This document shows positions 1 to 64,000 of a stretch of DNA of 64,000 bases, one piece after another. How positions within the stretch are numbered: the stretch's first letter is position 1; each line of letters starts with the position of its first letter. Origin of the DNA: an uncultured Candidatus Saccharibacteria bacterium. GTDB taxonomy: Bacteria > Patescibacteriota > UBA1384 > DTJR01. The notes under the pieces are model-generated. The model was given only the letters and a program-made list of their open reading frames with translations, did not search any database and had not been told where the DNA came from. The position numbers and the translations under genes were made by a program. The stretch lies in NCBI GenBank assembly GCA_964487045.1, contig CAZAOT010000003.1, positions 3,730-67,729 of the forward strand. The letters run 5' to 3'.

Positions 1-169
1 CCTTGCTATACCTGATGTTTGTGGTTCCCTGATAACCGAGAGAATTTAAAAGGCCTATCGCGAAGAAAACACCCGAAAAACCCAAAAAACCAAGCACAAC
101 AGGAAAGCGCAAAATAAGATATGTTTTCTTTGCGAAACTAACGCTTGTTGCCCCTCCTGTGTTTTCCAT
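1..169 (-). CDS. Partial CDS at the window edge, N-terminus only; start codon at 169-167 on the minus strand. Hydrophobic membrane-protein-like N-terminus (MENTGGATSVSFAKKTYLILRFPVVLGFLGFSGVFFAIGLL...).
   Basis: Open frame running off the window edge, beginning 6 nt after the galU stop. Hydrophobic segment. No homology recognised. Confidence 0.3.
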   Translation of the reverse strand, partial: MENTGGATSVSFAKKTYLILRFPVVLGFLGFSGVFFAIGLLNSLGYQGTTNIRYSK

Positions 170-174
170 TTTAT

Positions 175-1038
175 CTATAGATTAGCGATATAGTCCTTTA
201 TCTCTCCGGCTAAGTCTTCTCGTTTTAAAGCTAATTTAATTGTGGCTTTAACGTAGCCCGCAACCTCTCCGGCGTCTAATCTCTCGCCGTCATATTCATA
301 AGCATAGAATTCGCGAGTAGATAAAAGTCCTTTGATTGCATCAGTCAACTGGATCTCACCACCAGTCCCCTTCGGAGTCTTCTCAAGCTCAGCGAAGATT
401 TCTTTAGGCAGAATATATCGACCCATAACAGCCAGGTTTGATGGAGCATTTTCTGGGCCTGGTTTTTCGACAATATCAACTATCCTAGAAATTCTTGGAT
501 CATCAGTTGGTTCAACTTTGACGATGCCATATCTCTTCTGCCCATCCTCGTCGGTCTTTTGGACAGCAATCACTGAGGCATTTTTGGCTTCGAGAACGTC
601 AATCATCTGTTTTAGGCAGGGTACTGGGCAGTCCATAACGTCGTCAGGCAGGAGTACGGCAAAATAGTCATCAGCTACAAGCTCTTTGGCCATTAGGACA
701 GCATGACCTAATCCTTGCGGCGGCTGCTCCTGACGACAGTAAATAAATTTTCCAAGCTGACCGGTAGCCTTAACTTTTTCGAGCAACTCAGTTTTACCCT
801 TTTCACTTAAGACCCTCTCGAGTTCGCTATTGGTGTCAAAATGGTTTTCAATCGAATGCTTACCCTGAGCAGTTATAAAGACCATTTCTCTAATACCACA
901 ACTCGCCACTTCCTCAACCGCATATTGAATAATCGGCTTATCTACAAGCGGAAGCATCTCTTTGGGTTGAGCTTTGGTCGCAGGCAAAAATCTAGTTCCA
1001 AGACCCGCCACAGGAAAAATAGCTTTATTTATCTTCAT
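175..1038 (-). CDS. galU: UTP-glucose-1-phosphate uridylyltransferase
   Basis: 287 aa. N-terminal AIFPVAGLGTRFLPATK nucleotidyltransferase motif, EMLP, VEKP. Typical GalU length and motifs. Confidence 0.9.
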   Translation of the reverse strand: MKINKAIFPVAGLGTRFLPATKAQPKEMLPLVDKPIIQYAVEEVASCGIREMVFITAQGKHSIENHFDTNSELERVLSEKGKTELLEKVKATGQLGKFIYCRQEQPPQGLGHAVLMAKELVADDYFAVLLPDDVMDCPVPCLKQMIDVLEAKNASVIAVQKTDEDGQKRYGIVKVEPTDDPRISRIVDIVEKPGPENAPSNLAVMGRYILPKEIFAELEKTPKGTGGEIQLTDAIKGLLSTREFYAYEYDGERLDAGEVAGYVKATIKLALKREDLAGEIKDYIANL

Positions 1039-1157
1039 AGACTAAATCCTTAAACTTATTTGCTTTAAATTTAACAAAATCTGGTTAAATTAACAACTAA
1101 TTTAGTATCAAAAAAGACGCCAGAGGGCATCTTCTTTGATGGAATACCTAAAGGCCT

Positions 1158-1532
1158 TTAGGTAACTTTTAGAATCCTAGTCTTAGCCTTTTCTTGCTTG
1201 GGGATCGTGATCGTAAGGATGCCGTCTTTTAAATTCGCCTGGGCTTTGTCGGCATCAACGGATATAGGCAAAACATAACTTCTAGAGAAAGATCCCCAAT
1301 AGCATTCTTGGCAGAAGTAATCGGCTTCGGAATTCGAAACTTCTTGGTGCCTTTGCCCTCGGACCGTCACAACCTCATCGGTTATAGATATCTCAAGATC
1401 CGCAGGCTTCACACCGGCAATCGGCGCCTTCACAATAACTTCATCAGGCGTCTGATACGCATCGATCGCCAGTTGACCCTCATATTCCTCAAGCCAACCC
1501 TCGTCCTCTAAACGGGTTTTTTCCTTTGCCAA
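1158..1532 (-). CDS. Hsp20/alpha-crystallin family small heat-shock protein
   Basis: 124 aa. Alpha-crystallin domain pattern (AIDAYQTPDEVIVKAPIAG...GILTITIPK). Confidence 0.85.
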   Translation of the reverse strand: MAKEKTRLEDEGWLEEYEGQLAIDAYQTPDEVIVKAPIAGVKPADLEISITDEVVTVRGQRHQEVSNSEADYFCQECYWGSFSRSYVLPISVDADKAQANLKDGILTITIPKQEKAKTRILKVT

Positions 1533-1572
1533 GTGCCCCTCCTTCTCCTTTACATAAATATTTTAGCGAGTA

Positions 1573-1860
1573 TTAATTTTTATTGCAAGGGTCGTCTTGG
1601 GTAAGGGTGAAAATAAGCCGATTTATCCTGGCATTAGAAGCCTCTTCGACCTCCTTGATGATCGATTCCTCTTGTAATTTGAGTAGGCTCGCCTTAGCCG
1701 GAGAGCTAACGAATATTTTTAAGACTCCACGCTTAAAACTTATTGGTGAGAACCTCCCCTTCGCAACCTTTTTCGCCGCATCACAAACAATCGAAGCATC
1801 ATAAGCTTTTTCTAGCCCCAACTTTCTCAATTTTCGCCTTAAGTCTTGTTCGATGCTCAT
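1573..1860 (-). CDS. DUF721/DciA-like protein immediately downstream of recF
   Basis: 95 aa basic protein. Conserved position after recF (the recF-DUF721-gyrB neighbourhood in many bacteria). 4-nt overlap with the recF stop. Confidence 0.55.
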   Translation of the reverse strand: MSIEQDLRRKLRKLGLEKAYDASIVCDAAKKVAKGRFSPISFKRGVLKIFVSSPAKASLLKLQEESIIKEVEEASNARINRLIFTLTQDDPCNKN

Positions 1861-2915
1861 TTAGTTATATTTATTATATTCGACTTATCTCTAAGCGCTA
1901 CCGGAACAGCTTCTAGATTTGTAGCTGATATAAAAACCTGCGAGACTTTAAACAACCCGAGCGATGACGAAACAGCCTCTTGCCTTGAATGATCAAGCTC
2001 GGAAAATACGTCGTCCAAAACAATTACCGGGTCCATCCCCTCTCTCGTCAGAAATTCACTTGAGCAAGCCTTAAACGCAACTGCAGCCAGACGTTGCTCT
2101 CCCCTCGATGCCCCAAGACGCATCATTTTCCCGTCAAGATAAAACCCGAAATCGTCACGATGCGGTCCGACCCCGGTCGAGCCAGACTCCAGGTCACTCT
2201 CTAGGTGCGCTGAAAGAACCTCCTCCAATCGGTCGTAATCGCAACTAGGGGCATATTTAAGTTTTAGCTCATATTTTCCGTTCATCAGACTCGAAAAAAT
2301 TTCTCCAATCGTCTGATTATAAAAATCTAGAAGATCCTTTCTTTTTCTGTAAATCTTTAAGGCGTACTCGCAAAATCTCCTGTCCCAGAATTCGAGTTCA
2401 TTTAATTTTGACCGGTTCTGGGCAAGCATCCTTAAAAGCGCGTTGCGCTCTTTAAGAATTTTCTTAAACGCCAATATGTCGAGCACAAACTGATGATCTG
2501 ATTGCACCAAGACCATATCCAGCTCTTGTCGCCTCAAGGCCGGGGCATCAAAAACTAGCTCAACCGTTTGGGGATTGAAAAAGACCTGAGGCTGCAAGCC
2601 AATTAAGTTTGAAACGGGACTTTTGACGCCATTGATTTTGATAAGCTTCTCTTTCTTCGCGAAGCCTATCTCAACGTCCGTGTAGTCCTCGAGTTTGACC
2701 ATTGCTTCGATCCTACCAGCCTCTTCCCCTGCCCTGATTACGAAGCTATCTTGAGCCATTGAGAGGTACTTGCCAAACCCCAGTAGTCCTATCGATTCGA
2801 GTATTGTAGTTTTGCCGGAGCCGTTGTTTCCGACAATCAGGTTCGCGCCCTCTTGAAATTCAAACTCTGACTTTTTGAACGACCTGATATTTGTCAGCTT
2901 GAGAGTTTTAATCAT
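1857..2915 (-). CDS. recF: DNA replication and repair protein RecF
   Basis: 352 aa. N-terminal Walker A GNNGSGKTTILE. SMC-like ABC ATPase architecture. dnaA-dnaN-recF synteny. Confidence 0.9.
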   Translation of the reverse strand: MIKTLKLTNIRSFKKSEFEFQEGANLIVGNNGSGKTTILESIGLLGFGKYLSMAQDSFVIRAGEEAGRIEAMVKLEDYTDVEIGFAKKEKLIKINGVKSPVSNLIGLQPQVFFNPQTVELVFDAPALRRQELDMVLVQSDHQFVLDILAFKKILKERNALLRMLAQNRSKLNELEFWDRRFCEYALKIYRKRKDLLDFYNQTIGEIFSSLMNGKYELKLKYAPSCDYDRLEEVLSAHLESDLESGSTGVGPHRDDFGFYLDGKMMRLGASRGEQRLAAVAFKACSSEFLTREGMDPVIVLDDVFSELDHSRQEAVSSSLGLFKVSQVFISATNLEAVPVALRDKSNIINITK

Positions 2916-2985
2916 TCAATTGCCGCCAAAGGGCGGCTCCAAACTTTTTACTTTTTACTTTTGAGTTTTAATTTGAGAAATGAGT

Positions 2986-4080
2986 CTACTCATTTCTAAG
3001 TGGCATCACGATATATTTAAAGCTACCGTCTTCCTTATCGAGAATCATACCTGGATTGAGTGCGCCAGAAAGAGCAAATACAACCTCCTCGCCGGTAATA
3101 GAACTCAACGAGTCGAGGATATACTTTGCATTAAATGCGACGACCAGCGGACTCCCCTTGGTAGAAGCGGGAACATGGCTTTCGGCGTCCCCTGTCTGAG
3201 AAGATATCGCCGAAATCACAAGACCACTTTCGGAAGCGGCTATTTTAATATTTCCGCCACCTTCTCGGGCAAAGATATTAGCCATTTTAATAGCCTCGGA
3301 AAACTCATTCTTATTCATGATTGATTCATGGACAAATTCCTTAGGGATGATCTGCTCGTAATCAGGAAAGGCGCCATCTATCTGCCTGGATAAAAATTCA
3401 ATCTCGGCAAATCTAAACTGGACCTGATTCTCACCAGCTGAAATTTCTACTTCAGTCTTATCAGAAGGCAAAATTCTAGAGAGCTCTCCGATCGTGCGCT
3501 GTGGGATAACAACATCAAGCTCGGACGCGACACCAAGCTCTATCGTTTTTTCGGCTAAGCGATAACTATCGGTCGCAACCATCACCAAGTTTGTACCGAT
3601 TGTGCGAAAGAGTATTCCGGAGAGAACCGGGCGGGTCTCATCCAGTGCGGCGGCAACTATAACAGAGAGGATGGCAGACTTTAGCACCTCAGCAGGTACG
3701 ACTACTTTCTTATCTGTTGCAACCTGTGGAATAATCGGAAATTCTTCTGCCGAGATTCCTTTGATCGTTACGTGTTGGCGGGCACCTTTGACACTGATAT
3801 CTGCCCCCTCACTAATTAGCTCCAAAGTCTCATCAGTGATGGTTGAAATATAGTCTAGCAAGGTCCTTGCAGGCACGGTGATCGCGCCTTCCTCATCTAT
3901 CTTAGCGCCAATTCTTTCGACTATGGCTGCCTCTAAATCAGTCGATGCGAGCTTAAGCCTACCTTTGTCTGAGGCAATTAGTACATTGCCCAAGACCGGC
4001 AGAGTCGCTCTTTGTTTAACCATTCTCGATACAGTCTGCAGCCCCTTAAGCAGGTTTTCACGCTTTACACTTATCTTCAT
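2986..4080 (-). CDS. dnaN: DNA polymerase III beta sliding clamp
   Basis: 364 aa, three-domain clamp length. Position directly downstream of dnaA. Confidence 0.9.
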   Translation of the reverse strand: MKISVKRENLLKGLQTVSRMVKQRATLPVLGNVLIASDKGRLKLASTDLEAAIVERIGAKIDEEGAITVPARTLLDYISTITDETLELISEGADISVKGARQHVTIKGISAEEFPIIPQVATDKKVVVPAEVLKSAILSVIVAAALDETRPVLSGILFRTIGTNLVMVATDSYRLAEKTIELGVASELDVVIPQRTIGELSRILPSDKTEVEISAGENQVQFRFAEIEFLSRQIDGAFPDYEQIIPKEFVHESIMNKNEFSEAIKMANIFAREGGGNIKIAASESGLVISAISSQTGDAESHVPASTKGSPLVVAFNAKYILDSLSSITGEEVVFALSGALNPGMILDKEDGSFKYIVMPLRNE

Positions 4081-4286
4081 ATTACTCCTTACTTATTAAC
4101 CACTTATCCACACTCCTCCTTATTGTCTTGTGGATAACTTTGTGGATAAACCTGTGATTAAAGCTAATTTGCGGTGCAAAGATCGGCTTTTACACAATCC
4201 AAGTGCGGTTTATCAACATAGTTTTCCACAGCCTGACAAGGTTCTATCCACTATTTCCACAGCCTTACTATTATTACTTTTTATAA
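4081..4286. promoter_or_regulatory. dnaA-dnaN intergenic DnaA-box cluster (oriC part 2)
   Basis: TTATCCACA at 4105-4113. TGTGGATAA at 4129-4137 and 4141-4149. TTTTCCACA at 4222-4230. TATTTCCACAG at 4252-4262. Confidence 0.7.
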
Positions 4287-5624
4287 TTAACTAATTGATA
4301 ATAGTTGATTACGTAGATTTTCAATCGATTCTTTAATCGACTTATCTATCTTCAAAAGATCAGCAATCTTTTTCTCCGAATGCATAATAGTCGTATGATC
4401 TTTTCCACCCATGATCTTGCCAATCTCTGGGAGAGACTTGGTCGTCTGTTCTCTGATTAAATAAATTGCAATCTGTCTAGGCAAGACCAATTCTTTTTTT
4501 CTTCTCCCGCTTATAATTTCTTCCTTAGTTACGGAGTAGTACTTGCATACCGCAGTGATGATTTCGGCAGTATCCAGTTTCTTATTGGAGGAGGAGATTG
4601 TGTCTTTTAAGACCGAGGACGCTAGGTCAAGGGTGGGGGAGGCGGAGTTGAATTGGCAGAAAACCATCAGTCTGTTGAGTGCGCCTTCAAGCTCTCGAAC
4701 GTTCGAGTGAATGTTTTTAGCTAGATAGTTAATGACGTCGTCGGTTAGTATAAATCCCTTTTCCTTACATTTTTCGCTCAGGATGGCGATCCTGGTCTCT
4801 AAGTTTGGTGGTTGAATATCTACCACCATGCCACCGCCGAAACGGCTCTGCAATCGACCCTCGAGAGCGGGGATTGCTTGTGGTGGTTTATCAGCGGTCA
4901 TGATTATCTGTCTAGAGCTTTGATGAAGCGAGTTAAACGTATGAAAAAATTCTTCTTGGGAACCTTCCTTGGCGGATAAGAACTGGATGTCATCGACAAT
5001 CAGGATATCTACATCGCGGTAGTTTCTTTTAAACTCATTCATTTTGCGGCTGGCGATAGCATTAATAAAATCATTGGTGAAGGTTTCGCAAGAGACATAC
5101 ACAATTTTAGTATCTGGAGATTTTATCTTGACCTCGTGGCCTATTGCTTGAGCTAAGTGAGTTTTGCCAAGACCAACTCCGCCGTAAATAAATAGGGGAT
5201 TGTGCTTTTTGCCAGGGTTCTCGGCTACCTCTTTAGCGACCGCAAAAGCCAGTGCGTTATTGGAGGAAACAACGAATTTATCGAATGAATAATTGTCGTT
5301 GAGATTTATTTTGCCGGTGTCGCGGGGGACTGACTTGCGCTCTTGGGGTTTGACTTCAAGGGGAATCCTTTCGGCTTCACCAGAGCTCTTAATCTTATAT
5401 TTAATATCTTTTATATCACTCTGAGACTTCTGGATCGCCTCCAGAATTTGCCGATCGTGCTTGCTCCTTAGCCAGTCTCTGGAGAAGAGGTTGGGACAAA
5501 TAACAGTAGCTGTGCTACCATCGAGTTCAAGTGAAGTTCCTTTAAACCAAGTCAAGAATTGGGTCTTTGGTAATAAGACCTCCATTTCACCTAGTACTGC
5601 CTGCCAGACTCTGTCGTTTTGCAC
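4287..5624 (-). CDS. dnaA: Chromosomal replication initiator protein DnaA (GTG start with SD AAGGAGAGG)
   Basis: 445 aa. AAA+ Walker A GGVGLGKTHL. C-terminal DnaA-box-binding domain. Flanked by DnaA boxes. Confidence 0.95.
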   Translation of the reverse strand: MQNDRVWQAVLGEMEVLLPKTQFLTWFKGTSLELDGSTATVICPNLFSRDWLRSKHDRQILEAIQKSQSDIKDIKYKIKSSGEAERIPLEVKPQERKSVPRDTGKINLNDNYSFDKFVVSSNNALAFAVAKEVAENPGKKHNPLFIYGGVGLGKTHLAQAIGHEVKIKSPDTKIVYVSCETFTNDFINAIASRKMNEFKRNYRDVDILIVDDIQFLSAKEGSQEEFFHTFNSLHQSSRQIIMTADKPPQAIPALEGRLQSRFGGGMVVDIQPPNLETRIAILSEKCKEKGFILTDDVINYLAKNIHSNVRELEGALNRLMVFCQFNSASPTLDLASSVLKDTISSSNKKLDTAEIITAVCKYYSVTKEEIISGRRKKELVLPRQIAIYLIREQTTKSLPEIGKIMGGKDHTTIMHSEKKIADLLKIDKSIKESIENLRNQLLSIS

Positions 5625-5873
5625 GCCTCTCCTTTGAAGATTGAAAAGTTATCCACAAGCAACCTGAGTGTAGGTTGAATGCTATCCTGTCGTCAAGTGC
5701 CCTGTGGATAACTTAATTTTAAACCTGTAAATAATCAACTTAGATAAAATATTATATGTTCTTGTTCGGCTTTTGTTTCCATCGCCTGTGGATAACTTGT
5801 GGATAATTGTGGATAACTTTTTTATTGATTGTTTTGAAAAATATTTTTTGATGACCTTGTTTCTAAGTTAGCC
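5625..5873. promoter_or_regulatory. oriC part 1: DnaA boxes plus AT-rich unwinding region upstream of dnaA
   Basis: TTATCCACA at 5649-5657. TGTGGATAA at 5704-5712. Three tandem TGTGGATAA at 5787-5795, 5798-5806 and 5808-5816. AT-rich tracts at 5720-5760 and 5821-5850. Confidence 0.7.
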
Positions 5874-5902
5874 TTGATCTCTAGTTGCGATTCTGTTATA
5901 TT
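5874..5902 (+). promoter_or_regulatory. Sigma70-like promoter of GC-rich cassette A (TTGATC-N17-TATATT)
   Basis: -35 at 5874-5879 and -10 at 5897-5902 with a 17-nt spacer. Followed by SD GAGGAGG (5930-5936) and ATG at 5943. Confidence 0.5.
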
Positions 5903-5942
5903 CATACGATTGCAATCCAGAATACTCTCGAGGAGGGTTGTC

Positions 5943-6779
5943 ATGTACATTGGCAGACAGATGTATGATGAATCTGGTCTGAAGCTTTTGCCTGAGGTTG
6001 AGCTATGCTTTGGGCCGAGCGGGCAGTGGGCTGATCTAGCTAAGCTGCTTATTCTTTACAGCGAGCATGACCCCTATGACGCCTGGCGTCTCTGGTATCG
6101 GGCTATCGCTACCCAGCTTAGCTTTGAGCAGATGCTTGGGCTCGCTGGTCAGATGATAACGATCGCTACTCTTCGCCTCAGCAATGGCTTTGGCTCTTTC
6201 CCGGCTCCTCCTTCCCAAGATGCCCTAAGTTACTACCTGAGGGGTTCGAGGGTCTTGTCGGCTGCTGTCCGTCGGCTTGCTGCCTGGCAGTTCGACGGAG
6301 AAGGCAAGTACAGCTCTTTCTATGTGTTGCAGGATAAGATGCAGCTTGAGACCGCGCAGACTATCTATCGTCTGCCGTGGGATATGCCCTGCAACTGCCC
6401 GGAGGATCTCTCTGAAATTCTCGGGCAGTGTTGCGATGCTCTCGGGCGTTACGGTGTGGGTCCAGTCGGTAATCGTGAGTTCACGATCAATGTGCCTTTA
6501 CCATACGCTACCTGTACGACGCAGGTATCTTTCCAGTTTTACGCCACTGATGCCAACTGGATGCTTCATGGCGAGATTCCTTGCCCAGATATTGGTGTGC
6601 CAGAGATCTGGGTGAAGTCATCTGATCATGACGACGCACCTGAGTTGATCAGCTTCGGGGGTGGCAATCTCGCTGGCCTGGTGGCCCGCCTCGGTTTGCA
6701 TCCTACGATGACTCGGACGCAGATCAAGGACATTCTCTATACCCGCGTAGCTTACAGCTCGCATCCGCATAAGAGGTGA
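5943..6779 (+). CDS. Orphan protein A1 (278 aa) in a GC-rich island; no recognisable family
   Basis: Long ORF in markedly GC-rich DNA. SD-supported ATG at 5943 (the listed ORF begins at TTG 5874, which is the -35 box). Cys-rich patch CNCPEDLSEILGQCCD. Confidence 0.55.
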   Translation: MYIGRQMYDESGLKLLPEVELCFGPSGQWADLAKLLILYSEHDPYDAWRLWYRAIATQLSFEQMLGLAGQMITIATLRLSNGFGSFPAPPSQDALSYYLRGSRVLSAAVRRLAAWQFDGEGKYSSFYVLQDKMQLETAQTIYRLPWDMPCNCPEDLSEILGQCCDALGRYGVGPVGNREFTINVPLPYATCTTQVSFQFYATDANWMLHGEIPCPDIGVPEIWVKSSDHDDAPELISFGGGNLAGLVARLGLHPTMTRTQIKDILYTRVAYSSHPHKR

Positions 6780-6784
6780 GTGCG

Positions 6785-7345
6785 ATGCGCATACATAGAG
6801 AGCATTTTGCTCGTTTGGCGGCAGGCTCGGGTGCCGAGTGGCCGTTCGAGTGCAATGAGTGCGACTTGGAGCGTTTACTCTACGCGCTCTGGCATGACAA
6901 GATGCCGCTTGACCGCCAGCGGGTGCGTGAAATCCTGCCTCGTCTTCTGGTCGAGAATGTTCCTCTTGAGGGATTGATCCGACTTGGCTACGAGTCGCTG
7001 GCGCAATTTGCTCATGCGCTTTACATCTACTACTCGCAGGACATAGCGATCCTCGCCCAGCGGGAATTCGAAAGTAAGAATGGTCGAGTTGGCGCCCTCG
7101 GCGAGCGATTCGAGCAGATGAGCAATGTGGTGAAGCGCTTGCAGCATCTTGTGCTTGTGATGCCTAAGCTGATGGCTGAGACCCACGGTAGAGGTGGTGA
7201 AGGCGCGTTCATGATTACTCGCATGATTGCTTTGGCTCCACTTGATGGTCTTCAGGAGATGCTCGGCGAACATGCTGGGCATTGCTATGACTGGACCTAC
7301 TTCCAGACTCTCAGTCGGGTGATTGATGAGTCGAAGGCAAGTTAG
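6785..7345 (+). CDS. Orphan protein A2 (186 aa), co-transcribed with A1
   Basis: ATG at 6785 preceded by AAGAGG. Starts 5 nt after the A1 stop. Same high GC. Confidence 0.5.
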   Translation: MRIHREHFARLAAGSGAEWPFECNECDLERLLYALWHDKMPLDRQRVREILPRLLVENVPLEGLIRLGYESLAQFAHALYIYYSQDIAILAQREFESKNGRVGALGERFEQMSNVVKRLQHLVLVMPKLMAETHGRGGEGAFMITRMIALAPLDGLQEMLGEHAGHCYDWTYFQTLSRVIDESKAS

Positions 7346-7364
7346 TCTAGTTGGCTCTCTTCAT

Positions 7365-7400
7365 GGGGGCGGGATAATCCCGCCCCCATATTGTTTTTTC
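7365..7400 (+). terminator. Intrinsic terminator of cassette A
   Basis: GGGGGCGGG-ATAAT-CCCGCCCCC hairpin followed by ATATTGTTTTTT. Confidence 0.65.
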
Positions 7401-7428
7401 AAGCAAAATAAGGTATATTTCTCATGTT

Positions 7429-7566
7429 ATGAGAAGAACATATCAGCCATCCAAGAGACGCAGAATCAAAACCCACGGCTTTAGGGCAAGACTTAAGAGT
7501 TTGACCGGTCGGCTTATTTTGAAAAGACGCAGAGCCAAGGGCCGCAAAAGATTAGTCACCGCTTAA
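7429..7566 (+). CDS. rpmH: Ribosomal protein L34
   Basis: 45 aa: [45 protein letters not shown]. Too short for the ORF track; found by reading the frame upstream of rnpA. Confidence 0.85.
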
Positions 7567-7575
7567 AGGTCTAAA

Positions 7576-7914
7576 ATGATCAAAAAAGAAAACCGACTCT
7601 CGGGCTCGAGGAATGTCGGTCGGGTCCTGCAAAAGGGGTATTCTATCAAAACCCTTAATTTATCATGCCGCATTATTTCTTCGAATCCTGCTGAACCTGT
7701 TAAGCTGACGGTTGTAGTTTCTAAAAAGGTGGCTTCTCGCTCTGTTGATCGAAACTTGATCAAGCGTAGGGTTAGAGAGGCTTTTGATGCTATTATCGCT
7801 CAAAAGCATGGTCTCTCAATGGTAGTTTTTCCGAGGATGTCCGCCAAAGAATTAGAGTTTGAAAAATTGAAAGAAGAGGCTTTGAAATGTTTCGCAAAAG
7901 CGCCATCTTCTTGA
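7576..7914 (+). CDS. rnpA: RNase P protein component
   Basis: 112 aa basic protein directly after rpmH (conserved rpmH-rnpA-yidD-yidC order). Confidence 0.8.
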   Translation: MIKKENRLSGSRNVGRVLQKGYSIKTLNLSCRIISSNPAEPVKLTVVVSKKVASRSVDRNLIKRRVREAFDAIIAQKHGLSMVVFPRMSAKELEFEKLKEEALKCFAKAPSS

Positions 7915-8123
7915 TAAGAATTTACCAGCATACCTTGAGCTTGGATCACGGTCCCTTGAGGGGGCTATTCCCAATAGGCTTTTGCCGCTATAATCCGACT
8001 TGTTCGCAGTATACTCTGGAAGCGATTGAAAAACATGGCGTGATCAAGGGCTCGGTGCTTGGCTCCTGGCGTATAATGAGGTGCAACCCATGGAGCAAGG
8101 GTGGCGACGATCCCGTAAAGTGA
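7887..8123 (+). CDS. yidD: Membrane protein insertion efficiency factor YidD
   Basis: 78 aa with the conserved YNPTCSQY ... GSW ... RCNPW motifs. Confidence 0.8.
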   Translation: MFRKSAIFLIRIYQHTLSLDHGPLRGLFPIGFCRYNPTCSQYTLEAIEKHGVIKGSVLGSWRIMRCNPWSKGGDDPVK

Positions 8124-8162
8124 TATATAAAGATTGATAATTAATAACTAAAACAAGGATTT

Positions 8163-8987
8163 ATGACACAATTTTTTTACAACCTAGTCGTTTTGTTCTC
8201 GTATCTGACCCCTCAGCATTATTTCTGGGTGTCGATCGTGCTGATCACTATCCTGATTCGCTTAATCTTCTTGAGGCCAACCTTCACGATGATGAAGACC
8301 CAGAAGAAACAGAAAAATGTTTCTAAGCGCCTTGCCGAGATAAAGGTGCAGTACAAAGACAATCCAAAAGCGCAGCAGGAAGCGACCATGGCTGTCTACA
8401 AAGAGGAAGGAATCAATCCACTTGGCTCTTGTCTTCCACTTATTATTCAGATGGTTTTGCTGTTTGGCTTTTATCAGATTTTCCGATTAAGCAACCTCGA
8501 TGTTGTAAAGACCGACATGCTCTACTCGTTTATGCCAAAGCCAGAGCATTTAAATACATGGTTCTTAGGCGTAGATCTCACGAAAACAGTCGCCGAAGTT
8601 ATCAAGGGTCCGGTTGGTTGGGTCGGATATATCTTCCCACTTCTAACTGGAGGTACTCAGTTGATCCAGTCCCTACAGGCCAGAAGTCTTCAGCCAGCTG
8701 CTGAAAAAGGTAGCAAAGAGGGCGATTTCTCACGTGCAATGACTGCCCAGATGACCTACTTCTTCCCGTTAATTACTACCTACATCTCCTACACTCTTCC
8801 AACTGCCCTTTCGATCTATTGGATTACTCAGACCGTCGCGATGATAATTCAGCAGTACTTCATCATGAAGAAATTCAAAGAAGAGGAGTTGGTTGCAGAG
8901 GAAGTCGCTGAAGTACTCGGAGCCAAGCAGATAAAGCAGTTCAAGAAGGGTGACGTAGTTGTTACGGTCAGAGACAAAAATAAATAG
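8163..8987 (+). CDS. yidC: YidC/Oxa1-family membrane insertase (short Gram-positive-like form)
   Basis: 274 aa polytopic protein following yidD. Conserved C-terminal TM core and basic tail. Confidence 0.85.
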   Translation: MTQFFYNLVVLFSYLTPQHYFWVSIVLITILIRLIFLRPTFTMMKTQKKQKNVSKRLAEIKVQYKDNPKAQQEATMAVYKEEGINPLGSCLPLIIQMVLLFGFYQIFRLSNLDVVKTDMLYSFMPKPEHLNTWFLGVDLTKTVAEVIKGPVGWVGYIFPLLTGGTQLIQSLQARSLQPAAEKGSKEGDFSRAMTAQMTYFFPLITTYISYTLPTALSIYWITQTVAMIIQQYFIMKKFKEEELVAEEVAEVLGAKQIKQFKKGDVVVTVRDKNK

Positions 8988-9124
8988 TTTACAAATTTCA
9001 AAGTCAGGCTAAATACTGTGGCTTGCCCCGTATTGTCCGCTTCTGGTGTGATTGGATGTAATCCAATAAGCCAGAAAGGATCGATACTGGGTTAGAGAAA
9101 AGAAGTAAGGTTAGCCTTAAAAAC

Positions 9125-9156
9125 AAAAAGACGACCTTCTTAAGGTCGTTTTTTTG
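9125..9156 (-). terminator. Hairpin terminator after the tRNA-Ser 3'-end duplicate
   Basis: Minus strand: AAAAAAACGACCTTAAGAAGGTCGTCTTTTTG. Confidence 0.5.
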
Positions 9157-9175
9157 ATGGCGGAGAGGGTGGGAT
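9157..9175 (-). repeat. Direct duplicate of the last 18 nt of tRNA-Ser (T-loop end + acceptor 3' strand + CCA)
   Basis: TGGCGGAGAGGGTGGGAT occurs at 9158-9175 and again at 9283-9300 (plus strand). Confidence 0.8.
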
Positions 9176-9245
9176 CCTCGGCAAGCTGGACAAAGTCCAC
9201 TTGCCTTGCGAACCAGTCGTCGTGGGTTCGATCCAGACCCACGCA
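9176..9245 (-). repeat. Conserved structured arm element between tRNA-Ser and its 3' duplicate; homologous to 47260-47336
   Basis: Minus-strand sequence ...CTGGATCGAACC...GTTCGCAAGGC-[GGCAAG...CTTGCC hairpin]-GAGG. The same blocks occur after tRNA-Gln, with a compensatory hairpin (GGCGAT...ATCGCC). Confidence 0.45.
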
Positions 9246-9282
9246 TAAACAAAATACCGGCATCCTGCCGGCATTCCGTTTA

Positions 9283-9372
9283 TGGCGGAGAGGGTGGGAT
9301 TCGAACCCACGAGACCCTTGCGAGCCCAACAGTTTTCGAGACTGTCCTGTTCAACCACTCCAGCACCTCTCC
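9283..9372 (-). tRNA. tRNA-Ser (anticodon CGA), long variable arm, CCA encoded
   Basis: Minus strand: GGAGAGG-TG-CTGG..AGTGGTTGAA..-ACAGT-CTCGAAA-ACTGT-long variable arm-GTGGG-TTCGAAT-CCCAC-CCTCTCC-G-CCA. Upstream promoter TTGATT-N17-TAATAT at 9385-9413 (minus). Confidence 0.8.
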
Positions 9373-9478
9373 AACTTTTTGTATATTACCTTTTAACCGA
9401 GGGCAAATCAATCTGTTTAAAAAGAAATTGCCCTTCAAGCGCTGTGCTATCGGGGCAATTGGTGTAGGCGGGTAGCTT

Positions 9479-10204
9479 CTAGTTAGATCGCATTTCGGCT
9501 ACCACGGTGCAAATCTGCTCGGGCGAAGGAGCGTGAGGCAGCTTGATCCGACCGAGGCAAAGCTCAGCTGTCTCGTCGATCCTCCCGCCCAAAAGCGTGG
9601 TCGTCTCGAGGATAGCCCTTGCCCCCTTGGGCAGCCACTCGTCCTCGAGCTTCTCGATGAAGCTGACCGCACCATCCTCGTCGAAGATCCCTCCTGGCTC
9701 TAGCTCGCAAAGCATTCCGATGAAGAAGTCCCCAGGCATAAGCTTCCAGAGTTCCTCGCGGAGCTCTGTTACCGACAAGACGAGGTGACACTTCGCGAAC
9801 ACCTTGCCGAGAAGTACATCTCGAAGTCCTTCGCCGTACATGCCAGAGCCGCAGAAGCTAGCGATAAGCGCTGTGCCACTTGGCGCGCCATGTGCCAAAT
9901 GAGGCGCTAGGATGTCCCCAAAATGCATATACGTATCGTGAGAAACAGCCTTGCCGGCAAGCGCCCGTCTAGCATCTTCGAACGAATGAGAGGTGACGAT
10001 CCTGTGGTCGTAGCAGCTTCGTGGAATGATCGGGATCCAACCGCTTAGCTGAACAGGAGCCATCTTTGGGTCTGGTGGGATTGCCCAGATGTAGAGCCTT
10101 TTCCCGCACGAGCAGCCCTGCCCGCTGTAGAAGAAGTCGTCATCCATCTCGGCCTTGATCGCATCGCGCTGCTCGCTGCGAATCCGTGCTCGGCTATGTG
10201 GCAT
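9479..10204 (-). CDS. Orphan protein B (about 241 aa from the SD-supported ATG; the ORF extends to 10252) in a GC-rich island
   Basis: GC-rich ORF. GGGAGGG SD 11 nt upstream of the ATG at 10204. No family recognised. Confidence 0.45.
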   Translation of the reverse strand: MPHSRARIRSEQRDAIKAEMDDDFFYSGQGCSCGKRLYIWAIPPDPKMAPVQLSGWIPIIPRSCYDHRIVTSHSFEDARRALAGKAVSHDTYMHFGDILAPHLAHGAPSGTALIASFCGSGMYGEGLRDVLLGKVFAKCHLVLSVTELREELWKLMPGDFFIGMLCELEPGGIFDEDGAVSFIEKLEDEWLPKGARAILETTTLLGGRIDETAELCLGRIKLPHAPSPEQICTVVAEMRSN

Positions 10205-10275
10205 TTTTCCAGCCCTCCCTCTGTAATGTGCGATTTGCGAAAAGAGTAGCACATCTGTAAGATAAGATCTAGTCT

Positions 10276-10863
10276 ATGATATATTTTGTTACCTCAAATA
10301 AAGGCAAGTTCGCTGAAGCGAAGCAGATCGTTCCAGAATTAGAAATGCTTGAAATTGATCTTCCCGAAGAGCAGGAGGTCGATCAACAGAAAATTGTTGA
10401 GAGAAAATTAGCTCTTGCTGCTGATTATTTCTGCTCATCAGTTGGCCGAAAGCGTCTTGGGGAAAATAGGCCAGATGGCAAAATTTCATTTGTCGTCGAG
10501 GATACCGGCTTTTATATCAACTGCCTACCTGGTCTTCCCGGACCGCTGATCAAGTGGTTCTTGAAAACGATTGGCAGAAGGGGAGTCTATGATATTTGTA
10601 AAAAATTCGATGATTTCGGAGCTAAAGGAGTTTCGATACTTGGCTACCGAGATGAAAATGGCATTGTTAAATTTTTTAAAGGTGAAATTACAGGCCAGGT
10701 AGTACTCGAAAGAGGGGATGATGGTTTTGGTTGGGATCCGGTCTTTATACCCGAGGGAGAAGATCGGACCTTTGCCGAAATGAGCTCGAGTGAGAAAAAC
10801 GAAATCTCGATGAGGAGAAAAGCGTTTGAGCAGTTGGCTAAGGAGCTTGCTACTAGGTACTAA
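10276..10863 (+). CDS. rdgB: Non-canonical purine NTP pyrophosphatase (Ham1/RdgB family)
   Basis: 195 aa with SNKGKFAEA N-terminus, EDTG...GFGWDPVFIPEG..FAEM..EKNEISMRRKA. Plus-strand promoter TTGCGA-N17-TAAGAT at 10231-10259. Confidence 0.75.
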   Translation: MIYFVTSNKGKFAEAKQIVPELEMLEIDLPEEQEVDQQKIVERKLALAADYFCSSVGRKRLGENRPDGKISFVVEDTGFYINCLPGLPGPLIKWFLKTIGRRGVYDICKKFDDFGAKGVSILGYRDENGIVKFFKGEITGQVVLERGDDGFGWDPVFIPEGEDRTFAEMSSSEKNEISMRRKAFEQLAKELATRY

Positions 10864-10926
10864 CAGTCAGTTGCGAACACAAGATCAAATCCCATCTTTT
10901 TGAGATTTTTTCGTATGGGTCTAGTA

Positions 10927-10953
10927 TTGACTTTCTGCGAGATTTGGTATAAT
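10927..10953 (+). promoter_or_regulatory. Promoter of cassette C (TTGACT-N15-TGgTATAAT extended -10)
   Basis: -35 at 10927-10932 and -10 at 10948-10953 with TGG upstream. Confidence 0.55.
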
Positions 10954-11037
10954 ATAACCAGTTCCGAGGGAACCTTGAATGATCGCAGAACGCGGCTGGT
11001 ACCAGCCGTAATCGCTAACTCCCATGGGAGGGAGATC

Positions 11038-11415
11038 ATGCCGCCCAACAGTCGCAAGGCAAGCGCCCCGCGTTATAGGGGGTGCGTTGCTCAGCACAAG
11101 GCGTTCGATGATATCTGCGCTCAGATGACGCCTGCCGAGAGGCAGGAGTTTCTGATCGGCATCGGCGTATGCATCGGCTCATCTGTCGAAGCTAGTCGCA
11201 CACGCTCGATGGTTCGCAGAGCAACAAAGGGGCTAATCGCTGACGGGTTTCATGTCGAAGCTGCCAGCGTATTGGTCTCGAACGGGATGAAGAAGGACGC
11301 ACTCGCCGCGGTCAAGGTAGGTCTTGCCTGTCACCCGAGCAAGAACGCCCAGGACCTCGAGGTCCGCATCCGGCTTGTCGAGTTGGAGAGCGCAGCCGAA
11401 AGGCTACCGTCGTGA
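11038..11415 (+). CDS. Orphan protein C (125 aa) in a GC-rich island
   Basis: SD GGGAGGGAG then ATG at 11038. The listed ORF start at 10900 lies upstream of the promoter. No family recognised. Confidence 0.5.
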   Translation: MPPNSRKASAPRYRGCVAQHKAFDDICAQMTPAERQEFLIGIGVCIGSSVEASRTRSMVRRATKGLIADGFHVEAASVLVSNGMKKDALAAVKVGLACHPSKNAQDLEVRIRLVELESAAERLPS

Positions 11416-11458
11416 CGCAAATTCAAGGTTCCCTCCCCAGCCACGCCTAGCGTGGCAC

Positions 11459-11494
11459 AAGGGGCACGGCCGATCACCGTGCCCCTTTTACTTT
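11459..11494 (+). terminator. Intrinsic terminator of cassette C
   Basis: AGGGGCACGGCCGATCACCGTGCCCCT hairpin followed by TTTACTTTG. Additional hairpin CCACGCCTAGCGTGG just before it. Confidence 0.6.
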
Positions 11495-11630
11495 GTCCTA
11501 ATTTTTTCTCCTATGGTAAAATAGAGTTTGGATTGTAGATATGTGACAAGCTGTCGCTTTAGCGACACCAAAATTAGAACTTAGTAATTAAAAATTAAAA
11601 ATTTGCCGTTAGCTTCTGAGGCAGATTTTA

Positions 11631-13277
11631 GTGCATCGACGATATTTAGTAAGGAGGAATTTGGGCGACGATATAAGTAAGGCGTTGAAGATGTTCTCCC
11701 GCGAGGAGGAGGAAAAATTAGCCCGCGATCAGGCGGCCAGGCTTGGCTATCCTTATATTAATTTAGTTGGCTTCCCGTTCACTCCAGAGGTAATTAGTGT
11801 CTTGCCTAAAGACCAGTCCAAGGCTTTGCAGGCGGTTTCTTTTTATAAATTAAACGACGTAGTTAAGGTCGCAACGAGTAATCCAAAGAATCCTGAGCTC
11901 GTTCCATTTTTGAAAGATTTGGCTGCAGCGACAAACTTGAAATTTTACTTGTATTTTTGCTCCGACTCCTCGCTAAAATACGGCTTAGCGCAGCTTGAGT
12001 TCGTCAAGGAAGCGCCAAAGACCATGGAAAAGCACGTGATCTCAAACGACTATATACAAGGCAAATTTGGGGGCGCTCAGGACCTTCAAGCCATCGGCCA
12101 AAAGATCCTTGAAACGTCCGTTACCGATATCATGGACATCATTTTTGCTGGGGCAATTCATCTTGATGCATCCGATATTCACATCGAGCCGATTGAGTCA
12201 GGAGCGCGTCTTCGTTATCGAATCGATGGAATCTTGCAAGACATTATCACGCTTCCCGAGGATACATATAAGGCGCTTCGTAATCGTATTAAGTACCTGT
12301 GCAAAATGAAGATGAACATTACCGAGGAACCGCAGGACGGGCGCTTTGATGTAGAAATTGGCGGCAAAAGCATTGATATCAGGGTTTCGCTTATGCCGAG
12401 CGCATGGGGCGAGGTAATTGTCACCAGGTTACTTAATCCATCCGGGGCGATGGTGACTTTGGAAGAGCTTGGTTTTAATCAGAAGGCGCTTGCGGATATT
12501 GAAGAGGCGATCAAAAAGCCTAATGGTGCGATTTTCAACACAGGTCCAACCGGTTCGGGAAAAACAACGACTTTGTATTCTATTTTGCAAAAATTAAACT
12601 CTCCAGAAGTTAAAATCATAACCCTTGAAGATCCGATCGAGTACCGTATCGCTGGGATCGATCAGAGTCAGGTAAATCCAGAAGCTGGGTTTGACTTTGC
12701 CTCGGGCTTAAAGCACGCCCTTAGACAAGATCCGGACATTATCATGGTTGGAGAAATTCGCGACAAGGAGACCGCCGAAACAGCACTTCAGGCTGCACTA
12801 ACCGGACATTTGGTTTTGACTACCCTGCACACCAATTCCGCTCCATCTGCAATTCCTAGAATGATCGATTTGGGGGTCAGGCCGTTTCTTTTATCAGGCT
12901 CGATTAATTTAATTATCGCTCAAAGACTTGTTCGAAAACTTTGCCAAGCATGTAAGGGTGCGGGCAAGGGTTGCGCCGAATGCCGAGGCACGGGCTACAA
13001 GGGTAGAGTCGCCTTGATCGAAACTTTGAAAATTACGCCTAGGATAGAAGAACTAATTGCGAAACAGGCGAATGTAACTGAGTACGAGCGAGTTGCTAGA
13101 GAAGAGGGGATGATCCCGATGCGTGAGGATGGCTTGGCTAAGGTCAAGGCTGGCATTACAACCGAAGAGGAAGTAAATCGAGTGACTAGTGAGGAAGTGC
13201 CCGCTCCGAAACCATCACAGCCAGCAGCAGATGCTGCGCAGCCCGAGCAGACTTCGGCCATACCGCCGCAGGTTTAG
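11631..13277 (+). CDS. Type II/IV secretion-system ATPase (PilB/GspE family). True start possibly the TTG near 11664, after AAGGAGG.
   Basis: GSPII_E N-terminal domain. Walker A GPTGSGKTT. Asp/His boxes. C-terminal tetracysteine CQAC...CAEC zinc motif. Confidence 0.85.
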   Translation: MHRRYLVRRNLGDDISKALKMFSREEEEKLARDQAARLGYPYINLVGFPFTPEVISVLPKDQSKALQAVSFYKLNDVVKVATSNPKNPELVPFLKDLAAATNLKFYLYFCSDSSLKYGLAQLEFVKEAPKTMEKHVISNDYIQGKFGGAQDLQAIGQKILETSVTDIMDIIFAGAIHLDASDIHIEPIESGARLRYRIDGILQDIITLPEDTYKALRNRIKYLCKMKMNITEEPQDGRFDVEIGGKSIDIRVSLMPSAWGEVIVTRLLNPSGAMVTLEELGFNQKALADIEEAIKKPNGAIFNTGPTGSGKTTTLYSILQKLNSPEVKIITLEDPIEYRIAGIDQSQVNPEAGFDFASGLKHALRQDPDIIMVGEIRDKETAETALQAALTGHLVLTTLHTNSAPSAIPRMIDLGVRPFLLSGSINLIIAQRLVRKLCQACKGAGKGCAECRGTGYKGRVALIETLKITPRIEELIAKQANVTEYERVAREEGMIPMREDGLAKVKAGITTEEEVNRVTSEEVPAPKPSQPAADAAQPEQTSAIPPQV

Positions 13278-13308
13278 TTTGCAAGTAAATAAATTTTTTT
13301 AAGTATAA

Positions 13309-13341
13309 AAAAACTCCCCGAGAGATCGGGGAGTTTTTCGT
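13309..13341. terminator. Bidirectional terminator between the PilB gene and the convergent VirB2-like gene
   Basis: AAAAAACTCCCCGAGAGATCGGGGAGTTTTTCG. Confidence 0.55.
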
Positions 13342-13350
13342 TCAATGTCT

Positions 13351-13776
13351 TTATTCTAGGCTTCCGCTGCCAAAGCTGTTTACTACTCCATTGTAGATAA
13401 TTAGAGCTGCTAGAACAATCACAATTCCGATAATAGCGTTTGTAATTGCGGTTCGTCCTTTTCCTGCTTTTTCAGCATCTCCACCAGCTGTGATGTATAG
13501 AACGCCTCCGTAAACCAAGTAAATCACTGCCAATATACCGATTACTGTAAGCAAGATGTTAACGATGTTTGTTATTGTGTCTGTTAAGCTAATATCACCC
13601 CTTGGCGTTAAGGGATTCACTTCATTCAAATCAATCTGTGCAAAAGCGACTGAAGTCCAGGCGCCCGCTGCTAATACTGCTGTTCCCACTTTGGCCGAAA
13701 CATTTTTGAGTAACTTCATAACCCTCCTAGTTGATTTACTAATATATATTCTAAAGACGTTTTCAAAGCTTGTCAA
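13351..13776 (-). CDS. VirB2/TrbC-like small membrane protein (paralog 5 of the GGD-motif family)
   Basis: 141 aa. Signal peptide + two TM helices + ITAGGDAEKAGKG motif. Shared with the proteins at 17821-19354. Confidence 0.5.
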   Translation of the reverse strand: MTSFENVFRIYISKSTRRVMKLLKNVSAKVGTAVLAAGAWTSVAFAQIDLNEVNPLTPRGDISLTDTITNIVNILLTVIGILAVIYLVYGGVLYITAGGDAEKAGKGRTAITNAIIGIVIVLAALIIYNGVVNSFGSGSLE

Positions 13777-14771
13777 ATATTGTCAATTTTGTGAATTCCG
13801 TCAGAGGCGAATAAATAAATTTCTGAGCCAGAGAAGATTATATCACTTACTTCAGGTAGCGTGCTTAGGTCAATCTTTCTAATTATTTTGGAGGGGTTTG
13901 AAATGTTCGAAATTATAAGATTTTGTCCGTCTGTATTCGAAACAATCGCAAGTCGATTGTTAGAGTAATCTGTTAGACGAAGCGAGGTTGTGTCAATTTT
14001 TGTGCGGGATTTGGTGTCTAGGTTTAGCAATTGTACCTCGCTTTCAAACTCGAATTCTTCTGATTGGATCAGTAGCTGCCCAGCTCCTGCTTGTTTTGCA
14101 TCAGAAATAAATCCGTTTTGGAAAATCTTGGTGGTTGTTCCAGTTGCTGTATTTAGTTCGATTAAATCATTTGATTCGTACCCGGAATTATTTTGAACGA
14201 TTATCGCTTTTTCAGGTTGCGTGAGAATAATTCTTCTCGGGGGAGCAAACTTCAAATCAACTATTTTTCTCTGGTTCTTTCCATCAGGGTCAGAGTAAAT
14301 TATCCTGTTAACCGTGTTTGGATCGTATTCATAGTCTTGTGAAAAGCAATTTGCCAAAATAGTGGACTCATCTTTCCAGGTAATAGCTTCGGCAAGACAC
14401 TGCTCTATTTTTATTACCTTTCCTGATTCAACGTCAACAATATAATTTTCGCTGCCATCACCTTTTTCTATGGCAACTATCACCTTTGAATTCGACGGAG
14501 ATGGGTAGTAATCCAGGATCTTGCTGGAGCCCTGGTAGATTATTTTTCTTGATCCATCTGCCTGAGTAAGAACTAGGTTCTTGCTTTCGAAAATATAAAA
14601 TAGGCTTCCCTGAATTAGCGTTGGTTTTTCGGCGATATCACTTGAAACCAGCTCATGACTTTGATTGATCGAGGCGACGTTTGGCTCCTCTCTGTTGTTG
14701 AAAATAATAAACCCAGCAACGAGAGCAGTAATTATCCCTATGAAGATTAAATATCTTTTTTTATTGTTCAT
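13773..14771 (-). CDS. Signal-anchored exported protein with a beta-propeller-like repeat region
   Basis: 332 aa. N-terminal TM. Repetitive D/S/G-rich strands. No family recognised. Confidence 0.4.
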   Translation of the reverse strand: MNNKKRYLIFIGIITALVAGFIIFNNREEPNVASINQSHELVSSDIAEKPTLIQGSLFYIFESKNLVLTQADGSRKIIYQGSSKILDYYPSPSNSKVIVAIEKGDGSENYIVDVESGKVIKIEQCLAEAITWKDESTILANCFSQDYEYDPNTVNRIIYSDPDGKNQRKIVDLKFAPPRRIILTQPEKAIIVQNNSGYESNDLIELNTATGTTTKIFQNGFISDAKQAGAGQLLIQSEEFEFESEVQLLNLDTKSRTKIDTTSLRLTDYSNNRLAIVSNTDGQNLIISNISNPSKIIRKIDLSTLPEVSDIIFSGSEIYLFASDGIHKIDNI

Positions 14772-14775
14772 ATAT

Positions 14776-16263
14776 TTATTTTAACCCCAAACACTTGCCT
14801 GGATCGAAGTAGCCCGTAGTTGAGGAATTCTGATTCATCAGTTGAAAATGAAGGTGGGCCCCAGACGACCAGCCATTATGATCAACCTGAGCAATAACTT
14901 GTCCCTTTTCGACACGTTCACCGGTCTTAACACCTACGCTACCGGTTCTAACGTGATGATATTCGCTGTAAACTCCGTTATCGTGTTTGATTCTAATTAG
15001 ATTCCCGAAGCCTCCATTTTGCGAAGTGTTGCCCCAATAACCACTCCCATCTTTGTATCCTTTGTCTTCGACTAAGACTACGGTACCAGCCATAACCGAC
15101 ACTATCTTTGTTCCTGTCGGTGCGCCAAAATCATATCCTCGATGCTGGGCCCTTCCTCTTTTACCTGTCAGCCCAGATGTTACGTGAGTATTTCCTGGAA
15201 TTGGGAGTGCACACTCTCCTTTGCCGGTAATGATGTCCTCGCCGCCGTAGTCGCTTGTGGGTGCATTATAAAAGTCCGAGGCTTCGGTTCTTCTTGAAAA
15301 TTCAGCCATAAATGCTTGGGCAACTTGCGGACGGAAATCTTGGCCAGCTGCAGGGCCTTCCGCAGGGGTCTCGGATTCTGGTGGGCACTTGTCACCACGG
15401 TCGACCTTGGGAGATGTTTCGACTGCGGAACTAGCTACTGTGTTTGTAGTTGCGCCCGATGCTTGTGTCGTCTTTGGATCAGTCGTAGTTTGCGCGGACG
15501 TGGCCTTCGGCGCTACCGAGAAATAGTTATTTACTCCTCGCTGAAGTGCAGCCGCAACCTTATCCTGCACAGAAGCCTGCTTGTATTTTTCGACAAGTGT
15601 TGGGTTGGAGTGACCGTAAACTTCTACGGTAATTACGGGAGCTTTTGAGTGTGCCGAGATCATAAGTAGCTTGCCCCAGCCGAGTTTATCGTTAGAGTTG
15701 TTGTAGGCTTCACCGTGCGGTGGCCTCACGGACTTAAACCCGCTGGATAGCATCGCTCCATTTATCTTGCTTGCCATTGTCTTGGCGACACTTAAATAGT
15801 TATCTATATGGGGAGAAGTTACATTATATTTATCGGGTCCGGCGACGTCAGGGTAGAGGATGTGATAAGCGTCAACTTTAAGATTGTCAGAATGAATACT
15901 TACCACCATTTCGGCGCCGGCACGATTGGCGATTTCAGCGCGCGCCCTCGTGTCAACATACTCTTTCCCTGATGTATGTCCGCCGAGCGCTTGGCCATTT
16001 TGGGTTCTTGTCATAACAACCTTATATCCATCCGCAATCAGTCTAGCTTGTAATTTCTTAGCTATCTCAAGTTCCGTGGGCCCCTCTATGGGGCGATTAT
16101 TAACTACGGTGCCATGGCCAGCATCGATCACAACAGTGTGTCCATTTCCGGCAGCTTTTGCTTGGGCAGTAAAAAGGCAAACCATCAATAACACCAGGCC
16201 AAAAAATCTGGTCTTGAAGAGACGATTTACTAATTTTCTGGCAATATATCGATGATTTTCCAT
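14776..16263 (-). CDS. Bifunctional peptidoglycan hydrolase: N-acetylmuramoyl-L-alanine amidase (Amidase_3) + C-terminal M23/LytM peptidase
   Basis: VVIDAGHG...MTR amidase motifs at the N-terminus. C-terminal HRGYDFGAP...HLHFQL M23 zinc motifs. Signal peptide. Confidence 0.8.
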   Translation of the reverse strand: MENHRYIARKLVNRLFKTRFFGLVLLMVCLFTAQAKAAGNGHTVVIDAGHGTVVNNRPIEGPTELEIAKKLQARLIADGYKVVMTRTQNGQALGGHTSGKEYVDTRARAEIANRAGAEMVVSIHSDNLKVDAYHILYPDVAGPDKYNVTSPHIDNYLSVAKTMASKINGAMLSSGFKSVRPPHGEAYNNSNDKLGWGKLLMISAHSKAPVITVEVYGHSNPTLVEKYKQASVQDKVAAALQRGVNNYFSVAPKATSAQTTTDPKTTQASGATTNTVASSAVETSPKVDRGDKCPPESETPAEGPAAGQDFRPQVAQAFMAEFSRRTEASDFYNAPTSDYGGEDIITGKGECALPIPGNTHVTSGLTGKRGRAQHRGYDFGAPTGTKIVSVMAGTVVLVEDKGYKDGSGYWGNTSQNGGFGNLIRIKHDNGVYSEYHHVRTGSVGVKTGERVEKGQVIAQVDHNGWSSGAHLHFQLMNQNSSTTGYFDPGKCLGLK

Positions 16264-16736
16264 TGACCTTCAATCTTTTGATATTTAAGATAAGTTACGT
16301 CACTCTCGGATGAATCTTTATATTCTCTAGTGCCGGTGATTTTATAGGTTAAAATTTCTCCATCTTCATTATCGCTTTCGACAAGTTCGATTTTTGAAAT
16401 AGAATATTTTTGGCTCGAGGCGAAGCCCTGCTTTTTGTTAAATTCTTTTTGAACTTCTGCCAATTCTTTTTGGTCTTCGAAGAACTGATCTGACGAATAA
16501 GGCTTGATCGAATTTAGATATTCCTCAGTAGTATTGTCTGTGAAATTTTGAAGTTTATCGATGGCTTGGCTAGCCTCTTGTTTCACCTGTAGTTGCTCCG
16601 AGGTCAGCTCATTGTCCGGGATAGAAGGTGACTCGCCGGCCGAGGGTGACTCGGGTTTAAGTAGAAAATAGGCAATAATTCCCGCTAGAATTACTATTGC
16701 TATGATTATTAATAATTTTTTGTTTTTCATTTGCAT
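16230..16736 (-). CDS. Small signal-anchored secreted protein
   Basis: 168 aa. N-terminal TM then acidic soluble domain. Overlaps neighbouring genes by a few nt (operonic). Confidence 0.35.
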   Translation of the reverse strand: MQMKNKKLLIIIAIVILAGIIAYFLLKPESPSAGESPSIPDNELTSEQLQVKQEASQAIDKLQNFTDNTTEEYLNSIKPYSSDQFFEDQKELAEVQKEFNKKQGFASSQKYSISKIELVESDNEDGEILTYKITGTREYKDSSESDVTYLKYQKIEGQWKIIDILPEN

Positions 16737-17818
16737 GGACCCAGTTTAGTTGATTGGTCTTTTGCGAATCCCAGAACTTCGATTCGGCCATTGTTGCTCC
16801 TAGGGTTGTTGTCATAAGGCTCACTCTTAAATCCTAAATAGTGATAAACTTCTGGTGGACCGCCGTAGTTTACCCCGTGTCTAGCAGAAACAAAGCCTGC
16901 CGGACCAGCTTCCTCAACGCTGACAACCATCATTTTGCCGGTTTCAACGCTTTTGATAACAAGCCGCGAATGAGCAATCTTTTGCCTGATCAATCGAGCT
17001 TTGCTACCAGGAATTGCCAATACTCCACTTGTTGTAAATCTTGCGTAAGGCCATTGAGACGTTATATACCAACGCTCTTGTTCTGTAGTGTGTGGTGCGA
17101 AGGCTCCAGCACCGCCACCTGCGGCAAATGCGGTCGGTTTTGAGTCTGGGCCGATATAGTGATTGGGTGTTGGCAAGTGCTCTTCTCTGCCAATTTTTCC
17201 GCCCTTGGCATACATCGAAACTCCTGGAATCAAACTATCAACTGTTGGACCACATGATGTTTGAGTTACTTCTCCCGTGACTTCATCTGTTTGCTCCTCT
17301 TGTGTTGCTGCTGTTGGTGGCTCGATATCAAAACAATCTCTTCGAATTGAGTCGTTTATCCACATCCCTATCAGGCCTGTACCCATGCCCGTTCCCACAC
17401 AGGGGCCGGGGTGGGTGGCGCCAGAATTAAAGTGCGATGTAAAGAAAGCGATATCGCTTTTATCGAGGGCTTCTCGAAGGGCGACTTTTTCTGATGCTTC
17501 AAATAAGCCGGCTCTGGTTGCTTTCTGCTCTGCCTCTTCTTTAGTGTCGGCCTCAACCTGATCGAGCCTTAGCCAGCTTTCTTTACCCTTGAGTCGATGA
17601 TCCATTGCCCCTCGGCCATCAGGATCGGGCAAGTAGACTCGGTTGCCGTTGGCGTCTTCTTCCTCTATCCAGTTCGAAACGCACCAATAGTTTCCGTTGT
17701 ATAAAAGCTTGGAATTCTCTCCTGTTGGTGTCGAAAATCCTAGGGCAGCAATAGTTAATAAGGCCGCTGCAACGGTCGAGGTAGCTAGAATGGTTGTTTG
17801 AATCGGAGATTTACTCAT
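16727..17818 (-). CDS. Exported hypothetical protein (363 aa), possible cell-wall-active enzyme
   Basis: Signal peptide. Gly-rich and Cys-containing segments. No motif recognised. Confidence 0.35.
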   Translation of the reverse strand: MSKSPIQTTILATSTVAAALLTIAALGFSTPTGENSKLLYNGNYWCVSNWIEEEDANGNRVYLPDPDGRGAMDHRLKGKESWLRLDQVEADTKEEAEQKATRAGLFEASEKVALREALDKSDIAFFTSHFNSGATHPGPCVGTGMGTGLIGMWINDSIRRDCFDIEPPTAATQEEQTDEVTGEVTQTSCGPTVDSLIPGVSMYAKGGKIGREEHLPTPNHYIGPDSKPTAFAAGGGAGAFAPHTTEQERWYITSQWPYARFTTSGVLAIPGSKARLIRQKIAHSRLVIKSVETGKMMVVSVEEAGPAGFVSARHGVNYGGPPEVYHYLGFKSEPYDNNPRSNNGRIEVLGFAKDQSTKLGPCK

Positions 17819-17820
17819 CG

Positions 17821-18273
17821 CTATTTTTGATTCATGAGTTGCTGCACTTCAGCTTGTGTCCTTGCAGGAGTTGGATTGTTTAATGCGTTAACCCCGAACC
17901 TAAAGACGACAAATGACGCCAATATTATCAACATTCCTACAATTGAGCCAGTGATAATTTTTTTAGCAGATTCGGCTTTTTCGCTGTCTCCTCCTGCGGT
18001 TATATATTTTAAGCCAGCAAATATAAATGTAAGCGCCGTTACAATTCCCATTATCCATAAAAAGATTATAATTCCATTGATTACAAAAATTCGAGGATCT
18101 GACGTGGCGTTAGGATTTAAGCCTATAATTTTGCCGCTACTCGTTGTACCGCTCGTGCCAGTGCAGGCGGGATCTGATGGATCGCAGGTAATGATTGGAT
18201 TGCCTGGGAGATCTTTGATTGTTTGATTTGTTAATCCATCGATATCAAAAGCCATTTTTCTCCTAAATTCCAT
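17821..18273 (-). CDS. VirB2/TrbC-like small membrane protein (paralog 4)
   Basis: 150 aa. TM-TM with ITAGGDSEKAESAKK motif. Confidence 0.5.
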   Translation of the reverse strand: MEFRRKMAFDIDGLTNQTIKDLPGNPIITCDPSDPACTGTSGTTSSGKIIGLNPNATSDPRIFVINGIIIFLWIMGIVTALTFIFAGLKYITAGGDSEKAESAKKIITGSIVGMLIILASFVVFRFGVNALNNPTPARTQAEVQQLMNQK

Positions 18274-18631
18274 CTGTCGGAATATTTACTGGTCCTGTTG
18301 AAGCAGGCATGCTACCAGTCATACTACGTTGGACGTATGTTGCTATTCCCATTGCCATAAGCGATATGAGTAATCCAATATAAGCGTAGGTAATGCTTTT
18401 TTTGGCTGAGGTGGCCTTATTTTCATCTCCATAGGCCGTGAAATACTGAAATGATCCGTAGAGAACGAATGCAATTGTTGTGAAAATAGCTGCTGAGATT
18501 AAAAAACTATAAATTCTAGAATTGATATAAGTGGCGAGGGCAGTATAAAGTTGCGACGGCATGTTGTTAATATCACCCTTGGACGCGCCGTCAAGAGCGT
18601 TCGCTAACTGATCTAATCCTTCTGTTGGCAT
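18263..18631 (-). CDS. VirB2/TrbC-like small membrane protein (paralog 3)
   Basis: 122 aa. FTAYGDENKATSAKK motif between two TM helices. Confidence 0.5.
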   Translation of the reverse strand: MPTEGLDQLANALDGASKGDINNMPSQLYTALATYINSRIYSFLISAAIFTTIAFVLYGSFQYFTAYGDENKATSAKKSITYAYIGLLISLMAMGIATYVQRSMTGSMPASTGPVNIPTDGI

Positions 18632-18647
18632 TTCTTCTTTCCTTAGT

Positions 18648-19049
18648 TTATAGATTTGGGAAGGCTGTAAGTGGCGCTGATTGGCTGGCTACAAAGGTAA
18701 CTATTTTGATCCCTAAAAGTACTAGGCTCATAGCTAACATTCCATAAACGGTCCAGGTTAAATTTTTCTTAGCCTGTTCCATTTTTGTTGCATCTCCCAT
18801 GGCGAGAACATACATGCCACCTGAAAAAAGGAGTGAGGCAAAGGCTAGAATGGTCAATATGTAAGGAAGTCTGTCCAAAAATGATTCGGCTGCTACCTGA
18901 AGGGCGGCGTCGGGTGTGACGCCGCTAGCTACTGACATATCTAGCCGTTGAAGATTTTTTCTGGCATTCTCTAAGTCGCTTTGAGCCAAGGCAGTTCCGG
19001 GCAAGAAAACAAGTAGAAATAGGTAGTAAAATTTTTGTAAGGCTTTCAT
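18648..19049 (-). CDS. VirB2/TrbC-like small membrane protein (paralog 2)
   Basis: 133 aa. Signal peptide. LAMGDATKMEQAKK motif. Confidence 0.5.
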   Translation of the reverse strand: MKALQKFYYLFLLVFLPGTALAQSDLENARKNLQRLDMSVASGVTPDAALQVAAESFLDRLPYILTILAFASLLFSGGMYVLAMGDATKMEQAKKNLTWTVYGMLAMSLVLLGIKIVTFVASQSAPLTAFPNL

Positions 19050-19051
19050 GG

Positions 19052-19354
19052 TTAATAAAGAATACTCCTTATAATTGTGGCCGCGCCTACGAGAAGTATA
19101 AGTCCGGTAATTGCGCCAATAATCAACTCTTTCGCTTTACCGGTCTTGGTCGAATCACCGCCAGAGGCGGCGTACATGATCCCAGCGACAAGTATGACTA
19201 TGCCAGCCAGGACACTTCCAAGTGGCAATATCAGACTGTAATACCATCTGCCGACGAGTCCATATAATGCGTCGACGTCAGTGCTTGTCTGCGCGAAGGC
19301 AATTGCGGGAAAAAAAATTGTAGCTACTATGAAAGCTTTGGAAATTTTATTCAC
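19052..19354 (-). CDS. VirB2/TrbC-like small membrane protein (paralog 1)
   Basis: 100 aa. Signal peptide. AASGGDSTKTGKAKE motif. Confidence 0.5.
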   Translation of the reverse strand: MNKISKAFIVATIFFPAIAFAQTSTDVDALYGLVGRWYYSLILPLGSVLAGIVILVAGIMYAASGGDSTKTGKAKELIIGAITGLILLVGAATIIRSILY

Positions 19355-20828
19355 TTTGCCCCCACTTTGTCTTGGCGGCTTGAAGCATGATACTAGTGTC
19401 TTTGGCGGCGCGATCTAAGGCCTCCTTTGGATCAGTCTTTTTATTAGACGCGTTCTCGATCATGGCGATAAATATTTGGTCAATCTCAAGTGCTTTATGC
19501 CCTTTGTACCAAAGATCCCCCCAGGTTTTTTCGGTGGCAAAGGCATCAAACTTAGCATTTCCCTTAGTTTCTTTTAATGCCGAAGGCAGTTGCAAGTGAG
19601 ATAGATAGGGTGATGAGCCCTGCTTGCTGGTTACATATTTGATAAAGTCCCAGGCAGCTTTTTGCCTTGCTTGATTACCTTTAGCGGAAGGAGCAACCTC
19701 AACTTGCATCCTAACCATTGTTTTGAGCTTGCCCGAAGCAACTGGGCTTGATGGGTCTATGATTTGTGGTAGCGGTTGAGCGCTGATTTTTGATTTGAGC
19801 GAAGGTGCTTCCGTCACTAAAAAGCGGTAGAGGTCGGCATAATGAATAATCATTGCAACCTGACCCTGCTCAAATGCTTCTACGTCGTTTGGCATGCTCG
19901 AATTCCAGGTGTACAAAGCGCTCTGGGGATCAGCGAACTGAGTGTAGAAATTTAGCGCTCGAAGACCCGGCATTGAGCTTGAAACTGCCTGACCAACTGA
20001 TTGATTAAATGTGGCCGAGCCCATGTCTTTTGAGGTCATCTCGGTGCCATTTTGAAGCATGATAGCGCTCAAAATGTCGTACGATCTCTCGACGTTCGTG
20101 CCTGTTCCTAGTGCGATTGCGGACTGCGTGATTGAGTCGTCGTCTTTAATCGTTAGGTATGGAACGATATCGGTTAGCTCAGTCCAGGTCTTAGGAGCTG
20201 CAAGAATTTTTTTTGAAATAGACGACACTTCTTCGTCAGTGAGGCTTTTATTTATCCTGTTGGTTTTTTTTAAGTTATCGACTGACTTTTGAAGCAATTC
20301 CTTGTTCATGTACAAAGCAAGTGGATCAAGTGCAATTGGCAGGCCATAGACTTTTTCATTACCGGAGGTGTCCTGTAAAATACAGGATTTACCAACTACA
20401 TCTTCATAAAGTAATCGAACAGAATCGGAAGCGTTTTTGCCGGTATTTTCAGTTTTTTTCTTGCTCGAATTAAATAGTGCATCTGGCGCCGGAGCGAGTT
20501 GCGGGGCATATTTGGGCAGGTCTTCGACATTTATTGAAAAAATATCTGGAGCATTACCGACAGACTGATTCGCAGCTAATGCCTGAATAACGTCCTGCTC
20601 ATAGGTTCGTGGATCTCGAGTTACAATTTCTATTTTTATATTTTTATTCGCGCTAGTATATTGTTTGGCAATCTCTTGGAGTGCTTCCTCTCTGGCGTCA
20701 GACTGGGAGTGCCACCAGTAGAGTGTTGTGGGTCCGGTCGTTGTCTTGGTTCCACCAGAAGAACAGCCGCTCATAAATACGGTTGCGCCGGCAAGTACCA
20801 GAACTGACAATTTTTTAGCTACCTTCAA
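19347..20828 (-). CDS. Lipoprotein, extracellular solute-binding protein family 1 (ABC sugar-binding-like)
   Basis: 493 aa. Lipobox LVLAGATVFMSGC. SBP_bac_1-like length and composition. Confidence 0.65.
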   Translation of the reverse strand: MKVAKKLSVLVLAGATVFMSGCSSGGTKTTTGPTTLYWWHSQSDAREEALQEIAKQYTSANKNIKIEIVTRDPRTYEQDVIQALAANQSVGNAPDIFSINVEDLPKYAPQLAPAPDALFNSSKKKTENTGKNASDSVRLLYEDVVGKSCILQDTSGNEKVYGLPIALDPLALYMNKELLQKSVDNLKKTNRINKSLTDEEVSSISKKILAAPKTWTELTDIVPYLTIKDDDSITQSAIALGTGTNVERSYDILSAIMLQNGTEMTSKDMGSATFNQSVGQAVSSSMPGLRALNFYTQFADPQSALYTWNSSMPNDVEAFEQGQVAMIIHYADLYRFLVTEAPSLKSKISAQPLPQIIDPSSPVASGKLKTMVRMQVEVAPSAKGNQARQKAAWDFIKYVTSKQGSSPYLSHLQLPSALKETKGNAKFDAFATEKTWGDLWYKGHKALEIDQIFIAMIENASNKKTDPKEALDRAAKDTSIMLQAAKTKWGQSE

Positions 20829-20909
20829 GCCCCTCCCATATCAAGCTAATTGGTTAACTACAGACAATTATATCATTTTTTGCAAAACAATTTATTGACC
20901 TACTGGGTG

Positions 20910-22298
20910 TTATTTGTAATCAGCTTTTACAAATTCTCCGCTGAAGAGACCCGTTTTGTTTGAGTAATAAAAATTGTCCGCATTGGCTGTGAATGAACTT
21001 GCTGATTTAAGGCCGGTAATTTCTGCAAAATAATCGAGCGACTTTGTACTGAGATTATATTTGATCGGCCGGCCGTCTGAGACTGCGGCCAGAGTGTTCT
21101 CATCGCTGAATGCTATTAGTTTGTTTGAGACCTTGAAAGGCAAGGCTTGGACTTTTAGATCTTGGCCAACTTGATAGGCGATGCCGTCTGAATCGAGAGC
21201 GACTGCGTACTTTGCGTTTGGTCCCCAGCTGGCGAAGACGAAATTTTTATCTGATTCAACGCGAGCATACTGGCGAAGAGGGATGCTCAAAATTCCTAAT
21301 TGTCCACCGGCAATTAGCACCTTGTCTGGACTTTCACCCCAGTCGAACATTGGATTGGTGAAGCCCTGATCAAATTGCATAATCATATTTGCCTCGCTGT
21401 GGTCGCGATTGGCGAGATAAACATCCCAGCCGTATGAACTAAGAAGGTCATAGATAAGATGAGAATTTGCTTTGGCAAAATATGAACTTTCGGAGTTGTT
21501 CCAGGCGATGGAGTGAATTGCCGAAGCTAGCGGAGGTAATTTAGCCTCGACTTGATTGACTAGATCTGTCTTGGAAAAGTCGACGATCTTAATTGCCTCG
21601 TTATCTAATACGAGGGCAAAGCTATTGTCCTTGGAGATCTTAATGATTTTAGCGGTTGGATAAACACCATTTGTCAGTTTATCGGCTACAGCTTTATTGT
21701 CAGTAAGGTTGACGGCCGAAATTGAAGAGTTTTGGTCCAGGTAAAACAGCAATTTTCCATCTGAGGAGATAATTGGGTATCGGCTTCCGGGGATATTTAG
21801 TGTTGGCGTCTTCTCTTTTTCAAATTTAAAGCTAAGCTTCACCGTTTCGGCCATTCTAAAATTTCTGCTTTGAATATATGAAATATAGCCGTTCTTTTCG
21901 GCAATAATTGTGTGAAAGCCGGGCATAACCTTATAAACACCGGGGTCTATTTCGCGCTGGTCAAGAAGAATTCTGTCCGGTCTTGGATCGGGGTTAATTT
22001 CAAATGTCACTCGGTAAAAAAAGAAATAAAATACTGCTGCAAGTGCTAGGATAACCACCAAGACCCAGACAATTATAGTTAGAAGGGGAGACCTTGGGCG
22101 GCGAATTATTGCCTTTTTGCCAACTGAACCGTCTGGTGGCGGGGGTGGCGCTTGAGGTGGAGCTTTTACCTCTGGCGCGGCGGGCGGCTCTACAGGAGGC
22201 TTAGGGGGAGTAGGTGACTGCGAAGAGGGTTCAGTCTCGACTTTCTCGGGGTTCCCGTTTGCGATCTCTTCGATCGGTTTTATTTCATCATTTGCCAT
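20910..22298 (-). CDS. Bitopic membrane protein: Pro-rich N-terminus, one TM, beta-rich extracytoplasmic domain (possible VirB8/VirB10 analogue)
   Basis: 462 aa. PPKPPVEPPAAPEVKAPPQAPPPPP then TM LLTIIVWVLVVILALAAVFYFFF. Sits directly after VirB4. Confidence 0.4.
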   Translation of the reverse strand: MANDEIKPIEEIANGNPEKVETEPSSQSPTPPKPPVEPPAAPEVKAPPQAPPPPPDGSVGKKAIIRRPRSPLLTIIVWVLVVILALAAVFYFFFYRVTFEINPDPRPDRILLDQREIDPGVYKVMPGFHTIIAEKNGYISYIQSRNFRMAETVKLSFKFEKEKTPTLNIPGSRYPIISSDGKLLFYLDQNSSISAVNLTDNKAVADKLTNGVYPTAKIIKISKDNSFALVLDNEAIKIVDFSKTDLVNQVEAKLPPLASAIHSIAWNNSESSYFAKANSHLIYDLLSSYGWDVYLANRDHSEANMIMQFDQGFTNPMFDWGESPDKVLIAGGQLGILSIPLRQYARVESDKNFVFASWGPNAKYAVALDSDGIAYQVGQDLKVQALPFKVSNKLIAFSDENTLAAVSDGRPIKYNLSTKSLDYFAEITGLKSASSFTANADNFYYSNKTGLFSGEFVKADYK

Positions 22299-22300
22299 TA

Positions 22301-24328
22301 TTATGTTTGGTTTGGATTATTTGTAGGCGTGGCTGCGGGAGGCGCTTGTACTTGTGGGCTTTGTCCTGGTACTTGCGCAGCAGGCGGCTGGATTGGGGCG
22401 GTTGAAGCCGGCGCTCCTTGGGTTTGTGCAGGCTCGATGATGGAAACTTGCGGTTGAGCTTGCGGAGTTGGCGCTGGGGCGGGTGCTGGAGCTGACGGAG
22501 CCTGATCACCCGTAATTGCCTCGCCGGCAACAGCATTTTGAGCATTCTCGGCTTCTTTTTGCGCCAAGAGTTCCTTCGGATCGGTCGTTATAATTTGGTC
22601 CTCAGCGAAGGATGCAATAATTTTTATAGCGACATGAGAAGCTCCAGCAAAGAATAACCCTTCTCCTACGTCGGATTCAAGTAAGATAAATTTTTCTCCT
22701 TCAGTCAGGTGGAAGACTTGGGCTAATTTTTCAACAGCGGCAGGAGACTGCTTGAGCAAGATCTGGATCGAAGAGTTGTTGATAACCGCCCGCCCCTGAT
22801 CAGAATTTAAGAAGTCTTCAACGTCTTGGCTGATGATAGTTAGACCAAGGAAGTATTTTCTAGCTCTTTTGGCAAGAGAATACAGATACTTAGCAGAATC
22901 CGGATATTGCATCAGGATCCAGGCCTCGTCGACGATCAGGATTCTTTTACGCATTTCATTTCTAATTCTCGCCCAGATGTAGTTTAGGATCATATACATG
23001 GCGAGTGGCCTCAGTGCTTCTTCCAGGTTTCTGATTGAAAATACGATAAACCCTCGCTCAAGCTCGAAGTTGGTTGGCTTGTTAAACAAACCGGCGAAAG
23101 TTCCTTCGGTATATTTCATCAAACGCCTGGCTAAGCTCTCCGCTCCCTTGGTGTTTTGCAAAACTCCTTGAAGGTCTGAAAGAAGCGGAGGGGTATTCTG
23201 ATGGGTCGAAGCATCGGCCGTTATGTCTCGAAGGGCATAGGTGTCGTAGACAGCTTTATCCAAAATCGCGTCTTCTTCCGGCGTTACTCCGCCAACCATC
23301 AAAGCAAGCAGGCCTTTGATGTCGGTAATCGCAGTTCGAAGCACAGTCTCTCCGTCTTCGTCCGCTCCCATTCGCGGCAAGTCAAAAGGGTTAACTCGTT
23401 TTTCTGAGTTTAGAGAAAAGTCAAAGAAACTTCCCCCGACAGCTTCGCATAATGCCTGGTATTCGTTTTCAGGGTCGATACAAATAACGTCTGTGCCAAA
23501 CATCAGCGAACGAAGCGCCTCGAGTTTAACCGTATATGACTTTCCCGAACCTGATTTAGCAAATACAACTTCATTGGCGTTCTCTAGATCGAATCTATCA
23601 AAGAGAATCAGCGAGTTGTTGTGTCTGTTGATTCCATAAAATACGCCTTTATTGGAAGTTAGCTCTGCTGAAACAAATGGAAAACTGGTCGAGAGGGAAT
23701 TAGTGTCGAGATTTTTAACTACCGAAAGTTCGTCCTCAGCAATTGGGAGCGTTGAGTGGAAACCTTGTTCTGATTGGAAAATTGCCTGTTTGGTATAGAC
23801 AAGCAAACCACCGAGCGAGCTAATTAAACGTTGCGTTTCGCTATTTAGGTCAACTTGGCTTTTTGCATAAATTGTAAAATAAAGCCCGACCTTAAAAATT
23901 CTCTGTTGCCCACTCATCAAATCGTCTCTGAGCGTATCGATATCACCAATGGCCTGGTCAAGTTGCGGGTTTCTGACCAACCCCTTTTCCTGCTCGATCT
24001 GGCGGCTAGATTCGAGCCTTCCAGCTTGCTTGCGCATCTTGTCTAAGAACAAATTAGAGTCAAGTGGAGCGATATGCATGCCGACATCCATTGTCATATC
24101 TGAGTTGACGACCGGCGAAAGCCAGTTGGAATACAAGAACCGAGGATAAGAGTAAACAAATAAGGTTTTAATAAAAAGATTATTGATCTGAAGGTAGTTC
24201 GGGGTTGTGATGTAACTCGCCGGTGCAATGAAATCAAGCATCGAGTTTGACGATTTCTCGATGTCTCGCTCGGTCTTCTTGGCTTGGCGAGGATCTAATT
24301 GGGGTTGAGCTTGTTTTTGGTCCGGCAT
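22301..24328 (-). CDS. VirB4/TrbE/CagE-family T4SS ATPase, C-terminal ATPase part with Pro/Gln-rich tail
   Basis: 675 aa. Walker A AKSGSGKSYTVK. Walker B ILIVDEAW. Typical VirB4 C-terminal domain. Confidence 0.85.
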   Translation of the reverse strand: MPDQKQAQPQLDPRQAKKTERDIEKSSNSMLDFIAPASYITTPNYLQINNLFIKTLFVYSYPRFLYSNWLSPVVNSDMTMDVGMHIAPLDSNLFLDKMRKQAGRLESSRQIEQEKGLVRNPQLDQAIGDIDTLRDDLMSGQQRIFKVGLYFTIYAKSQVDLNSETQRLISSLGGLLVYTKQAIFQSEQGFHSTLPIAEDELSVVKNLDTNSLSTSFPFVSAELTSNKGVFYGINRHNNSLILFDRFDLENANEVVFAKSGSGKSYTVKLEALRSLMFGTDVICIDPENEYQALCEAVGGSFFDFSLNSEKRVNPFDLPRMGADEDGETVLRTAITDIKGLLALMVGGVTPEEDAILDKAVYDTYALRDITADASTHQNTPPLLSDLQGVLQNTKGAESLARRLMKYTEGTFAGLFNKPTNFELERGFIVFSIRNLEEALRPLAMYMILNYIWARIRNEMRKRILIVDEAWILMQYPDSAKYLYSLAKRARKYFLGLTIISQDVEDFLNSDQGRAVINNSSIQILLKQSPAAVEKLAQVFHLTEGEKFILLESDVGEGLFFAGASHVAIKIIASFAEDQIITTDPKELLAQKEAENAQNAVAGEAITGDQAPSAPAPAPAPTPQAQPQVSIIEPAQTQGAPASTAPIQPPAAQVPGQSPQVQAPPAATPTNNPNQT

Positions 24329-25074
24329 TATTTATTTTGATTAATTGGCACTTGGGTTGTTTGTGGGCCCTGGGTCTCGGCTTGCGGCGCTTGGGCTTGG
24401 GTTAGGGCTGCGGATTCAATTCCAATCGCTTCAACTTCTCCTGAAATTTTCTCTCGCATTGCTTCCTCGGGATTGTAGGTGCGGTAGAAAAGTTCTATCA
24501 GCTGTTTGGTCGTGAGTGTTTGCGAGGTGATCCCCATGCTCATTAGACCAGAAACGACATTACCAGCTCTTTGTTCAAGTTCTCCCTTGATAGTGATAAA
24601 TTTTTTAAGTGGCACCTTAAGGTGAACGCGAGAAGAGCCAAATAGTGTTGAAAGAAACCCTTCTCTAGGCATTTCATTGGGAGGAAGCTGATAGGGAATA
24701 GTGATAAAGAATTTCTTGTCCATAATATTGGCAATTGAAATTAGCTTCTGGATAAAGTCTAAATATTCTTGAATTTGATAGCGAATCAGCTCATTTGGCT
24801 CTTGGGGAATTCTTGCTTCTAAATCTTTTACGTAACCAGTCAGGTCAAGCTGCTTTGAGTGCATAGTGATTTGGATAGGAAAAGATAGAGAGTTTAAAAA
24901 TGCTTGATACTGGGCGATAATGGCATTTTGCTCCTCTTCGCTCTTTAGGCCAAAGTTAAGAGAGTTAACCATCACGACTTGTGCAAAAAGTCCCTTCTTG
25001 GTCACCAGCACATCGTCATAAACCGCTGAAATTGGGATGTGCGCCTGAGTTGATAAGTTTGGATCGATTGCCAT
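24328..25074 (-). CDS. VirB4 N-terminal domain encoded as a separate ORF, coupled by a TAATG overlap
   Basis: 248 aa with the CagE_TrbE_VirB N-domain pattern (IPISAVYDDVLVTKKGLFAQVV...SEEEQNAIIAQYQAFLNSL). Its stop overlaps the ATG of the ATPase ORF by 1 nt. Confidence 0.6.
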   Translation of the reverse strand: MAIDPNLSTQAHIPISAVYDDVLVTKKGLFAQVVMVNSLNFGLKSEEEQNAIIAQYQAFLNSLSFPIQITMHSKQLDLTGYVKDLEARIPQEPNELIRYQIQEYLDFIQKLISIANIMDKKFFITIPYQLPPNEMPREGFLSTLFGSSRVHLKVPLKKFITIKGELEQRAGNVVSGLMSMGITSQTLTTKQLIELFYRTYNPEEAMREKISGEVEAIGIESAALTQAQAPQAETQGPQTTQVPINQNK

Positions 25075-25075
25075 G

Positions 25076-25642
25076 TTATTTAAAAATTCCTAAAAATCCT
25101 TTTTTTGCCTGCGCTGGGGCTGCTTGGCTAAGCTTTTGATTTTGGCTCGCAGTCTTAACATCTTTGACCGAAAGATTAACCGCTTTGGGTTTGGCCTGGG
25201 GGGCGACTGGGGTCTTAGATTGAATTGTGGCGGTTTGTTTCTCGAGTGACTTAGCAAGTGAATCGAGGTCAGCCTCGGTTTTTGCAACTTCTTTCTTCTG
25301 CTGGGCCTCTGCTGGATTTGCCCTGATGACTGCCTCTGGCGTGTATCCCCCGGTCCATTTTCTACTCTTCGGAGAAATCATAAACTTGAAAATATTAAGG
25401 AGAAAATACTCAAACGGACGGTCATTTACTTTTACCATTGCTAGGCAAAGACAGAGTAGCCCTACTGGCAATCCAACTATTGCAAAAATAACCATTGGTG
25501 GTGGCGAGGAAAATTGATTTGAGTAATTCCACCAGCCATAGAGAATAAAACCTCCGACCATCAAGTAAAGGAACTGCTTCATCGTAAAAGGACCGACAAT
25601 TTTGTCTTCTAGGTCTATATTTTGTGGAACCTTATATTGCAT
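25076..25642 (-). CDS. PrgI/VirB3-like small membrane protein upstream of VirB4
   Basis: 188 aa. Two TM helices near the N-terminus and a Lys/Ala/Gln-rich tail. Position and size typical of Gram-positive T4SS PrgI/VirB3. Confidence 0.5.
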   Translation of the reverse strand: MQYKVPQNIDLEDKIVGPFTMKQFLYLMVGGFILYGWWNYSNQFSSPPPMVIFAIVGLPVGLLCLCLAMVKVNDRPFEYFLLNIFKFMISPKSRKWTGGYTPEAVIRANPAEAQQKKEVAKTEADLDSLAKSLEKQTATIQSKTPVAPQAKPKAVNLSVKDVKTASQNQKLSQAAPAQAKKGFLGIFK

Positions 25643-25644
25643 AA

Positions 25645-25785
25645 TTAAACCAACTCCGCCATTGACCGAACTCGTCTCGCCCTCTCACTCTGCGATCCCT
25701 GTGATAACAGAGTGTAACTCGTTTCACGGGAAGCAGTAGTGACGGGGTCTTCTAAATCAATATTTTGCGGTACTTTGTACTGCAT
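25645..25785 (-). CDS. 47-codon upstream ORF whose first 13 residues (MQYKVPQNIDLED) duplicate the PrgI-like N-terminus with synonymous recoding
   Basis: ATG at 25785-25783 and stop at 25647-25645, 2 nt before the PrgI-like ATG. Eight of 13 duplicated codons differ synonymously. Promoter with extended -10 TGcTATAAT upstream (minus strand, about 25830-25870). Confidence 0.3.
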   Translation of the reverse strand: MQYKVPQNIDLEDPVTTASRETSYTLLSQGSQSERARRVRSMAELV

Positions 25786-25915
25786 CTTGAGCGCTTGCCC
25801 CTATCCTTAAAATTCCCTCTTTGCTGTAAGACTTGACCTAGAATTAATTATAGCACACCAAAATAATTGCCTACATTGCCAATTATTCTTAGTGCTTATA
25901 TTTACGGTAAAGTAA

Positions 25916-28900
25916 TTAGAATCCGAAGTGTACGTGGGTTTTGATTGAGCGATTTTGCATAAGTCCAGAAACTCTTTTGTTGGTCTTGCTTGGCAGGAAG
26001 TCTTCACCGTATAGGAGCCTAGCGTAGTTTACTATCTGTCTGTATCCAACCATTGGCTCAGAGCTCTCTTTGGCATATAGGGCGTCGGTGATTCCTAATT
26101 TTTTGGCTGCTTCAACTTCATCACTCGTAATGACTGCCCTTGGAGATATCAGTTGCTTGATCGCATAGGTTCCATTCTTGGGATTTTCTATGTCCATAAA
26201 ATTACTCCAGTGTTTCTTCAGGAAGCTAGTATCGGTCTTGGTGAGTTCGCGATTAGAGCTTGCTGCTAGGCTGTACAGAAGTAAGTCTTCAGCTACTTGA
26301 TCAACTGTACGGCGGGAGATTTTTTTGAACTGCTCCTCGCTAGGCTTCTTGGGAGCGAGATAGGCGGATGATGCGCTAACGGGGCTCGGCTTATCATCAG
26401 CGGCATAGACAATCGCAGGGGCAAAGACGTATGTTCCGCCCTCGGGCGCGGTACCCGCAGGTTGTTCAATTGGCGCATCAACTATCTTACCATCCAAGGT
26501 GTCATCCTTAGCAGCTTTTACAGCGTTCTTTGCGGCGGATTGGGCCTTAGGTTTCTTCTTGCCAAAGCCGAGAAAGCCCATAATGAAACCAACCGGATCG
26601 GTGAATATCTGAAGGGCCATTATTACTAGTCCTTTGATAGCCTGGATCGTGCTCTTGAAATCAATCAAAAGCGAGATTCCAAGTAAGATTGGCATCGAGA
26701 TTCCGAGCGATGCTATCCAGGTAGCGGCGTAGTTCATGGCAATGGAGGTTAATATTCCACCTGTCGGATCGATCTTAGCAAGAGTGTTTCCGACAAGTTT
26801 GTTTAGAATTACTCCTGTGGCAATATTGCTAAGTGTCGCGTTATAGTCAAAGTTTTTATAATAATCAACGATGTTGTTTGGTAGGTTCTGGACATTGTCT
26901 TGTAGGTTTACAATTGCATCTCGTGAAAAACCGAGTTGATCTTCAACAACCCCCCAGCCTAGATTTTCAAGCTTATTTTCGGGCGTTTCTACTTTATTGA
27001 GAGTATCTTTACCGGCATTTGTTGCATTGTTTGCGTTGGAGATATTATTGTTTTCGTTGTCTACAGCCACGCCTGGTTCACCCGACAGGTTAGAAGGAAC
27101 ATCACTTGTCGGATCATTGTTCATATTTGAAAAGGCGGCATCACCAGAATTTGAACCACTTGGGTCAATCCCAACATTAGAGGTTGTAGTCGGATATGTT
27201 GTGGTAGGCCTTGGGCTGCTGCTGATAGCCTCAGTTAAGGCGCTGTATAGTGCAGATGCTGCCTCGCCCGATATTTGCGTGTTTGTTATTCTAGAAAAAC
27301 CATTTGCCAAAAGAGTTTGTCCTGCGACATTTCCGAGTTGGCTAAAGTCATTGTTCATAAACTCCAAAGCTTGCTCTCTAGAGATTGGAATGTTGTTTGC
27401 TTCGGCAACTTCTTTGAGAGCATTTGCGCCGCTTTGCTTGCCTATGTCTGCCAGGAGCGCCTGCCGTTCGGCTTCCGTTCCGTGCATTAAAGTGTCAGTT
27501 ATCGATCTTGTGCCTGAATAATAAATGTGTTGCTGGGCGAGCTCGTAATTAACTAGATTATCTCTAAGCGCATCTCTTTCAGCGGCGGTGGAGCGTCCTG
27601 CAAGCACAGACTTAACTCCTTCAATCGTCACGGTTCCAGGTGGCAGCTGCGAGACAATCTTTTTGGCCACAATAGAGTTTGCTATGACCTTTTCCGCTCC
27701 CTTTACCTGTCCACTTGTTATTGCGTCAGCCTCTTTGTTATTGAGCCCTTTGGCGGTTAAAATATTTCTGCCTTCATCCTGCGCTGCTGCCTTCCCTTTG
27801 TCCAAAGCCTTATCAAGAGCCTTCTCGACTTTATCAGAAGTAGTTTGGCGATCTTTCTCTGCCTGATCTACACTCGAGCCTTCTGCACTAGAGGTAGCAA
27901 TTGCTCGAGCCTTTGCCTTAGCCCCAGCGTATGCGGACGCTGCAACTCCCTTGCTCGTATCGCTCCCGAGCATTCCATCGAGCATTTCCTTTGTTTCTTT
28001 GCCTAGTTTTGGGTTAGAAGAGAACGCGCTTGAAATTGCGGACGCACTCGAATAATCTTTTTTGCTAAAGTAATCAACAACTTTCTGTACTGGCAATTTG
28101 CTCTTGGAAGCAATTGCTCCAAGGGCAAGCTTTTTTCCAGCTGCAAAATTTCCATTTTTAAATAATGTTAAATCCTGCTTAGTAAGTGTCACGCCCCATT
28201 TTTTTCCAACTTCTTGATTGATCTTGGCAAGCCCGACGTCGGTTCCGTTCAAGCGATCTTGAGCTAATCCAACGCCAAGATAAGATGCTTGAGCAGCGGA
28301 TAGACCAATCTTTTGCAGCCCGCGACTAAAAATATATGCTTCGCTAGCCTGCTCTAGCTTTCCATTTTCAAAGCCCTCTTCGAGTTCTTTGGGGGTTGGG
28401 TTTGCGCCAAACACACTTTGAAATATTGCTTTTTCCTCTGGCTTCATGAGGTTAGTTGATGATGAAATTGTGCTGGCGTATACACTTGGATAAGCTTTAT
28501 CTAATGCGCTCACGTAGTCTGAAGATGAGCTGTAGACGTCGAATATTTCCTTGCATCCCTTAGCGTCTTCATCTGAAATATTTTGGTTTTGGTTGACCCA
28601 GTCAATGATAGTTTGAATTGCTTTTGTGCCTGACATTCTTTGGGCCACACCGCTTCTAAATTCTTTCTTGGTTAAAAAATCGTTTAAGGCTATCCGCTGA
28701 GTTTCATTTAAAGCTGGAGAACCCTTGAGTGCGATTAAAAATTTTCCAGCTACCGATGAGTCTTTTTGGGCTTGAGCTTCGTCTAACTTTGACCTAAGAG
28801 CCGCATAACCACCAGCCGTGAGTGCACGTAGCTGATCCTTTTCCGTTTCAGACATAGTGCGATTGCTTTCTATGTACGAGATTAACTCATCTGATGACAC

Positions 28901-30295
28901 TCCCGACTGAGCCATGCTGGCAATCTTGGTATCTGAAAATCCGAGGTTGTAGCTAGCATTTAGTCGACTGGCGCCAATAATTTTGGCAGCCATCTGGTAA
29001 TTGCCGCTCTTAAGTTGGTTTATTGCAGAAGCCGGAATGAGTGTTGCTACGTCAGAATTTTGATGAGCGCTTAGGGCTGCGACAGCTGCTGCTACCTCTT
29101 CTGGTGTTGGGTTTTCGCCAAGGGCTATTCCAGCTTGATCATAAAGTGCCTTTTTACCGATAGTCTCGAGCTTAGCTCCATCTCGAAGCGATCCTGCCGG
29201 AAGTCCTTGTTGCTTCTCGTATGCTCGCTCTAGCATTTGCGCTGCTCGATCTTCAAACGATAGTTTAGTTGCAGCCTGCTTGGATAATTCAGGAATTGTC
29301 GCACCTGTCGCGGTAGTTAAATCAGCCGGTGGATCATTGTGAACCATTAATTCTGGCTCGGCATCTGGGTCGGCAAAATCGGCAGCAATTTGGACTGGAC
29401 CCAGGCCCGCCCGCTCAGCAGCGTCAAGCCCGGCAGTAAAAAGCGTCGAATTTCCTTCTTTAATCTCAGCCAGTCCTTCTTGAACTTCTGGAGAAGCTTG
29501 AGCTGAAGAATTCGTAGCAGCAGCAAGAGCTTGTTCGGTGACTTGTGAAATTTCAGCCTTATCGCTCTGACCAATTGCTAAGTTATTTGCAATTACTTGC
29601 GGTTCGTCACCAGTGATAATAGTGCATCCAAAAGTTCTGACATCTACTCCTTGCCCGCGTGAATGTGACGAGAAAGTGCTTCTTGAATCTGTGGCGGCCT
29701 TGTCGTCTTCCAATCCACTCTGGGCAACTGCGGTCGGCTGACCATTGTCATCCATATATGAAGCAGCGACTGACAAGGTCATAATTGGTGCGGTCTTGCC
29801 TTCGTATGAGCAATCAACATCGAACCCTTTGCTAGTGAATCTTTTTTCATAAAGGTAATAAATAGCCGCTAGAGATCTTTTGTCCCAGTGAGAGCTAAAT
29901 AGGTGAAACATTTCCACGCCATTGTCCATGGCCATCGAAAGGGGATCAAGGAAAACGATCCCAGACTTTCCTTCGTCGTGTGCCTTGCATAATTCGTCAA
30001 ATCGAGTCGAACCGATATCTTGTGCCTGATCGAATAATTTTTTGAAATCATCTTCCGACTCTGGGTAGGCGGGTTCATCGGCAGTTTTAGTCTTATTCCA
30101 AATGTCCTTGTCGCAAGAAAGGTTAAGGATTGTCGTAGCGGCTTTAACGTCGGAAGGAGATGACTTTTTAACTTCCTGCTTGAAACTTGACCCTGTTGCA
30201 CCGCTACCGAGTCCCAAGCCCGACACAAAAGTCGGCGTTGCAACCGAGGCTACAACGATGTTGAGCGCTAGAAGTAATGGTAGAAGTGCCCCCAT
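25916..30295 (-). CDS. Giant (1459 aa) secreted/membrane-anchored protein of the T4SS locus (possible VirB6-like or surface adhesin)
   Basis: N-terminal signal peptide. Long Ala/Ser/Lys-rich low-complexity central region. Three or four TM helices at about aa 1100-1180 (ILTSIAMNYAATWIASLGISMPILLGISLL...). Confidence 0.5.
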   Translation of the reverse strand: MGALLPLLLALNIVVASVATPTFVSGLGLGSGATGSSFKQEVKKSSPSDVKAATTILNLSCDKDIWNKTKTADEPAYPESEDDFKKLFDQAQDIGSTRFDELCKAHDEGKSGIVFLDPLSMAMDNGVEMFHLFSSHWDKRSLAAIYYLYEKRFTSKGFDVDCSYEGKTAPIMTLSVAASYMDDNGQPTAVAQSGLEDDKAATDSRSTFSSHSRGQGVDVRTFGCTIITGDEPQVIANNLAIGQSDKAEISQVTEQALAAATNSSAQASPEVQEGLAEIKEGNSTLFTAGLDAAERAGLGPVQIAADFADPDAEPELMVHNDPPADLTTATGATIPELSKQAATKLSFEDRAAQMLERAYEKQQGLPAGSLRDGAKLETIGKKALYDQAGIALGENPTPEEVAAAVAALSAHQNSDVATLIPASAINQLKSGNYQMAAKIIGASRLNASYNLGFSDTKIASMAQSGVSSDELISYIESNRTMSETEKDQLRALTAGGYAALRSKLDEAQAQKDSSVAGKFLIALKGSPALNETQRIALNDFLTKKEFRSGVAQRMSGTKAIQTIIDWVNQNQNISDEDAKGCKEIFDVYSSSSDYVSALDKAYPSVYASTISSSTNLMKPEEKAIFQSVFGANPTPKELEEGFENGKLEQASEAYIFSRGLQKIGLSAAQASYLGVGLAQDRLNGTDVGLAKINQEVGKKWGVTLTKQDLTLFKNGNFAAGKKLALGAIASKSKLPVQKVVDYFSKKDYSSASAISSAFSSNPKLGKETKEMLDGMLGSDTSKGVAASAYAGAKAKARAIATSSAEGSSVDQAEKDRQTTSDKVEKALDKALDKGKAAAQDEGRNILTAKGLNNKEADAITSGQVKGAEKVIANSIVAKKIVSQLPPGTVTIEGVKSVLAGRSTAAERDALRDNLVNYELAQQHIYYSGTRSITDTLMHGTEAERQALLADIGKQSGANALKEVAEANNIPISREQALEFMNNDFSQLGNVAGQTLLANGFSRITNTQISGEAASALYSALTEAISSSPRPTTTYPTTTSNVGIDPSGSNSGDAAFSNMNNDPTSDVPSNLSGEPGVAVDNENNNISNANNATNAGKDTLNKVETPENKLENLGWGVVEDQLGFSRDAIVNLQDNVQNLPNNIVDYYKNFDYNATLSNIATGVILNKLVGNTLAKIDPTGGILTSIAMNYAATWIASLGISMPILLGISLLIDFKSTIQAIKGLVIMALQIFTDPVGFIMGFLGFGKKKPKAQSAAKNAVKAAKDDTLDGKIVDAPIEQPAGTAPEGGTYVFAPAIVYAADDKPSPVSASSAYLAPKKPSEEQFKKISRRTVDQVAEDLLLYSLAASSNRELTKTDTSFLKKHWSNFMDIENPKNGTYAIKQLISPRAVITSDEVEAAKKLGITDALYAKESSEPMVGYRQIVNYARLLYGEDFLPSKTNKRVSGLMQNRSIKTHVHFGF

Positions 30296-30397
30296 TTATT
30301 TTATTTGGGGAACGTAAATTCCCTGTTTATCCAATCCGAGCGTGCCAACATAAAACATTGCGCCAAAGAGTATTAGTGTGCTAACTAGAACAACCAT
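30296..30397 (-). CDS. 33-aa single-TM peptide ORF abutting the giant gene (TAAATG junction)
   Basis: MVVLVSTLILFGAMFYVGTLGLDKQGIYVPQIK. The stop is immediately followed by the giant-protein ATG. Below the ORF-track size cutoff. Confidence 0.3.
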   Translation of the reverse strand: MVVLVSTLILFGAMFYVGTLGLDKQGIYVPQIK

Positions 30398-30463
30398 CCA
30401 AAATAGCTTGCGATTTTTCACAATTTAATTATACCAAATCCTTCCTTTGCTGATGCAACTAGA

Positions 30464-31558
30464 CTATTGGTAGAGATCGGCAATTGAACTAGCCTGACTT
30501 TGAGGTGGATTTGCTTGGTTTGTGGGAGGTGCTGGAGGGGTTGGAGCTGGACTTGGGTTATTATCCTGAGGTGTTTCCGGAGCAGGTTGTGGCTCAGGAG
30601 TTATTGGTGCGGCAGGTGATTCGTCCTGTTGTGGTTTTGTCTGATCTTCAGGACTTGCTGGTGTGCTTGAGAAGCTCCATGGCGCTGGGTTGTCGGTTGG
30701 CGAAGATGGTATTGCCTCGGTGGCCTCTTGTGGAGGGGTTGACTCTGGAGCCTCAGGCATTTGCTCGGTTGGCTTAGGTGCTTCCGCTTCCTGAATCTCG
30801 GCTGGCGGAGTAGCAACAGGTTGCGTTTCAGGAGTTATTGGCGTGTCGATAGCTTCTGGCTTGGAAGTTTCTACAGGCTTTTCTTCCTGAACAGGATTTG
30901 AGCTATTTGGTGAAAAGTTTACGTCAAGTGGCTTTTCTTCTGCAGCTGCAGTAGGAAGAACGTCGGTTTTGACTACGCCCGAGCCAAATGTATCCATAGG
31001 CTTTTCTTCCTTTGGCTCTGTACCAGCTTCTTCTGCCGTCTTTTCGACTGGTGTAGGTGGCGCGGGAGCGACCGAAGAAGGCATATTCTCATCCTCTTCG
31101 TCTTCGCCGATATTCTTATCAAGCTCGCTTTCGCCTAGATTCGAGAGTGAACTTCCAGATGGCATATCTGGTTCCTTTGGTGCTGCTTGCTCGATCGGAG
31201 GTTTGTTATCAAGATTTATGGTCGGTTGGCTCTCGCTTGGCTCCTCTAACTTCTTTTCTCTAGCTTTCTTGAACCCCTCCATTACTTCCTGAGAAGTTTT
31301 TTCGAGAATTGAGGCGGCATCAGGATGTGTCTTGATGATTTTGTCGATTATTGCGCTCGGGTCGTCGTTTGGCATAGCGTCGAGCTCTTCTTGCAGTTTC
31401 TTTGATGCTTCATCGTCTAGGCTGGTAAGGAGGTTTGCGATAAATCGCTCACTCATCTTCTGATCAATTTCTTCAAGAATTGTTTGCTTCTCTTGATCAG
31501 GAATATTCTCAAGGCCCAACATCTCAAGCAGCTTTTTGTCATCTTCGTTTATTTCCAT
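30464..31558 (-). CDS. Acidic, Pro/Glu-rich intrinsically disordered protein (364 aa)
   Basis: Low-complexity EPKP/TPP-rich composition throughout. N-terminal about 100 aa helical. Confidence 0.5.
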   Translation of the reverse strand: MEINEDDKKLLEMLGLENIPDQEKQTILEEIDQKMSERFIANLLTSLDDEASKKLQEELDAMPNDDPSAIIDKIIKTHPDAASILEKTSQEVMEGFKKAREKKLEEPSESQPTINLDNKPPIEQAAPKEPDMPSGSSLSNLGESELDKNIGEDEEDENMPSSVAPAPPTPVEKTAEEAGTEPKEEKPMDTFGSGVVKTDVLPTAAAEEKPLDVNFSPNSSNPVQEEKPVETSKPEAIDTPITPETQPVATPPAEIQEAEAPKPTEQMPEAPESTPPQEATEAIPSSPTDNPAPWSFSSTPASPEDQTKPQQDESPAAPITPEPQPAPETPQDNNPSPAPTPPAPPTNQANPPQSQASSIADLYQ

Positions 31559-31565
31559 AGTCCTC

Positions 31566-34016
31566 CTAATACCATTTATATATATTTATTTTCTCGGCGT
31601 TTTCTACGTCGGCCGGATTTATCCTGGCAACTCTTCCAGCAGTGCGATCAAGGACAATTATTTCTTGGCTGTTTAAGTCAACTGCAAGGACGTCCAGCTC
31701 ATGGTTCACATCATCACCTTCCCAGATTTTCTTAATTTCTTCACGTCCTTCCCGACGTTCTGTCTTTCTGACAAGTTCTACTCTATATCGATTATTATTA
31801 GAGTAGGGCGCAAATCTGGAAAGATCGTGGCTCAGAGCATAGGTTGTCAAATTATTTCTAGGAGTATATCCGTCGGGGAGATCTCTTGGGGTCAATTCAA
31901 CTACGGGGCTTCTAGAAGCTCTTCTCATCTCTGTAAGATCGAGATTCGGTGCATTCTCCCCAGCTTCGGTTGACATACCAAAAATAGCTGAACCATCGGC
32001 AGGTGGTGTTTGTGGAAGATAATTATCGCCCTCAACTGCAAGCGCGATTTTAAATCTTCTTGGTGGATCTGCGTTGTTATTTTCATTAATAGCTTGAATA
32101 AGGTTCGTGATATTTTGTCTTTCAATATCAGTCATATCGTCCCAGTTGCGATGGGTTGACGCATAGAGGGCTGCGTTTGCGTTGTCTACGAAGTCATACC
32201 AATTATTATTTAAAATATCTGTCCAGTTTACAACTAATTCTGTTGGCACTTCTGGTTCAGTTCTAACTTCATTCTCAGTCTCGGGTACAATTGGTTCGCG
32301 CGGAGTGACCGCTGGGGTTGTTTCTGGTCTTGCGCCTGGTCTACCGCCGTCTGGGCCATCTCCACCTGAACCATTTCCTCCAGATTCGTGGCCTCTAATT
32401 GCGGTTCCCTTCAGTCCCGGCCCTGAAACGCTTTTTCTTTCGGCGGCCATATTTACTCCGGCACCGATTGCAGCGCCGTGCGCCAGGCTCTGAGCGGCCA
32501 TCGATGGCATCGAGAGTGAGTCAACGGCGTACTGAGTTGCATCAGCATGAAGCTCTGTATTAAATGGTATCTGGTCGTGGAGCGTGTAATCCCAGCCCCT
32601 GGTGGGAAAATTTTCAGTCAGATACTTGTCGGCATTCTTGAGCGTTTCGGCAAAGTGATTGTAGTCAAGATGGCCATCCGGCCCGAGCTTAGAGGCATTA
32701 TCTATCAAATGCTGAAGACCGTCTTTGTTAAAGTCATACTGATATCCATCCGCAATCACATTGTGTCCAGGTAGTGGCTGAGCAAAATTAAAATCGTGAA
32801 CCAGTTGGTTGACTGCTTCATCATAGGTCATACCCTGATTGACCATCATCTCATGTAAATAGGCTTGGGGAGGCTGTATGTCTTGGTGAAGGCCTTTTTC
32901 TAGAGCGCTACTTAAGGCATTGCCCCAGTCTGTATGTTGGTTGGGAATATGCTCCAGGAGTGGATTAGCGTCATAGCTGCTTGCGACTTCTCTTACGTCA
33001 GGTCCGTCCTGAATCGAAATTTCATTAGCTCTGCCAAAATGCTCCTGATAATATTCTCCTTTAAGGTGAGTCATTTTCATCCAGTGCAGACCAAATGATA
33101 CCGCGTCCGAGAGTGCACCTATTCCCGCACCGATCAGCGCCCCGCGCTTCATCCCGATAATCCCAGCTTTTTTAACCGAGTCTCGGACATCTTTCCTGAA
33201 TTCTTGTGTGTAAAATGCTCCGTGATTAGTTGCTTGGATAATTCTTGTTTCAAATCCTTCAGCTTCTCTCGCCTTACAATTGTAAAAGGCTAGCAGCTTG
33301 AGCATCTCGGGCAAATTACCGCTGAAAAGTTCATTTTTCTTGACGGCTTCTTCAGTGCGTAGATTTGATGGCCTAGACAAAAGAAACTGCTCGATAAATG
33401 CTAGGGCATTCGCGTCTCTTTCTGGATCGGTTTCGTCTCGAGATATTCTATTATATTCGGCAACTACTCCTTCATATCCGTAGCTTACTTCTCTTTGTTT
33501 TTCTTCAGCTCGCCATTTTCCGGCAATCCCACCAATTACTGCTCCTGTGATAGTGCCCGCACCATAACCCAAGCCATCAACTAGATGGAGAGCGGATCTT
33601 AAAACCATCGAGCTTCCTGTGGTCAGGGCTATTCTCTTTAATTTACCGGAATTTTTCCCGAACCACTTTTGTATACCGCTGTACCATTTCTTTTCTGGCT
33701 CTTCGATTGAAATTGTGCCGTTATCCTGGCTTATGCCAGATAGCATTTGGGATCTAAAGTTTGCAAACAGCATGTCAGTTCTTTGGTCAATTTCGCTAAG
33801 ATTTTGGCCGAAATAAGAATTAAGAAGTACCTCTCTCTCGTCTTCCGAAAGGGTAGTTTCGTATTGCTTTTCGACATAACGAACAATGCGCCGCCTAAGA
33901 ATTTGTGCTTGCGCAGAGTCTGTTACTTGAGGCTCTTCTTCTAAAGCCTCGTCTTGATCCTGGGCTGGGTCTTGATCGGCGGGAATTGGTTCCGCGCCTG
34001 GTTGGCCTAATCGCAA
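31566..34016 (-). CDS. Large hypothetical protein (816 aa) with glycine-zipper segments and a Gly/Pro-rich linker
   Basis: GxxxG zippers (GAVIGGIAGKW, GALIGAGIGALSD). GSGGNGSGGDGPDGGRPGARPETTP linker. TTG start after SD AAGGAGGG. Confidence 0.5.
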   Translation of the reverse strand: MRLGQPGAEPIPADQDPAQDQDEALEEEPQVTDSAQAQILRRRIVRYVEKQYETTLSEDEREVLLNSYFGQNLSEIDQRTDMLFANFRSQMLSGISQDNGTISIEEPEKKWYSGIQKWFGKNSGKLKRIALTTGSSMVLRSALHLVDGLGYGAGTITGAVIGGIAGKWRAEEKQREVSYGYEGVVAEYNRISRDETDPERDANALAFIEQFLLSRPSNLRTEEAVKKNELFSGNLPEMLKLLAFYNCKAREAEGFETRIIQATNHGAFYTQEFRKDVRDSVKKAGIIGMKRGALIGAGIGALSDAVSFGLHWMKMTHLKGEYYQEHFGRANEISIQDGPDVREVASSYDANPLLEHIPNQHTDWGNALSSALEKGLHQDIQPPQAYLHEMMVNQGMTYDEAVNQLVHDFNFAQPLPGHNVIADGYQYDFNKDGLQHLIDNASKLGPDGHLDYNHFAETLKNADKYLTENFPTRGWDYTLHDQIPFNTELHADATQYAVDSLSMPSMAAQSLAHGAAIGAGVNMAAERKSVSGPGLKGTAIRGHESGGNGSGGDGPDGGRPGARPETTPAVTPREPIVPETENEVRTEPEVPTELVVNWTDILNNNWYDFVDNANAALYASTHRNWDDMTDIERQNITNLIQAINENNNADPPRRFKIALAVEGDNYLPQTPPADGSAIFGMSTEAGENAPNLDLTEMRRASRSPVVELTPRDLPDGYTPRNNLTTYALSHDLSRFAPYSNNNRYRVELVRKTERREGREEIKKIWEGDDVNHELDVLAVDLNSQEIIVLDRTAGRVARINPADVENAEKINIYKWY

Positions 34017-34059
34017 AAAACCCTCCTTGGTTTATAAGTATATTTTACGGGTTTTAAAT

Positions 34060-34105
34060 ACTTTTGCAAAGCAAAGAGGCCACCTCTATAGGAGCAGGTG
34101 GCCTC
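34060..34105 (-). terminator. Minus-strand intrinsic terminator of GC-rich segment J
   Basis: Plus-strand hairpin GAGGCCACCTCTATAGGAGCAGGTGGCCTC (34076-34105). On the minus strand it is followed by TTTGCTTTG. Confidence 0.5.
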
Positions 34106-34142
34106 GATGTAACGGCTCAAGCGAGAGGGCATTCTCGCGAGC

Positions 34143-34475
34143 CTAGATGAGTCCGGCGCCACGGAGGGCGGCCTGGACTGCGGCATCTGCCGCAGCCTGG
34201 CGTCCAGCTCCGCGGCCGAACCTGGCCCAGTTATTGACGACCGTGTTGGTCGCCAGATCGAGCTGGGCCGGCGTGGGGGCGGGGACTCCTGCGGCCGTCA
34301 GGGCCGCGGTGATAACCGTGAGCTGCGCCGGCGACGCTACAGCCGGAGCCGCCGGGTTAGCGCCCGGAGCTGTCGGCATGGTAGCCGAGCCAGCCGGACG
34401 GTTGCCCGTCACGTACGTGGTCGCTCCCGAGGGAGCGATCGTGAGGGCACTGGCCGGTCCCTCCATCATGCCCAA
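34143..34475 (-). CDS. GC-rich segment J: Ala/Pro/Gly-rich 110-aa ORF (coding status uncertain, no SD) or ncRNA
   Basis: About 70% GC by eye. Minus-strand TTGACA at about 34531-34526 matches the cassette promoter family. 5' hairpins. ATG preceded by the palindrome GCCCAATTGGGC, no SD. Confidence 0.3.
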   Translation of the reverse strand: MGMMEGPASALTIAPSGATTYVTGNRPAGSATMPTAPGANPAAPAVASPAQLTVITAALTAAGVPAPTPAQLDLATNTVVNNWARFGRGAGRQAAADAAVQAALRGAGLI

Positions 34476-34556
34476 TTGGGCAATGGAGGTGCCGAAGGCC
34501 GGCCCGTCGTTAGGCCGGCGCCAAATGTCAAGATTCGGCGCAATAATAATGAATAA

Positions 34557-34637
34557 AGAAATCCGAAATCCGAAAAAATTCCTAAATAATCAATTTGATT
34601 TTTTGTATTTGTTATTTATTCTTCATTCTGGTTTGAT
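34557..34637 (+). repeat. AT-rich intergenic repeat, copy 1 (about 90% identical to 37481-37553)
   Basis: GAAATCCGAAATCCGAAAAAATTCCTAAATAATCAATTTGATTTTTTGTATTTGTTATTTATTCTTCATTCT. Confidence 0.7.
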
Positions 34638-34667
34638 GTTTTGTCTATTATTCTTTATTCTTAATTT

Positions 34668-35159
34668 ATGCAAATAGAATCATTCGATGGACAGAAAAAA
34701 GGGGAGAAAATCATCGCTGTTTGGCGGAGTCATATGTGGATTATGAGTCGAGCAGGATTCATCTTTGCTTTGTTTATAGTAATTGGCTCGATTCCGTTAG
34801 CTTTCACCTCCGCTTCCTGGGGAGCGGGTTTTTTACTGGTTTGCCTCGCTATCGGAGGAATTTACCTAGTAATGCAGATTTACCTATATGTCAGCAGCAT
34901 TTATATACTGACCAACGAGCGCGTTCTCTCAATTAACCAATCAAAACTTCTGATGAGGTCGATCAATGACGTTCCGCTTTCGAATATTCAAAATGTTTCC
35001 CATACCAGGAAGGGCTTATTTCAAATGCTTATGGATTATGGGGTCGTCGAGGTTCAGACAGCCGGATCGACTACGGCTATGACGCTCAAAAACGTGCCGC
35101 ATCCTTATCGAGTCCAGCAAAAAATTTTAACGCGAGAAGAGCGATTAAAATCAGAATAA
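34668..35159 (+). CDS. Bacterial PH-domain membrane protein (YdbS/DUF304-like)
   Basis: 163 aa. Two N-terminal TM helices then a bPH-like domain. Leaderless-like AT-rich start. Confidence 0.65.
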   Translation: MQIESFDGQKKGEKIIAVWRSHMWIMSRAGFIFALFIVIGSIPLAFTSASWGAGFLLVCLAIGGIYLVMQIYLYVSSIYILTNERVLSINQSKLLMRSINDVPLSNIQNVSHTRKGLFQMLMDYGVVEVQTAGSTTAMTLKNVPHPYRVQQKILTREERLKSE

Positions 35160-35187
35160 AGAAACCAGAAATCAGAATAAATAATCA

Positions 35188-35535
35188 ATGACAAAGTTTG
35201 ATCTGGAAGAAAGAACCTCGAAGTTCTCTGAAAACATCATTTTGTTTATAAAAAAGATTCCTCCTGACAGAAAACTTGATCCTATTTTGAACCAACTGCT
35301 TGGGTCGGCTACATCGGTTGGAGCGAATTATTGCGAAGCAGATGACGCACATTCAAAAAAAGACTTTTGCCATAAAATCGCAATTTGTAAAAAAGAGTCT
35401 CGCGAGACAAAATATTGGCTTAGGTTAGTTGCAAGCGCTTTTCCGGAGTATAAAGAGGAGGCGAAGCTATTTTGGCAAGAAGCCCAGGAGCTAAACCTGA
35501 TCTTTGCTTCAATTTACAATAAGAAAATTTCTTAG
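35188..35535 (+). CDS. Four-helix-bundle protein of the 23S rRNA intervening-sequence protein family (PF05635-like)
   Basis: 115 aa. GSATSVGANYCEADDAHSKKDFCHKIAICKKESRETKYWLRL matches the family signature. Confidence 0.65.
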   Translation: MTKFDLEERTSKFSENIILFIKKIPPDRKLDPILNQLLGSATSVGANYCEADDAHSKKDFCHKIAICKKESRETKYWLRLVASAFPEYKEEAKLFWQEAQELNLIFASIYNKKIS

Positions 35536-35554
35536 GGATTTATTATTTAGTTAT

Positions 35555-36667
35555 TTATTCGATATTCGAGCTTGTTTTTTCGGATTTTACACCCTTTAGA
35601 TCAAGCGATACAAACATAATCACCGTCAAAACAGATAGTGCTACAAGTGTGATCAATTTTATTTTTGGCTCTAAATACAAAGCCGAAAGGCCAAAAGCGA
35701 GTGAGAATAAAATAACGATAAGCAGCGTTGATTGCTGAGATAGGCCTGCTTTCAAGAATCTATGGTGTAGATGGGTTTGGTCCGAGGTTGTAAAAGGATT
35801 TTTTCCTCTAATTAAGCGTTTGGCGATCACGTATAGTGCGTCGATAATTACTAAGGCAAAGACGAGAAAGACAGTTGCTAATTTTCCTCCTGTTATGAAG
35901 GTCAAGGTAGCTAAGATTAAACCTAAAAACATACTGCCGGTGTCACCTAAAAATATCTTGGCTGGCGGTAAATTGAAGAACAAAAAGCCAAAAATCGCCC
36001 CTGCAAAGACGAGCGCCAGGGTAGCGGTGGCTGTTTGGCCCATTTGAAAACTCATGATCGCTAGAATAACCGCCGCAGTTAGACTCAAGCTTCCTGCTAG
36101 ACCATCAAGGCCGTCAATGAAGTTCGTCGCGTTTGTCAGTAGTAACACCCAGGCGATAAAGAGCAAGTCTGCCCAAAGGACAAAATGAAAAATATTTGTA
36201 CCAATTTGAACTGGCCAAGAAATAGTATTTAGATTGATTGTTAAGCCGAAGGGATTGTTGAGGTAAGTGATGCCTACTCCTGTAATTATAAGTATTAGAG
36301 CAGCAGCAATTTGGCTAAGGAGCTTGATATAGGCGGGAAGTCCCTTGAGGTCATCTAGAAGCATTACAACAGATATAAATATTGTCGCAATCAGCATGCC
36401 AAGCAAGCGCTTATCGATCGAGAGTCCAAGAATCGAATATGGAAAGCCGAAATCGGTCACGTCCTTACGAGCAAAAATGGCGTATTCGATCATAACAAGC
36501 AAAAATGATAAGACGATCGCTACTCCACCAAGGCGCGAAATTGGTTTGCTGTGGAGATCGCGTTCTCGAGGGGTTTGCATAGCAAGTTTATATTTACTAG
36601 TCAGTCGATAACTAAAGTAGGTCAATATGAGCGACAAGATGGCAGAGATCAAGAAAGCTGCGATCAT
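35555..36667 (-). CDS. Glycosyltransferase family 4 polyprenyl-phosphate sugar-1-P transferase (MraY/WecA-like)
   Basis: 370 aa polytopic protein. NFIDGLDGLA motif. Confidence 0.8.
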   Translation of the reverse strand: MIAAFLISAILSLILTYFSYRLTSKYKLAMQTPRERDLHSKPISRLGGVAIVLSFLLVMIEYAIFARKDVTDFGFPYSILGLSIDKRLLGMLIATIFISVVMLLDDLKGLPAYIKLLSQIAAALILIITGVGITYLNNPFGLTINLNTISWPVQIGTNIFHFVLWADLLFIAWVLLLTNATNFIDGLDGLAGSLSLTAAVILAIMSFQMGQTATATLALVFAGAIFGFLFFNLPPAKIFLGDTGSMFLGLILATLTFITGGKLATVFLVFALVIIDALYVIAKRLIRGKNPFTTSDQTHLHHRFLKAGLSQQSTLLIVILFSLAFGLSALYLEPKIKLITLVALSVLTVIMFVSLDLKGVKSEKTSSNIE

Positions 36668-36776
36668 TTTTTATTTTCTATTTATTATTTTCTATTGATT
36701 GGCTTAGTGACCGATTCATCTATTGCAGCGTTATGTAATAGCCATGTCCTTCCCCCTGCGCCCTACTACCTACGCC

Positions 36777-37382
36777 CTACTTTTTTACTTTTCCCCAGTC
36801 CTTGCCGTAGAAAACGTGCTCATCGATCATCTCATAGTCATAAAGTTCTTCAGGAGTAAACCAGATGGCAATCTCGGCTTCAGCTTCTTCAACTGAACCA
36901 GACGCGTGTACCAAAGAATGAATCGCGCGACCAAGCTCGTCTGACATTTCGTAGCTTTCGGTAGAATAATCGCCGCGGATTGAACCAATATCGGCAACCA
37001 GTGGGTTGGTCGCGCCAGCGGTCTTGCGACCGAGTGCGACGGCGTGAGGCCCTTCCCAGATCATAAATAAGACTGGGCGATTAGCGAGGTGATCAAGAAG
37101 CATTTGCCTGGTTCTTTTGCCAAGCTCAACCGGAGTCATGCCAGGATCGATGCCTTTGTCTTTGTAGTTATTGTAGGTCTTTGTTCCTGAAGAAAGGTAC
37201 CAAGCCTCGTCGTCAGCGTAATGCTTGCCGACTTCTTCTTCTGTTGGTGCGACCATTTTGCAGGCGACCATCTTAAGTCCGCGCTTTTCAAATTTTGAAA
37301 TAATTTCGCCCATCAATCTTCTCTGAATTGCTTCAGGCTTAATAGCGATCAATGTCTTCTCTGGTTTGTAGTTTTTCTCCAT
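36777..37382 (-). CDS. ndk: Nucleoside diphosphate kinase (long form with insertion)
   Basis: TLIAIKPEAIQRRLMGEIISKFEKRGLKMV N-terminus. NPLVADIGSIRGDY. H...ASGSVEEAEAEI active-site region. Confidence 0.8.
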   Translation of the reverse strand: MEKNYKPEKTLIAIKPEAIQRRLMGEIISKFEKRGLKMVACKMVAPTEEEVGKHYADDEAWYLSSGTKTYNNYKDKGIDPGMTPVELGKRTRQMLLDHLANRPVLFMIWEGPHAVALGRKTAGATNPLVADIGSIRGDYSTESYEMSDELGRAIHSLVHASGSVEEAEAEIAIWFTPEELYDYEMIDEHVFYGKDWGKVKK

Positions 37383-37480
37383 AAAAATCCTTTGGTAATT
37401 TCTTACTTATTGGCTAGATCTTACCATACGAAGGGATCTTTTTCAATTTTATAGCACGAGCTTGAGAATTCTCAAATTAA

Positions 37481-37553
37481 GAAATCCGAATAACGAAAAA
37501 ATTCCTAAATTATCAATTTGAGTTTTTTGTATTTGTTATTTATTCTTCATTCT
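37481..37553 (+). repeat. AT-rich intergenic repeat, copy 2
   Basis: GAAATCCGAATAACGAAAAAATTCCTAAATTATCAATTTGAGTTTTTTGTATTTGTTATTTATTCTTCATTCT. Confidence 0.7.
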
Positions 37554-37586
37554 TTTTTCTGGCTTGGTTATTATTCATGCCCAGTC

Positions 37587-37615
37587 TTGACATTTAGTGT
37601 CTTTTATGGTATATT
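37587..37615 (+). promoter_or_regulatory. Promoter of cassette D (TTGACA-N17-TGgTATATT)
   Basis: -35 at 37587-37592 and -10 at 37610-37615. SD AAAGGGGTG before ATG 37684. Confidence 0.6.
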
Positions 37616-37683
37616 ACTTCGATCGCTTGGAACTGGATTTTATCCAGCCGGCGACGCAACTACCCTAAAGGGGTGTTTCATTC

Positions 37684-38832
37684 ATGGCTAAGATGATCGG
37701 GATTGTTCGGTTGGGTGGGGAGCATCTCGTCGCTGAGGACTCAACGTTCCTCATCGGCGAGCTCAACAATGGTGACGAGGTATTCGTCGCCGGTAAGCCC
37801 CGTGGCACTGCCCGGCGCGTCGCTGAGACGCTCGGCAAGGACCAGGTCTTCCTGGTCTGCGAACTGGTCGAAAACGACCGCGGTGGCCAGAAGTATCGGG
37901 TCACCGAACCCGTGCAGGTGCTCGGGCTGGCCGAGAGCTTCGGCTCCCGCAACATGCTGCCCGCGGCTCTGCCCGGGCGCTTCGAGGGTTGGCTCGACAT
38001 GCTCCGCGACGGCAAGTTGCGGAAGGTGCGGGTCCCCGCCGATCTGGCTCTGGAAGGTCCCGCCCTCGCCCCCTCGCCGACCACCCCGCCGACCGCCCTG
38101 GGCGCCGCGCTCGGGAAGGCCGGCATGAAGGCCACCGAGGCGCCCGCCACCGAGGCGCCGCAGTCCACGCTGATCGACAGCGCGGGTGCGGCCAAGATCA
38201 TCGCGGAGGGCATCAAGGCCCTCCGGCCGGTCACGAGCGCTCTCGTCGTTACCGACCAGGAGCGCGACGCGCTCCAGGAGGCGATCGGCGCCCGCTTCCC
38301 GCGGGCGGCATTCGACTCCAGCCAGGCTGCGTCGGCCCAGGCCAACATGGAGCGCGTGCTCCAGGACGTACAGCAGCGCCGCCGCGAGGCGGCCGAGCAT
38401 TTCTTCGCCGAACTCGCGTCGTTCTGCGAGGGCAATATGGCCCTCCAGCTCGGCGTCCTCGGTGGGGATCTGCCGACGCTCAACGAGAAGGGGAACCCCA
38501 CCTGGGGCTCCACTCTCGACGAGCTCCTCGGTACCATGTCCACCGCCGAGGCTGCTGTTCTCGGCGCGACCGATCTGCCGGGCTACCCCGAGCCGGACTT
38601 GGCCCAAGGTCGTGGCGATGACCAGCCCGAACCCCCGCCGGATCCCGAGGGCGACAAGCCCGAAGACGAAGCCGAGGCCGCCACGGCCGAGGAGGGCGTC
38701 CACCCCATCGCCGCTGCCCAGGAGGGTGGCGTCAAGGCTGAGAAGGCCGCGCCCGCGACTACCAAGAAGCCGGCGGCGCGCAAGCCTCGCAAGACGGCAG
38801 CCGAGAAGGCCGCGACCGGCACCGACGGCTAG
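37684..38832 (+). CDS. Orphan protein D (382 aa), very GC-rich, with a C-terminal Ala/Pro/Lys/Glu-rich histone-H1-like tail
   Basis: About 65-70% GC by eye. All six frames are open around it, so only the promoter/SD-supported frame is called. Tail ...KAEKAAPATTKKPAARKPRKTAAEKAATG. Confidence 0.5.
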   Translation: MAKMIGIVRLGGEHLVAEDSTFLIGELNNGDEVFVAGKPRGTARRVAETLGKDQVFLVCELVENDRGGQKYRVTEPVQVLGLAESFGSRNMLPAALPGRFEGWLDMLRDGKLRKVRVPADLALEGPALAPSPTTPPTALGAALGKAGMKATEAPATEAPQSTLIDSAGAAKIIAEGIKALRPVTSALVVTDQERDALQEAIGARFPRAAFDSSQAASAQANMERVLQDVQQRRREAAEHFFAELASFCEGNMALQLGVLGGDLPTLNEKGNPTWGSTLDELLGTMSTAEAAVLGATDLPGYPEPDLAQGRGDDQPEPPPDPEGDKPEDEAEAATAEEGVHPIAAAQEGGVKAEKAAPATTKKPAARKPRKTAAEKAATGTDG

Positions 38833-38878
38833 ATCCTAGCCGGTTTCGTCCAGTAAGGAGGCTGGACACATGAACTCT

Positions 38879-38918
38879 AGAGGCGCGACGTCATTTGACG
38901 GAGCGCCTCTTTTCTTTG
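38879..38918 (+). terminator. Intrinsic terminator of cassette D
   Basis: GAGGCGCGACGTCATTTGACGGAGCGCCTC hairpin followed by TTTTCTTTG. Confidence 0.6.
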
Positions 38919-38941
38919 CCCTCTATTCGCTATTCTCTATT

Positions 38942-40213
38942 CTAGAACTTATATTCTTTGGGTCCGACAATTGTTAAAACAGCTTTTTTAGGATCAAAAA
39001 TTTCTTTAGCAATCTCCTGAACCTCTTCGGCTGTGACAGCGTCGTATTTAGAGAGCAATTCATCCGGATGCAAAATTTCCTTGTGCCAATATAATGATGA
39101 GCAAAGATAATCAGCAATTGAAAATGAGCTCTCGAGTGAACGAGTGATTGTCCCTCTTAGATTGCCCTTAGCTCGCTCTAGTTCCTCCTTGGTAATGCCC
39201 TTTTCTTTCAATTTTTCGGCCTCAGAGAGGGTGATGCGGTAAACTTCCTCCATCTGATCGGCTTTTACTCCGCCGTAGACATAATAGTTTCCAGTATCAA
39301 AATATGAGTTTATTCCTGATCCAACGTCATAAGCAAGCCCTCGCTTCTCTCTGATTTCATTGTAGAGACGACTTGATGGGCTGCCCCCGTAAATTATGTC
39401 CATGATGTTTAAGGCGAAGCGTCTTTTGTCTGCTTTCTTGAAAGAGGGGAAGCTGACGACGAAATTGGCTTGGTCGATTGATCTAACTTCTTGTTTTATG
39501 GCGCTTGCAAATGATCCTGCTTCAAATGGCGTAAAATCTTTAGGGGGTTTGGGCGGAATTTGCTCAAAATCTTTTTCTACCATTTCGATAATTGATTTGT
39601 CCTCAAGGTTGCCGCAAAGTGCGATAATCATCTGATCCGGGGCATAATGTGCTTGCCAATTTTGCATCAAGTCTTCTCTGGTTATCGAAGAAACGGTTTC
39701 TTGGGTTCCGCCTAAATCGTTGCCTAGCGGATGGTTGGGGTAAACGAGTTGTTGATTCAAGATACCTACCCAGGCTTGAGGCATATCTTTATACATTTTG
39801 ATTTCTTCCAAAATAATGCCCTTTTCCTTCTCCAGGAACTCTTCCTTAAAAGTCGGATTCTGGAAACAGTCTCTTAGGACATTGTAGCCGCGTTTGAAAT
39901 CCATCGAACAGGTCTGTAGATAAAAACGAATTGCTTCGTAGCTGGTTGAAGCGTTGTAGCCAGCCCCGATTGCATCAAATTCTTGAGTAACTTCAGCAAA
40001 GGTTTCATATTCTTTGGATCCGTTGAAAAACATATGTTCGAGAAAATGCGAGATACCGCTCTTGTCCATAGGGTCAAATCTAGCGCCGGTGCCGACTAAG
40101 ATTTGGATGGTTGTCGCTTCGGTCGAGTCCAGTGGCGCCGTAATTAAGCGGATGCCGTTTTTTAGGGTTTTGGTTTGAAAATTTATCATAAAGAAAGAAT
40201 AAAGAATAAACAA
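38942..40213 (-). CDS. M16-family zinc metallopeptidase (insulinase-like)
   Basis: 423 aa. HFLEHMFFNGS inverted zinc-binding motif (HxxEH). Confidence 0.85.
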   Translation of the reverse strand: MFILYSFFMINFQTKTLKNGIRLITAPLDSTEATTIQILVGTGARFDPMDKSGISHFLEHMFFNGSKEYETFAEVTQEFDAIGAGYNASTSYEAIRFYLQTCSMDFKRGYNVLRDCFQNPTFKEEFLEKEKGIILEEIKMYKDMPQAWVGILNQQLVYPNHPLGNDLGGTQETVSSITREDLMQNWQAHYAPDQMIIALCGNLEDKSIIEMVEKDFEQIPPKPPKDFTPFEAGSFASAIKQEVRSIDQANFVVSFPSFKKADKRRFALNIMDIIYGGSPSSRLYNEIREKRGLAYDVGSGINSYFDTGNYYVYGGVKADQMEEVYRITLSEAEKLKEKGITKEELERAKGNLRGTITRSLESSFSIADYLCSSLYWHKEILHPDELLSKYDAVTAEEVQEIAKEIFDPKKAVLTIVGPKEYKF

Positions 40214-40401
40214 GAAAGAATCAAGGAGAAAAGATGTAGAATTGTCAAATTAACAATTAAAAATGTCCAATCAATTATTAAATTCATAAATTAATAATTT
40301 GATTAATTTTCACATTAAGACATTTTTTAAAACATTCAACATTGTTAATTTGGAAATTCGTAAATATCTATTGTTAATTTATTAATTTTTGGCCCATATA
40401 C

Positions 40402-40430
40402 TTGACTTTTGGGGCGTTTTGTGGTATATT
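40402..40430 (+). promoter_or_regulatory. Promoter of cassette E (TTGACT-N17-TGgTATATT)
   Basis: -35 at 40402-40407 and -10 at 40425-40430. About 150-nt structured leader with hairpin CCCTCGC-TTGA-GCGAGGG. Confidence 0.6.
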
Positions 40431-40586
40431 ATCTTGTTCACGATTAGGAGGGGAAAGATCTCTTGGTCGAGAACGTTGACAATTCGAACCCCCTCGCTTG
40501 AGCGAGGGAGACATGCCGGACGAGGTCTCATCCTCCTCGTCATTGCAGCAGCGCTGCCGGTAACCATCACCTAGGAGGTGATTCGG

Positions 40587-41597
40587 ATGAGTAAGATCGA
40601 CCCGCGTTTCGATGGTATGGTTGTGGATTCTGTAGAGCAGGTCGGGACTGTCCCGGCTGAGCTCATCGCTGCGTTCCCGGAGCTCGGCGACGCAATGTAT
40701 TGCGTCGTTGAAATAGCCCGTGGGCAGCGCCGCAACAAGTATGTTGCGGCTGTCCGGCGCCAGTGCGCAAGCGCCGACTTCCGGGACGGCAGTGGTCCAG
40801 GCCACTGCCATTGGTTCTTTGATGCGGACTACAAGTCCGTCAAGGAGCTCGTTCGCGCGACGCGGTGGGCTATGCCCGCCGTGACCGACATGAGCACGCG
40901 CCAGCTCGGCGCACTGCTCGTTGCTGCGATCCGTCGTGGCAACTGCGAAATCGTAGTTGGCGATGTTGTTGTCGCTAGCTACGGAGGCTTCCTCGAGGAG
41001 GCCCTTCGCGAAATGGTTCGCCGCTCGCAAGCGGCGAACAGCCTCAAGGACGAAGCCAGCCGTTGGCTGGCGCAGCACTTTGAGGACGAGTCCATCGCCG
41101 TTGATGGCGGCTGGACTCACCCGGCCATTGACTGGCTGGCGTGGGTATTCGCCAGTCGTCAGCGCGAAAGCGCATTTGGCGATCTCGGTGGGGAGGCGAA
41201 CCGCTGGGTTCGGGAAACGCCCATCACGGGCGGACCTGAGCAGTGGGGCTGCCTGCGGGGTTTGCCCGCCGTACGCACCGAGGTCCGGGCATACGAAGAT
41301 CGCGGCGCGGAGCCGCAGATCTACCTCCCCAACGGGGAGAATTTCTCCGTCCGCCGCCTCATCGGCGGTGGGTACTTCCGCCTCGCGGAGGATGGGGTCT
41401 ACGACCTCTTCCTGCGCCGCGGGGCGGCGGAGATCGGTGACAAGGGCCTGATGTGGGCCCGCGTCACTGAGGACGGAAAGGTTGTCGCGGCGGTCGATCC
41501 GCTGCACAACTATGGGGGTTTGGGCGAGTTTGCCTATACCCCCCTGATGGGGCGCCTGCACAAGGCTCTCCAGGCGGCCGTTGCTGCCGAACAGTAG
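40587..41597 (+). CDS. Orphan protein E (336 aa) in a GC-rich island
   Basis: SD AGGAGG (40573-40578) then ATG at 40587. No family recognised. Antisense 395-aa ORF judged spurious. Confidence 0.5.
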   Translation: MSKIDPRFDGMVVDSVEQVGTVPAELIAAFPELGDAMYCVVEIARGQRRNKYVAAVRRQCASADFRDGSGPGHCHWFFDADYKSVKELVRATRWAMPAVTDMSTRQLGALLVAAIRRGNCEIVVGDVVVASYGGFLEEALREMVRRSQAANSLKDEASRWLAQHFEDESIAVDGGWTHPAIDWLAWVFASRQRESAFGDLGGEANRWVRETPITGGPEQWGCLRGLPAVRTEVRAYEDRGAEPQIYLPNGENFSVRRLIGGGYFRLAEDGVYDLFLRRGAAEIGDKGLMWARVTEDGKVVAAVDPLHNYGGLGEFAYTPLMGRLHKALQAAVAAEQ

Positions 41598-41603
41598 GAA
41601 GCA

Positions 41604-41660
41604 CAGGCCGGTACCGAGTTATCCGCAAGGATGACAAGGTGCCGGCCTTCTGCATTTTAT
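41604..41660 (+). terminator. Intrinsic terminator of cassette E
   Basis: AGGCCGGTACC...GGTGCCGGCCT hairpin followed by TCTGCATTTTAT. Confidence 0.55.
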
Positions 41661-41690
41661 AAACAAGAAACCTTTTTCGACCTTTCGAGC

Positions 41691-41719
41691 TTGACATTTG
41701 GCGGTATTTGTGCTATATT
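41691..41719 (+). promoter_or_regulatory. Promoter of candidate ncRNA E2 (TTGACA-N17-TGcTATATT)
   Basis: -35 at 41691-41696 and -10 at 41714-41719. Shares the 14-nt CTTGACATTTGGCG with the J promoter. Confidence 0.55.
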
Positions 41720-41725
41720 ACTCTC

Positions 41726-42082
41726 TTATGCTTCTTCAAGAAGAGTCAATCTTTTCTGAAGGGATATAAGTTCCCGATTCCAGTGGAGGGCCATCAGGAG
41801 AATGGCAGGTCGTCGGAAACGATAATCTAGCTGCTCCTCCAGTCTCGCGTTGAGACTGGAGATTAGGCCGACGCGGATGCGCGCCGGCTGTCACAGCCGA
41901 GGCTGAAGCAACCCATGAGGATTGACAAGTAATCCGACCCCGGTCGAAAGGCCATCAACAAGGTCGGATCGAGATCATGAACCATGGTTGATCATCAGCC
42001 GATTCGGCACAAAGGGAGACGCTTGCTTGACGCTTGCATCTCCCTTTTTCGTTAATCTAAAAAAGCCCTTTCGGGCTTTTCT
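41726..42082 (+). ncRNA. Candidate structured non-coding RNA (about 360 nt), promoter-to-terminator, GC-rich
   Basis: No ORF over 23 codons. Multiple perfect hairpins (CCAGTCTC..GAGACTGG, GGGAGACG..TCTCCC). Ends in terminator AAAAAAGCCCTTTCGGGCTTTTCT (42056-42082). No RNase P, tmRNA or SRP signature motifs found. Confidence 0.35.
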
Positions 42083-42151
42083 CACTACTTAGATCCTTCG
42101 ACTTTCTGAATTGCTAAATTATCAGAAGCGCTCAGGATGACCGTCCCACGG

Positions 42152-42712
42152 TCACTTAACTCGCTCTACGTATTCACCGGTTTGAGTGTTCACCTTCACT
42201 AGATCACCAGCTTTTATAAAAATCGGAGCGTTAATTCTCGCCTTTGTCTCTAATGTAACTAGTTTAGTAACGGCGCCTGCTGAATTGCCCTTGATGGCAG
42301 GAGGGGCTTCTGTAACTTCAAGATCAACCTTAAATGGCAGGCTGATATTGATCGGCTTATTATTCCACGAAAGCACATCAACCTCAACGCCTTCTTTGAG
42401 GAAATCTGCTTGAGTGCCAAGTTGCTCCTTGGAAAGCTCAAATTGCTCAAATGTAGCAGAGTCCATAAAATTAAATTTATCGCCTTCCCGATAGGTAAAA
42501 GAAGCTTTGGAGCGGGACATTTGAGCTTCATCAAACTTGTCGCTTCCCTTAAAAGTTAGGTCAAGAATCGCTCCCGTAAGAAGATTTTTTATCTTAGACC
42601 TAAGGATTGCGCCGCCTCGGCCAAGCTTTGAGTGTTCACGAAAAATTAATTGGTGAGGGGCACCATTATAAATCAAGAATGTTCCTACCTGTAAATCACT
42701 GATATTGAGCAT
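42152..42712 (-). CDS. efp: Elongation factor P
   Basis: 186 aa. KLGRGGAILRSKIKNL KOW region. Three-domain EF-P length. Confidence 0.9.
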   Translation of the reverse strand: MLNISDLQVGTFLIYNGAPHQLIFREHSKLGRGGAILRSKIKNLLTGAILDLTFKGSDKFDEAQMSRSKASFTYREGDKFNFMDSATFEQFELSKEQLGTQADFLKEGVEVDVLSWNNKPINISLPFKVDLEVTEAPPAIKGNSAGAVTKLVTLETKARINAPIFIKAGDLVKVNTQTGEYVERVK

Positions 42713-42839
42713 GTGAGTTAAATTCCTAATAACTAATTACTAATTCCTAACAAAATATTCAATGTCTCAATTTCTAATTTGGTATTGGATTTTGGGATTT
42801 TTATTAGATATTAGGAGTTAGGTCTTAGATATTCTGCTG

Positions 42840-43040
42840 TTATCTGCTGGTATAAGGAATCAGAGCCAAGAATCTTGCGCGCTTTATTGCTCTAGTCAAG
42901 TTTCTCTGGTGCTTAGAGCAGAGCCTGGATTCTTTTGAACTTTTGATTTTTCCCCAAGAGGTCATAAACTTGATCAAGTTTTGGTCCTTGTGGTCAAAGT
43001 CAATTATCTGATTTTTGCATGCATTGCATTTTCTTCTCAT
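42840..43040 (-). CDS. rpsR: Ribosomal protein S18
   Basis: 66 aa basic protein with the C...C pair at the N-terminus. rpsF-ssb-rpsR synteny. Confidence 0.85.
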   Translation of the reverse strand: MRRKCNACKNQIIDFDHKDQNLIKFMTSWGKIKSSKESRLCSKHQRNLTRAIKRARFLALIPYTSR

Positions 43041-43060
43041 AATTTAACCTTTATTTCGTT

Positions 43061-43504
43061 TTAGAATGGAATATCATCCAAATTAATATCATTTTCGTCT
43101 TTAGGAGCTTCTGATTTGGCTTTTGGCTGGTCCGATTTAGTCTCAACCTCTTCATATGAGCTAGCTCCTTCTCCTCGTCCGGATAGTCCGATAATATTTT
43201 CGGCAACTATCTCAGTTTTTTCTCTTTTGGCTCCATCTTGACCCTCCCAGTTTCTTGTCTGGAGTCGGCCTTCGACAAAGACTTTTGATCCTTTTTTGAC
43301 AATTTGTCCGGCAATTTCTCCGAGTTTGCCCCAGGCTACAATTTCGTGAAATTGAACTTCATCACGTTGTTCGCCGCTAGCATCCTTATATCTTCGATTG
43401 GTTGCGACTGCGAATGATGCGACCGATTTGCCATTAGGGGTAGTTTTTAATTCTGCATCCCTGGTGGCGTTGCCAATTACCATGGCGCGGTTTAAATTCA
43501 ACAC
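43061..43504 (-). CDS. ssb: Single-stranded DNA-binding protein
   Basis: 147 aa. OB fold. Acidic C-terminal tail ending DDIPF. Confidence 0.9.
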   Translation of the reverse strand: MLNLNRAMVIGNATRDAELKTTPNGKSVASFAVATNRRYKDASGEQRDEVQFHEIVAWGKLGEIAGQIVKKGSKVFVEGRLQTRNWEGQDGAKREKTEIVAENIIGLSGRGEGASSYEEVETKSDQPKAKSEAPKDENDINLDDIPF

Positions 43505-43519
43505 TTTTGCTCCTTTCGC

Positions 43520-44191
43520 TTACTCTTTGACTAACTCTTCTAATTTTTTATCTAATTCTTCAGCGGATACTTTTTCGGCTTTTGCTCGTGGTTTTCGTTT
43601 TGGTTTCTCGGCAACTTCTTCGATTTTAACTTCTTCTGGTTTCTCAACTTTTACCTCGGGAGATGACTCTACTACTTCGACTACTTCTTCCTCGTCCAGC
43701 GAAGCTTCAGCAGTGTTGGACTTGTCCAGCGAAGCTTCAGCGGAGTTGGATTCTACTTCTGGAGCAGCTGTAATTTCTTCAACTTTATCGGTTTTCTTAA
43801 TTTCAGGTTCAACTTCTTGGGAGATGACTACTTTCTCCTTTTTGTCGTAGTGCTCTTCCGCTCCTTCTGGCTTGATACGTGGCGGAAGGTCGATTGGTTT
43901 TCTTATTTCCTTAACGATAAGATATCTGATCAAATTCTTCTCAGCTTTAAGCTCAGTCTCGATCTCGGACAGTTTTTCTTTAGGAGCGGTAAATTCAATC
44001 GCAAAATAATTACCCGAAGTCTTCTTCTTTATCGGGTAGACAAATTGCTTAACACCAAGGTCTTGAGTAGCCTTAAGCTCGGCGCCTTCGGCGCGCAAAA
44101 TATTCTCGACTTTATCGGTTTTAGAACCTTCGTCAAGAATAAAAGTAATTTCGTACTGCTCGGTCATCGCTATCCTTTCTGGCCCCGTCAT
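43520..44191 (-). CDS. rpsF: Ribosomal protein S6 with a long acidic C-terminal extension (start possibly the ATG at 44167)
   Basis: YEITFIL...NYFAIEF S6 core in the first about 100 aa, then a Glu/Lys-rich tail of about 110 aa. Confidence 0.8.
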   Translation of the reverse strand: MTGPERIAMTEQYEITFILDEGSKTDKVENILRAEGAELKATQDLGVKQFVYPIKKKTSGNYFAIEFTAPKEKLSEIETELKAEKNLIRYLIVKEIRKPIDLPPRIKPEGAEEHYDKKEKVVISQEVEPEIKKTDKVEEITAAPEVESNSAEASLDKSNTAEASLDEEEVVEVVESSPEVKVEKPEEVKIEEVAEKPKRKPRAKAEKVSAEELDKKLEELVKE

Positions 44192-44360
44192 CTGCTTTAG
44201 CGGACTTCGGGTCTTCGTAAGCTGTGCGTTACGAAGAAAAGTTATTTTGTATGGTTATTTTAGCTTATTATCAGGTTTTTGTAAACCCCGTTAGAATCCT
44301 TGCACCCAAAAACACTCAACAATTGTGCTCTTGCTCGCTATTTTGTATCACTCATAAATC

Positions 44361-52970: not shown

Positions 52971-53624
52971 TTGCATGGAGGAGAGAGATTGAAGAGTGCC
53001 ATCTATATGCATCACTTCGCGCAGTCTGTTCTGCTGAAGCTTGGCGATCAGATCGCCGAGTTGCTTGATCGAGAGCTTCAAGCGTTGGTCGGATGTGCAT
53101 CAGATGTTCAGAGCCTGCGTGATCAACTTCAGGGTATGGTCAAGGTTAACCGTCACGAAGTAGAGCTGCCAGTTGTACCCGGGAATGAGAGCGTCTACCG
53201 ATGTGCGGGTTACAAGCTGGACGTACTTCCGGCACACGTGCAGTCGTGTCTTGACCTGCATGACGAATGCTCTGCCAGAGTAACCGAACGTATCTGTGAG
53301 TCGCTCCAGTCAATCCAGATCGGCTGTCCGCTGATCAACTACGCCCATGGCCAGCTGTACTTAGCTTGCGACACCGCCGGCTCCTGCGTGGAGTTGGCAA
53401 GGCTTGCTGTCGCACTCGACAGGAACTTCCCAGCGACGCACCAAACCCTGCCACTGCTAGCCGGGGATGAATGGCCTTGGCTGATGTGGGATAATGGCAA
53501 TCTGCACATGAACCATCCCTTCTCGGCCAGGGGACTATGGAAGCTTCAGGCGCTGGCCAAATCCATCAGGGAAGAGCTAAGGCCTGGGATGTATGGATAC
53601 GCCAGAGCCGGCGGCACACGCTGA
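52971..53624 (+). CDS. Orphan protein H1 (about 205-217 aa; start at TTG 52971 or ATG 53007), GC-rich, Cys/His-rich
   Basis: Long ORF in a GC-rich island. Terminator hairpin GGGGACA...TGTCCCC + ACCTTTTTTA at 53661-53700. Confidence 0.45.
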   Translation: MHGGERLKSAIYMHHFAQSVLLKLGDQIAELLDRELQALVGCASDVQSLRDQLQGMVKVNRHEVELPVVPGNESVYRCAGYKLDVLPAHVQSCLDLHDECSARVTERICESLQSIQIGCPLINYAHGQLYLACDTAGSCVELARLAVALDRNFPATHQTLPLLAGDEWPWLMWDNGNLHMNHPFSARGLWKLQALAKSIREELRPGMYGYARAGGTR

Positions 53625-53715
53625 TGAAGGCAGGTAGACTATCTGCTTACTCAAGGGGACATCCTCCAGACGGAGCTTGTCCCCACCTTTTTTATATTTA
53701 TTTCGGCCCAATACA

Positions 53716-53744
53716 CTTGAATTTTTATATACAAATTGCTATTA
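53716..53744 (+). promoter_or_regulatory. Promoter of H2 (TTGAAT-N17-TATTAT)
   Basis: -35 at 53716-53721 and -10 at 53739-53744. SD GGGAGG at 53830-53835. Confidence 0.45.
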
Positions 53745-53840
53745 TTTCTTCTTCTGTAATAGGTGGTCATTGACATTTGTATGGAGAAGAAACACCCGCA
53801 TCGACTTTGGTCGACGGGTTCAAGAAACGGGAGGTATACG

Positions 53841-54377
53841 ATGGTGGATCTTGCGGTTGTGAGTCTTGACCTGCGTAAGCAGGCCATGCTGAAGCTTCAA
53901 GATCTAGGTGAAAGCGAGATTCACTTAGGTCTTGTCAGAAGCTTTGTCGAAAGGCTTCATCATTCTGTCCCAATGACCTTGCTCGAGCGCGATCGGCTTG
54001 TTGACGCGCTTGGGGGGTTGCATGCAAGCCGTATAGACTTTCGCTCCTATGTGTCGCCGCGTCGGCTGGTCGCATTTCTTGATGTCAGTTTGCAGAATCT
54101 ATCCCAGGATGATCTGCCGGATTCGGTCAATGTGCATGGGATCGACTGGCTATGTGAGCAGGCAGAAAGCTGCGACCAGGCAGAATCAGAAGTGGACGTT
54201 CTCGATGCTGAGGCTTTTGCGATCGACCAGCCGAAGGTCGGTTCGGCAAGCGCCATGACTCACGCTGAAGCGCGGGTCAAAGTAGCTGAGTACCGAGAGG
54301 CTGCTGAGGCGCTTGAGCGGCAGATTCCGCTCGATCTTCAGGTGGGTCACATCGAGGACGGAGACGAAGACAAGTAG
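53841..54377 (+). CDS. Orphan acidic protein H2 (178 aa), GC-rich
   Basis: ATG at 53841 after GGGAGGTATACG. No family recognised. Confidence 0.45.
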   Translation: MVDLAVVSLDLRKQAMLKLQDLGESEIHLGLVRSFVERLHHSVPMTLLERDRLVDALGGLHASRIDFRSYVSPRRLVAFLDVSLQNLSQDDLPDSVNVHGIDWLCEQAESCDQAESEVDVLDAEAFAIDQPKVGSASAMTHAEARVKVAEYREAAEALERQIPLDLQVGHIEDGDEDK

Positions 54378-54401
54378 GTCGAGGTTGCGGCGGATCTATA
54401 G

Positions 54402-54447
54402 GGGCTGGAATGCGCTTTGCGCTTCCAGTCCCTTTTTCTTTTTTTAA
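54402..54447 (+). terminator. Intrinsic terminator of H2
   Basis: GGGCTGGAATGCGCTTTGCGCTTCCAGTCCC hairpin followed by TTTTTCTTTTTTT. Confidence 0.6.
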
Positions 54448-54470
54448 AATCCTGTAAATTGAAGATAAAT

Positions 54471-57400
54471 ATGAATAAGCCATTTGTTCACCTGCATGTT
54501 CACTCTCATTATTCACTCCTTGATGGTCTGGGTACTCCTGCCCAGATCATTGAGCGTGCCAAAGAGCTCGGTATGAACTCGGTCGCTTTGACCGATCACG
54601 GATCTATGTACGGCGTGATTGAATTTTATAAAGCAGCCAAAGCAGCTGAAATAAAGCCGATTATCGGTATGGAGGCTTATGTCGCTCCAAGATTACTTAG
54701 CGAGAAAGTTTCAAAATTAGATTCAAATCCATATCACTTGATTTTGCTGGCCAAAAATTTGGATGGGTATTTAAACTTGCTTCGACTTTCTTCGATTGGT
54801 CACTTGGAAGGATTCTATTATAAGCCCCGAGTCGATAAGGTTACGCTAAAAAAATATTCAAAGGGATTGATCGCGACCTCTGCTTGTTTGGCCGGTGAAC
54901 TTTCTCGAATGCTTTTATCAAATGATGAAGAATCAGCAAGGCGCGCTCTTGGCGAATACAAAGAAATATTTGGTGATGACTTCTATATCGAACTTCAGGA
55001 TCATCCCGACATCAGGGATCAGGGGCTAGCTAACGAGAAATTGATCGCCTTGGCCAAAGAAACTAATACTCCGATGACGGTGGCTTGCGACTCGCACTAT
55101 ATTCGCAAGGAAGACCGGGCGGCTCACGATGTGCTGGTTTGCGTTCAGATCGGCAAGACGGTCGATGACCCAACGCGCATGACATATGACGGCGACTTCT
55201 CACTGCGCGATCCTAAGGAGCTTTACGAGGCCTTTAAAGACGTGCCGGAGGCGCTAGAGAACACGCAGAAGATTGCTGATATGTGCGCCTTAGAAATTCC
55301 GTTTGAAGAAAATCTCCTGCCAATTTTCAAAATTGACTCAAAGCAGACACCCGATGAATTTTTACGCGAGCAGTGTCTAAAGGGCTTGCCGGAGCGTTAT
55401 CCAGACCTTGATGAGACTAAGAAAAAAGAATTGATGGAGAGGCTCGACTATGAACTCGGCGTGATCGCCAAGATGGGTTTTTCAAGTTACTTCTTGATCG
55501 TTGCTGACTATGTGAAATGGGCTAAATCGAGCGGAATAATGGTCGGCCCGGGTAGAGGTTCGGCAGCAGGGGCGCTTGTGACGTATCTGACATATATCAC
55601 TGATGTTGATCCGATCAGATATGGACTACTTTTTGAGAGATTTTTGAATCCTGATCGATTGGAAATGCCGGACATCGATCTTGACTTTGCTGACCATAGG
55701 CGTGGTGAGGTACTAAACTATGTCGTTAATAAATATGGCGAGGACAGGGTTGCTGGAGTTATTACATTTGGAACGATGGCGGCGCGAGCTGCGGTGCGAG
55801 ATGTCGGTCGCGCATTAGGGATGCCTTATGCGGAGGTCGATGCAATCTCCAAAGTCATTCCTCCTCCTGTTCAAGGCCGCCATATTCCTCTTGAAAAATC
55901 GATCAAAAATGCTCCGGAGCTCAGAGAATTTTATACAAAAGACCCACGTGCCAAACGACTACTCGACATGGCAATTAAGCTGGAGGGGACGGTCAGGCAT
56001 GCTGGACAGCACGCATCGGCCTTCGTAATCACCCAAGATGAGCTAGTCTGTTACGTACCACTTCAGCAAGCTCAAAAAGAAGGGGTTAAGCAAGTTACTC
56101 AATATTCAATGTATCCAGTCGCTGAACTTGGACTTTTGAAAATGGACTTCTTGGGCCTATCAAACTTAACAATTATTGAGCGTGCCCTCGGAATTATTGA
56201 AGCGGTTGATGGCGAGAAAATTGATATTTTCAATCTTCCGCTAGATGATTTAAAAACTTTTCATCTGCTCGGACGAGCTGAAACAACCGGAGTATTTCAA
56301 CTCGAGTCCTCGGGAATGAAGCGATATATTAAGGACTTACAGCCCACCTCAATCGACGATGTTGCTGTGATGGTTGCCCTATATCGCCCAGGTCCGATGC
56401 AATTTATTGACTCATTTATTAAACGAAAGAACGGCCGCGAGAAAATCGAATATCCTCATGAAGCAACTAAGTCCGCCTTAGAAGTAACCTATGGAATTCC
56501 TGTTTATCAGGAGCAGGTCATGCAGATTTCCAAGGACATGGCCGGGTTTACCGGTGGTGAGGCTGATAAGCTTCGAAAAGCGATGGGTAAGAAGATCGCT
56601 AAATTGATGGCTGAGATGAAGGAGAAATTCATCAAAGGCTCGGTAAAAAATGGCGTTTCACAAAAAGACGCAGAGAAAGTTTTCTCAATGCTTGAGGATT
56701 TTGCTGCTTATGGATTTAACAAATCTCATGCTGTTTGTTACGCCATGATTGCTTACCAAACGGCGTATCTTAAGGCAAACTATCCTCAGTCGTTTATGGC
56801 CGCACTTCTAACGAGCGATCTTGACGATACTGATCGCATCGGAATTGAGATCGAAGAATGCAACAAAATGGGAATCCAGGTCTTGCCGCCTGACGTTAAT
56901 GAATCTTTCGTCGATTTTGGTGTAGTTAAAGATACGGGAAATATTCGTTTTGGCTTAGCGGCGATCAAGGGGATCGGGGAGTCGCCAGCGCGAATTATTA
57001 CCAGAGAGCGAAAGAAAAACGGGCCATTTAAGTCACTTGAAGATTTTATTGATCGCATGATCAAAACCGATGTTGAAGGGGTGACTGACCGATCGGTCTT
57101 GAACAAGAAGATTCTCGAGAGCTTAGCTCGCTCAGGAGCGCTTGATAACTTGGCAGAGAGAAATCAGATTTTGGAGGGCATGGAAATCATTACCAAACGC
57201 ATTCAAGAATCGTCTAAGCAGAAGAAGACCGCGCAGATAGGCTTGTTTGGCGAAGTGTTGTCGGCTGACATTGAACTTGGCAAGCTGGAATTACCGGAGG
57301 TAGAACCAGCGACTCAGGCCGATCGGCTTGCTTGGGAAAAAGCTCATCTTGGGATTTATTTATCAGAGCATCCACTCAAGGAAGTTGGGGGATTACTTCG

Positions 57401-58037
57401 GGCAGCAGTACCCAATCAAATTGCCAAACTTGATCTTACGATGGAGGGAAAACGTGCTAAGATCGCCGGAATTCTTTCGGAGGTCAAGAAGATCAATACT
57501 AGAAGCGGTCAGCAAATGGCTTTTGCTAAAATAGAAGACCTTTCTGGAAAAACCGAAATATTAGTCTTCCCGAAGCTTCTTGCTGACACTAATGAGCTAT
57601 GGCAGAGCGACAATATTCTGATAGTTTCCGGAAAAATTTCGACCAAAGATAATGAGGTTAAGCTTTTAGCGGATGCAGCTGAGAAATTTGATCCGTCCAA
57701 AGTCGATGCAAGCAAAGTTATAACCGTGTCCGATGATGATGAAATTGTCGAGATCGACTTGGGAGAGGAGCCGGAGCTAGATAGTTTAGAATCTTCTTTA
57801 ACTAAAGCATTTAAGGATGGGAAGGTATTGTTTGAAAAAGACCTTGAGCTATATGTAATTCTGACAGGCAAAGTTGATAAGGATAAATTGGTCAGTTTAA
57901 AGGAAATTTTTGAAAAAAATCCAGGGGATAAAAAGGTTGTTCTAGCTTATAAGAAAAATGGTCATTTTGAATTCAAGAAAACCAAAGTACTCGTGGGGAA
58001 GTTAAAAGAAGAAGAGATAAAGAAGGTTTTGGGGTGA
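54471..58037 (+). CDS. dnaE: DNA polymerase III alpha subunit
   Basis: PHP domain HLHVHSHYSLLDG at the N-terminus. About 1190 aa. The ATG at 54471 is preferred over the ORF-track start at 54417. Confidence 0.9.
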   Translation: MNKPFVHLHVHSHYSLLDGLGTPAQIIERAKELGMNSVALTDHGSMYGVIEFYKAAKAAEIKPIIGMEAYVAPRLLSEKVSKLDSNPYHLILLAKNLDGYLNLLRLSSIGHLEGFYYKPRVDKVTLKKYSKGLIATSACLAGELSRMLLSNDEESARRALGEYKEIFGDDFYIELQDHPDIRDQGLANEKLIALAKETNTPMTVACDSHYIRKEDRAAHDVLVCVQIGKTVDDPTRMTYDGDFSLRDPKELYEAFKDVPEALENTQKIADMCALEIPFEENLLPIFKIDSKQTPDEFLREQCLKGLPERYPDLDETKKKELMERLDYELGVIAKMGFSSYFLIVADYVKWAKSSGIMVGPGRGSAAGALVTYLTYITDVDPIRYGLLFERFLNPDRLEMPDIDLDFADHRRGEVLNYVVNKYGEDRVAGVITFGTMAARAAVRDVGRALGMPYAEVDAISKVIPPPVQGRHIPLEKSIKNAPELREFYTKDPRAKRLLDMAIKLEGTVRHAGQHASAFVITQDELVCYVPLQQAQKEGVKQVTQYSMYPVAELGLLKMDFLGLSNLTIIERALGIIEAVDGEKIDIFNLPLDDLKTFHLLGRAETTGVFQLESSGMKRYIKDLQPTSIDDVAVMVALYRPGPMQFIDSFIKRKNGREKIEYPHEATKSALEVTYGIPVYQEQVMQISKDMAGFTGGEADKLRKAMGKKIAKLMAEMKEKFIKGSVKNGVSQKDAEKVFSMLEDFAAYGFNKSHAVCYAMIAYQTAYLKANYPQSFMAALLTSDLDDTDRIGIEIEECNKMGIQVLPPDVNESFVDFGVVKDTGNIRFGLAAIKGIGESPARIITRERKKNGPFKSLEDFIDRMIKTDVEGVTDRSVLNKKILESLARSGALDNLAERNQILEGMEIITKRIQESSKQKKTAQIGLFGEVLSADIELGKLELPEVEPATQADRLAWEKAHLGIYLSEHPLKEVGGLLRAAVPNQIAKLDLTMEGKRAKIAGILSEVKKINTRSGQQMAFAKIEDLSGKTEILVFPKLLADTNELWQSDNILIVSGKISTKDNEVKLLADAAEKFDPSKVDASKVITVSDDDEIVEIDLGEEPELDSLESSLTKAFKDGKVLFEKDLELYVILTGKVDKDKLVSLKEIFEKNPGDKKVVLAYKKNGHFEFKKTKVLVGKLKEEEIKKVLG

Positions 58038-58077
58038 TTTTTTTGAGAGCCTTCAGCTCGCATGTAATGTTAACAAC

Positions 58078-58110
58078 CCAGGGGACACTTTCGGTGCGTC
58101 CCCTAGGTTT
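58078..58110 (+). terminator. Intrinsic terminator after dnaE
   Basis: AGGGGACACTTTCGGTGCGTCCCCT hairpin followed by AGGTTTTT. Confidence 0.55.
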
Positions 58111-58329
58111 TTAACGATTTCCTCACCCTCCTAACGCCCTTTGTGTAGCTCTTTTTGTTGAACCTTCTGGAATTCATCCTCGAACAAGTTTGTCGAGGTA
58201 ATCAGTTCCAGCTTTCAACATCAAAGAGCATCTACTTTTAAAGTCTCGAAGCCCGCTTCTTCGACTTTTTATTAATTTTTTTGCTTCCAAGGGTTGATTT
58301 TTTTTAAAAATATGATAAAGTTTTTTTAC

Positions 58330-58640
58330 ATTATTGTTTCCGGTCCCTAGGGACCAACGAGCGTTCCCTCACCGAGGGAGCACCACAACCAGGCCTGAGG
58401 GGCGGCGGAATCCAGAGCCGTCGCCTCTCAGGGAAAAACTAGGCTTCGCGTCAACGCCCTCCTCCAGAGAATAGGCGCGAAGATGCACCACCGCGGGCTG
58501 CGTGCGCGATATGGCGCAGCCGGGCCAAGGCGGGCGACTGGCCTCCTTTGAAGGGGTCGATGGCTGGTCGCCCGTCTCCCAAACACACAAGGGCTGACTT
58601 TCTTGCGATCGTCAGCCCTATTTGATTCTCGTCCCGTTAG
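58330..58640 (+). ncRNA. Candidate structured ncRNA Ia (about 300 nt), GC-rich, plus strand
   Basis: A 15-bp stem with two G·U pairs (CCTGAGGGGCGGCGG / CCGTCGCCTCTCAGG). A 12-bp stem with two G·U pairs (GGGCGACTGGCC / GGCTGGTCGCCC). These are plus-strand-specific. 3' hairpin GGGCTGAC..GTCAGCCC followed by TATTTG. No convincing ORF. Confidence 0.3.
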
Positions 58641-58736
58641 AGATAAGTAATATTTTATCAACCGAATTATGCTTCAAAATTTTAAACTAATACAAGAACC
58701 ATTTTTATAAAAAATTTCTAACGGGGTAAACAGGTG

Positions 58737-58765
58737 TTGACTTCTGTAAATTTTCATATTAATAT
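58737..58765 (+). promoter_or_regulatory. Promoter of candidate ncRNA Ib (TTGACT-N17-TAATAT)
   Basis: -35 at 58737-58742 and -10 at 58760-58765. Confidence 0.5.
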
Positions 58766-58774
58766 TTATGTTAC

Positions 58775-59792
58775 GAGTGTAGGATGATCGCTAAGATCGT
58801 TCTACGCAGAACGTGGAAAGGGGTTTTGCTTATGATTCTCTGTGGTTCCATCGCCATCGTCTGACAACCGGCGCCTCTAACGATCTCACGATCGTAAGAG
58901 AAAGGGGATCTAGTGATCAGAGCGAGTCCGTAACCACGCCTTTCACATCGCCGGCTGAAATGCCGGCCCTGACCAAACCCAAGCTGTACCAATTAGTCGC
59001 AAAGTTGCTGATCGACGGACTTCTCTTGCGGCGAAAGCCGCCCCGACCGGCCAATGGGCCAGAAGACAAGAGGCTGAAGAAACATGCGTGCACGTTGTCG
59101 CGGCCACACCGTCGTATCCACCTTCTCCTTCGAGATCGCGCTGGTTCTCTAGGGAAACTCGCAAACCCGGGGATGCAGATCTCTGAAAGTCTCTGCACCA
59201 GCCATCTTGCTAGAACCCGCAAGGGCCGACTTCAAACGCTCCACCCTAACAAGGGACGGGAAAGCTGGCCAATCCGCGGCGGGGGACGCCGGCGCGCACT
59301 AGGCCGTAAGAGCTAGGGATGCGCGGCGGCTAAACGCCCGCCAAGCCCGAGTCGAAGGACCCGGAATGGAGCAAGTAGCCAAAGCAGTGACGGAGCGGAC
59401 ATAGTTCGCGCTCCCTATATCTGCTTGCGCTGGCATTGCCAAGGCACGCCGAGCCTGCGTGGCTCACAGAGTGCTTCATGGCGAGAAATGCATGCCCATT
59501 CCGGCTCTGCAATCCTACACATTAGGACGATGGGGTTGCGCCTGGAAAAGCATCAGGGTGTGATGCGAGCGAGGCTGATCGCTGGAATGGCCCTGGATAG
59601 AGGGTTTTGGCGAGGATGTCTTGCGGTGAGGCTGGTCCCTTCGGGGACTCCCCAGCCGGTGGCTGGGGAGCTAGTCTACTCATTTCGCCTTGGTGCGTTT
59701 GCCCAGGCGGGATTTTCCATAGGGCTCGAGTGTTTCACTCGGGCCCAAGTTGTTTTATAAAAGCAAAAAAGTGCCTCACGGGCACTCTTTTT
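58775..59792 (+). ncRNA. Candidate large structured ncRNA Ib (about 1 kb), GC-rich, promoter-to-terminator
   Basis: No ORF longer than 167 codons in about 65% GC DNA, and the longest is Arg-rich and GTG-initiated. cUUCGg tetraloop hairpin GGTCCCTTCGGGGACT. Hairpin CCCCAGCC-GGT-GGCTGGGG. Strong terminator AGTGCCTCACGGGCACT followed by CTTTTTT at 59766-59792. Confidence 0.35.
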
Positions 59793-59810
59793 TAATTAAT
59801 AAAATTATTA

Positions 59811-60347
59811 TTACTGATTGGTTGGTACTGGTGGAACTGGTGGCAGGGGAACAGATGAACTTTGAGCTGAGGCAGTAGAACTGGCCGCAGCGGTTGAGCT
59901 AGCAACCGGTGTTCCTGGGATTGGCGGCGTACCAATATCACCCGTGCCGGAATTTGATGAGCCTAGGTAAGGACATTCGGTTTCGCCTTTTTGTTCTACG
60001 CATCTCCAATATTTGATCGTTTGGTTAAGATCAAGCGAACTGACAAGTCCAGCGCTTTCACTTTGAGCATCAACTAGATTATATTCAGGTTCGATTTTTA
60101 GCCAGTGTACAACGATAGAGTTGATGTCTAGCGCGCTTACCACTCCATCATCCAAAATATCGCCGCTTATCCTGGGTGGATTAGGAACAAATGGTTTTTC
60201 TGAGGGAATTCCTGATGGATCTGGAGGAGTAGGTGGGTTAGAGTCAGCTGAAGGCTGGCTAGACCATACCACGTAGCTCAAAACACCTGCCAAAACAACA
60301 ACGCTGATGGCAGAAATAAATGTTAATAGTATCGCTTTTTTAGTCAT
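59811..60347 (-). CDS. Secreted protein with a dockerin-like repeat pair and a Pro/Ser/Ala-rich tail
   Basis: Signal anchor. GDILDDGVVSALDINSIV and LVSSLDLNQTIKYW resemble dockerin type I Ca-binding repeats. Confidence 0.45.
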   Translation of the reverse strand: MTKKAILLTFISAISVVVLAGVLSYVVWSSQPSADSNPPTPPDPSGIPSEKPFVPNPPRISGDILDDGVVSALDINSIVVHWLKIEPEYNLVDAQSESAGLVSSLDLNQTIKYWRCVEQKGETECPYLGSSNSGTGDIGTPPIPGTPVASSTAAASSTASAQSSSVPLPPVPPVPTNQ

Positions 60348-60401
60348 CTGTAATTTATTTTATCAAAAAAAATTGTAAATCAATACCCCTTTATTTTTCT
60401 A

Positions 60402-61250
60402 TCAGCCAATACTTATCCTTATACTCGATCCGCCCTCGACTGGGAAACTATGCACATCAAGTGATATTCTTTCGTTTCTAACTTTATTAAGGACAAGGAT
60501 CATGCGTCTTTCTTGTGGAATATGAAATTCTTTAATATCGATATAATCCAAAAACCCACCAATGATCTCTCGGGTTAAGTGTGAGAGTTGTCGGCGTGGT
60601 CGGCCAGCATAAATGTTTACCACCTTATCTGATGAGTATGTGAAATTAACAGATGAATAACCAGCTTTTTTTATTTGGTTAAGGAGATTGCCGACAATCA
60701 GTGCTTCGCGGGCAATTTCTCCAGGAGTTTTATCTTCTTTTTTATTCAATCTAGCGCTAGCAAGCCAACGCTCTAAGATTTTCTTTTTCATCGTTTCTTT
60801 TTCAACTCGAGGATGGAAGCTGGCGGGCTTAAATTCAATAGTAGGCTTTGGTGTAACCTTAGCTTCGGGTTTTACTTCAGCTTTAACTGGTGCAATTTTA
60901 ATTTCATTTTCCTGCGGTTTGCTTTGGGTGGACTCGAGTTTAAGACCTTTTGGTTTTCGTACTCGCTCGTAGATTGCATCTTTAAAAGTCGGTGATGGTC
61001 TGAATTTAACGCTTTTCTGCTCCAGGATGATTCTAGGAGTTTTGGTGCGAATCTGTTTGATCACATGAGACTTGATTGTGGTGACATAAAAAGTACCAAA
61101 GCCATGGATTCTAACCTGCTCGCGTTCATTGAGCATTCGGCAAAGCACCCTTTCGGTTTCTTCCATGATATCTTCGGTTTGCTTATAGGTTAGATTAAGA
61201 TCTTTGGCGAATCTTTTAGCAATATCTGGTCGATTGAGGGATTTGATCAT
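60402..61250 (-). CDS. HU/IHF-family DNA-binding protein with a long C-terminal extension
   Basis: The first about 95 aa fit the HU fold pattern (MIKSLNRPDIAKRFAKDLNLTYKQ...RIHGFGTFYVTTIKS...RIILEQKSVKFRPS). Confidence 0.55.
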   Translation of the reverse strand: MIKSLNRPDIAKRFAKDLNLTYKQTEDIMEETERVLCRMLNEREQVRIHGFGTFYVTTIKSHVIKQIRTKTPRIILEQKSVKFRPSPTFKDAIYERVRKPKGLKLESTQSKPQENEIKIAPVKAEVKPEAKVTPKPTIEFKPASFHPRVEKETMKKKILERWLASARLNKKEDKTPGEIAREALIVGNLLNQIKKAGYSSVNFTYSSDKVVNIYAGRPRRQLSHLTREIIGGFLDYIDIKEFHIPQERRMILVLNKVRNERISLDVHSFPVEGGSSIRISIG

Positions 61251-61347
61251 AGATAGATTTTACCAAAGCTGGGAAGATTTTACATTTATAAGATTAAAAC
61301 AACGCATATGTTGCGAGTCGGCCGTTAATGTTTATAATGAAGGTCTG

Positions 61348-62772
61348 ATGGCGACGATTTATAGAAAATACAGACCACAGGTTTTTGGTGAGGTGTTTGG
61401 TCAAGAACATATCATCGAAACTTTGAAGAAAGCGCTCGAACAGGATAGGGTAGCGCATGCTTATTTGTTTACTGGAGCTCGTGGTGTCGGGAAAACGACT
61501 GTTGCGAGGTTGCTGGCTAAGGCAGTCAATTGTTTGGATGAGAAAAATCGTCCTTGCGGAAAGTGCGCCAACTGCAAAGCAATTGCTCAAAATCAGTTTA
61601 TCGACCTAATTGAAATAGACGCAGCGAGCAATAGGGGAATTGATGAGATTAGACAGCTTCGAGATAAAATCCAGTTTGCTCCCTCAATTGGAAAAAAACG
61701 AGTTTATATAATCGATGAAGTGCACATGCTTACGCGTGAGGCCTTCAATGCGCTCTTAAAAACCCTGGAGGAACCGCCTGAGCATACTATTTTTATCTTC
61801 GCGACTACTGAAGCGCATAAGGTTCCGGTGACGGTCATGTCCAGGTGCCAGCGGTTTGATTTTAGGTTAGCTGATGAGAAATTGGTGTCTAAAAGTCTCA
61901 AGAAAATTGCTAGCAGTGAGGGCTTAAAGTTAGACGATCAGGTAATCGATCTGATCTCGAGGACAAGCGGAGGATCATTTCGAGATTCGCAGTCTCTTCT
62001 CGATCAGCTTTCTTCTCATGCCGTTGAAAAAGAAGTTGACTTAGCTCAGTCACTTCAGATTTTGAATCTTACGAGTTTGCAAGAAACCCAAGATTTCGTG
62101 GACCTTCTGAATAAGAAAGAAGCAATTAATGCGATCGAATATTTAGATAAGCTTAAGCAAAAGGGCGTTAGCTTTCCCGATTTTCTTAGTATGGTAATTA
62201 TTGAAATTAGAAGAAAATTAATTGAAAAGATAAAACATGGCGAAACTTCTGGCTGGGAAAATAATGCCCTTAAAAAACTTCTCCAGGCTCAATATAATAT
62301 GAAGATATCACCCGTAGAGTCGCTACCGATTGAGCTTGCGGTCTATGAAATCTGTTTGGCCGAAACACAACAAGCTCAGGTAAAAAACGAAAATTCAGAG
62401 TCAAAAGTTGAAAATAGCTCTGCCAAAGAAGGCAAGTCGAAAGCTGAGCAAAAAATCGAAAAACCTAGCGCTAAACCTAAAGCCCCTCTTATGACTAAAG
62501 ACCTTAAAACAGCGATCGTGAGCGAGGTTTCGGCGCGTAAAAAGACTTTAGGGTCATTGCTTTGTGATTGTACGATCGAGCAAAGCCCAGAAGGAATTAT
62601 GATTGTGTCCCAATATCCATTTCATAAAGAAACGATCGTCAAGGAAAACAACCTCTTGCTGATTGAGGAAGTGGTTGGTACTATCTTAGGCCAGAAGGTG
62701 CGAGTAAGTTGCATCGTCAAAAAAGAAGAGGATATTGAGGAAGAAATCGACTCAGTTTTTGGCGGTTTTTGA
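61348..62772 (+). CDS. dnaX: DNA polymerase III gamma/tau subunit
   Basis: YRPQVFGEVFGQEHI...GARGVGKTT Walker A. Zinc motif CGKCANC. ATG at 61348 preferred over the ORF-track start at 61204. Confidence 0.9.
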   Translation: MATIYRKYRPQVFGEVFGQEHIIETLKKALEQDRVAHAYLFTGARGVGKTTVARLLAKAVNCLDEKNRPCGKCANCKAIAQNQFIDLIEIDAASNRGIDEIRQLRDKIQFAPSIGKKRVYIIDEVHMLTREAFNALLKTLEEPPEHTIFIFATTEAHKVPVTVMSRCQRFDFRLADEKLVSKSLKKIASSEGLKLDDQVIDLISRTSGGSFRDSQSLLDQLSSHAVEKEVDLAQSLQILNLTSLQETQDFVDLLNKKEAINAIEYLDKLKQKGVSFPDFLSMVIIEIRRKLIEKIKHGETSGWENNALKKLLQAQYNMKISPVESLPIELAVYEICLAETQQAQVKNENSESKVENSSAKEGKSKAEQKIEKPSAKPKAPLMTKDLKTAIVSEVSARKKTLGSLLCDCTIEQSPEGIMIVSQYPFHKETIVKENNLLLIEEVVGTILGQKVRVSCIVKKEEDIEEEIDSVFGGF

Positions 62773-62802
62773 GTGGAGCAAAAACCTAAATTATAAATTA
62801 TT

Positions 62803-64000
62803 ATGAACAAAGGTCACTTACAAGACACCACCAAGCTTCCCCCGCAGAATATTGATGCTGAGCAATCGGTGCTTGGTGCAATTTTGCTAGATAAGAACTC
62901 GATGTTTAAAATCGCGGAGGTTTTGACAAGTGATGACTTTTATCGCAACGATCATCAGCTTATTTACTCAGCGATGCTTGCTCTTTTTGAAAAGCGCCAA
63001 CCGATCGATCTAATCACTGTTACAGATGAGCTTAAGGGCCAGCACACTCTGGAAAATGCAGGAGGAGCGACCTATATCACTCATTTAGCCAACAGCGTTT
63101 TGAGTTCGGCAAATATAGTAAATCATGCTCAAATTGTAGCTGAGAAGGCGATTTTGCGCCGATTGATTAGGGCGGCGACTCAGATGATCGAGGACAGCTA
63201 TCAGGAGAAAGATGAGATTCCGGCAATTCTCGATAAGTCAGAACAGGTTCTCTTCGCGGTATCGCAGAAATTTGCCCAAGATAAATTTGTCGCGGTCAAA
63301 GATGTACTTAGTGAAACCTTTGAAAGAATTAATGAAATTCATGAAAACAGAGGCCAGCTTAGAGGGGTGCCAACGGGATTCAAAGATCTCGATAATTTGC
63401 TGGCAGGTTTTCAGAAATCAGACTTAGTGATTTTAGCAGCTAGGCCTTCGATGGGTAAGACGGCCTTGGCGCTTAATATTGCCTGCCATGTAGCGGCGCG
63501 CGAGAAGGTGCCAGTTGGGGTCTTTTCGCTTGAAATGAGCCGTGATCAATTGGTTGATCGACTTCTAAGCATGGAAACAGGTATTGATTCTTGGAGGCTT
63601 AGAACCGGCAATCTGCGCGAAGATGATTTTTCAAAATTAAACTATGCGATGGGAACATTATCAGAAGCCCCTTTGTATATTGACGACTCGGCAATGCTTT
63701 CGGTAATGGACGTGAGGGCTAAGGCCAGGAGATTGCAAAGCGAAAAAGGCTTGGGACTTTTGATAATTGACTACTTACAGCTTATGGAAGCAAACCATCG
63801 ATCTGGCGGTGATCAAAATAGAGTCCAAGAAGTTTCGGATATTTCGAGAGGACTAAAAGCCTTAGCAAGAGAGTTAAATATACCCGTAATTGCTCTTTCT
63901 CAGCTTTCAAGAGCTGTTGAGCTTAGAACTCCCAAGATTCCGCAATTGTCCGATCTTAGAGAGTCAGGTTCAATCGAGCAAGATGCGGATGTGGTGGCGT
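62803..64000 (+). CDS. dnaB: Replicative DNA helicase DnaB (partial, runs off the window)
   Basis: Open frame from ATG 62803 to the window end. DnaB N-domain. Walker A ARPSMGKTALALNIA. LLIIDYLQLM and SQLSR motifs. Confidence 0.9.
   Translation, partial: MNKGHLQDTTKLPPQNIDAEQSVLGAILLDKNSMFKIAEVLTSDDFYRNDHQLIYSAMLALFEKRQPIDLITVTDELKGQHTLENAGGATYITHLANSVLSSANIVNHAQIVAEKAILRRLIRAATQMIEDSYQEKDEIPAILDKSEQVLFAVSQKFAQDKFVAVKDVLSETFERINEIHENRGQLRGVPTGFKDLDNLLAGFQKSDLVILAARPSMGKTALALNIACHVAAREKVPVGVFSLEMSRDQLVDRLLSMETGIDSWRLRTGNLREDDFSKLNYAMGTLSEAPLYIDDSAMLSVMDVRAKARRLQSEKGLGLLIIDYLQLMEANHRSGGDQNRVQEVSDISRGLKALARELNIPVIALSQLSRAVELRTPKIPQLSDLRESGSIEQDADVVA

What the first reader, a model, noticed from the sequence alone, without database searches (positions are those of the whole stretch)
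40402..41660. Cassette E: 336-aa orphan with a long structured leader
The promoter (TTGACT-N17-TGgTATATT) is followed by about 150 nt of GC-rich leader. The leader holds a 7-bp/4-nt-loop hairpin (CCCTCGC-TTGA-GCGAGGG) and a second stem before the AGGAGG SD. This suggests riboswitch- or thermometer-like control. The protein has no recognisable motifs, and the terminator is a 10-bp GC stem.
Basis: partly seen in the sequence, partly recalled or inferred. Interest (0 to 1): 0.55.

Follow-up and report, generated by a model that had tools for sequence, protein, structure and literature searches.

The report
Conserved structured leader on foreign gene
A GC-rich, self-contained gene in a tiny-celled (Patescibacteria) bacterium starts with a folded RNA leader whose shape is kept in a distant relative, so the leader probably controls how much of an unknown protein is made.

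Summary
The described features are all present at the stated coordinates. They are a near-consensus extended -10 promoter, a roughly 150-nt GC-rich leader with the 7-bp hairpin, an AGGAGG ribosome-binding site, a 336-aa ORF and a large GC hairpin terminator.

The protein is not a strict orphan. An exhaustive search found 19 distant relatives (31-42% identity), and every one whose genomic context I fetched lies in low-GC Patescibacteria-like DNA. The family has no Pfam, NCBIfam, PHROG or PADLOC match. A confident model (pLDDT 83) has no solved or viral structural relative.

The last 107 nt of the leader form five helices: P1, a three-way junction of P2, P3 and P4, and a hairpin P5 over the ribosome-binding site. 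The same architecture precedes a 36%-identical homologue in another organism, with 13 of 31 base pairs changed on both sides. No Rfam family matches.

I conclude this is a new cis-acting leader that most likely gates translation. The trigger is unknown. Predicted melting argues against a thermometer.

The gene family is richer in GC than its surroundings by 0.10-0.21 in 9 of 10 loci. This is unexplained.

The parts
40240..40387 (.). AT-rich region upstream of the promoter (GC about 0.20). It holds four copies of the 16-nt motif AATTNNNAAATTANNA, at 40240 and 40281 on the + strand and 40343 and 40372 on the - strand. These may be operator sites or remnants of a repeat element.
   Evidence: 7 matches in the whole 64-kb window against 0.17 expected, all next to cassettes D, E and F; inverted repeats I5 and I8. 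The two copies upstream of D are missing in strain L002.
40402..40430 (+). Sigma-70-type promoter: -35 TTGACT, 17-nt spacer, extended -10 TGgTATATT. The transcription start is inferred near 40437.
   Evidence: (repeat family D2) show a 33-nt stretch that is 76-79% alike at the promoters of cassettes D (37586) and F (41690). The consensus match is not evidence of function.
40437..40473 (+). 5'-terminal hairpin P0 of the leader. It contains a second AGGAGG at 40446-40451. It is not conserved in the homologous leader.
   Evidence: Minimum-free-energy fold. L096 has no equivalent.
40463..40501 (+). Possible 12-codon upstream ORF, from TTG 40463 to TGA 40499-40501, ending in the loop of P1. Unverified. 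The spacing from the AGGAGG is long (11 nt).
   Evidence: Read directly from the sequence. No conserved counterpart was seen in L096.
40486..40592 (+). Conserved five-helix leader motif.
- P1: 40491-97 with 40502-08.
- Linker AGACA.
- P2: 40514-18 with 40558-62.
- P3: 40519-25 with 40535-41, with the conserved loop UCUCAUCCU.
- P4: 40545-49 with 40553-57.
- P5: 40566-72 with 40576-82.
   Evidence: Independent folds of the window and L096 leaders give the same topology. Model R1 hits L096 at 29.2 bits. 13 of 31 pairs are compensatory. There are no background hits in 1.39 Mb and no Rfam match.
40573..40582 (+). Shine-Dalgarno sequence AGGAGGTGAT. Seven of its 10 nt form the 3' arm of P5 and the other three (AGG) form its loop. 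The tract CCUCCU at 40532-40537, in the P3 loop and arm, is also complementary to it.
   Evidence: Duplex energies: -17.8 kcal/mol with the canonical 16S tail and -12.3 with the P3 loop and arm.
40587..41597 (+). CDS of 336 aa. It is a member of an uncharacterised family found in Patescibacteria, with conserved blocks FPEL, DLSTxQI, ELIRRS, VTGxPEQW, RRGSRExGDxGWMW and DPLxNY.
   Evidence: 19 relatives; alignment A1; AlphaFold2 pLDDT 83, pTM 0.79; no fold relative. An in-frame TAG at 40572 rules out an N-terminal extension.
41605..41658 (+). Compound terminator hairpin: an 11-bp outer stem, a 7-bp inner stem, then UUCUGCAUUUU.
   Evidence: -39 kcal/mol, z = -8.3. GC falls back to 0.36 after it.

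Best explanation
Cassette E is a single-gene transcription unit with foreign base composition, sitting between the M16 peptidase gene and efp in a low-GC Patescibacteria (CPR) chromosome.

A strong sigma-70-type promoter is predicted to drive an mRNA whose first ~150 nt are a leader. The last ~100 nt of that leader fold into a conserved five-helix RNA: P1, a three-way junction of P2, P3 and P4, and a hairpin P5 over the Shine-Dalgarno sequence.

Two tracts that resemble the 3' end of 16S rRNA can pair with the very strong Shine-Dalgarno sequence AGGAGGUGAU. One is AUCACCU, the 5' arm of P5. The other is CCUCCU, in the P3 loop and arm. I infer that the folded leader limits 30S binding. I also infer that an unknown trigger acting on the junction shifts the balance and sets how much protein is made. 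The trigger would be a small ligand or a protein, possibly the gene's own product.

The protein belongs to a small, uncharacterised family seen only in Patescibacteria-like contexts. It has a confidently predicted fold with no known relative.

**Shown:** the promoter match, the helices, their conservation and covariation, the protein family, and the GC contrast.

**Inferred:** the transcription start, control at the level of translation, that the element switches at all, the nature of the trigger, and horizontal origin.
For: **Structure beyond chance.**
- The leader holds three perfect hairpins of at least 7 bp, matched by 0 of 2000 shuffles.
- Fold z = -2.6.

**Conservation.**
- The window leader and the L096 leader fold independently into the same topology.
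- Their proteins are only 36% identical.
- BLASTN sees only the 24 nt around the Shine-Dalgarno sequence, at E = 0.12.
- Model R1, built from the window alone, matches L096 over its full length at 29.2 bits, E = 3.9e-5.
- R1 gives no hit in 1.39 Mb of unrelated Patescibacteria loci. Model R2, built from both leaders, scores at most 12.5 bits there.

**Covariation.** 13 of 31 pairs are changed on both sides and 95% of cells are paired. With the 3' partner slid by 1-3 columns, 0-1 pairs remain.

**Conserved unpaired tracts.** The P3 loop UCAUCCU, the linker AGACA followed by GCCGGA, and TCACCnAGGAGGTGAnnnGGATG are shared by both leaders.

**Other family members.** Their leaders are also long. 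In each of five independent folds, an upstream CUCC pairs with the Shine-Dalgarno GGAG across a hairpin whose stem covaries.

**Not coding.** There is an in-frame stop at 40572.

**Not an attenuator.** No U-tract follows P2, P4 or P5.

**Foreign or recent origin.**
- GC is 0.64 against 0.45 for the rest of the window.
- The family has no conserved neighbours.
- The tract 38874-42616 is identical between two strains whose flanks differ by about 3.5%.
Against: - Only two independent examples of this leader type exist. The six L096-like contigs are one sequence.
- Alignment A6 was fitted to the model structure, which inflates the pair counts.
- Model E-values are rough. A GC-rich coding region gave a spurious 19.5-bit hit on both strands.
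- In the nearest-neighbour model, the AGGAGG core is only half buried (unpaired fraction 0.51). That is no more occluded than the ribosome-binding sites of host genes (mean 0.46).
- Full occlusion therefore depends on a loop-loop or alternative pairing that I could not test. Both partner sequences are invariant, so there is no covariation to count.
- Model R2 does not link this motif to the leaders of other family members.
- There is no expression data, no ligand and no known protein function.
Confidence: 0.6

Rival explanations
1. Constitutive structural leader. The helices are kept because they protect the mRNA from 5' decay or damp translation from an over-strong ribosome-binding site. No trigger switches them.
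For: - A stable 5' hairpin P0 and GC-rich helices are present.
- The predicted structure barely changes between 10 and 75 C.
- Occlusion of the Shine-Dalgarno sequence is only partial.
- No clearly bistable fold appears. Blocking the 5' arm of P5 costs 5.7 kcal/mol without producing a defined alternative structure.
- The whole transcript, including the ORF and terminator, is GC-rich.
Against: - Simple stabilisers do not usually keep specific loop and linker sequences plus a three-way junction across 64% protein divergence.
- P0, the element best placed to stabilise the 5' end, is the part that is not conserved.
Confidence: 0.2
2. RNA thermometer. The hairpin over the ribosome-binding site melts as temperature rises and frees the site.
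For: The Shine-Dalgarno sequence lies in a hairpin directly before the start codon.
Against: - P5 has 7 perfect Watson-Crick pairs (-7.4 kcal/mol), with none of the weak pairs or bulges typical of ROSE or fourU elements.
- The predicted unpaired fraction is 0.32 at 10 C and 0.37 at 55 C.
- Rfam's thermometer families gave no match down to E = 10.
- A thermometer does not need a conserved three-way junction.
Confidence: 0.03
3. No function. The leader is simply foreign GC-rich DNA that came in with the gene, and it folds because GC-rich sequence folds.
For: The leader is GC-rich like the ORF. GC-rich sequence raises model scores, as the false hits in L101 show. The fold z-score is only -2.6.
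Against: - 0 of 2000 composition-matched shuffles contain three hairpins of at least 7 bp.
- Neutral sequence would be randomised at 36% protein identity. Yet five helices persist, with 13 compensatory pairs.
- The window's other GC-rich islands give no model hit.
Confidence: 0.05
4. Transcription attenuator or separately acting small RNA. The leader ends transcription early, or is released to act on other targets.
For: The leader is long with several strong hairpins. In some family members (L086, L088, L089) an upstream hairpin contains a short stem followed by UCUUUUUG.
Against: - In the window, no hairpin of the leader is followed by a U-run.
- The conserved motif runs straight into the Shine-Dalgarno sequence and the start codon, in register in both examples.
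Confidence: 0.05

Closest known systems
Translational riboswitches that hide the Shine-Dalgarno sequence behind a junction or pseudoknot (for example preQ1-II/III or SAM-II; named from my own knowledge, not tested here)
   Same: A structured element of about 100 nt in the 5' UTR, with conserved unpaired nucleotides and covarying helices. It ends in a helix that contains the ribosome-binding site, and there is no terminator.
   Different: No match to any Rfam family. No ligand is known. The downstream gene gives no metabolic hint. Only two independent examples exist.
Autogenous mRNA operators, in which a protein binds the leader of its own mRNA (for example the leaders of ribosomal proteins L20 and S15; named from my own knowledge)
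   Same: A structured leader that travels with one particular gene family, overlaps the ribosome-binding site, and differs in detail between subfamilies (type 1 and type 2 leaders).
   Different: Nothing shows that the 336-aa protein binds RNA. It has no known RNA-binding domain.
RNA thermometers (ROSE, fourU)
   Same: The Shine-Dalgarno sequence sits inside a hairpin just upstream of the start codon.
   Different: The stem is perfect and stable, with no predicted melting up to 75 C. There is an extra conserved three-way junction. No Rfam match.
Candidate structured RNAs found in long GC-rich intergenic regions of AT-rich genomes (GC-IGR and DIMPL surveys: PMC6429828, PMC8723152, PMC11109978; seen as titles and abstracts)
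   Same: A GC-rich structured element standing out in a low-GC genome. It would be picked up by that kind of survey.
   Different: Here the whole transcription unit, ORF included, is GC-rich. I found no report of this motif or of this protein family.

Membership tests
Any Rfam 15 family (riboswitches, thermometers, leaders) | Covariance-model score at or above the family's gathering threshold | tested here: not met
   Gathering scan of the window: only two tRNAs. Permissive scans of 37500-42200, 40400-40620 and the L096 leader gave only chance hits to eukaryotic snoRNA and miRNA families, far below threshold.
Riboswitch (general kind) | Conserved, covarying aptamer-like structure in a 5' UTR | tested here: met
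   Five helices, 13 of 31 compensatory pairs, and conserved loop and linker sequences between two distant homologues. Only two sequences are available.
Riboswitch (general kind) | Direct, selective binding of a small molecule that changes expression | not testable with these tools
   Needs in-line probing, ITC or reporter assays. The gene's function gives no clue to a ligand.
RNA thermometer (ROSE / fourU type) | A hairpin over the Shine-Dalgarno sequence with weak or non-canonical pairs that opens within the physiological temperature range | tested here: not met
   P5 has 7 Watson-Crick pairs at -7.4 kcal/mol. The predicted unpaired fraction is 0.32-0.37 from 10 to 55 C. This is a prediction only.
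Sigma-70 extended -10 promoter | TTGACA-like -35, 17-nt spacer, TGnTATAAT-like -10 | tested here: met
   10 of 12 consensus positions plus the TG. Promoter activity was not tested.
Intrinsic (Rho-independent) terminator | GC-rich hairpin followed directly by a U-tract | tested here: inconclusive
   The hairpin is very strong (-39 kcal/mol, z = -8.3). The tail UUCUGCAUUUU is interrupted, and the consensus scanner did not list the site.
Curated protein families (Pfam-A, NCBIfam, PHROGs, PADLOC) | Profile match at the curated or a significant threshold | tested here: not met
   No hits. The only PADLOC entry was DUF499 at E = 0.03 over 43 residues, which I treat as noise. A PDB sequence profile search found nothing.
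Known protein folds (PDB, BFVD) | Significant structural match covering a domain or more | tested here: not met
   Each unit has its own consensus promoter and terminator. The units are separated by housekeeping genes. No integrase appeared among the called genes of this region. No formal attC model was run.
Phage or plasmid gene | Relatives on viral or plasmid records | tested here: not met
   No match in 50,697 phage records at the DNA level, in 72,556 plasmid records by tblastn, or in IMG/VR by family patterns and by the leader pattern.

The most novel reading that the evidence does not exclude
The leader is the first example of a new riboswitch or RNA-operator class specific to Patescibacteria. 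Cassette E would then be one of a wider class of GC-rich, self-contained expression units, each with its own promoter, long structured leader, gene of unknown function and terminator. On this reading their GC excess is an intrinsic, maintained property of the transcript, or the mark of an unsampled mobile gene pool moving between these bacteria, and not a passing trace of one transfer.
Probability: 0.2. Interest if true: 0.75.

Novelty: new variant of a known kind. Interest (0 to 1): 0.55.

Why it matters
Patescibacteria make up a large share of bacterial diversity, yet almost nothing is known about how they regulate genes, and much of their gene content has no assigned function.

This locus offers a concrete and testable regulatory RNA. 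It has five covarying helices, defined conserved loops and a clear output (the ribosome-binding site). It is attached to a protein family with a confident but unmatched fold.

The family is richer in GC than its host genome in 9 of 10 loci, and this window alone holds about ten similar GC-rich units with no Pfam match. That points to an unrecognised pool of accessory genes in these reduced genomes. If the trigger of the leader were found, it would also give a first clue to what the protein does.

Tried and rejected
- **Single-sequence AlphaFold2.** pLDDT was 37, so the model was unusable. It was replaced by a run using alignment A1.
- **Word-indexed homologue search.** It found only the query itself, and only one further member when given the family profile. 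The exhaustive phmmer search was needed to see the family.
- **Locus search with the full 18-sequence alignment.** It failed for lack of a conserved stretch. A six-sequence alignment gave four metagenome loci and no viral loci.
- **Genome-collection scan with the neighbouring M16 peptidase.** The best match was 39% identity to a Berkelbacteria genome, so no close relative was available for presence/absence comparison.
- **AlphaFold database fold search.** The library was unavailable.
- **Extra R1 hits in L101 (10.7-10.9 kb).** Rejected. They lie inside a GC-rich coding region and occur on both strands.
- **Linking the two leader types.** Model R2, built from both type 1 leaders, does not detect the leaders of other family members. 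Any homology between the two leader types remains a visual impression.
- **More type 1 sequences.** Cluster mates of P0005 differ by a single indel, so they add nothing.
- **Accessibility of the ribosome-binding site against host genes.** The comparison did not separate cassette E from host genes. I therefore do not claim that occlusion is demonstrated.
- **Links between neighbouring units.** BLAST and tblastx between family loci and the window found only the family gene in common. Cassettes D and F are therefore not conserved partners of E.
- **N-terminal extension of the ORF through the leader.** Rejected, because of the in-frame TAG at 40572.
- **Literature.** No report of the motif, the family or the source samples was found.

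Full report
**Setting**

The window is a low-GC (about 0.43-0.45) bacterial chromosome segment. It carries dnaA, dnaN and recF, a large secretion- or pilus-like cluster, and rpsF, ssb, rpsR and efp. The M16 peptidase next to the finding has its best genomic relatives, at only 31-39% identity, in Berkelbacteria, Parcubacteria and other Patescibacteria MAGs. The host is therefore a deep-branching member of the Candidate Phyla Radiation with no close sequenced relative in the species-representative set.

The same locus occurs on independent assemblies from three sequencing runs (L001-L003). It is therefore natural DNA, not a construct or an assembly artefact.

**Check of the observation**

- The promoter is TTGACT-N17-TGgTATATT at 40402-40430.
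- The 156 nt from there to the start codon have GC 0.55. The intergenic DNA immediately upstream has 0.20, the ORF 0.64, and the spacer after the terminator 0.36.
- The hairpin CCCTCGC-TTGA-GCGAGGG is at 40491-40508.
- The 'second stem' is in fact three further helices.
- Three perfect hairpins of at least 7 bp in 156 nt were never reached in 2000 dinucleotide-preserving shuffles, whose mean was 0.10.
- The overall fold has z = -2.6.
- AGGAGG at 40573-40578 is part of AGGAGGTGAT, a 10-nt match to the canonical 16S 3' tail. The predicted duplex energy is -17.8 kcal/mol.
- It lies 8 nt before ATG 40587.
- The terminator is a compound hairpin with 11 outer and 7 inner pairs, at -39 kcal/mol and z = -8.3. 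Its U-tract is interrupted.

**The ORF is a real gene but not an orphan**

GC by codon position (0.71/0.47/0.74) is typical of a coding sequence.

The word-indexed search found only the protein itself. An exhaustive phmmer search of 1.84 billion cluster representatives found 19 relatives, at 31-42% identity and E-values down to 5.5e-31.

The alignment has 14 invariant columns and clear blocks: FPEL, DLSTxQI, ELIRRS, VTGxPEQW, RRGSRExGDxGWMW, DPLxNY and YTPLxxRI.

With this alignment AlphaFold2 gives pLDDT 83 and pTM 0.79. The model has no meaningful structural relative:

- Foldseek against the PDB does no better than E = 0.43.
- Foldseek against viral models does no better than E = 0.059.

Pfam, NCBIfam, PHROGs, PADLOC and a PDB sequence profile all give nothing. 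No relative is found on phage, plasmid or IMG/VR records.

The one named relative is a hypothetical protein of 'Parcubacteria group bacterium Gr01-1014_18'. Every fetched homologue locus with enough flanking DNA is low-GC, and where flanking genes were called they are bacterial housekeeping genes. Neighbouring genes are not conserved between loci. A divergently transcribed TrmB-family regulator lies upstream in three independent loci. The window has none.

**The leader**

The decisive result comes from L096, a contig from a different organism. Its family member (P0005) is 36% identical to the window protein.

- BLASTN between the two leaders detects only the 24 nt around the ribosome-binding site, at E = 0.12.
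- Each leader nevertheless folds on its own into the same architecture:
  - a hairpin P1;
  - a short purine-rich linker (AGACA);
  - a three-way junction in which P2 encloses hairpins P3 and P4;
  - a final hairpin P5 that contains the Shine-Dalgarno sequence.
- A covariance model built from the window sequence alone (R1) matches L096 from model position 1 to 107, at 29.2 bits and E = 3.9e-5. The match ends exactly at that gene's start codon.
- The same model finds nothing at E <= 10 in 1.39 Mb of unrelated Patescibacteria loci.
- It also finds nothing in the window's other GC-rich islands.

On the resulting alignment, 95% of cells are standard pairs and 13 of 31 pairs are changed on both sides. 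By helix these are 3 in P1, 2 in P2, 4 in P3, 3 in P4 and 1 in P5. When the 3' partners are slid by 1-3 columns, 0-1 such pairs remain.

Unpaired sequences are conserved: the P3 loop UCAUCCU, GCCGGA at the start of the junction, and TCACCnAGGAGGTGAnnnGGATG.

No Rfam family matches either leader.

There are caveats:

- There are only two independent sequences. The six L096-like contigs are identical apart from one indel.
- The alignment was fitted to the model.
- Calibration of the model is rough.
- GC-rich coding DNA can reach 19.5 bits.

**How the leader probably works**

P5 pairs AUCACCU with AGGUGAU. This places seven of the ten Shine-Dalgarno nucleotides in a stem and the other three in a 3-nt loop.

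A second tract resembling the anti-Shine-Dalgarno sequence, CCUCCU at 40532-40537 in the loop and 3' arm of P3, is fully complementary to AGGAGG. Predicted duplex energies are -12.3 kcal/mol in the window and -10.8 in L096.

No hairpin of the leader is followed by a U-run, so control of transcription termination is unlikely.

I therefore infer control of translation initiation. The conserved junction would be the part that senses something, either a small molecule or a protein, which could be the gene's own product.

This is an inference. In the nearest-neighbour model the AGGAGG core is only about half paired (0.51), which is no more occluded than the sites of host genes (mean 0.46). The proposed contact between the P3 loop and the ribosome-binding site cannot be checked by covariation, because both sides are invariant.

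The thermometer reading is disfavoured. P5 is a perfect 7-bp stem (-7.4 kcal/mol), and the predicted accessibility of the site is flat from 10 to 75 C.

Other family members have leaders of about 100-560 nt. Six of them share a different-looking motif: ACUCCCCAA..UGCC[hairpin ending GGAGAG]CC..AAAAAGGAG. In five of these, folded independently, CUCC pairs with the Shine-Dalgarno GGAG across a hairpin whose inner pairs covary. The sixth, L107, was recognised by eye only.

Structured leaders that engage the ribosome-binding site are therefore a family trait. Model R2 does not formally connect the two leader types.

**Origin and context**

The gene has GC 0.64 against 0.45 for the rest of the window.

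Across the family, the gene exceeds its flanks by 0.10-0.21 in 9 of 10 independent loci with at least 1.7 kb of flank. GC3 is 0.48-0.77 in those nine. Only the Parcubacteria copy (L084) matches its genome.

No member was found in a GC-rich context. The usual explanation, recent transfer from a GC-rich donor, therefore lacks a donor. Selection on the transcript is an open alternative.

Two strains whose flanking genes differ by about 3.5% are identical from 38874 to 42616. That tract covers the M16 peptidase gene, cassette E, the adjacent non-coding unit and most of efp. This fits a recent recombination or sweep of the segment.

The window holds about ten further GC-rich units with no Pfam match. 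Several of them have consensus promoters.

**Verdict**

This is a conserved, covarying, previously undescribed cis-acting leader, attached to a member of a small uncharacterised protein family found only in Patescibacteria-like DNA. The protein is not an orphan.

Whether the leader is a riboswitch, a protein operator or a constitutive element is open. A thermometer is unlikely.

I rate it a new variant of a known kind, a leader that engages the Shine-Dalgarno sequence. Interest is moderate, and is raised by the unexplained GC excess across the family.

Noticed in passing
window 41691-42090: Cassette F. A consensus promoter (TTGACA-N17-TGcTATATT) is followed by a 327-nt GC-rich stretch with no convincing ORF. 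Its fold energy is -130 kcal/mol, z = -5.2. Two terminator-like hairpins follow, near 42010-42050 and 42056-42080. No Rfam match and no counterpart in the family loci. This is a candidate new structured non-coding RNA.
   Followed up: partly
window 37587-38915: Cassette D. It has a promoter very like that of E, a ~70-nt leader with a hairpin over its ribosome-binding site, and a 382-aa ORF with GC 0.70 and GC3 0.85. The ORF ends in an Ala/Pro/Lys-rich tail, and a terminator follows. There are no Pfam, PHROG, PADLOC or NCBIfam hits and no phage match. Only a 378-aa strain variant shares its 90%-identity cluster. No exhaustive homologue search was run for it.
   Followed up: partly
window 37467, 37500, 40240, 40281, 40343(-), 40372(-), 42109: The 16-nt AT-rich motif AATTNNNAAATTANNA occurs 7 times in 64 kb against 0.17 expected. 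All copies are in the three intergenic regions flanking cassettes D, E and F. The two copies upstream of D lie in a ~120-nt segment that is absent from strain L002. The motif could be an operator or a small repeat element.
   Followed up: partly
window 38874-42616 against L002: A 3.7-kb tract has no differences between two strains whose flanks are 3.4-3.8% diverged. It covers the M16 peptidase gene, cassette E, cassette F and most of efp. Cassette D just to the left carries 7 SNPs, a 12-bp indel and 6 changes in the promoter spacer. This suggests a recent recombination or sweep.
   Followed up: partly
family loci L087, L090, L093, L094, L096, L097, L100, L107 and the window: The gene family is richer in GC than its flanks by 0.10-0.21 in 9 of 10 independent loci, and GC3 is raised as well. 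Only L084 is level with its genome. No member was seen in a GC-rich context. Unexplained.
   Followed up: partly
window 5874-7390: Cassette A. A promoter and two overlapping GC-richer ORFs (5943-6779 and 6785-7345), both without Pfam hits, are followed by a strong terminator (GGGGGCGGGATAATCCCGCCCCC). The unit is inserted exactly between the DnaA-box cluster beside dnaA and rpmH.
   Followed up: no
window 9479-10252, 10900-11415, 34147-34677, 47500-48250, 51344-51694, 52971-54377, 58300-59800: Further GC-rich islands (GC 0.52-0.64) between housekeeping genes. Their ORFs have no Pfam hits. Some show no coding-like codon-position bias (34147-34677, 47695-48168, 58428-59760) and may be non-coding RNAs. 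Consensus promoters lie at 10927 and 58737.
   Followed up: no
L087 2108-2785, L101 3787-4605 and 8810-9631, L107 4494-5261: A TrmB-family (PF01978) regulator is transcribed divergently just upstream of the family gene in three independent organisms. In L101, a second TrmB gene sits the same way next to a second GC-rich unit. That unit has a leader of about 650 nt and a hairpin over its ribosome-binding site, ACACC-CGAGGA-GGTGT.
   Followed up: partly
L086, L088, L089, L090, L097, L107 (upstream of the family gene): A second leader motif is shared by other family members: ACUCCCCAA-N-UGCC[hairpin ending in GGAGAG]CC-AAAAAGGAG. In five independent folds, CUCC pairs with the Shine-Dalgarno GGAG, and the inner stem covaries. 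L107 was recognised by eye only. L086, L088 and L089 also share a long upstream hairpin, with 15-17-nt complementary arms.
   Followed up: partly
window 34668-35159 and L084 7211-7843: The 210-aa gene next to the family member in the Parcubacteria locus L084 is a distant homologue of a window ORF (24% identity, E = 6e-13 by tblastx). That window ORF lies directly after the GC-rich island at 34147-34677. The significance is unknown.
   Followed up: no

Follow-up and report, generated by a model that had tools for sequence, protein, structure and literature searches.

A candidate gene for a highly structured, non-coding RNA next to efp in a Berkelbacteria-like CPR lineage

The locus and the boundaries of the RNA gene

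The window (the whole stretch of 64,000 nucleotides analyzed here) is AT-rich, with approximately 43% GC, and contains GC-rich islands. The genes flanking the element under study are core genes, namely ndk, an M16 peptidase gene, efp, rpsR, ssb, rpsF, ddl and an NYN-domain gene. Among them, efp is located on the minus strand at 42152-42712, convergent with the RNA gene described below, and the named relatives of its product, EF-P, belong to Berkelbacteria (CPR) MAGs and share around 80% identity with it. The GC content is 0.52–0.56 in the RNA and 0.62–0.69 in E, the cassette upstream of it, compared to approximately 0.42 in the flanks. The RNA region was 100% identical in the four independent assemblies of the locus that were compared (Logan) and thus does not represent an assembly artefact. 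The E and EF-P proteins are additionally on record from an NCBI contig.

Cassette E (40402-41658) comprises a promoter of the same type as that of the RNA, a 150-nt leader, a 336-aa ORF and a long hairpin terminator. The GC content of the ORF (62–69%) is distributed over the three codon positions in a coding-like manner (GC1/2/3 of 0.71/0.48/0.75). The terminator, located on the plus strand at 41603..41658, consists of GGCCGGUACC...GCAA...GGUGCCGGCC followed by a U-rich tail and lies outside the RNA. A third unit with the same promoter, at 37587, drives a 382-aa ORF of 68% GC.

An earlier reading made from the letters alone (hereafter, the sequence-only reading) had placed a family-type promoter after cassette E, and this assignment was borne out. 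The sigma-70 promoter on the plus strand at 41691..41719 (family D2) is composed of TTGACA, a 17-nt spacer, an extended -10 TG and TATATT. It agrees with the consensus at 11 of 12 positions and is the top promoter-like site within the 38-46 kb interval. Further, the spacer carries the conserved TTTGG...TTTGTG. Transcription of the RNA is predicted to start at ~41726-41728.

The intrinsic terminator of the RNA (42014..42053, plus strand) is formed by GGGAGACG...CAUCUCCC and UUUUU, followed by a conserved tail, CGUU(AAU), given as UUUUUCGUU(AAU). Its hairpin, GGGAGA...UCUCCC + U5 (42014-42049), is kept in all homologues, and the sequence of the stem co-varies across the homologous loci L010, L075 and L080 described below, where identity is 71–89%. 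Over its 12 bp, the stem 42011-22/42036-47 shows 92% complementarity. The sequence-only reading had proposed an RNA of about 360 nt ending in a terminator; the terminator stands, and the length has to be corrected. Since the hairpin at 42014-42049 is the RNA's own terminator, with a predicted 3' end at ~42052, the RNA would measure approximately 327 nt (41726 to ~42052), not 360 nt.

Beyond the conserved RNA, an A/U-flanked hairpin with a GCCC/GGGC stem, AAAAAGCCC-UUUC-GGGCUUUU, is found at 42059..42080, assigned to neither strand, and includes a perfect 8-bp inverted repeat (42061-68/42073-80). This hairpin is probably the terminator of the convergent efp and also a back-stop for the RNA. A comparable hairpin is present beside efp in L080 and in L073, the latter being a locus without the RNA. 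On the upstream side, the terminator of E and a strong promoter stand between E and the RNA, and the possibility raised beforehand that the element is simply the 3' UTR of E is inapplicable in the window. In L080, the core of the element is the 3' UTR of another ORF.

Structure, homologues and coding capacity

The predicted fold of the 360 nt from 41726 had an MFE of -143.3 kcal/mol, compared to -110.9 ± 5.8 kcal/mol for dinucleotide shuffles (z = -5.57), and none of the 100 shuffles was as stable. Perfect inverted repeats of 10 bp (41837-46/41852-61) and 8 bp (41932-39/41962-69) were detected, along with one more of 7 bp. The description of the element as a GC-rich structured RNA is in line with this fold and with the perfect stems of 10, 8, 8 and 7 bp.

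Several modules were distinguished along the RNA, all of them on the plus strand. At the 5' end, a hairpin of ~20 bp, H1 (41726..41769; UUAUGCUUCUUC.AGAAGAG-UCAAU-CUUUUCUGAAGGGAUAUAA), is predicted in all three promoter-bearing homologues. It begins at most 2 nt from the predicted transcription start and may serve as a stabilizer that protects the RNA from 5'-end attack. The core that follows (41789..41869) is a three-way junction, made up of the closing helix P1' (41789-41795 with 41861-41869), an interrupted hairpin with a GAAA loop, P2 (41797-41837), and a 9-10-bp hairpin, H3 (41837-41861). The 3' strand of P2 corresponds to a conserved 15-nt motif, ACGAUAAUCUAGCUG (41819..41833), which is also ACGAUAAUCUAGCUG in L075, and ACCAUAACCUAGCCG and AACAUAAUCUAUCCG in L010 and L080, respectively. 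The stretch at 41870..42013 is a variable, branched, GC-rich 3' domain of 146 nt in the window and 170–206 nt in the homologues; it includes the perfect stems 41885-91/41893-99 and 41932-39/41962-69 and a palindrome (41973-41996), and has just one or two unpaired runs of at least 8 nt. Neither tandem repeats nor periodicity were found in the RNA at a score of at least 30.

In the efp loci of related genomes and assemblies, three further copies of the RNA were identified, each directly 3' of efp and convergent with it. L010 stems from a Berkelbacteria MAG from Lac Pavin (efp DNA 71% identical to that of the window; nhmmer E 1e-11), and L075 (73%; E 3e-22) and L080/L081 (74%; E 6e-12, covering the core and the 3' part) from Logan assemblies. 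L075 has the same promoter, 5' hairpin and terminator, and L010 the same promoter together with a 5' hairpin and a terminator of its own. L080/L081 comprise the core, the 3' domain and the terminator only: here the element lies directly after the stop codon of a 132-aa GC-rich ORF under the family promoter, that is, as a 3' UTR, with neither a promoter nor H1 of its own. Stand-alone gene status is therefore not universal. The folds of the homologues were likewise significantly more stable than those of shuffles, with z-scores of -4.16 (L010), -6.07 (L075) and -3.26 (L080).

R1, a covariance model of H1, P2 and H3 with the copy in the window as its only input sequence, recovered L075 with 45 bits (E 7e-10) and L010 with 37 bits (E 1e-7). 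In the R1 alignment, 92.5% of the cells were paired, and 10 pairs had changed on both sides, compared to 4.5 ± 1.6 in shuffles (0/500 reached this count) and 0–3 in slid controls; this count is based on three independent sequences and on an alignment fitted to the model, which favors the structure. In H3, compensatory changes were found in seven of the 10 pairs; across species the hairpin varies between 9 and 13 bp, and its sequence is almost wholly different in each. In H1, 98% of the cells were paired and two pairs had changed on both sides (A-U to G-C). Identity between species was 80–82% in H1 and 60–69%, with many indels, in the 3' domain, compared to 71–74% for efp DNA. The presence of the element in several species together with compensatory changes, as expected of a conserved structured non-coding RNA, was thus observed across four species, with three sequences in the covariation count. 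The proposal of a candidate novel RNA, for which a homology search had been suggested as a check, was in this way strengthened by the copies in three other species and their compensatory base changes.

For the window (z -4.2) and L080 (z -4.3), the junction was the MFE prediction itself; in L075 and L010 it came within 2.1–2.4 kcal/mol of the MFE. Its closing helix, P1', differs in all four species (GGCCAUC/GAUuaGGCC, CCUUA/UAAGG, UAAAU/AUUUG and UGUGAUC/GAUCACA). A single-sequence model of the junction alone (R2) reached 22 bits in L075 and noise level in L010 and L080; as this model is too weak, the comparison of the junction is based on (constrained) folding. In an alignment of two sequences with MAFFT and RNAalifold, the central part of the RNA was misaligned, and this alignment was left out. 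The 3' half of the RNA could not be reliably aligned by structure-profile alignment either, and, given its poor conservation, a common fold was not established there. A three-sequence model (R3) revealed no more copies in the window or in 30 loci, and no paralogue was found inside the RNA or elsewhere in the window. An exact-pattern scan of a metagenome collection with the consensus of the 5' hairpin gave 0 hits.

The claim that the element belongs to no known RNA family was upheld by the searches. We compared the whole window with the 4227 models of Rfam 15, which include RNase P, SRP, 6S, tmRNA, group I/II introns, riboswitches, raiA, ROOL, GOLLD, OLE and HEARO, and obtained two tRNAs only at gathering thresholds. 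A sensitive cmscan of 41400-42300 at E≤10 returned chance-level matches only, of at most 19 bits, and Rfam gave nothing at the L010, L075 and L080 homologues. A tmRNA, in which the paired 5' and 3' ends create a tRNA-like domain with a T-arm and a tag reading frame is present, was rejected on the grounds that ARAGORN was negative in the window, the 5' end is a local hairpin and the 3' end an intrinsic terminator. A cis-regulatory leader or riboswitch was likewise discarded, the next downstream gene, efp, being on the opposite strand with two terminator hairpins in between, as was a ToxI-like type III toxin-antitoxin RNA or a CRISPR array, given that tandem direct repeats are absent. Targeted literature searches found no description of CPR-specific non-coding RNAs.

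With regard to coding capacity, the longest ORF of 23 codons given in the sequence-only reading is correct for ATG starts; GTG and TTG starts allow ORFs of up to 56 aa (41922-42092), none of which is conserved. Stops were present in every frame on both strands of the four homologues, with more than one kind of stop in most frames, and the longest stop-free stretch measured 91 codons. Similarities detected by tblastx fell on both strands and in several frames, a pattern expected of conservation at the nucleotide level, and no ORF or peptide was conserved among the homologues. A small ORF at the 5' end has 13 codons in the window (41729) and six in L010 (MFLREG, then a stop), and lacks an ATG in L075.

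The cassette family at the efp–M16 spacer

When up to two substitutions are allowed, the window contains three copies of the extended promoter pattern, at 37587, 40402 and 41691, each followed by sequence that is GC-rich by the standards of this genome. The same promoter, including the conserved spacer positions, precedes the RNAs in L010 and L075 as well as GC-rich ORF cassettes. The family promoter drives either an RNA or an ORF payload in L010, L031, L068, L075 and L080. ORF cassettes of different species have a 5' leader hairpin in common and differ in their ORFs, and two of them share a leader of ~170 nt. One further match to the family promoter, in L066, precedes AT-rich sequence.

The contents of the spacer between efp and the M16 peptidase gene vary among relatives whose EF-P proteins are ~76–90% identical. 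The spacer is empty in L029, L030, L071, L074, L078 and L082, where efp is followed directly by the M16 peptidase gene. It contains two small ORFs on the minus strand, judged by eye to resemble a Doc/Fic-like toxin-antitoxin pair, in L009, L032 and L039; PIN_3 in L072; GC-rich ORF cassettes in L031, L033, L068 and L073, of which L031 and L068 show the family promoter; and the RNA, with or without an ORF cassette, in the window, L010, L075 and L080. As this spacer differs so widely among relatives, the RNA is an accessory element, and its absence from many close relatives indicates that it is dispensable.

A functional link between the RNA and protein E, suggested beforehand from their proximity, did not survive the comparison of loci. 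L010 carries the RNA and lacks E, with a MazE-like small ORF upstream instead, and the upstream ORFs in L075 (215 aa) and L080 (132 aa) are without a Pfam match and unrelated to E. Moreover, the terminator module of E recurs nearly unchanged in L031 (30 bases exact under one R code), behind a STIV_B116-like ORF and without the RNA. The RNA is independent of protein E. E itself is rare, although 19 distant relatives, known from metagenomes only, keep it from being a strict orphan; it matched nothing in Pfam or among PDB sequences, no fold match was convincing, and neither E nor its 17 aligned homologues matched the Nop domain in Pfam, even at E≤1. The AF2 model of E (pLDDT 83) gave no Nop-like match. 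As modeled, E is a separate folded protein that resembles no known fold convincingly and shows no RNA-binding signature.

Phage morons are autonomous promoter-gene-terminator units inserted between genes. Like morons, the RNA unit is self-contained, its payload being enclosed by a strong sigma-70 promoter and an intrinsic terminator that belong to the unit, and lies between core genes; it also differs from its flanks in base composition and is present or absent among close relatives at one hotspot. Unlike in morons, an RNA takes the place of a protein as the payload, prophage genes are absent from the vicinity and the viral collections yielded no match. In addition, homologous promoter, 5' hairpin and terminator modules recur in cassettes that carry different payloads and come from different species. 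Residence in a prophage or phage genome, which defines the classical moron, was not observed, the neighbors being core genes and matches in phage records or viral contigs being absent. In line with this, no similarity to phage and plasmid DNA records was detected, and viral collections scanned for patterns of the RNA and of the promoter returned either no hits or four chance ones that showed no similarity by nhmmer. Inspection of the cassette terminators by eye for an attC identity revealed no GTTRRRY core sites and no integrase.

Possible role of the RNA and alternative explanations

On the basis of these sequence comparisons, we consider it probable, at roughly 60%, that the element constitutes a stand-alone gene whose product is a non-coding, highly structured RNA of ~327 nt, which would act in trans and belong to an uncatalogued family, seen so far in one Berkelbacteria-like CPR clade, as the payload of a cassette. 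The RNA would be one interchangeable payload of lineage-specific, autonomous, moron-like expression cassettes that appear to be built for high, stable expression. Indeed, a 5' terminal hairpin set between a strong promoter and a strong terminator suggests that the RNA is abundant and stable. Its mode of action may be that of an abundant, stable scaffold or decoy for proteins, and not that of a short seed-pairing sRNA. Such a trans-acting, protein-binding RNA, which as a function is a guess, is proposed because the conserved part is a folded junction and not an unpaired seed, and because L080 keeps the core alone; in L080, the core would be released from the 3' end of an mRNA.

This last arrangement resembles that of 3'-UTR-derived sRNAs, in that the core and terminator of L080/L081 form the 3' end of an mRNA. 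Unlike such sRNAs, the copies in the window, L075 and L010 are transcribed from a promoter dedicated to them, as predicted from sequence, and begin with a 5' hairpin. Apparently, the same RNA body can be made either from its own promoter or from the transcript of the upstream gene. The GC-IGR approach, which examines long intergenic regions that are GC-rich within otherwise AT-rich genomes, has brought to light large structured bacterial non-coding RNAs such as raiA, ROOL, GOLLD and OLE (PMC6429828, PMC8723152). The RNA described here is similarly several hundred nt long, GC-enriched and ORF-less, with a multi-helix junction and an accessory, mobile-looking context. However, it has no match to the Rfam models of these RNAs, it is much more narrowly distributed, with four species so far, and half of it is poorly conserved.

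The same observations can be read in favor of an element that acts in cis, on DNA or on transcripts, its conserved core and terminator forming a 3' end module of the cassettes that would either stabilize the mRNA 3' end or serve as an insulator against antisense transcription from the very strong promoters of the cassettes into the essential convergent efp, in which case the promoter and H1 of the window would be secondary additions. This would account for the position of the L080/L081 core directly behind an ORF, without a promoter or H1, for the invariable location of the element between the cassette promoters and the 3' end of efp, and for the fact that the terminator and tail are the most conserved part after H1. 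Nevertheless, three of the four copies possess a strong promoter of their own together with a 5' hairpin whose conservation exceeds that of efp DNA, ORF cassettes without the element (L031, L068 and L073) end beside efp with an ordinary hairpin, and a junction fold of 300 nt far exceeds what termination needs, so that we regard a cis-acting element as unlikely. Given the promoter common to the ORF cassettes, the raised GC content and a weak three-base GC periodicity in one frame (0.51/0.42/0.62), the element might also be a decaying GC-rich protein-coding cassette, a pseudogene alignable only through recent spread. We rate this as very improbable: no frame is common to the homologues, stops interrupt all frames on both strands, helices have been kept through changes on both sides, and fold z-scores of -3.3 to -6.1 are unexpected for a decaying ORF. 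Further, the divergence of the RNA is similar to that of efp, which argues against a recent element.

The reading of the element as an mRNA that encodes at least one very small protein, for instance from the 13-codon ORF at 41729 or the 23-codon ORF at ~41981, would be consistent with an ATG located 3 nt past the predicted start and with the small ORFs present. Yet the 13-codon ORF shrinks to six codons in L010 and has no ATG in L075, the ATG is situated within the conserved H1 stem and no peptide is conserved, all of which leaves a coding function with a very slight chance. Comparably small, at about the level of the pseudogene, is the probability that the element is a guide or array RNA of an RNA-guided system (a TIGR array, an IS110-type bridge RNA or a TnpB/IscB omega RNA) whose partner is encoded elsewhere or is E. 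TIGR arrays are composed of tandem units with two 8-12-nt spacers and box C/D flanks, with either dual repeats or periodic stem-loops, and in TIGR-Tas systems a Tas protein with a Nop domain is encoded next to them (PMC12045711). Such systems occur in CPR, and one array type consists of variable stem-loops (PMC12045711); like these arrays, the RNA is non-coding, is found in a CPR host beside small proteins of unknown family and has hairpins of varying sequence (PMC12045711), above all in a 3' domain that is variable between species. However, it has no tandem repeats, its variable domain is branched and devoid of periodic units or of dual spacers of 8–12 nt flanked by box C/D, and neither E nor the other tested neighbors contain a Nop, RuvC, HNH or IS110 domain. 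The confident model of E shows no such fold, and the upstream proteins differ in every species. Finally, a size of 330–400 nt, a strong promoter and a high GC content against an AT-rich genomic background are features of the element that a known housekeeping RNA (RNase P RNA, tmRNA, SRP RNA or 6S RNA) too divergent for the current models would also display. This identity is extremely unlikely in view of the negative cmscan (E≤10), with nothing found at the three homologues either, of the negative ARAGORN result, and of 5' and 3' ends that are unpaired with each other; besides, an RNA absent from many close relatives cannot be essential.

Our preferred reading remains that of a structured RNA expressed as a cassette payload, which may act in trans. 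CPR (Patescibacteria) make up a large share of bacterial diversity, and this locus provides a concrete candidate non-coding RNA with defined boundaries, a junction core with covariation support and a testable prediction, that of an abundant transcript of ~330 nt. The cassette context may be weightier than the RNA itself, since in several species one promoter, together with related 5' hairpins and terminators, serves GC-rich payloads that are unrelated to each other, and the hotspot concerned otherwise gathers toxin-antitoxin modules. A more far-reaching view, which we hold to be doubtful at present, is that the RNA and the mostly orphan GC-rich ORFs are swappable payloads of a modular cassette system of this CPR lineage, and that the RNA represents a hitherto undescribed class of large, structured RNAs serving as effector or scaffold in an ultra-small symbiont. 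At a small number of intergenic hotspots, such a system would capture or exchange GC-rich genes and RNAs of foreign origin, using modules that appear homologous across cassettes, namely the promoter including its spacer, the stabilizing 5' hairpin and the long hairpin terminator. If this cassette exchange is real, it would show how symbionts with reduced genomes gain and express foreign functions.

A homologous promoter shared by cassettes with different payloads

The promoter consensus TTGACW-TTTRG-N9-TG-N-TATAWT, in which the spacer is conserved as well, was found to be common to the whole set of cassettes, and we regard the promoters as homologous. Three cassettes were assigned to the family in the window (37587-38900; 40402-41658, i.e., cassette E, which encodes the 336-aa protein E; and 41691-42052, the candidate structured RNA). 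Others were located, as cassettes or promoters, at efp loci of related Berkelbacteria-like genomes, namely L010 (6014), L031 (4272), L068 (1086), L075 (3163 and 2065) and L080 (4452). One extra match to the consensus, at L066 (1761), was followed by AT-rich sequence. Payloads behind the promoter are GC-rich relative to the host genomes, and consist mainly of ORFs with no Pfam match, together with one STIV_B116-like ORF, one pilin-like ORF with an N_methyl motif, and the RNA. Judged from sequence, the cassettes that share this promoter form a putative family of autonomous units.

Leaders and terminators

A 5' leader hairpin (GTTaCGATT..GAGGG..AGATCTC..GTCGAG) is conserved across ORF cassettes whose ORFs are unrelated. 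This shared sequence was found at 40437-40475 in the window and at about 4240-4175 in L031, about 3128-2975 in L075 and about 4418-4267 in L080, with a leader of approximately 170 nt being similar between the L075 and L080 cassettes. The shared leader may itself be an RNA with a regulatory or stabilising role. A sub-threshold match to the Rfam family BTnc060 (35.5 bits vs. a gathering score of 228.9) was also observed at L010 8104-8270, directly upstream of a GC-rich 409-aa ORF with no Pfam match and overlapping its start; this is probably a chance match, or else another structured cassette leader.

The cassette E terminator (41603-41658) is a long hairpin with a GCAA tetraloop, and a near-identical copy (30 bases exact under one R code) is present at L031 3662-3700, where it sits behind the unrelated STIV_B116-like ORF of a different species. 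Terminator modules seem to be exchanged, either along with the payloads or independently of them.

Possible further cassettes in the window

The minus strand carries, at about 34075-34535, a unit that may be a degenerate cassette or one under different regulation. Its small ORF, approximately 107 codons long (34470-34147), is GC-rich (63%). Upstream of this ORF lies TTGACATTTGGCG, which corresponds to the -35 half of the family promoter but has no -10 box after it; downstream is a hairpin terminator. Six further ORFs with no Pfam match (5874-7345, 9479-10252, 10900-11415, 47695-48168, 52971-54377 and 58813-59316), the majority overlapping GC-rich islands, are interspersed with core genes (yidC, a Ham1-family gene, a T2SS ATPase gene, rplS and dnaX). 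These may be additional foreign cassettes whose promoters have diverged.

Cassette surroundings and the efp-M16 spacer

Two AT-rich copies of a 62-nt direct repeat, 77% identical, are present at 34573-34634 and 37497-37558, the latter copy lying immediately 5' of the cassette promoter at 37587 and the former 5' of a bPH_2-domain gene. The spacer that separates the cassette E promoter from the M16 peptidase gene (40214-40400) is extremely AT-rich (~20% GC) and holds nested inverted repeats (40239-40266 with 40332-40359; 40240-40257 with 40370-40387). The efp 3' UTR (42090-42150) contains a conserved hairpin element, reading ...GGTCATCCTGAGCGCTTCTGA...TCAGAAAGTCGAAGGATCT on the efp strand, which resembles a REP-like repeat. 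It is also found downstream of efp in L080, L076, L072 and L073, and is kept in relatives without the RNA as well.

In other species (L009, L032, L039, L072 and L010), the efp-M16 spacer carries content of toxin-antitoxin type, comprising two small ORFs taken, by eye only, for a Doc/Fic-type pair, a PIN_3 protein and a MazE-like ORF; six further species have an empty spacer. The efp-M16 spacer behaves as an accessory-gene hotspot.

What the first reader, a model, noticed from the sequence alone, without database searches (positions are those of the whole stretch)
58330..58640. About 300-nt GC-rich element after dnaE with long G·U-containing stems (strand-specific RNA structure)
Two long helices (15 bp and 12 bp) each contain two G·U pairs. 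These would be C·A mismatches on the other strand, so the structure exists only in a plus-strand transcript. No ORF has a ribosome-binding site. A hairpin followed by TATTTG at the 3' end could terminate it. This is a candidate ncRNA, distinct from Ib.
Basis: seen in the sequence. Interest (0 to 1): 0.55.

Follow-up and report, generated by a model that had tools for sequence, protein, structure and literature searches.

The report
Conserved structured small RNA after dnaE
The GC-rich stretch after dnaE is most likely a real, previously undescribed, roughly 300-nucleotide non-coding RNA gene of a Patescibacteria (CPR) bacterium, with its own promoter, seven hairpins and a terminator; a second species keeps the same layout, but its function is unknown.

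Summary
Window 58340-58630 is 64-65% GC, in a window that averages 46%. It is non-coding and folds on the + strand into a string of seven hairpins (MFE -148.6 kcal/mol, z -5.3). The minus strand gives z -1.8. Two of the nine longest + strand stems in the whole 64 kb lie here. All 89 predicted pairs are standard on +, and 10 are G·U, which would be C·A mismatches on the minus strand.

Rfam, ARAGORN, phage and plasmid BLAST, and a six-frame search of 5.8 billion proteins found nothing. One homologue turned up in another species (L047; dnaE 76.6% nt identity). It shares the extended -10 promoter, a collinear 285-nt body (CM 63 bits, nhmmer E 4e-13), the terminator hairpin, compensatory pair changes, and a CCUCCUCCA motif in the loop of hairpin 3. 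In L047 the RNA is about 790 nt long.

The element is the first of two tandem GC-rich RNA genes between dnaE and a 178-aa gene, in an intergenic region where such RNAs vary between lineages. I rate it a new, narrowly distributed ncRNA family. Transcription and function are untested. The anti-Shine-Dalgarno-like loop is only a lead.

The parts
58294..58321 (+). Candidate promoter: -35 TTGATT (58294-58299), 16-nt spacer, extended -10 TG (58313-58314), -10 TAAAGT (58316-58321). The predicted transcription start is near A58328.
   Evidence: Read from the sequence. It scores 8 of 12, below the scan threshold. It is homologous to the L047 promoter TTGATA-16-TAGAGT with TG, which the scan does report. 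blastn gives 78.6% over 42 nt between window 58291-58332 and L047 8805-8846; alignment.
58328..58630 (+). Predicted RNA of about 300 nt (el1): seven hairpins joined by A/C-rich single-stranded linkers.
   Evidence: Folds. The centroid is almost the same as the MFE structure. 49 of 63 confidently unpaired bases are A or C. A collinear homologue lies at L047 9348-9632.
58342..58355 (+). H0: 5-bp hairpin GGUCC-CUAG-GGACC.
   Evidence: L047 has a 5-bp, 4-nt-loop hairpin of different sequence (CCUCG-CUUG-CGAGG) aligned to it by the CM, with 3 double changes. That alignment is fitted to the structure.
58363..58381 (+). H1: 8-bp hairpin with 1 G·U.
   Evidence: It is not alignable in L047, where a 37-nt insertion holds a different small hairpin.
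58394..58432 (+). H2: 15-bp helix with 2 G·U and a 9-nt loop, AAUCCAGAG.
   Evidence: L047 has a 12-bp hairpin of unrelated sequence at the same place, between conserved flanks (CACCAC... and CUAGGCUUCGCG).
58444..58482 (+). H3: 9-bp stem (1 G·U) carrying a 21-nt loop. The loop holds the conserved pyrimidine motif CCUCCUCCA at 58458-58466.
   Evidence: The stem sequence (CUAGGCUUCGCG ... GGCGCGA-GAU) and the motif are conserved in L047 while the rest of the loop differs. There are two one-sided changes, both through G·U.
58496..58521 (+). H4: 8-bp stem (1 G·U) with a 10-nt loop.
   Evidence: L047 folds an 8-bp, 10-nt-loop hairpin of different sequence at the corresponding place.
58522..58580 (+). 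H5: long helix made of a 3-bp base, a 16-bp stem (3 G·U) and a 5-bp tip (2 G·U).
   Evidence: Against L047 it shows 4 one-sided changes through G·U, 1 broken pair and 5 double changes (3 in the 16-bp stem, 2 in the tip). Three of the double changes (G-C to C-G, C-G to U-A, C-G to U-A) follow without gaps from identical anchor sequences.
58590..58630 (+). H6: terminator-like hairpin (9-bp stem AGGGCUGAC/GUCAGCCCU, with a 2-bp inner stem) followed by UAUUUGAUUCU.
   Evidence: The stem sequence is unchanged in L047 over the 8 bp GGGCUGAC/GUCAGCCC (the outermost A-U pair is absent there), and it is followed there by UUUUGCUUUUU. The same hairpin-linker-terminator module is what the CMs pick up at the 3' ends of neighbouring islands in other lineages.
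58246..58270 (+). Context: terminator-like hairpin plus a T-run that probably ends the dnaE transcript upstream of el1.
58737..59790 (+). It has promoter TTGACT-17-TAATAT, an SD-like GGAAAGGGG (58815-58823), a 10-codon mini-ORF (58832-58864) and terminators at 59722-59746 and 59770-59786.
   Evidence: Syntenic counterparts exist in L002, L015, L017, L018, L044 and L047.

Best explanation
Window ~58328-58630 (+) is a free-standing gene for a structured non-coding RNA of about 300 nt in a Patescibacteria (CPR) genome. It would be transcribed from its own extended -10 promoter (TTGATT-16-TGaTAAAGT) and end at a GC-rich hairpin followed by a U-rich tail. The RNA folds into seven hairpins joined by A/C-rich linkers.

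Shown here: the structure is present, non-random and strand-specific. The element does not encode protein. Its promoter, hairpin layout and terminator are conserved in a second species, with compensatory changes.

Inferred: that it is transcribed and stable.

Speculative mechanism (about 0.25 on its own): it acts in trans through the conserved, exposed loop CCUCCUCCA of hairpin 3. This loop has the same sense as the anti-Shine-Dalgarno end of 16S rRNA, so it could pair with purine-rich, SD-like sequences in other RNAs, or bind a protein that recognises pyrimidine tracts. The GC-rich helices would then provide stability.
For: 1. Structure beyond chance, and specific to the + strand.
- z is -5.3 on + and -1.8 on minus.
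- Two of the nine + strand stems of 15 bp or more in 64 kb lie here, and the minus strand of the element has none of 10 bp or more.
- All 89 modelled pairs are standard on +. Ten are G·U, which would be C·A on minus, and there is no 1x1 A·C mismatch.

2. Non-coding.
- There is no codon periodicity, and stops occur in all frames.
- No SD-plus-start ORF exists.
- A six-frame translation finds nothing at E<=1 among 5.8e9 proteins.

3. Homologue in L047 (NCBI GCA_041890195.1), whose dnaE is 76.6% identical in nucleotides.
- The promoter block is 78.6% identical over 42 nt, and the body gives blastn E 3e-14 and nhmmer E 4e-13.
- The CM of the 3' half scores 63 bits (E 2e-16), and the CM of the 5' half scores 25.6 bits, collinear with it.
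- The promoter scan independently calls the L047 promoter (9 of 12 plus TG).

4. Pair conservation.
- 97-99% of cells are paired, against 35-53% when the partner is slid.
- There are 6 + 12 double changes and 5 + 3 one-sided changes, all of the latter via G·U.
- Three double changes in H5 are anchored without gaps.

5. The CCUCCUCCA loop motif and the terminator stem are conserved while the surrounding loop sequence differs.

6. Single copy. k-mer assemblies from four samples read straight through it, but all four break at the upstream repeat at window 58237. No second copy is found in the window.

7. By analogy, the adjacent sister RNA el2 is 99.2% identical in a strain whose flanking genes are 91-96% identical, with nearly all their changes at third codon positions.
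Against: - There are no expression data of any kind.
- Only two distinct sequences are available, and one alignment is fitted to the structure, so the covariation is suggestive and not statistically established.
- The window promoter scores only 8 of 12, and its U-tract is degenerate (UAUUUGAUU).
- In L047 the two strands fold equally well (-152.9 against -152.6 kcal/mol).
- Strongly negative z-scores are common in this genome's GC-rich islands, including coding-like ones.
- Very long, perfect helices are unusual for ribozymes and riboswitches, and are also typical of intergenic repeat or terminator elements.
- For the loop mechanism, pairing of el1 loops with the el2 leader is no better than shuffles (H3 loop p 0.42). 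TGGAGGAGG-like sites are not enriched in the window (16 found, 12 expected).
- The L047 version is 500 nt longer, so the window copy could be a truncated derivative.
Confidence: 0.7

Rival explanations
1. It is not an independent RNA. It would be the 3' structural and terminator module of a longer or composite transcript: a truncated remnant of the ~790-nt RNA seen in L047, or a domain co-transcribed and processed with el2. It would then work mainly as a stability or termination element, shielding el2 from dnaE read-through.
For: - In L047 the homologous 285 nt are the 3' end of a continuous ~790-nt GC-rich unit driven by the same promoter.
- The best-conserved parts are the base of H5 and the terminator.
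- The CMs mainly pick up the generic hairpin-linker-terminator module at the 3' ends of other islands.
Against: - The promoter is conserved directly upstream of the short window version.
- Hairpins H0-H4 and the H3 loop motif are kept as well, not just the terminator.
- el2 has its own strong promoter, 110 nt downstream of the el1 terminator.
Confidence: 0.13
2. It is functionless GC-rich DNA: a remnant of horizontally acquired or mobile DNA, or a pile-up of REP-like intergenic hairpins in a junk-rich region. The apparent structure would be a by-product.
For: - The region after dnaE is full of hairpin repeats (58069-58115, 58150-58232, 58246-58264; z -6.3).
- The 58150-58232 element recurs in L018 and L032.
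- GC-rich islands of unrelated sequence occupy this intergenic region in other lineages.
- No homologue was found in relatives at about 80% DnaE identity.
Against: - A homologue survives in a species whose dnaE is 23% diverged in nucleotides, with helices kept by compensatory and G·U changes.
- It is single copy.
- The G·U to A·C ratio in stems is 10 to 0, not the even split expected from neutral decay of a DNA palindrome.
- 65% GC should erode in a 45% GC genome unless it is selected or very recent.
Confidence: 0.1
3. It is a degraded or mis-read protein-coding gene, for example the minus-strand ORF that is called as a 190-aa gene in L047.
For: - A gene caller annotated a 190-aa minus-strand ORF across the L047 island.
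- The first 300 nt of that ORF show mild codon-position GC differences.
- Other GC-rich islands in the window do look coding (37684-38832, GC3 0.85).
Against: - The window copy has stops in all six frames and no periodicity.
- tblastn of the 190-aa product against el1 finds only a 7-residue match lying over an identical DNA block.
- There are no protein homologues for any frame and no Pfam hit on record for the L047 ORF.
- Substitutions come as paired changes across helices, not as synonymous changes.
Confidence: 0.03
4. It is a DNA-level element, such as single-stranded DNA hairpins used as a recombination or replication site or as a protein-binding platform, sited next to the replication genes dnaE, dnaX, dnaB and an HU-like gene.
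For: - The location is inside a cluster of replication genes.
- It contains long, perfect inverted repeats.
Against: - G·T wobble positions weaken DNA hairpins, and they favour one strand only.
- The promoter and terminator are conserved in the + orientation.
- Cumulative GC skew shows no switch across the region.
- I saw no DnaA-box-like repeats when reading the sequence by eye; no formal scan was run.
Confidence: 0.04

Closest known systems
Stand-alone bacterial sRNAs that use C/U-rich loops to pair with Shine-Dalgarno regions (for example RsaE/RoxS and S. aureus RNAIII hairpins; from my own knowledge)
   Same: It is an own-promoter, own-terminator unit in an intergenic region. It presents a conserved, exposed pyrimidine-rich motif on a stable hairpin. 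It has no coding capacity.
   Different: There is no sequence or structure match to any Rfam sRNA. It is much more GC-rich and helix-rich, with 15-21 bp stems. It is 300-790 nt long, not about 100. No target was identified, and the complementarity tests were negative.
Structured ncRNAs of unknown function found as long GC-rich intergenic regions in AT-richer genomes (the Breaker-lab GC-IGR/DIMPL approach, PMC8723152 and PMC11109978; classes such as OLE, ROOL, GOLLD, HEARO and raiA)
   Same: It shows the same discovery signature: a GC-rich, strongly folding, non-coding intergenic island in a lower-GC genome, with the structure conserved across species.
   Different: None of those Rfam models matches. 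The known distribution is two species of one Patescibacteria lineage. The length is very variable (300 against 790 nt). It is made mostly of long regular hairpins, not of intricate junctions.
REP/BIME-like intergenic hairpin repeats and intrinsic terminators
   Same: It consists of stable GC-rich hairpins directly downstream of a gene. The last hairpin is terminator-like. True repeat hairpins lie just upstream (58150-58232).
   Different: It is single copy. It has a conserved promoter. It holds seven different hairpins with conserved order. G·U pairs are confined to one strand, and it shows compensatory changes.
The neighbouring el2-type ('A-type') GC-rich RNA genes in the same intergenic region
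   Same: They share the same intergenic region, strand and gene-like layout (sigma-70 promoter, GC-rich folded body, hairpin plus U-rich terminator). They share the same pattern of fast sequence turnover between lineages.
   Different: There is no sequence similarity. el2-type RNAs carry a conserved 5' GGAUGA...GAAAGGAG motif with a mini-ORF, which el1 lacks.

Membership tests
Any Rfam 15 family (including RNase P, 6S, SRP, tmRNA, OLE, ROOL, GOLLD, HEARO, raiA, RsaE, ribozymes, and group I and II introns) | A covariance-model score at or above the family's gathering threshold. | tested here: not met
   There is no hit at gathering score in the window apart from two tRNAs. At E<=10, on 2.5 kb and on el1 alone, only chance hairpin matches appear (17.7 bits against a threshold of 55, and similar).
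tmRNA | A tRNA-like domain plus a tag-peptide reading frame. | tested here: not met
   ARAGORN finds only tRNA-Ser and tRNA-Gln in the window.
Independent bacterial sRNA / ncRNA gene (generic kind) | Its own promoter upstream and an intrinsic terminator downstream, on the same strand. | tested here: met
   The window has TTGATT-16-TG-TAAAGT (8 of 12 plus an extended -10). This is homologous to the L047 promoter that the scan calls. The terminator hairpin is conserved and has a full U-tract in L047. These are sequence-level predictions only.
Independent bacterial sRNA / ncRNA gene (generic kind) | No protein-coding capacity. | tested here: met
Independent bacterial sRNA / ncRNA gene (generic kind) | Secondary structure conserved by covariation among homologues. 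| tested here: inconclusive
   Only two distinct sequences are available. 97-99% of cells are paired, with 18 double and 8 one-sided (G·U) changes and 3 broken cells. Three double changes are anchored without gaps. This is too few sequences for a statistical test.
Independent bacterial sRNA / ncRNA gene (generic kind) | A detectable discrete transcript. | not testable with these tools
   No RNA-seq data were accessible.
REP/MITE-like repeat element | Multiple dispersed copies in the genome, or terminal inverted repeats with a target duplication. | tested here: not met
   There is no second copy in 64 kb by blastn or CM. Four k-mer assemblies traverse it but break at the upstream repeat. No convincing terminal repeats were found. 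Only 64 kb of the genome could be searched directly.
Type I toxin-antitoxin locus | A small hydrophobic ORF with a ribosome-binding site in a structured mRNA, plus a complementary antisense RNA. | tested here: not met
   el1 has no SD-plus-start ORF. The mini-ORFs after the SD in the neighbouring el2-type RNAs differ in length and sequence between lineages: 21, 11, 10, 9, 8 and 5 codons, and none in L018. el1-el2 complementarity is not above shuffles.
CsrB/RsmZ-type protein-sponge RNA | Many GGA motifs displayed in hairpin loops. | tested here: not met
   The confidently unpaired segments hold only 7 G in 63 nt, and none of the listed unpaired segments contains GGA.
Riboswitch / cis-regulatory leader | It lies in the 5' UTR of the gene it controls, within one transcription unit. 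| tested here: not met
   It ends in a terminator-like hairpin. The next unit (el2) has its own promoter 110 nt downstream and is itself non-coding.
Retron, or other ncRNA that depends on a reverse transcriptase or nuclease | An adjacent gene for the partner enzyme. | tested here: not met
   The neighbours are dnaE, a 178-aa orphan gene, an HU-like gene, dnaX and dnaB. There is no RT, TnpB or Cas-like ORF within 5 kb.

The most novel reading that the evidence does not exclude
el1 and el2 would belong to a lineage-specific set of fast-diversifying, GC-rich, strongly expressed RNA genes that occupy one intergenic region inside the replication-gene cluster of these Patescibacteria. In this reading el1 is an anti-Shine-Dalgarno mimic: its exposed CCUCCUCCA loop competes with 16S rRNA for the few strongly SD-bearing RNAs. 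Most housekeeping genes in this window lack a strong SD, whereas the neighbouring el2-type RNAs carry a conserved GGAAAGGAG. That would make the pair a new kind of RNA-RNA translational control module, or a ribosome-decoy module, in ultra-small symbiotic bacteria.
Probability: 0.1. Interest if true: 0.75.

Novelty: new member of a known kind. Interest (0 to 1): 0.45.

Why it matters
[quoted passage not shown] Here, a 1.8-kb intergenic region in a highly reduced CPR genome appears to hold two promoter-to-terminator RNA genes. The smaller one now has cross-species support for its structure.

If it is confirmed by RNA-seq, this would be among the first specific regulatory or structural RNAs defined for this large, uncultivated radiation. 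It would also give a concrete locus (dnaE to the 178-aa gene) at which to study how such RNAs change between lineages.

On its own it is a modest finding: a narrowly distributed orphan ncRNA of unknown function.

Tried and rejected
Known RNA families
- Rfam at gathering score and at E<=10, on 2.5 kb and on el1 alone, gave nothing meaningful.
- ARAGORN found no tmRNA.

Searches for homologues that found nothing
- blastn and nhmmer of el1 against 32 syntenic loci from GTDB genomes and JGI metagenomes found no el1 match, although dnaE relatives at 65-82% identity were present.
- Distant-mode BLAST against the phage and plasmid collections found no match.
- Two helix patterns searched in IMG/VR viral contigs found nothing.
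- The six-frame translation of el1, searched as one query against 5.8e9 proteins to catch pseudogenes or spuriously called ORFs in homologues, found nothing at E<=1.
- The spurious 167-aa ORF of el2, used as bait, found only the same strain.

Closer strains
- Contigs with the identical 178-aa neighbour have el1 100% identical, so they add nothing.
- The contig of the 96% relative stops inside el2.
- The route that worked went through the members of the DnaE 90% cluster.

Ideas tested and not supported
- The positional analogue in L044/L045 ('S-type', a ~140-nt promoter-to-terminator unit with an exposed CUCCUCCUC) has no significant sequence similarity to el1. CM hits to it are weak, 16-17 bits. 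I treat it as a possible distant relative, not as a member.
- Anti-SD loop pairing with the el2 leader is not better than shuffles. The H2 loop reaches p 0.04 before correcting for five tests.
- Genome-wide TGGAGGAGG-like sites are not enriched.
- el1 is not an array of internal repeats.
- The protein-coding reading of the L047 minus-strand ORF is rejected.

Failed or weakened approaches
- A look-up of the source contig through DnaE failed.
- The z-score is not a specific discriminator, because other GC-rich islands score as low.

Full report
**Setting**

The window is 45.6% GC overall. It comes from a Patescibacteria (CPR) genome. The closest dnaE relatives are MAGs labelled Patescibacteria or Candidatus Saccharibacteria.

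dnaE ends at 58037. The next gene is a 178-aa orphan on the minus strand at 59811-60347. An HU-like gene, dnaX and dnaB follow it.

The 1.77-kb intergenic region between dnaE and the 178-aa gene holds two GC-rich islands:
- **el1**, the finding, at about 58340-58630.
- **el2**, at about 58775-59790. It has a clear sigma-70 promoter (TTGACT-17-TAATAT, 58737-58765) and terminators.

**Checking the observation**

- The 15-bp helix at 58394-58408 / 58418-58432 has two G·U pairs.
- The second long helix is actually 16 uninterrupted bp (58528-58543 / 58562-58577, 3 G·U) plus a 5-bp tip.
- The 3' hairpin at 58590-58619 is followed by TATTTGATT.

The + strand folds at -148.6 kcal/mol with z -5.3. The minus strand folds at -132.5 with z -1.8.

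A census of uninterrupted stems found only nine of 15 bp or more on the + strand of all 64 kb. Two of them are in el1, and el1's minus strand has none of 10 bp or more.

The predicted + strand helices hold ten G·U pairs and no 1x1 A·C mismatch. On the minus strand, 10 of the 89 pairs would be C·A.

The region has no codon-position GC periodicity, has stops in all six frames, and has no ORF with a usable Shine-Dalgarno plus start.

One caution applies. z-scores of -4 to -7 also occur in other GC-rich islands of this window, including ones with coding-like periodicity, and in the hairpin-rich stretch just upstream. The z-score alone is therefore not diagnostic here. The stem census and the strand asymmetry are the stronger evidence.

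**What it is not**

- Rfam 15 finds nothing at gathering score, and only chance hairpin matches at E<=10.
- ARAGORN finds no tmRNA.
- The phage and plasmid collections and two helix patterns in viral contigs gave no match.
- A six-frame translation of el1 found no protein at E<=1 among 5.8 billion. It is therefore not a recognisable pseudogene, and no homologous region carries a called ORF in a matching frame.
- It is not repeated in the window.
- Four independent k-mer assemblies read straight through it, yet all four end at window 58237. That point is the edge of a real repeat (58150-58232), which recurs in L018 and L032.

**Finding a homologue**

Syntenic loci from relatives with 65-82% DnaE identity all carry GC-rich islands after dnaE. 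None resembles el1 by blastn or nhmmer.

The members of the 90% identity cluster of DnaE led to L047 (NCBI GCA_041890195.1, contig JBEEQD010011373.1). Its dnaE is 76.6% identical in nucleotides to the window's.

Downstream of dnaE, L047 shows three features in order.
- **A promoter.** The scan calls TTGATA-16-TAGAGT with an upstream TG at 8808-8835. This block is homologous to window 58291-58332 (78.6% over 42 nt; alignment). It identifies the window's TTGATT-16-TG-TAAAGT (58294-58321) as the el1 promoter, even though that scores only 8 of 12 and missed the scan threshold. The predicted start is near A58328.
- **A collinear homologue of the whole el1 body** at 9348-9632:
  - blastn gives 76.5% over 115 nt (E 3e-14).
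  - nhmmer gives E 4e-13 over window 58395-58627.
  - The covariance model of the 3' half scores 63 bits (E 2e-16).
  - The model of the 5' half scores 25.6 bits directly upstream.
- **The same terminator stem**, GGGCUGAC/GUCAGCCC, followed in L047 by UUUUGCUUUUU. The promoter of an el2-type RNA follows at 9638-9666.

In L047 the unit is about 790 nt long, because roughly 500 extra GC-rich nucleotides sit between the start site and H0. The window version is the short form.

**Structure conservation**

Folded alone, the L047 segment forms the same series of hairpins.

| Alignment (fitted to the model) | Cells forming standard pairs | Same measure with partner slid | Pairs changed on both sides | One-sided changes | Broken cells |
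|---|---|---|---|---|---|
| 3' half | 98.8% | 35-53% | 6 | 5, all via G·U | 1 |
| 5' half | 97.4% | 43-50% | 12 | 3, all via G·U | 2 |

These alignments lean towards the structure. H2 in particular is a hairpin of unrelated sequence sitting between conserved flanks, so I weight it lightly.

The firmest evidence needs no gapped alignment. In H5, counting outward from the identical blocks CGGGCG and CGCCCG, the pairs change as follows:
- A-U to A·G (broken).
- C-G unchanged.
- U·G to U-A.
- G·U to G-C.
- G-C to C-G.
- C-G to U-A.
- C-G to U-A.

That gives three compensatory double changes and two wobble-to-Watson-Crick changes in a row. The sequence-only MAFFT plus RNAalifold run recovers the base of H5 and H6, with the same one-sided changes.

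All eight one-sided changes keep pairing only if the + strand is read as RNA. With two sequences this is supportive but not statistically conclusive.

**Conserved unpaired sequence**

The unpaired segments of el1 are A/C-rich, 49 of 63 nt.

The one unpaired block conserved between the two species is CCUCCUCCA, at window 58458-58466, in the loop of H3. The H3 stem (CUAGGCUUCGCG ... GGCGCGA-GAU) is conserved, but the rest of the loop is not. The motif has the same sense as the anti-Shine-Dalgarno end of 16S rRNA (my own knowledge).

I tested two obvious consequences, and neither holds.
- El1 loops do not pair with the SD-bearing leader of el2 better than shuffled loops do.
- TGGAGGAGG-like sites are not enriched in the window.

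Most housekeeping genes in the window have weak or no SD sequences, so any such targets would be few. The loop therefore remains a lead and not a mechanism.

**Wider picture**

The intergenic region between dnaE and the 178-aa gene holds gene-like GC-rich RNAs in every lineage examined.

- **el2-type ('A-type') units** have a sigma-70 promoter, a 5' GGAUGA...GAAAGGAG motif and a non-conserved mini-ORF. They occur in the window, L002, L015, L017, L018, L044 and L047.
- **'B-type' units** occur in L001, L014, L041, L042 and L017. Their promoter is TTGACA-17-TG-TAGAGT. A conserved 5' part of about 200 nt is followed by a diverged body in which hairpins are replaced in place.
- **A ~140-nt unit in L044/L045** sits where el1 sits. 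It has a promoter, three hairpins, an exposed CUCCUCCUC and a terminator.

The two-sequence model of el1's 3' half gives weak hits (17-18 bits) at exactly the 3' ends of the B-type unit and the L044 unit, on the correct strand. These may be distant relatives of el1, but I do not count them as members.

For el2, a strain whose flanking genes are 91.1% and 96.2% identical to the window's, with nearly all substitutions at third codon positions, has only 4 differences in 517 nt. These islands are therefore either under strong constraint or recently exchanged.

**Verdict**

El1 is best explained as a genuine + strand ncRNA gene (confidence 0.7). It is a new family, not in Rfam, known so far from two species.

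The rivals, in order of weight, are:
- a 3' structural and terminator module of a longer or composite transcript (0.13);
- functionless GC-rich or repeat-derived DNA (0.10);
- a DNA-level element (0.04);
- a decayed coding gene (0.03).

The one paper I found on the point notes that the model Saccharibacterium TM7x has no validated small RNAs. GC-rich intergenic regions are a recognised signature of structured ncRNAs (PMC8723152, abstract seen). Transcription, full covariation statistics and function still need data that were not available here.

Noticed in passing
window 58737-59790: There is a second, ~1-kb GC-rich non-coding unit (el2). It has promoter TTGACT-17-TAATAT, an SD-like GGAAAGGGG (58815-58823), a 10-codon hydrophobic mini-ORF (MILCGSIAIV, 58832-58864) and two terminator-like hairpins. 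Syntenic counterparts in six other lineages keep only the 5' GGAUGA...GAAAGGAG motif and the overall layout. In a 96% relative (L036) its 3' 517 nt differ at only 4 positions, while the flanking genes are 91-96% identical.
   Followed up: partly
window 59197-59208 (against L035): There is a within-population polymorphism inside el2: a 9-nt deletion (ACCAGCCAT) plus two substitutions. They are the only differences in 2.5 kb between two otherwise identical assemblies.
   Followed up: no
window 58150-58232; also L018 ~5708-5771 and L032 ~524-580: There is a long hairpin repeat whose inner hairpin has the loop ACAAGTTTG (CCTCGA-acaagtttg-TCGAGG). Hairpins with the same loop but different, complementary stems occur after dnaE in L015 and L001. 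All four short-read assemblies of this strain break at window 58237, which suggests a multi-copy REP-like element.
   Followed up: partly
window 37684-38832 (+), ~34130-34510 (-), 40374-41561 (-): These are orphan, very GC-rich (61-78%) apparent protein-coding genes in a 45% GC genome. 37684-38832 has GC3 of 0.85, its own TTGACA-type promoter and a terminator. Two of the three (37684-38832 and 40374-41561) were scanned against Pfam and have no hit; ~34130-34510 was not scanned. The two scanned also fold unusually strongly (z down to -6.8); the z-score for 34150-34440 was -3.7 on + and -4.0 on minus. They may be horizontally acquired or lineage-specific Ala/Pro/Gly-rich proteins.
   Followed up: partly
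window 34560-34630 and 37480-37555: A nearly identical ~75-nt AT-rich sequence (...aaatccgaa...aattcctaaat-atcaatttga-ttttttgtatttgttatttattcttcattc) flanks two of the GC-rich islands. It may mark cassette boundaries or a shared regulatory region.
   Followed up: no
window 58633-58644 and 58714-58725: A 12-nt inverted repeat, CCCGTTAGAGAT / ATTTCTAACGGG, lies 69 nt apart in the AT-rich spacer between the el1 terminator and the -35 of el2. It could be an operator-like site.
   Followed up: no
L044 5600-5790 (minus strand; same in L045): A ~140-nt GC-rich unit lies between dnaE and the el2-type island of another lineage. It has promoter TTGACT-17-TAAATT with TG, three hairpins, a single-stranded CUCCUCCUC and a canonical terminator. 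It is the positional analogue of el1, with only weak CM similarity (16-17 bits). The adjacent island there encodes SD-preceded small ORFs of 21 aa (MRKLLTLLVLALALLANVAIG) and about 54 aa.
   Followed up: partly
L001 4770-5460 = L014 = L041 = L042; L017 6425-6913: 'B-type' GC-rich RNA-like islands have promoter TTGACA-17-TG-TAGAGT. Between two species whose dnaE is 85-90% identical, only the first ~200 nt align well, and some hairpins are replaced in place by hairpins of different sequence. L017 carries an A-type and a B-type island in tandem, in the opposite order to the window.
   Followed up: partly
window, gene starts throughout (for example 13773-14771, 20910-22298, 48247-49341): Most housekeeping genes have AT-rich upstream regions with weak or no Shine-Dalgarno sequence. 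The non-coding el2-type RNAs, by contrast, carry strong SD-like motifs.
   Followed up: no
L047 8991-9563 (minus strand): A 190-aa gene was called across the GC-rich RNA island in the public annotation. It is very probably a spurious ORF. The same applies to the 167-aa ORF at window 58813-59316 inside el2, which is present in public protein collections.
   Followed up: yes

What the first reader, a model, noticed from the sequence alone, without database searches (positions are those of the whole stretch)
58737..59792. About 1 kb promoter-to-terminator GC-rich RNA with UUCG tetraloop and no credible ORF: candidate large ncRNA
A strong promoter (TTGACT-N17-TAATAT) and a strong terminator bracket about 1020 nt of about 65% GC sequence. 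The only long ORF is GTG-initiated, Arg-rich and lacks an SD. RNA-specific motifs are present: the cUUCGg tetraloop hairpin GGTCCCTTCGGGGACT and the 8-bp hairpin CCCCAGCC-GGT-GGCTGGGG. Large structured ncRNAs of this size (OLE/GOLLD/ROOL class, group I/II introns) are rare and usually functionally interesting. I saw no rRNA, RNase P or tmRNA signatures, and no intron-encoded protein is present.
Basis: seen in the sequence. Interest (0 to 1): 0.7.

Follow-up and report, generated by a model that had tools for sequence, protein, structure and literature searches.

The report
Fast-evolving orphan noncoding RNA gene
A roughly 1 kb stretch downstream of the DNA polymerase gene dnaE in a tiny-genome (Patescibacteria/CPR) bacterium is a self-contained gene for a hairpin-rich RNA that makes no protein, belongs to no known RNA family, changes very fast between related bacteria, and has an unknown job.

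Summary
The anatomy is real. A sigma-70-like promoter (58737-58765), about 990 nt of GC-enriched sequence and two intrinsic terminators (59722-59746, 59770-59786) form one transcription unit. GC is 57.7%, not about 65%, against 45.6% for the window.

It is noncoding. There is no period-3 signal, no Pfam hit, and its longest ORF has no relative among 5.8 billion proteins. No Rfam 15 family matches, including OLE, GOLLD, ROOL, HEARO and group I/II introns.

In about 20 related Patescibacteria, the same slot (between dnaE and a convergent small-protein gene) holds 1-3 promoter-to-terminator GC-rich noncoding units of 250-1200 nt. Almost none share sequence.

Two true distant homologues were found (L166/L167 and L172). 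They keep two core blocks and a 3' module, with helices preserved by compensatory changes. The UUCG loop is not conserved. A strain whose flanking genes differ by about 5% differs at 1 of 487 RNA positions.

A strand-specific single-stranded motif, GCAAUCAUC, recurs across the units.

Verdict: this is a genuine, lineage-restricted, fast-evolving ncRNA gene of a previously undescribed type. It is not an ornate, deeply conserved RNA. I favour a trans-acting RNA that displays exposed G-poor motifs, but its function is unproven.

The parts
58737..58765 (+). Sigma-70-type promoter TTGACT-N17-TAATAT; inferred transcription start near 58772
   Evidence: 9 of 12 consensus positions; coordinates. Comparable TTGAC-N17-TAnnnT promoters precede the syntenic units in L001, L002, L003, L005, L084 and L085. 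The pattern is enriched in the window: 9 matches against 1.7 expected.
58772..59757 (+). Body of the noncoding RNA, about 990 nt to terminator 1 (about 1020 nt if read through to terminator 2)
   Evidence: GC 57.7%. No period-3 signal. MFE -421.8 kcal/mol, z -4.65 on the + strand against -2.72 on the - strand.
58777..58807 (+). Predicted 5' hairpin GUGUAGGAUGAUC/GAUCGUUCUACGC. It contains GAUGAUCGC, the complement of the recurring GCGAUCAUC motif. Nucleotides 58777-58785 are alternatively complementary to 59512-59520.
   Evidence: This rests on prediction and complementarity only. No homologue covers this region.
58815..58864 (+). SD-like purine run GGAAAGGGG (58815-58823), followed 8 nt later by a 10-codon mini-ORF (58832-58864, MILCGSIAIV)
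   Evidence: An SD-like run at +10 to +70 is seen in about 19 of 23 units. Translation was not tested and conservation could not be tested.
59274..59345 (+). Conserved core block A, a GC-rich multi-hairpin: CCGCGGCGGGGGACGCCGGCGCGCA...GCGGCGGCUAAACGCCCGCC
   Evidence: Conserved in L172 (nhmmer 59273-59538, E=9.4e-5). Its two signature strings occur only in the window lineage and L172 among 1.65 Mb of fetched loci.
59486..59538 (+). Conserved core block B: helix 59495-59502/59525-59534 closing a 22-nt loop that displays CUGCAAUCCUACAC (59507-59520), followed by GAUGGGGUUG
   Evidence: The helix is kept in L172 and L166 with U.G and G.U changes. One search gives the distribution of the block B core.
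59634..59668 (+). Two adjacent hairpins: GGUCCC-UUCG-GGGACU (59634-59649) and CCCCAGCC-GGU-GGCUGGGG (59650-59668)
   Evidence: The stems are kept in L166 with different loops and partly different stem sequence. The only substitution in strain L164 (C59656U) converts a C-G pair to U.G.
59669..59685 (+). G-poor single-stranded linker AGCUAGUCUACUCAUUU, a relative of the GCAAUCAUC motif
   Evidence: Aligned with CAUCUAUCAUUCU in L166. Similar to GUCAUCAUUUCGC in L084a.
59682..59713 (+). Helix H2 (11 bp, AUUUCGCCU-GG / CC-AGGCGGGAU)
   Evidence: Window against L166: 2 pairs changed on both sides, 3 on one side, 0 broken.
59722..59757 (+). Terminator 1 (GGGCUCGAGUG-UUU-CACUCGGGCCC) with an AAGUUGUUUUAUAA tail, preceded by the conserved CCAUAGGGC
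59770..59792 (.). Terminator 2, bidirectional, shared with the convergent small-protein gene (59811-60347, - strand)
   Evidence: Its loop differs in strains L164 and L169 (2 substitutions and 1 indel).
58294..58625 (+). Neighbouring second unit of the same kind: promoter TTGATT-N16-TAAAGT (58294-58321), about 290 nt at about 60-63% GC, terminator 58591-58618
   Evidence: z -6.2; P3 p=0.79. No Rfam hit.

Best explanation
**What it is.** It is a real, independently transcribed, noncoding RNA gene of about 990 nt. It is one of a previously undescribed set of GC-enriched, hairpin-dense RNA genes. These occupy a fixed slot in one clade of Patescibacteria: between the 3' end of dnaE and a convergent small-protein gene.

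**How it evolves.** The body of the RNA changes very fast. Hairpins are replaced, inserted and lost. A few elements are kept: two core blocks, a 3' module, and exposed G-poor single-stranded motifs of the GCAAUCAUC / CUACUCAUUU type.

**Most likely mode of action (inferred, not shown).** It is a stable trans-acting RNA. It uses the exposed motifs (the 22-nt loop at 59503-59524 and the linker at 59669-59685) to pair with other RNAs or to hold a protein. The GC-rich hairpins serve as scaffold and as protection against nucleases. In design this is closer to a long regulatory or sponge RNA than to a ribozyme-like ornate RNA.
For: **Shown**
- Promoter and two terminators.
- No coding signal, whereas all GC-rich coding cassettes in the window show one.
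- No Pfam hit, and the ORF translation has no protein relative.
- The same layout sits at the syntenic slot in about 20 relatives, none with period-3.
- Distant homologues L166/L167 (E=7.5e-9) and L172 (E=9.4e-5) lie at the same slot. Blocks A and B are conserved. Helices are kept by compensatory changes: H2 has 11 bp, 2 double and 3 single changes, and none broken.
- Other unit families also keep 5' domains with no broken pairs at about 75% identity.
- In strain L164 there is 1 change in 487 RNA positions against 46 in 960 positions of the flanking genes (Fisher p=1e-7).
- The motif GC[ACG]AUCAU[CU] occurs 10 times in 8 of 23 units, against 0.4 expected. It is about 20-fold enriched over flanking DNA and strand-specific, with 10 sense and 1 antisense occurrences.
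- All units fold much better than shuffles (mean z -6.4).

**Inferred**
- Trans action through the exposed motifs.
Against: - No expression data exist.
- Only three lineages carry a recognisable homologue, so covariation rests on 2-3 sequences and on RNAalifold structures that favour consistent pairs.
- Fold-energy z-scores do not discriminate: a coding control scores -5.9, and there is no consistent strand asymmetry.
- GNRA/UNCG loops are not enriched.
- The near-identity in L164 could reflect a recent recombinational transfer rather than constraint.
- The window RNA itself carries only degenerate versions of the GCAAUCAUC motif.
- No target or partner protein has been identified. GAUGAUUGC-like sites are not enriched in the window.
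- The motif was first spotted by eye, so its statistics are post hoc.
Confidence: 0.55

Rival explanations
1. It is a transcribed but functionless remnant. Under this view it is a decayed GC-rich accessory cassette, once protein-coding or foreign DNA, that has kept its promoter and terminators.
For: - The window holds about 7 GC-rich promoter-to-terminator cassettes that are coding ORFans.
- The RNA has the same architecture: promoter, about 45 nt, an SD-like run, then a 10-codon ORF.
- Sequence is not conserved between genera.
- Within the species, a 9-nt net deletion is tolerated in L163.
Against: - No trace of codon periodicity remains here or in about 20 syntenic units.
- The RNA differs at 1 of 487 positions while flanking genes differ by about 5%.
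- Helices are kept by compensatory changes in L166 and L172.
- A shared strand-specific motif exists.
- GC content and hairpin density are maintained across genera, although neutral sequence in a 45% GC genome should decay towards the background.
Confidence: 0.15
2. It is a large ornate structured RNA with defined tertiary architecture, a new class in the sense of OLE, GOLLD or ROOL. It would act as a ribozyme or as the core of an RNP.
For: - Its size and its elevated GC in an AT-richer genome fit.
- It folds with z -4.7 to -6.2.
- It has conserved blocks A and B and helix H2.
- It contains one UUCG loop and one GAAA loop.
Against: - No Rfam match.
- Conservation is limited to about 200-300 nt in 2-3 lineages.
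- Units in sister genera cannot be aligned, and covariance models do not cross-detect them.
- Unit length ranges from 250 to 1200 nt.
- Only about 10% of tetraloops are GNRA/UNCG, with no strand bias.
- The UUCG loop is not conserved.
Confidence: 0.12
3. It is an mRNA whose function lies in small peptides, possibly a type I toxin-like module. The long structured RNA would control translation through pairing between the 5' SD region and downstream sequence.
For: - An SD-like run precedes a hydrophobic 10-aa ORF, MILCGSIAIV.
- The 5' segments 58777-58785 and 58841-58853 are complementary to 59512-59520 and 59528-59540.
- Some sister units carry plausible small ORFs. One example is the 51-aa membrane-like ORF in L085a, which also has a 13-bp perfect 5'-3' complementarity.
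- The units are tandem and variable in copy number at a hot spot, as type I loci are.
Against: - The 10-aa ORF is too short for known type I toxins, and its conservation could not be tested.
- Mini-ORFs in sister units differ in length and sequence, or are absent.
- The long-range helices score no better than shuffles when taken individually.
- No antisense RNA promoter was found.
- 1 kb is 3-5 times longer than known type I toxin mRNAs.
Confidence: 0.1
4. It is a DNA-level feature rather than an RNA. Under this view it is hairpin-rich GC-rich spacer DNA produced or kept by a local process at a recombination hot spot, such as biased gene conversion or palindrome-generating template switching.
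For: - Excess self-complementarity is similar on both strands in many units.
- There is no tetraloop strand bias.
- GC enrichment is shared with the neighbouring coding cassettes, which keep GC3 of 0.8-0.9 across genera.
Against: - Promoters and terminators are consistently placed and oriented in all units.
- The shared motif is strand-specific.
- G.U-compatible substitutions are seen.
- There are no repeats, target-site duplications or att-like flanks.
Confidence: 0.06

Closest known systems
Large bacterial ncRNAs of unknown or recently studied function (OLE, GOLLD, ROOL, raiA, HEARO/omega RNA)
   Same: It is a long (about 1 kb), independently transcribed, ORF-free RNA. It is GC-enriched relative to an AT-richer genome and found in an uncultivated lineage. 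This is the signature used in GC-rich intergenic-region screens (PMC6429828, PMC11109978).
   Different: - No covariance-model match to any of them.
- No broadly conserved nucleotides or architecture, and only 2-3 lineages with detectable homology.
- No associated protein gene, whereas HEARO has IscB and OLE has the oap genes.
- Few GNRA/UNCG loops.
Trans-acting regulatory and sponge RNAs with exposed short motifs (CsrB/RsmZ-type protein sponges; seed-bearing sRNAs, including 3'-end-derived ones)
   Same: - It has its own promoter and an intrinsic terminator.
- Its sequence and length evolve fast, around short single-stranded motifs displayed between or on hairpins.
- The 3' module (G-poor linker, stem-loop, linker, terminator) looks like a classical sRNA.
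   Different: - It is 3-10 times longer.
- The motif (GCAAUCAUC) is not GGA or any known seed.
- No partner has been identified. CsrA, Hfq and ProQ were not examined here.
- The motif is present in only about a third of units, and only in degenerate form in this RNA.
Phage 'morons' and accessory gene cassettes
   Same: It is a self-contained promoter-payload-terminator unit of deviating GC content, sitting between conserved genes. The window holds about 10 such units.
   Different: - The payload here is noncoding.
- The host sequence is a cellular chromosome with housekeeping neighbours.
- The slot, and at least one cassette, are inherited vertically across genera.
- No phage, plasmid or viral-contig relatives were found.
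Type I toxin mRNAs (hok-like, with 5'-3' fold-back)
   Same: The 5' SD-like element and tiny ORF, the candidate long-distance 5'-3' pairing, and the tandem, variable-copy units in an intergenic hot spot.
   Different: The length of about 1 kb, the absence of a credible toxin ORF, the absence of an antisense RNA, and pairing that is not statistically supported.
REP/BIME extragenic palindrome arrays
   Same: GC-rich hairpin-dense extragenic sequence between convergent genes.
   Different: The hairpins are all unique, with no repeat family in the window. The unit also has its own promoter.

Membership tests
Any Rfam 15 family (OLE, GOLLD, ROOL, raiA, HEARO, group I and II introns, RNase P, tmRNA, 6S, SRP and others) | A covariance-model score at or above the family's gathering threshold | tested here: not met
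   - Whole window at gathering threshold: only two tRNAs elsewhere.
- Region 57900-60000 at E<=10: only chance-level hits, the best being terminator-like sRNA models at E>1.
- Syntenic loci of 17 relatives: nothing except one tRNA.
Group II intron | A conserved domain V/VI and 5' GUGYG, usually with an intron-encoded RT or flanking exons | tested here: not met
   No Intron_gpII or group-II-D1D4 hit. No ORF with a Pfam domain. The unit has its own promoter and terminators and does not interrupt a gene.
tmRNA / tRNA-like | A tRNA-like domain and a tag reading frame | tested here: not met
   ARAGORN found nothing in 58000-59900.
Ornate large structured ncRNA (generic class) | Many conserved nucleotides and covarying long-range helices across diverse genomes | tested here: not met
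   - Homology is detectable only in L166/L167 and L172.
- There is no similarity to about 20 other syntenic units.
- Covariance models R1-R3 find no cross-family hits.
- Local helices do covary.
Ornate large structured ncRNA (generic class) | Enrichment of RNA-specific loop motifs (GNRA, UNCG) on the transcribed strand | tested here: not met
   14 of 139 tetraloops on the sense strand and 11 on the antisense strand (binomial p=0.69).
Protein-coding gene or recent pseudogene | Codon periodicity, a conserved reading frame and protein homologues | tested here: not met
   - P3 p=0.37.
- No Pfam hit.
- The 167-aa ORF has only itself in the protein collection.
- The L163 variant has a 9-nt net deletion plus 1 substitution, and L164 has a single C-to-U change.
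Independent bacterial ncRNA gene (sRNA-like transcription unit) | Its own promoter and a Rho-independent terminator, with no ORF | tested here: met
   The layout is conserved in relatives. Expression itself cannot be tested with these tools.
Independent bacterial ncRNA gene (sRNA-like transcription unit) | Purifying selection or structure-preserving evolution | tested here: inconclusive
   1 of 487 RNA positions differs against 46 of 960 flanking positions in L164. Compensatory changes are seen in H2 and the block B helix. Only 2-3 sequences are available, and recombination is not excluded.
Sponge or seed-type regulatory RNA | A repeated or conserved exposed short motif, plus an identified partner (protein or target RNA) | tested here: inconclusive
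   The motif is enriched and strand-specific across units and is displayed in a loop or linker here. No partner was found, and complement sites are not enriched in the window.
Type I toxin-antitoxin mRNA | A small hydrophobic toxin ORF of about 20-60 aa, an antisense RNA, and a significant 5'-3' fold-back | tested here: not met
   There is only a 10-aa ORF behind the SD-like run. No antisense promoter was found. Long-range helices are not better than shuffles.
Mobile element, phage or plasmid cargo | Relatives in phage, plasmid or viral collections; flanking repeats or att sites | tested here: not met
   No match in phages, plasmids or viral contigs. No flanking direct repeats.

The most novel reading that the evidence does not exclude
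The RNA would be one member of a genome-wide system of 'hypervariable GC-rich cassettes' in this Patescibacteria clade. These are fixed chromosomal slots between housekeeping genes. Each carries a strong promoter, a GC-rich payload (an orphan protein or a hairpin-dense RNA) and terminators.

The ends (promoter, UTRs, terminator, GCAAUCAUC motif) are conserved. The payload evolves extremely fast, yet keeps a GC content far above that of the genome over genus-level time.

This pattern would point to an arms-race or host-interaction module of an episymbiont, for example RNAs and proteins tuned to, or delivered into, a GC-rich host. It could also point to a local GC-biased diversification mechanism. 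The noncoding units might additionally serve as raw material for orphan genes.
Probability: 0.2. Interest if true: 0.8.

Novelty: new variant of a known kind. Interest (0 to 1): 0.55.

Why it matters
Patescibacteria have tiny genomes with little room for waste. This clade nevertheless keeps 0.3-2 kb of strongly promoted, GC-enriched, noncoding sequence at one fixed site. The window as a whole spends roughly 12-15% of its length on orphan GC-rich cassettes.

If the RNA is functional, it adds a lineage-specific regulatory or scaffold RNA to organisms in which almost no ncRNA biology is known. It also shows that screens based on GC-rich intergenic regions can find RNAs that evolve too fast for family-based annotation.

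The wider cassette pattern is harder to explain by simple horizontal transfer followed by amelioration. It shows vertical inheritance, very fast divergence and maintained high GC. It may bear on how episymbionts generate novelty.

If the RNA is not functional, the locus still marks an unusual mutational or recombinational hot spot.

Tried and rejected
- **Known RNA families.** Rfam at gathering and at E<=10 on the window and on 17 relatives gave nothing. ARAGORN gave nothing.
- **Protein-coding or pseudogene.** Pfam, period-3 analysis and a translated search were all negative.
- **Phage, plasmid or viral origin.** Searches with blastn, tblastn and DNA or peptide pattern scans were all negative.
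- **Paralogues or repeats.** No paralogues in the window, and no flanking repeats.
- **Fold-energy z-score as proof of RNA structure.** Rejected as non-discriminating. The coding control scores z -5.9 and strand asymmetry is inconsistent.
- **GNRA/UNCG enrichment.** Absent.
- **Shared core by k-mers.** An unbiased k-mer search for a core across units found only promoter- and terminator-related words.
- **Cross-detection between unit families.** Three covariance models found only their own training lineages.
- **A universal 5'-3' closing helix.** It is suggestive in several units (L002, L003, L005, L085a). Individually it is no better than shuffles.
- **Targets of the motif's complement in the window.** Not enriched.
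- **Literature.** Searches for GC-rich ncRNAs or cassettes in Patescibacteria found nothing relevant.
Full report
**1. What is there**

The window is a 45.6% GC chromosome segment of a Patescibacteria/CPR bacterium.
- DnaE (54417-58037) is 82% identical to that of an unnamed MAG. It is 70-72% identical to MAGs labelled 'WS2 ADurb.Bin280' and 'Saccharibacteria'.
- The neighbours are housekeeping genes: an HU-like protein, DnaX, GluRS, L19, EF-P and Ddl.

The finding's anatomy is present.
- Promoter TTGACT-N17-TAATAT lies at 58737-58765.
- Two intrinsic terminators lie at 59722-59746 and 59770-59786. The second is bidirectional and shared with the convergent gene 59811-60347.
- The two named hairpins are at 59634-59649 and 59650-59668.
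- The transcript would be about 990 nt (58772 to about 59757).
- Its GC content is 57.7%, not about 65%. Only local windows reach 62-65%.

**2. It is noncoding and in no known RNA family**

- GC content shows no three-base periodicity (P3 p=0.37). Every GC-rich coding cassette in the same window does show it (p from <0.002 to 0.036), as does dnaE.
- The ORFs have no Pfam domain.
- The 167-aa ORF translation retrieves only its own cluster from 5.8 billion proteins.
- Rfam 15 (4227 models) gives nothing at gathering thresholds and only chance-level hits at E<=10.
- ARAGORN finds no tRNA or tmRNA.
- The RNA is therefore not OLE, GOLLD, ROOL, HEARO, raiA, RNase P, tmRNA, or a group I or II intron.

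**3. The locus in relatives**

I fetched the dnaE-downstream region from about 20 related genomes and metagenome contigs.
- Nearly all carry one to three units with the same layout: a TTGAC-type promoter, 250-1200 nt at 55-65% GC, then one or two terminators. They sit between dnaE and the same convergent small-protein gene.
- None of these islands shows period-3, and none has an ORF spanning it.
- They fold far better than dinucleotide shuffles (mean z -6.4).
- The window itself has two units. A 290-nt unit at 58294-58625 precedes the 1-kb one.
- The units share almost no sequence. nhmmer and sensitive blastn find only four partial pairs: L001/L084b and L090/L091 in the 5' 160-200 nt, and L085/L099 at the promoter and terminator ends.
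- In the two 5' domains, all 34 predicted pairs are kept at about 75% identity. One to two pairs changed on both sides and four to eight on one side. Internal hairpins are replaced by different hairpins.
- Covariance models built from these domains do not detect any other unit.

**4. Homologues of this RNA**

*Same-species contigs*
- L161-L163 are identical, except for a 9-nt net deletion and one substitution in L163.
- Strain L164 has flanking genes that differ from the window at 46 of 960 positions, mostly at third codon positions. It differs at 1 of 487 RNA positions (Fisher p=1e-7). That single change, C59656U, turns a C-G pair into U.G. L169 is from the same lineage.

*Distant homologues*
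- I followed homologues of the adjacent small protein into short assemblies. This yielded two true distant homologues at the syntenic site.
- L166/L167 matches window 59329-59769 by nhmmer at E=7.5e-9. L172 matches 59273-59538 at E=9.4e-5.
- Four elements are conserved:
  - block A (59274-59345);
  - block B (59486-59538), a helix 59495-59502/59525-59534 closing a 22-nt loop that displays CUGCAAUCCUACAC, followed by GAUGGGGUUG;
  - the two hairpins at 59634-59668;
  - a 3' module made of a G-poor linker (59669-59685), helix H2 (59682-59713), CCAUAGGGC and the terminator.
- H2 keeps all 11 pairs, with two double and three single compensatory changes.
- The stem of the UUCG hairpin is kept, but its loop is CACAUCC in L166. 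The tetraloop is therefore not a conserved feature.
- A model of the 3' module finds no further members.

**5. Shared short motifs across units**

- The motif GC[ACG]AUCAU[CU] occurs 10 times in 8 of 23 units, against 0.4 expected from dinucleotide shuffles.
- It is about 20-fold denser than in 211 kb of flanking DNA. It is strand-specific, with 10 sense and 1 antisense occurrences.
- It usually lies in a G-poor single-stranded stretch after a strong hairpin, some 100-500 nt before the terminator.
- This RNA carries degenerate versions: GCAAUCCUACAC in the block B loop and CUACUCAUUU in the 3' linker. The complement GAUGAUCGC lies in its 5' hairpin.
- An SD-like purine run sits at +10 to +70 in about 19 of 23 units. 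Here it is GGAAAGGGG, followed by a 10-codon ORF.
- In several units that run is complementary to a CCUCC- or AUCAUCC-like stretch near the 3' end. Taken one by one, these helices are no better than shuffles.
- The motif was first noticed by eye, so its statistics are post hoc. The size of the enrichment makes chance unlikely.

**6. Arguments against an 'ornate' RNA**

- Conservation is shallow, and unit length varies five-fold.
- Only about 10% of tetraloops are GNRA or UNCG, with no strand bias.
- The fold-energy z-score is no better than that of a GC-rich coding control.
- The picture is of many generic stable hairpins carrying a few conserved exposed elements.

**7. Context: a window full of GC-rich cassettes**

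- About ten promoter -> GC-rich -> terminator units lie between housekeeping genes, nine of them on the + strand.
- Seven are coding ORFans with no Pfam, PHROG or PADLOC family.
- The 339-aa protein has no relative in 5.8e9 proteins. The 382-aa protein has one clear relative and one weak match (E=3.4e-6) in 1.8e9 representatives.
- That one relative (41% identity over 164 aa) sits in the same slot, NDK | cassette | M16 peptidase, in a related MAG. It is also GC-rich (66% GC, GC3 0.82) in a 45-50% GC backbone, and it keeps the promoter, 5' UTR and 3' UTR sequence.
- At least that coding cassette is therefore not a recent import. It is inherited vertically, diverges very fast and stays GC-rich. 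By analogy the same may hold for the others, and I read the RNA units in the same light.

**8. Interpretation**

*Shown*
- It is a self-contained noncoding transcription unit.
- The site and layout are conserved across a clade.
- Local helices evolve in a structure-preserving way.
- Similarity within the species is strong.
- A strand-specific motif is shared across units.

*Inferred*
- The RNA acts in trans through its exposed G-poor elements, by pairing with RNAs or by holding a protein. The hairpin body would act as a stabilising scaffold that is free to change.

*Confidence*
- I give about 0.55 to 'functional lineage-specific ncRNA of this design'. The specific trans-acting mechanism deserves much less.
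- Rivals: a decayed cassette (0.15), an ornate RNP or ribozyme-type RNA (0.12), a small-peptide or type I toxin-like mRNA (0.10), and a DNA-level hot-spot product (0.06).

**9. Novelty and score**

- No known family fits, and the literature searches found no description of such RNAs or cassettes in Patescibacteria.
- As a thing, it is a new kind of bacterial ncRNA gene, which I class as a new variant of a known kind.
- As a pattern, the hypervariable, persistently GC-rich cassettes at fixed slots may be more unusual. That is the novel case (probability about 0.2).
- Interest is 0.55. The locus is real and odd, but function and expression are untested and covariation rests on very few sequences.

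Noticed in passing
window 58294-58625 (+): A second, smaller noncoding unit lies directly upstream of the finding. It has promoter TTGATT-N16-TAAAGT, about 290 nt at about 60-63% GC, and a terminator at 58591-58618. It folds with z -6.2, has no period-3 signal (p=0.79) and no Rfam hit.
   Followed up: partly
window 9479-10252(-), 10927-11500, 37587-38930, 40402-41660, 47419-48250, 52916-53690, 53716-54410: There are seven GC-rich (55-70% GC) single- or two-gene cassettes, each with its own strong promoter (TTGACnTTT...TGGTATATT type) and terminator. They encode proteins with no Pfam, PHROG or PADLOC family. The two that were searched against the large protein collections have almost no relatives there.
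   Followed up: partly
window 37587-38930 and L170 2900-3960: The 382-aa cassette protein has one clear relative (41% identity over 164 aa). It sits at the same syntenic slot in a related MAG, is also GC-rich (GC3 0.82 against 0.90 here), and has conserved promoter, 5' UTR and 3' UTR. Its 5' UTR hairpin differs in sequence. This cassette is vertically inherited, diverges very fast and keeps high GC in a 45% GC genome.
   Followed up: partly
window 41691-42050 (+): A third unit runs from promoter to terminator, about 330 nt at 53% GC, with no ORF of note and no Rfam hit. It has a GAUCAUC motif, a short hairpin and a terminator at its 3' end. Weak period-3 signal (p=0.004) leaves coding status open.
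   Followed up: partly
window 58040-58260; L085 about 5990-6130; L081 about 5930-6030: A MITE-like repeat lies between the dnaE stop codon and the first RNA unit. It shares 75-84% identity with elements at the same place in relatives. All three same-species Logan contigs break at 58237, which suggests it is repeated in the genome.
   Followed up: no
window 48115-48123 (+), 58783-58791 (+), 10978-10986 (+): The only exact GCAAUCAUC in the window lies inside coding cassette 47419-48250, about 130 nt before its terminator. Near-complements (GAUGAUCGC, AAUGAUCGC) lie in the 5' regions of the 1-kb RNA and of cassette 10927-11500. This hints at RNA-RNA contacts between cassettes, but the numbers are too small to test.
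   Followed up: no
window 9160-9245, next to tRNA 9286-9372 (-): This stretch repeats the 3' acceptor and T-arm sequence of the neighbouring tRNA gene but then diverges. It was not called by Rfam. It could be a degenerate tRNA duplicate or a remnant.
   Followed up: no
L085 6180-6490 (unit L085a): A 290-nt sister unit carries a 51-aa ORF with a hydrophobic N-terminus behind a good SD. It also has a perfect 13-bp complementarity between its 5' end and a site 58 nt from its 3' end. This layout is reminiscent of type I toxin mRNAs.
   Followed up: no
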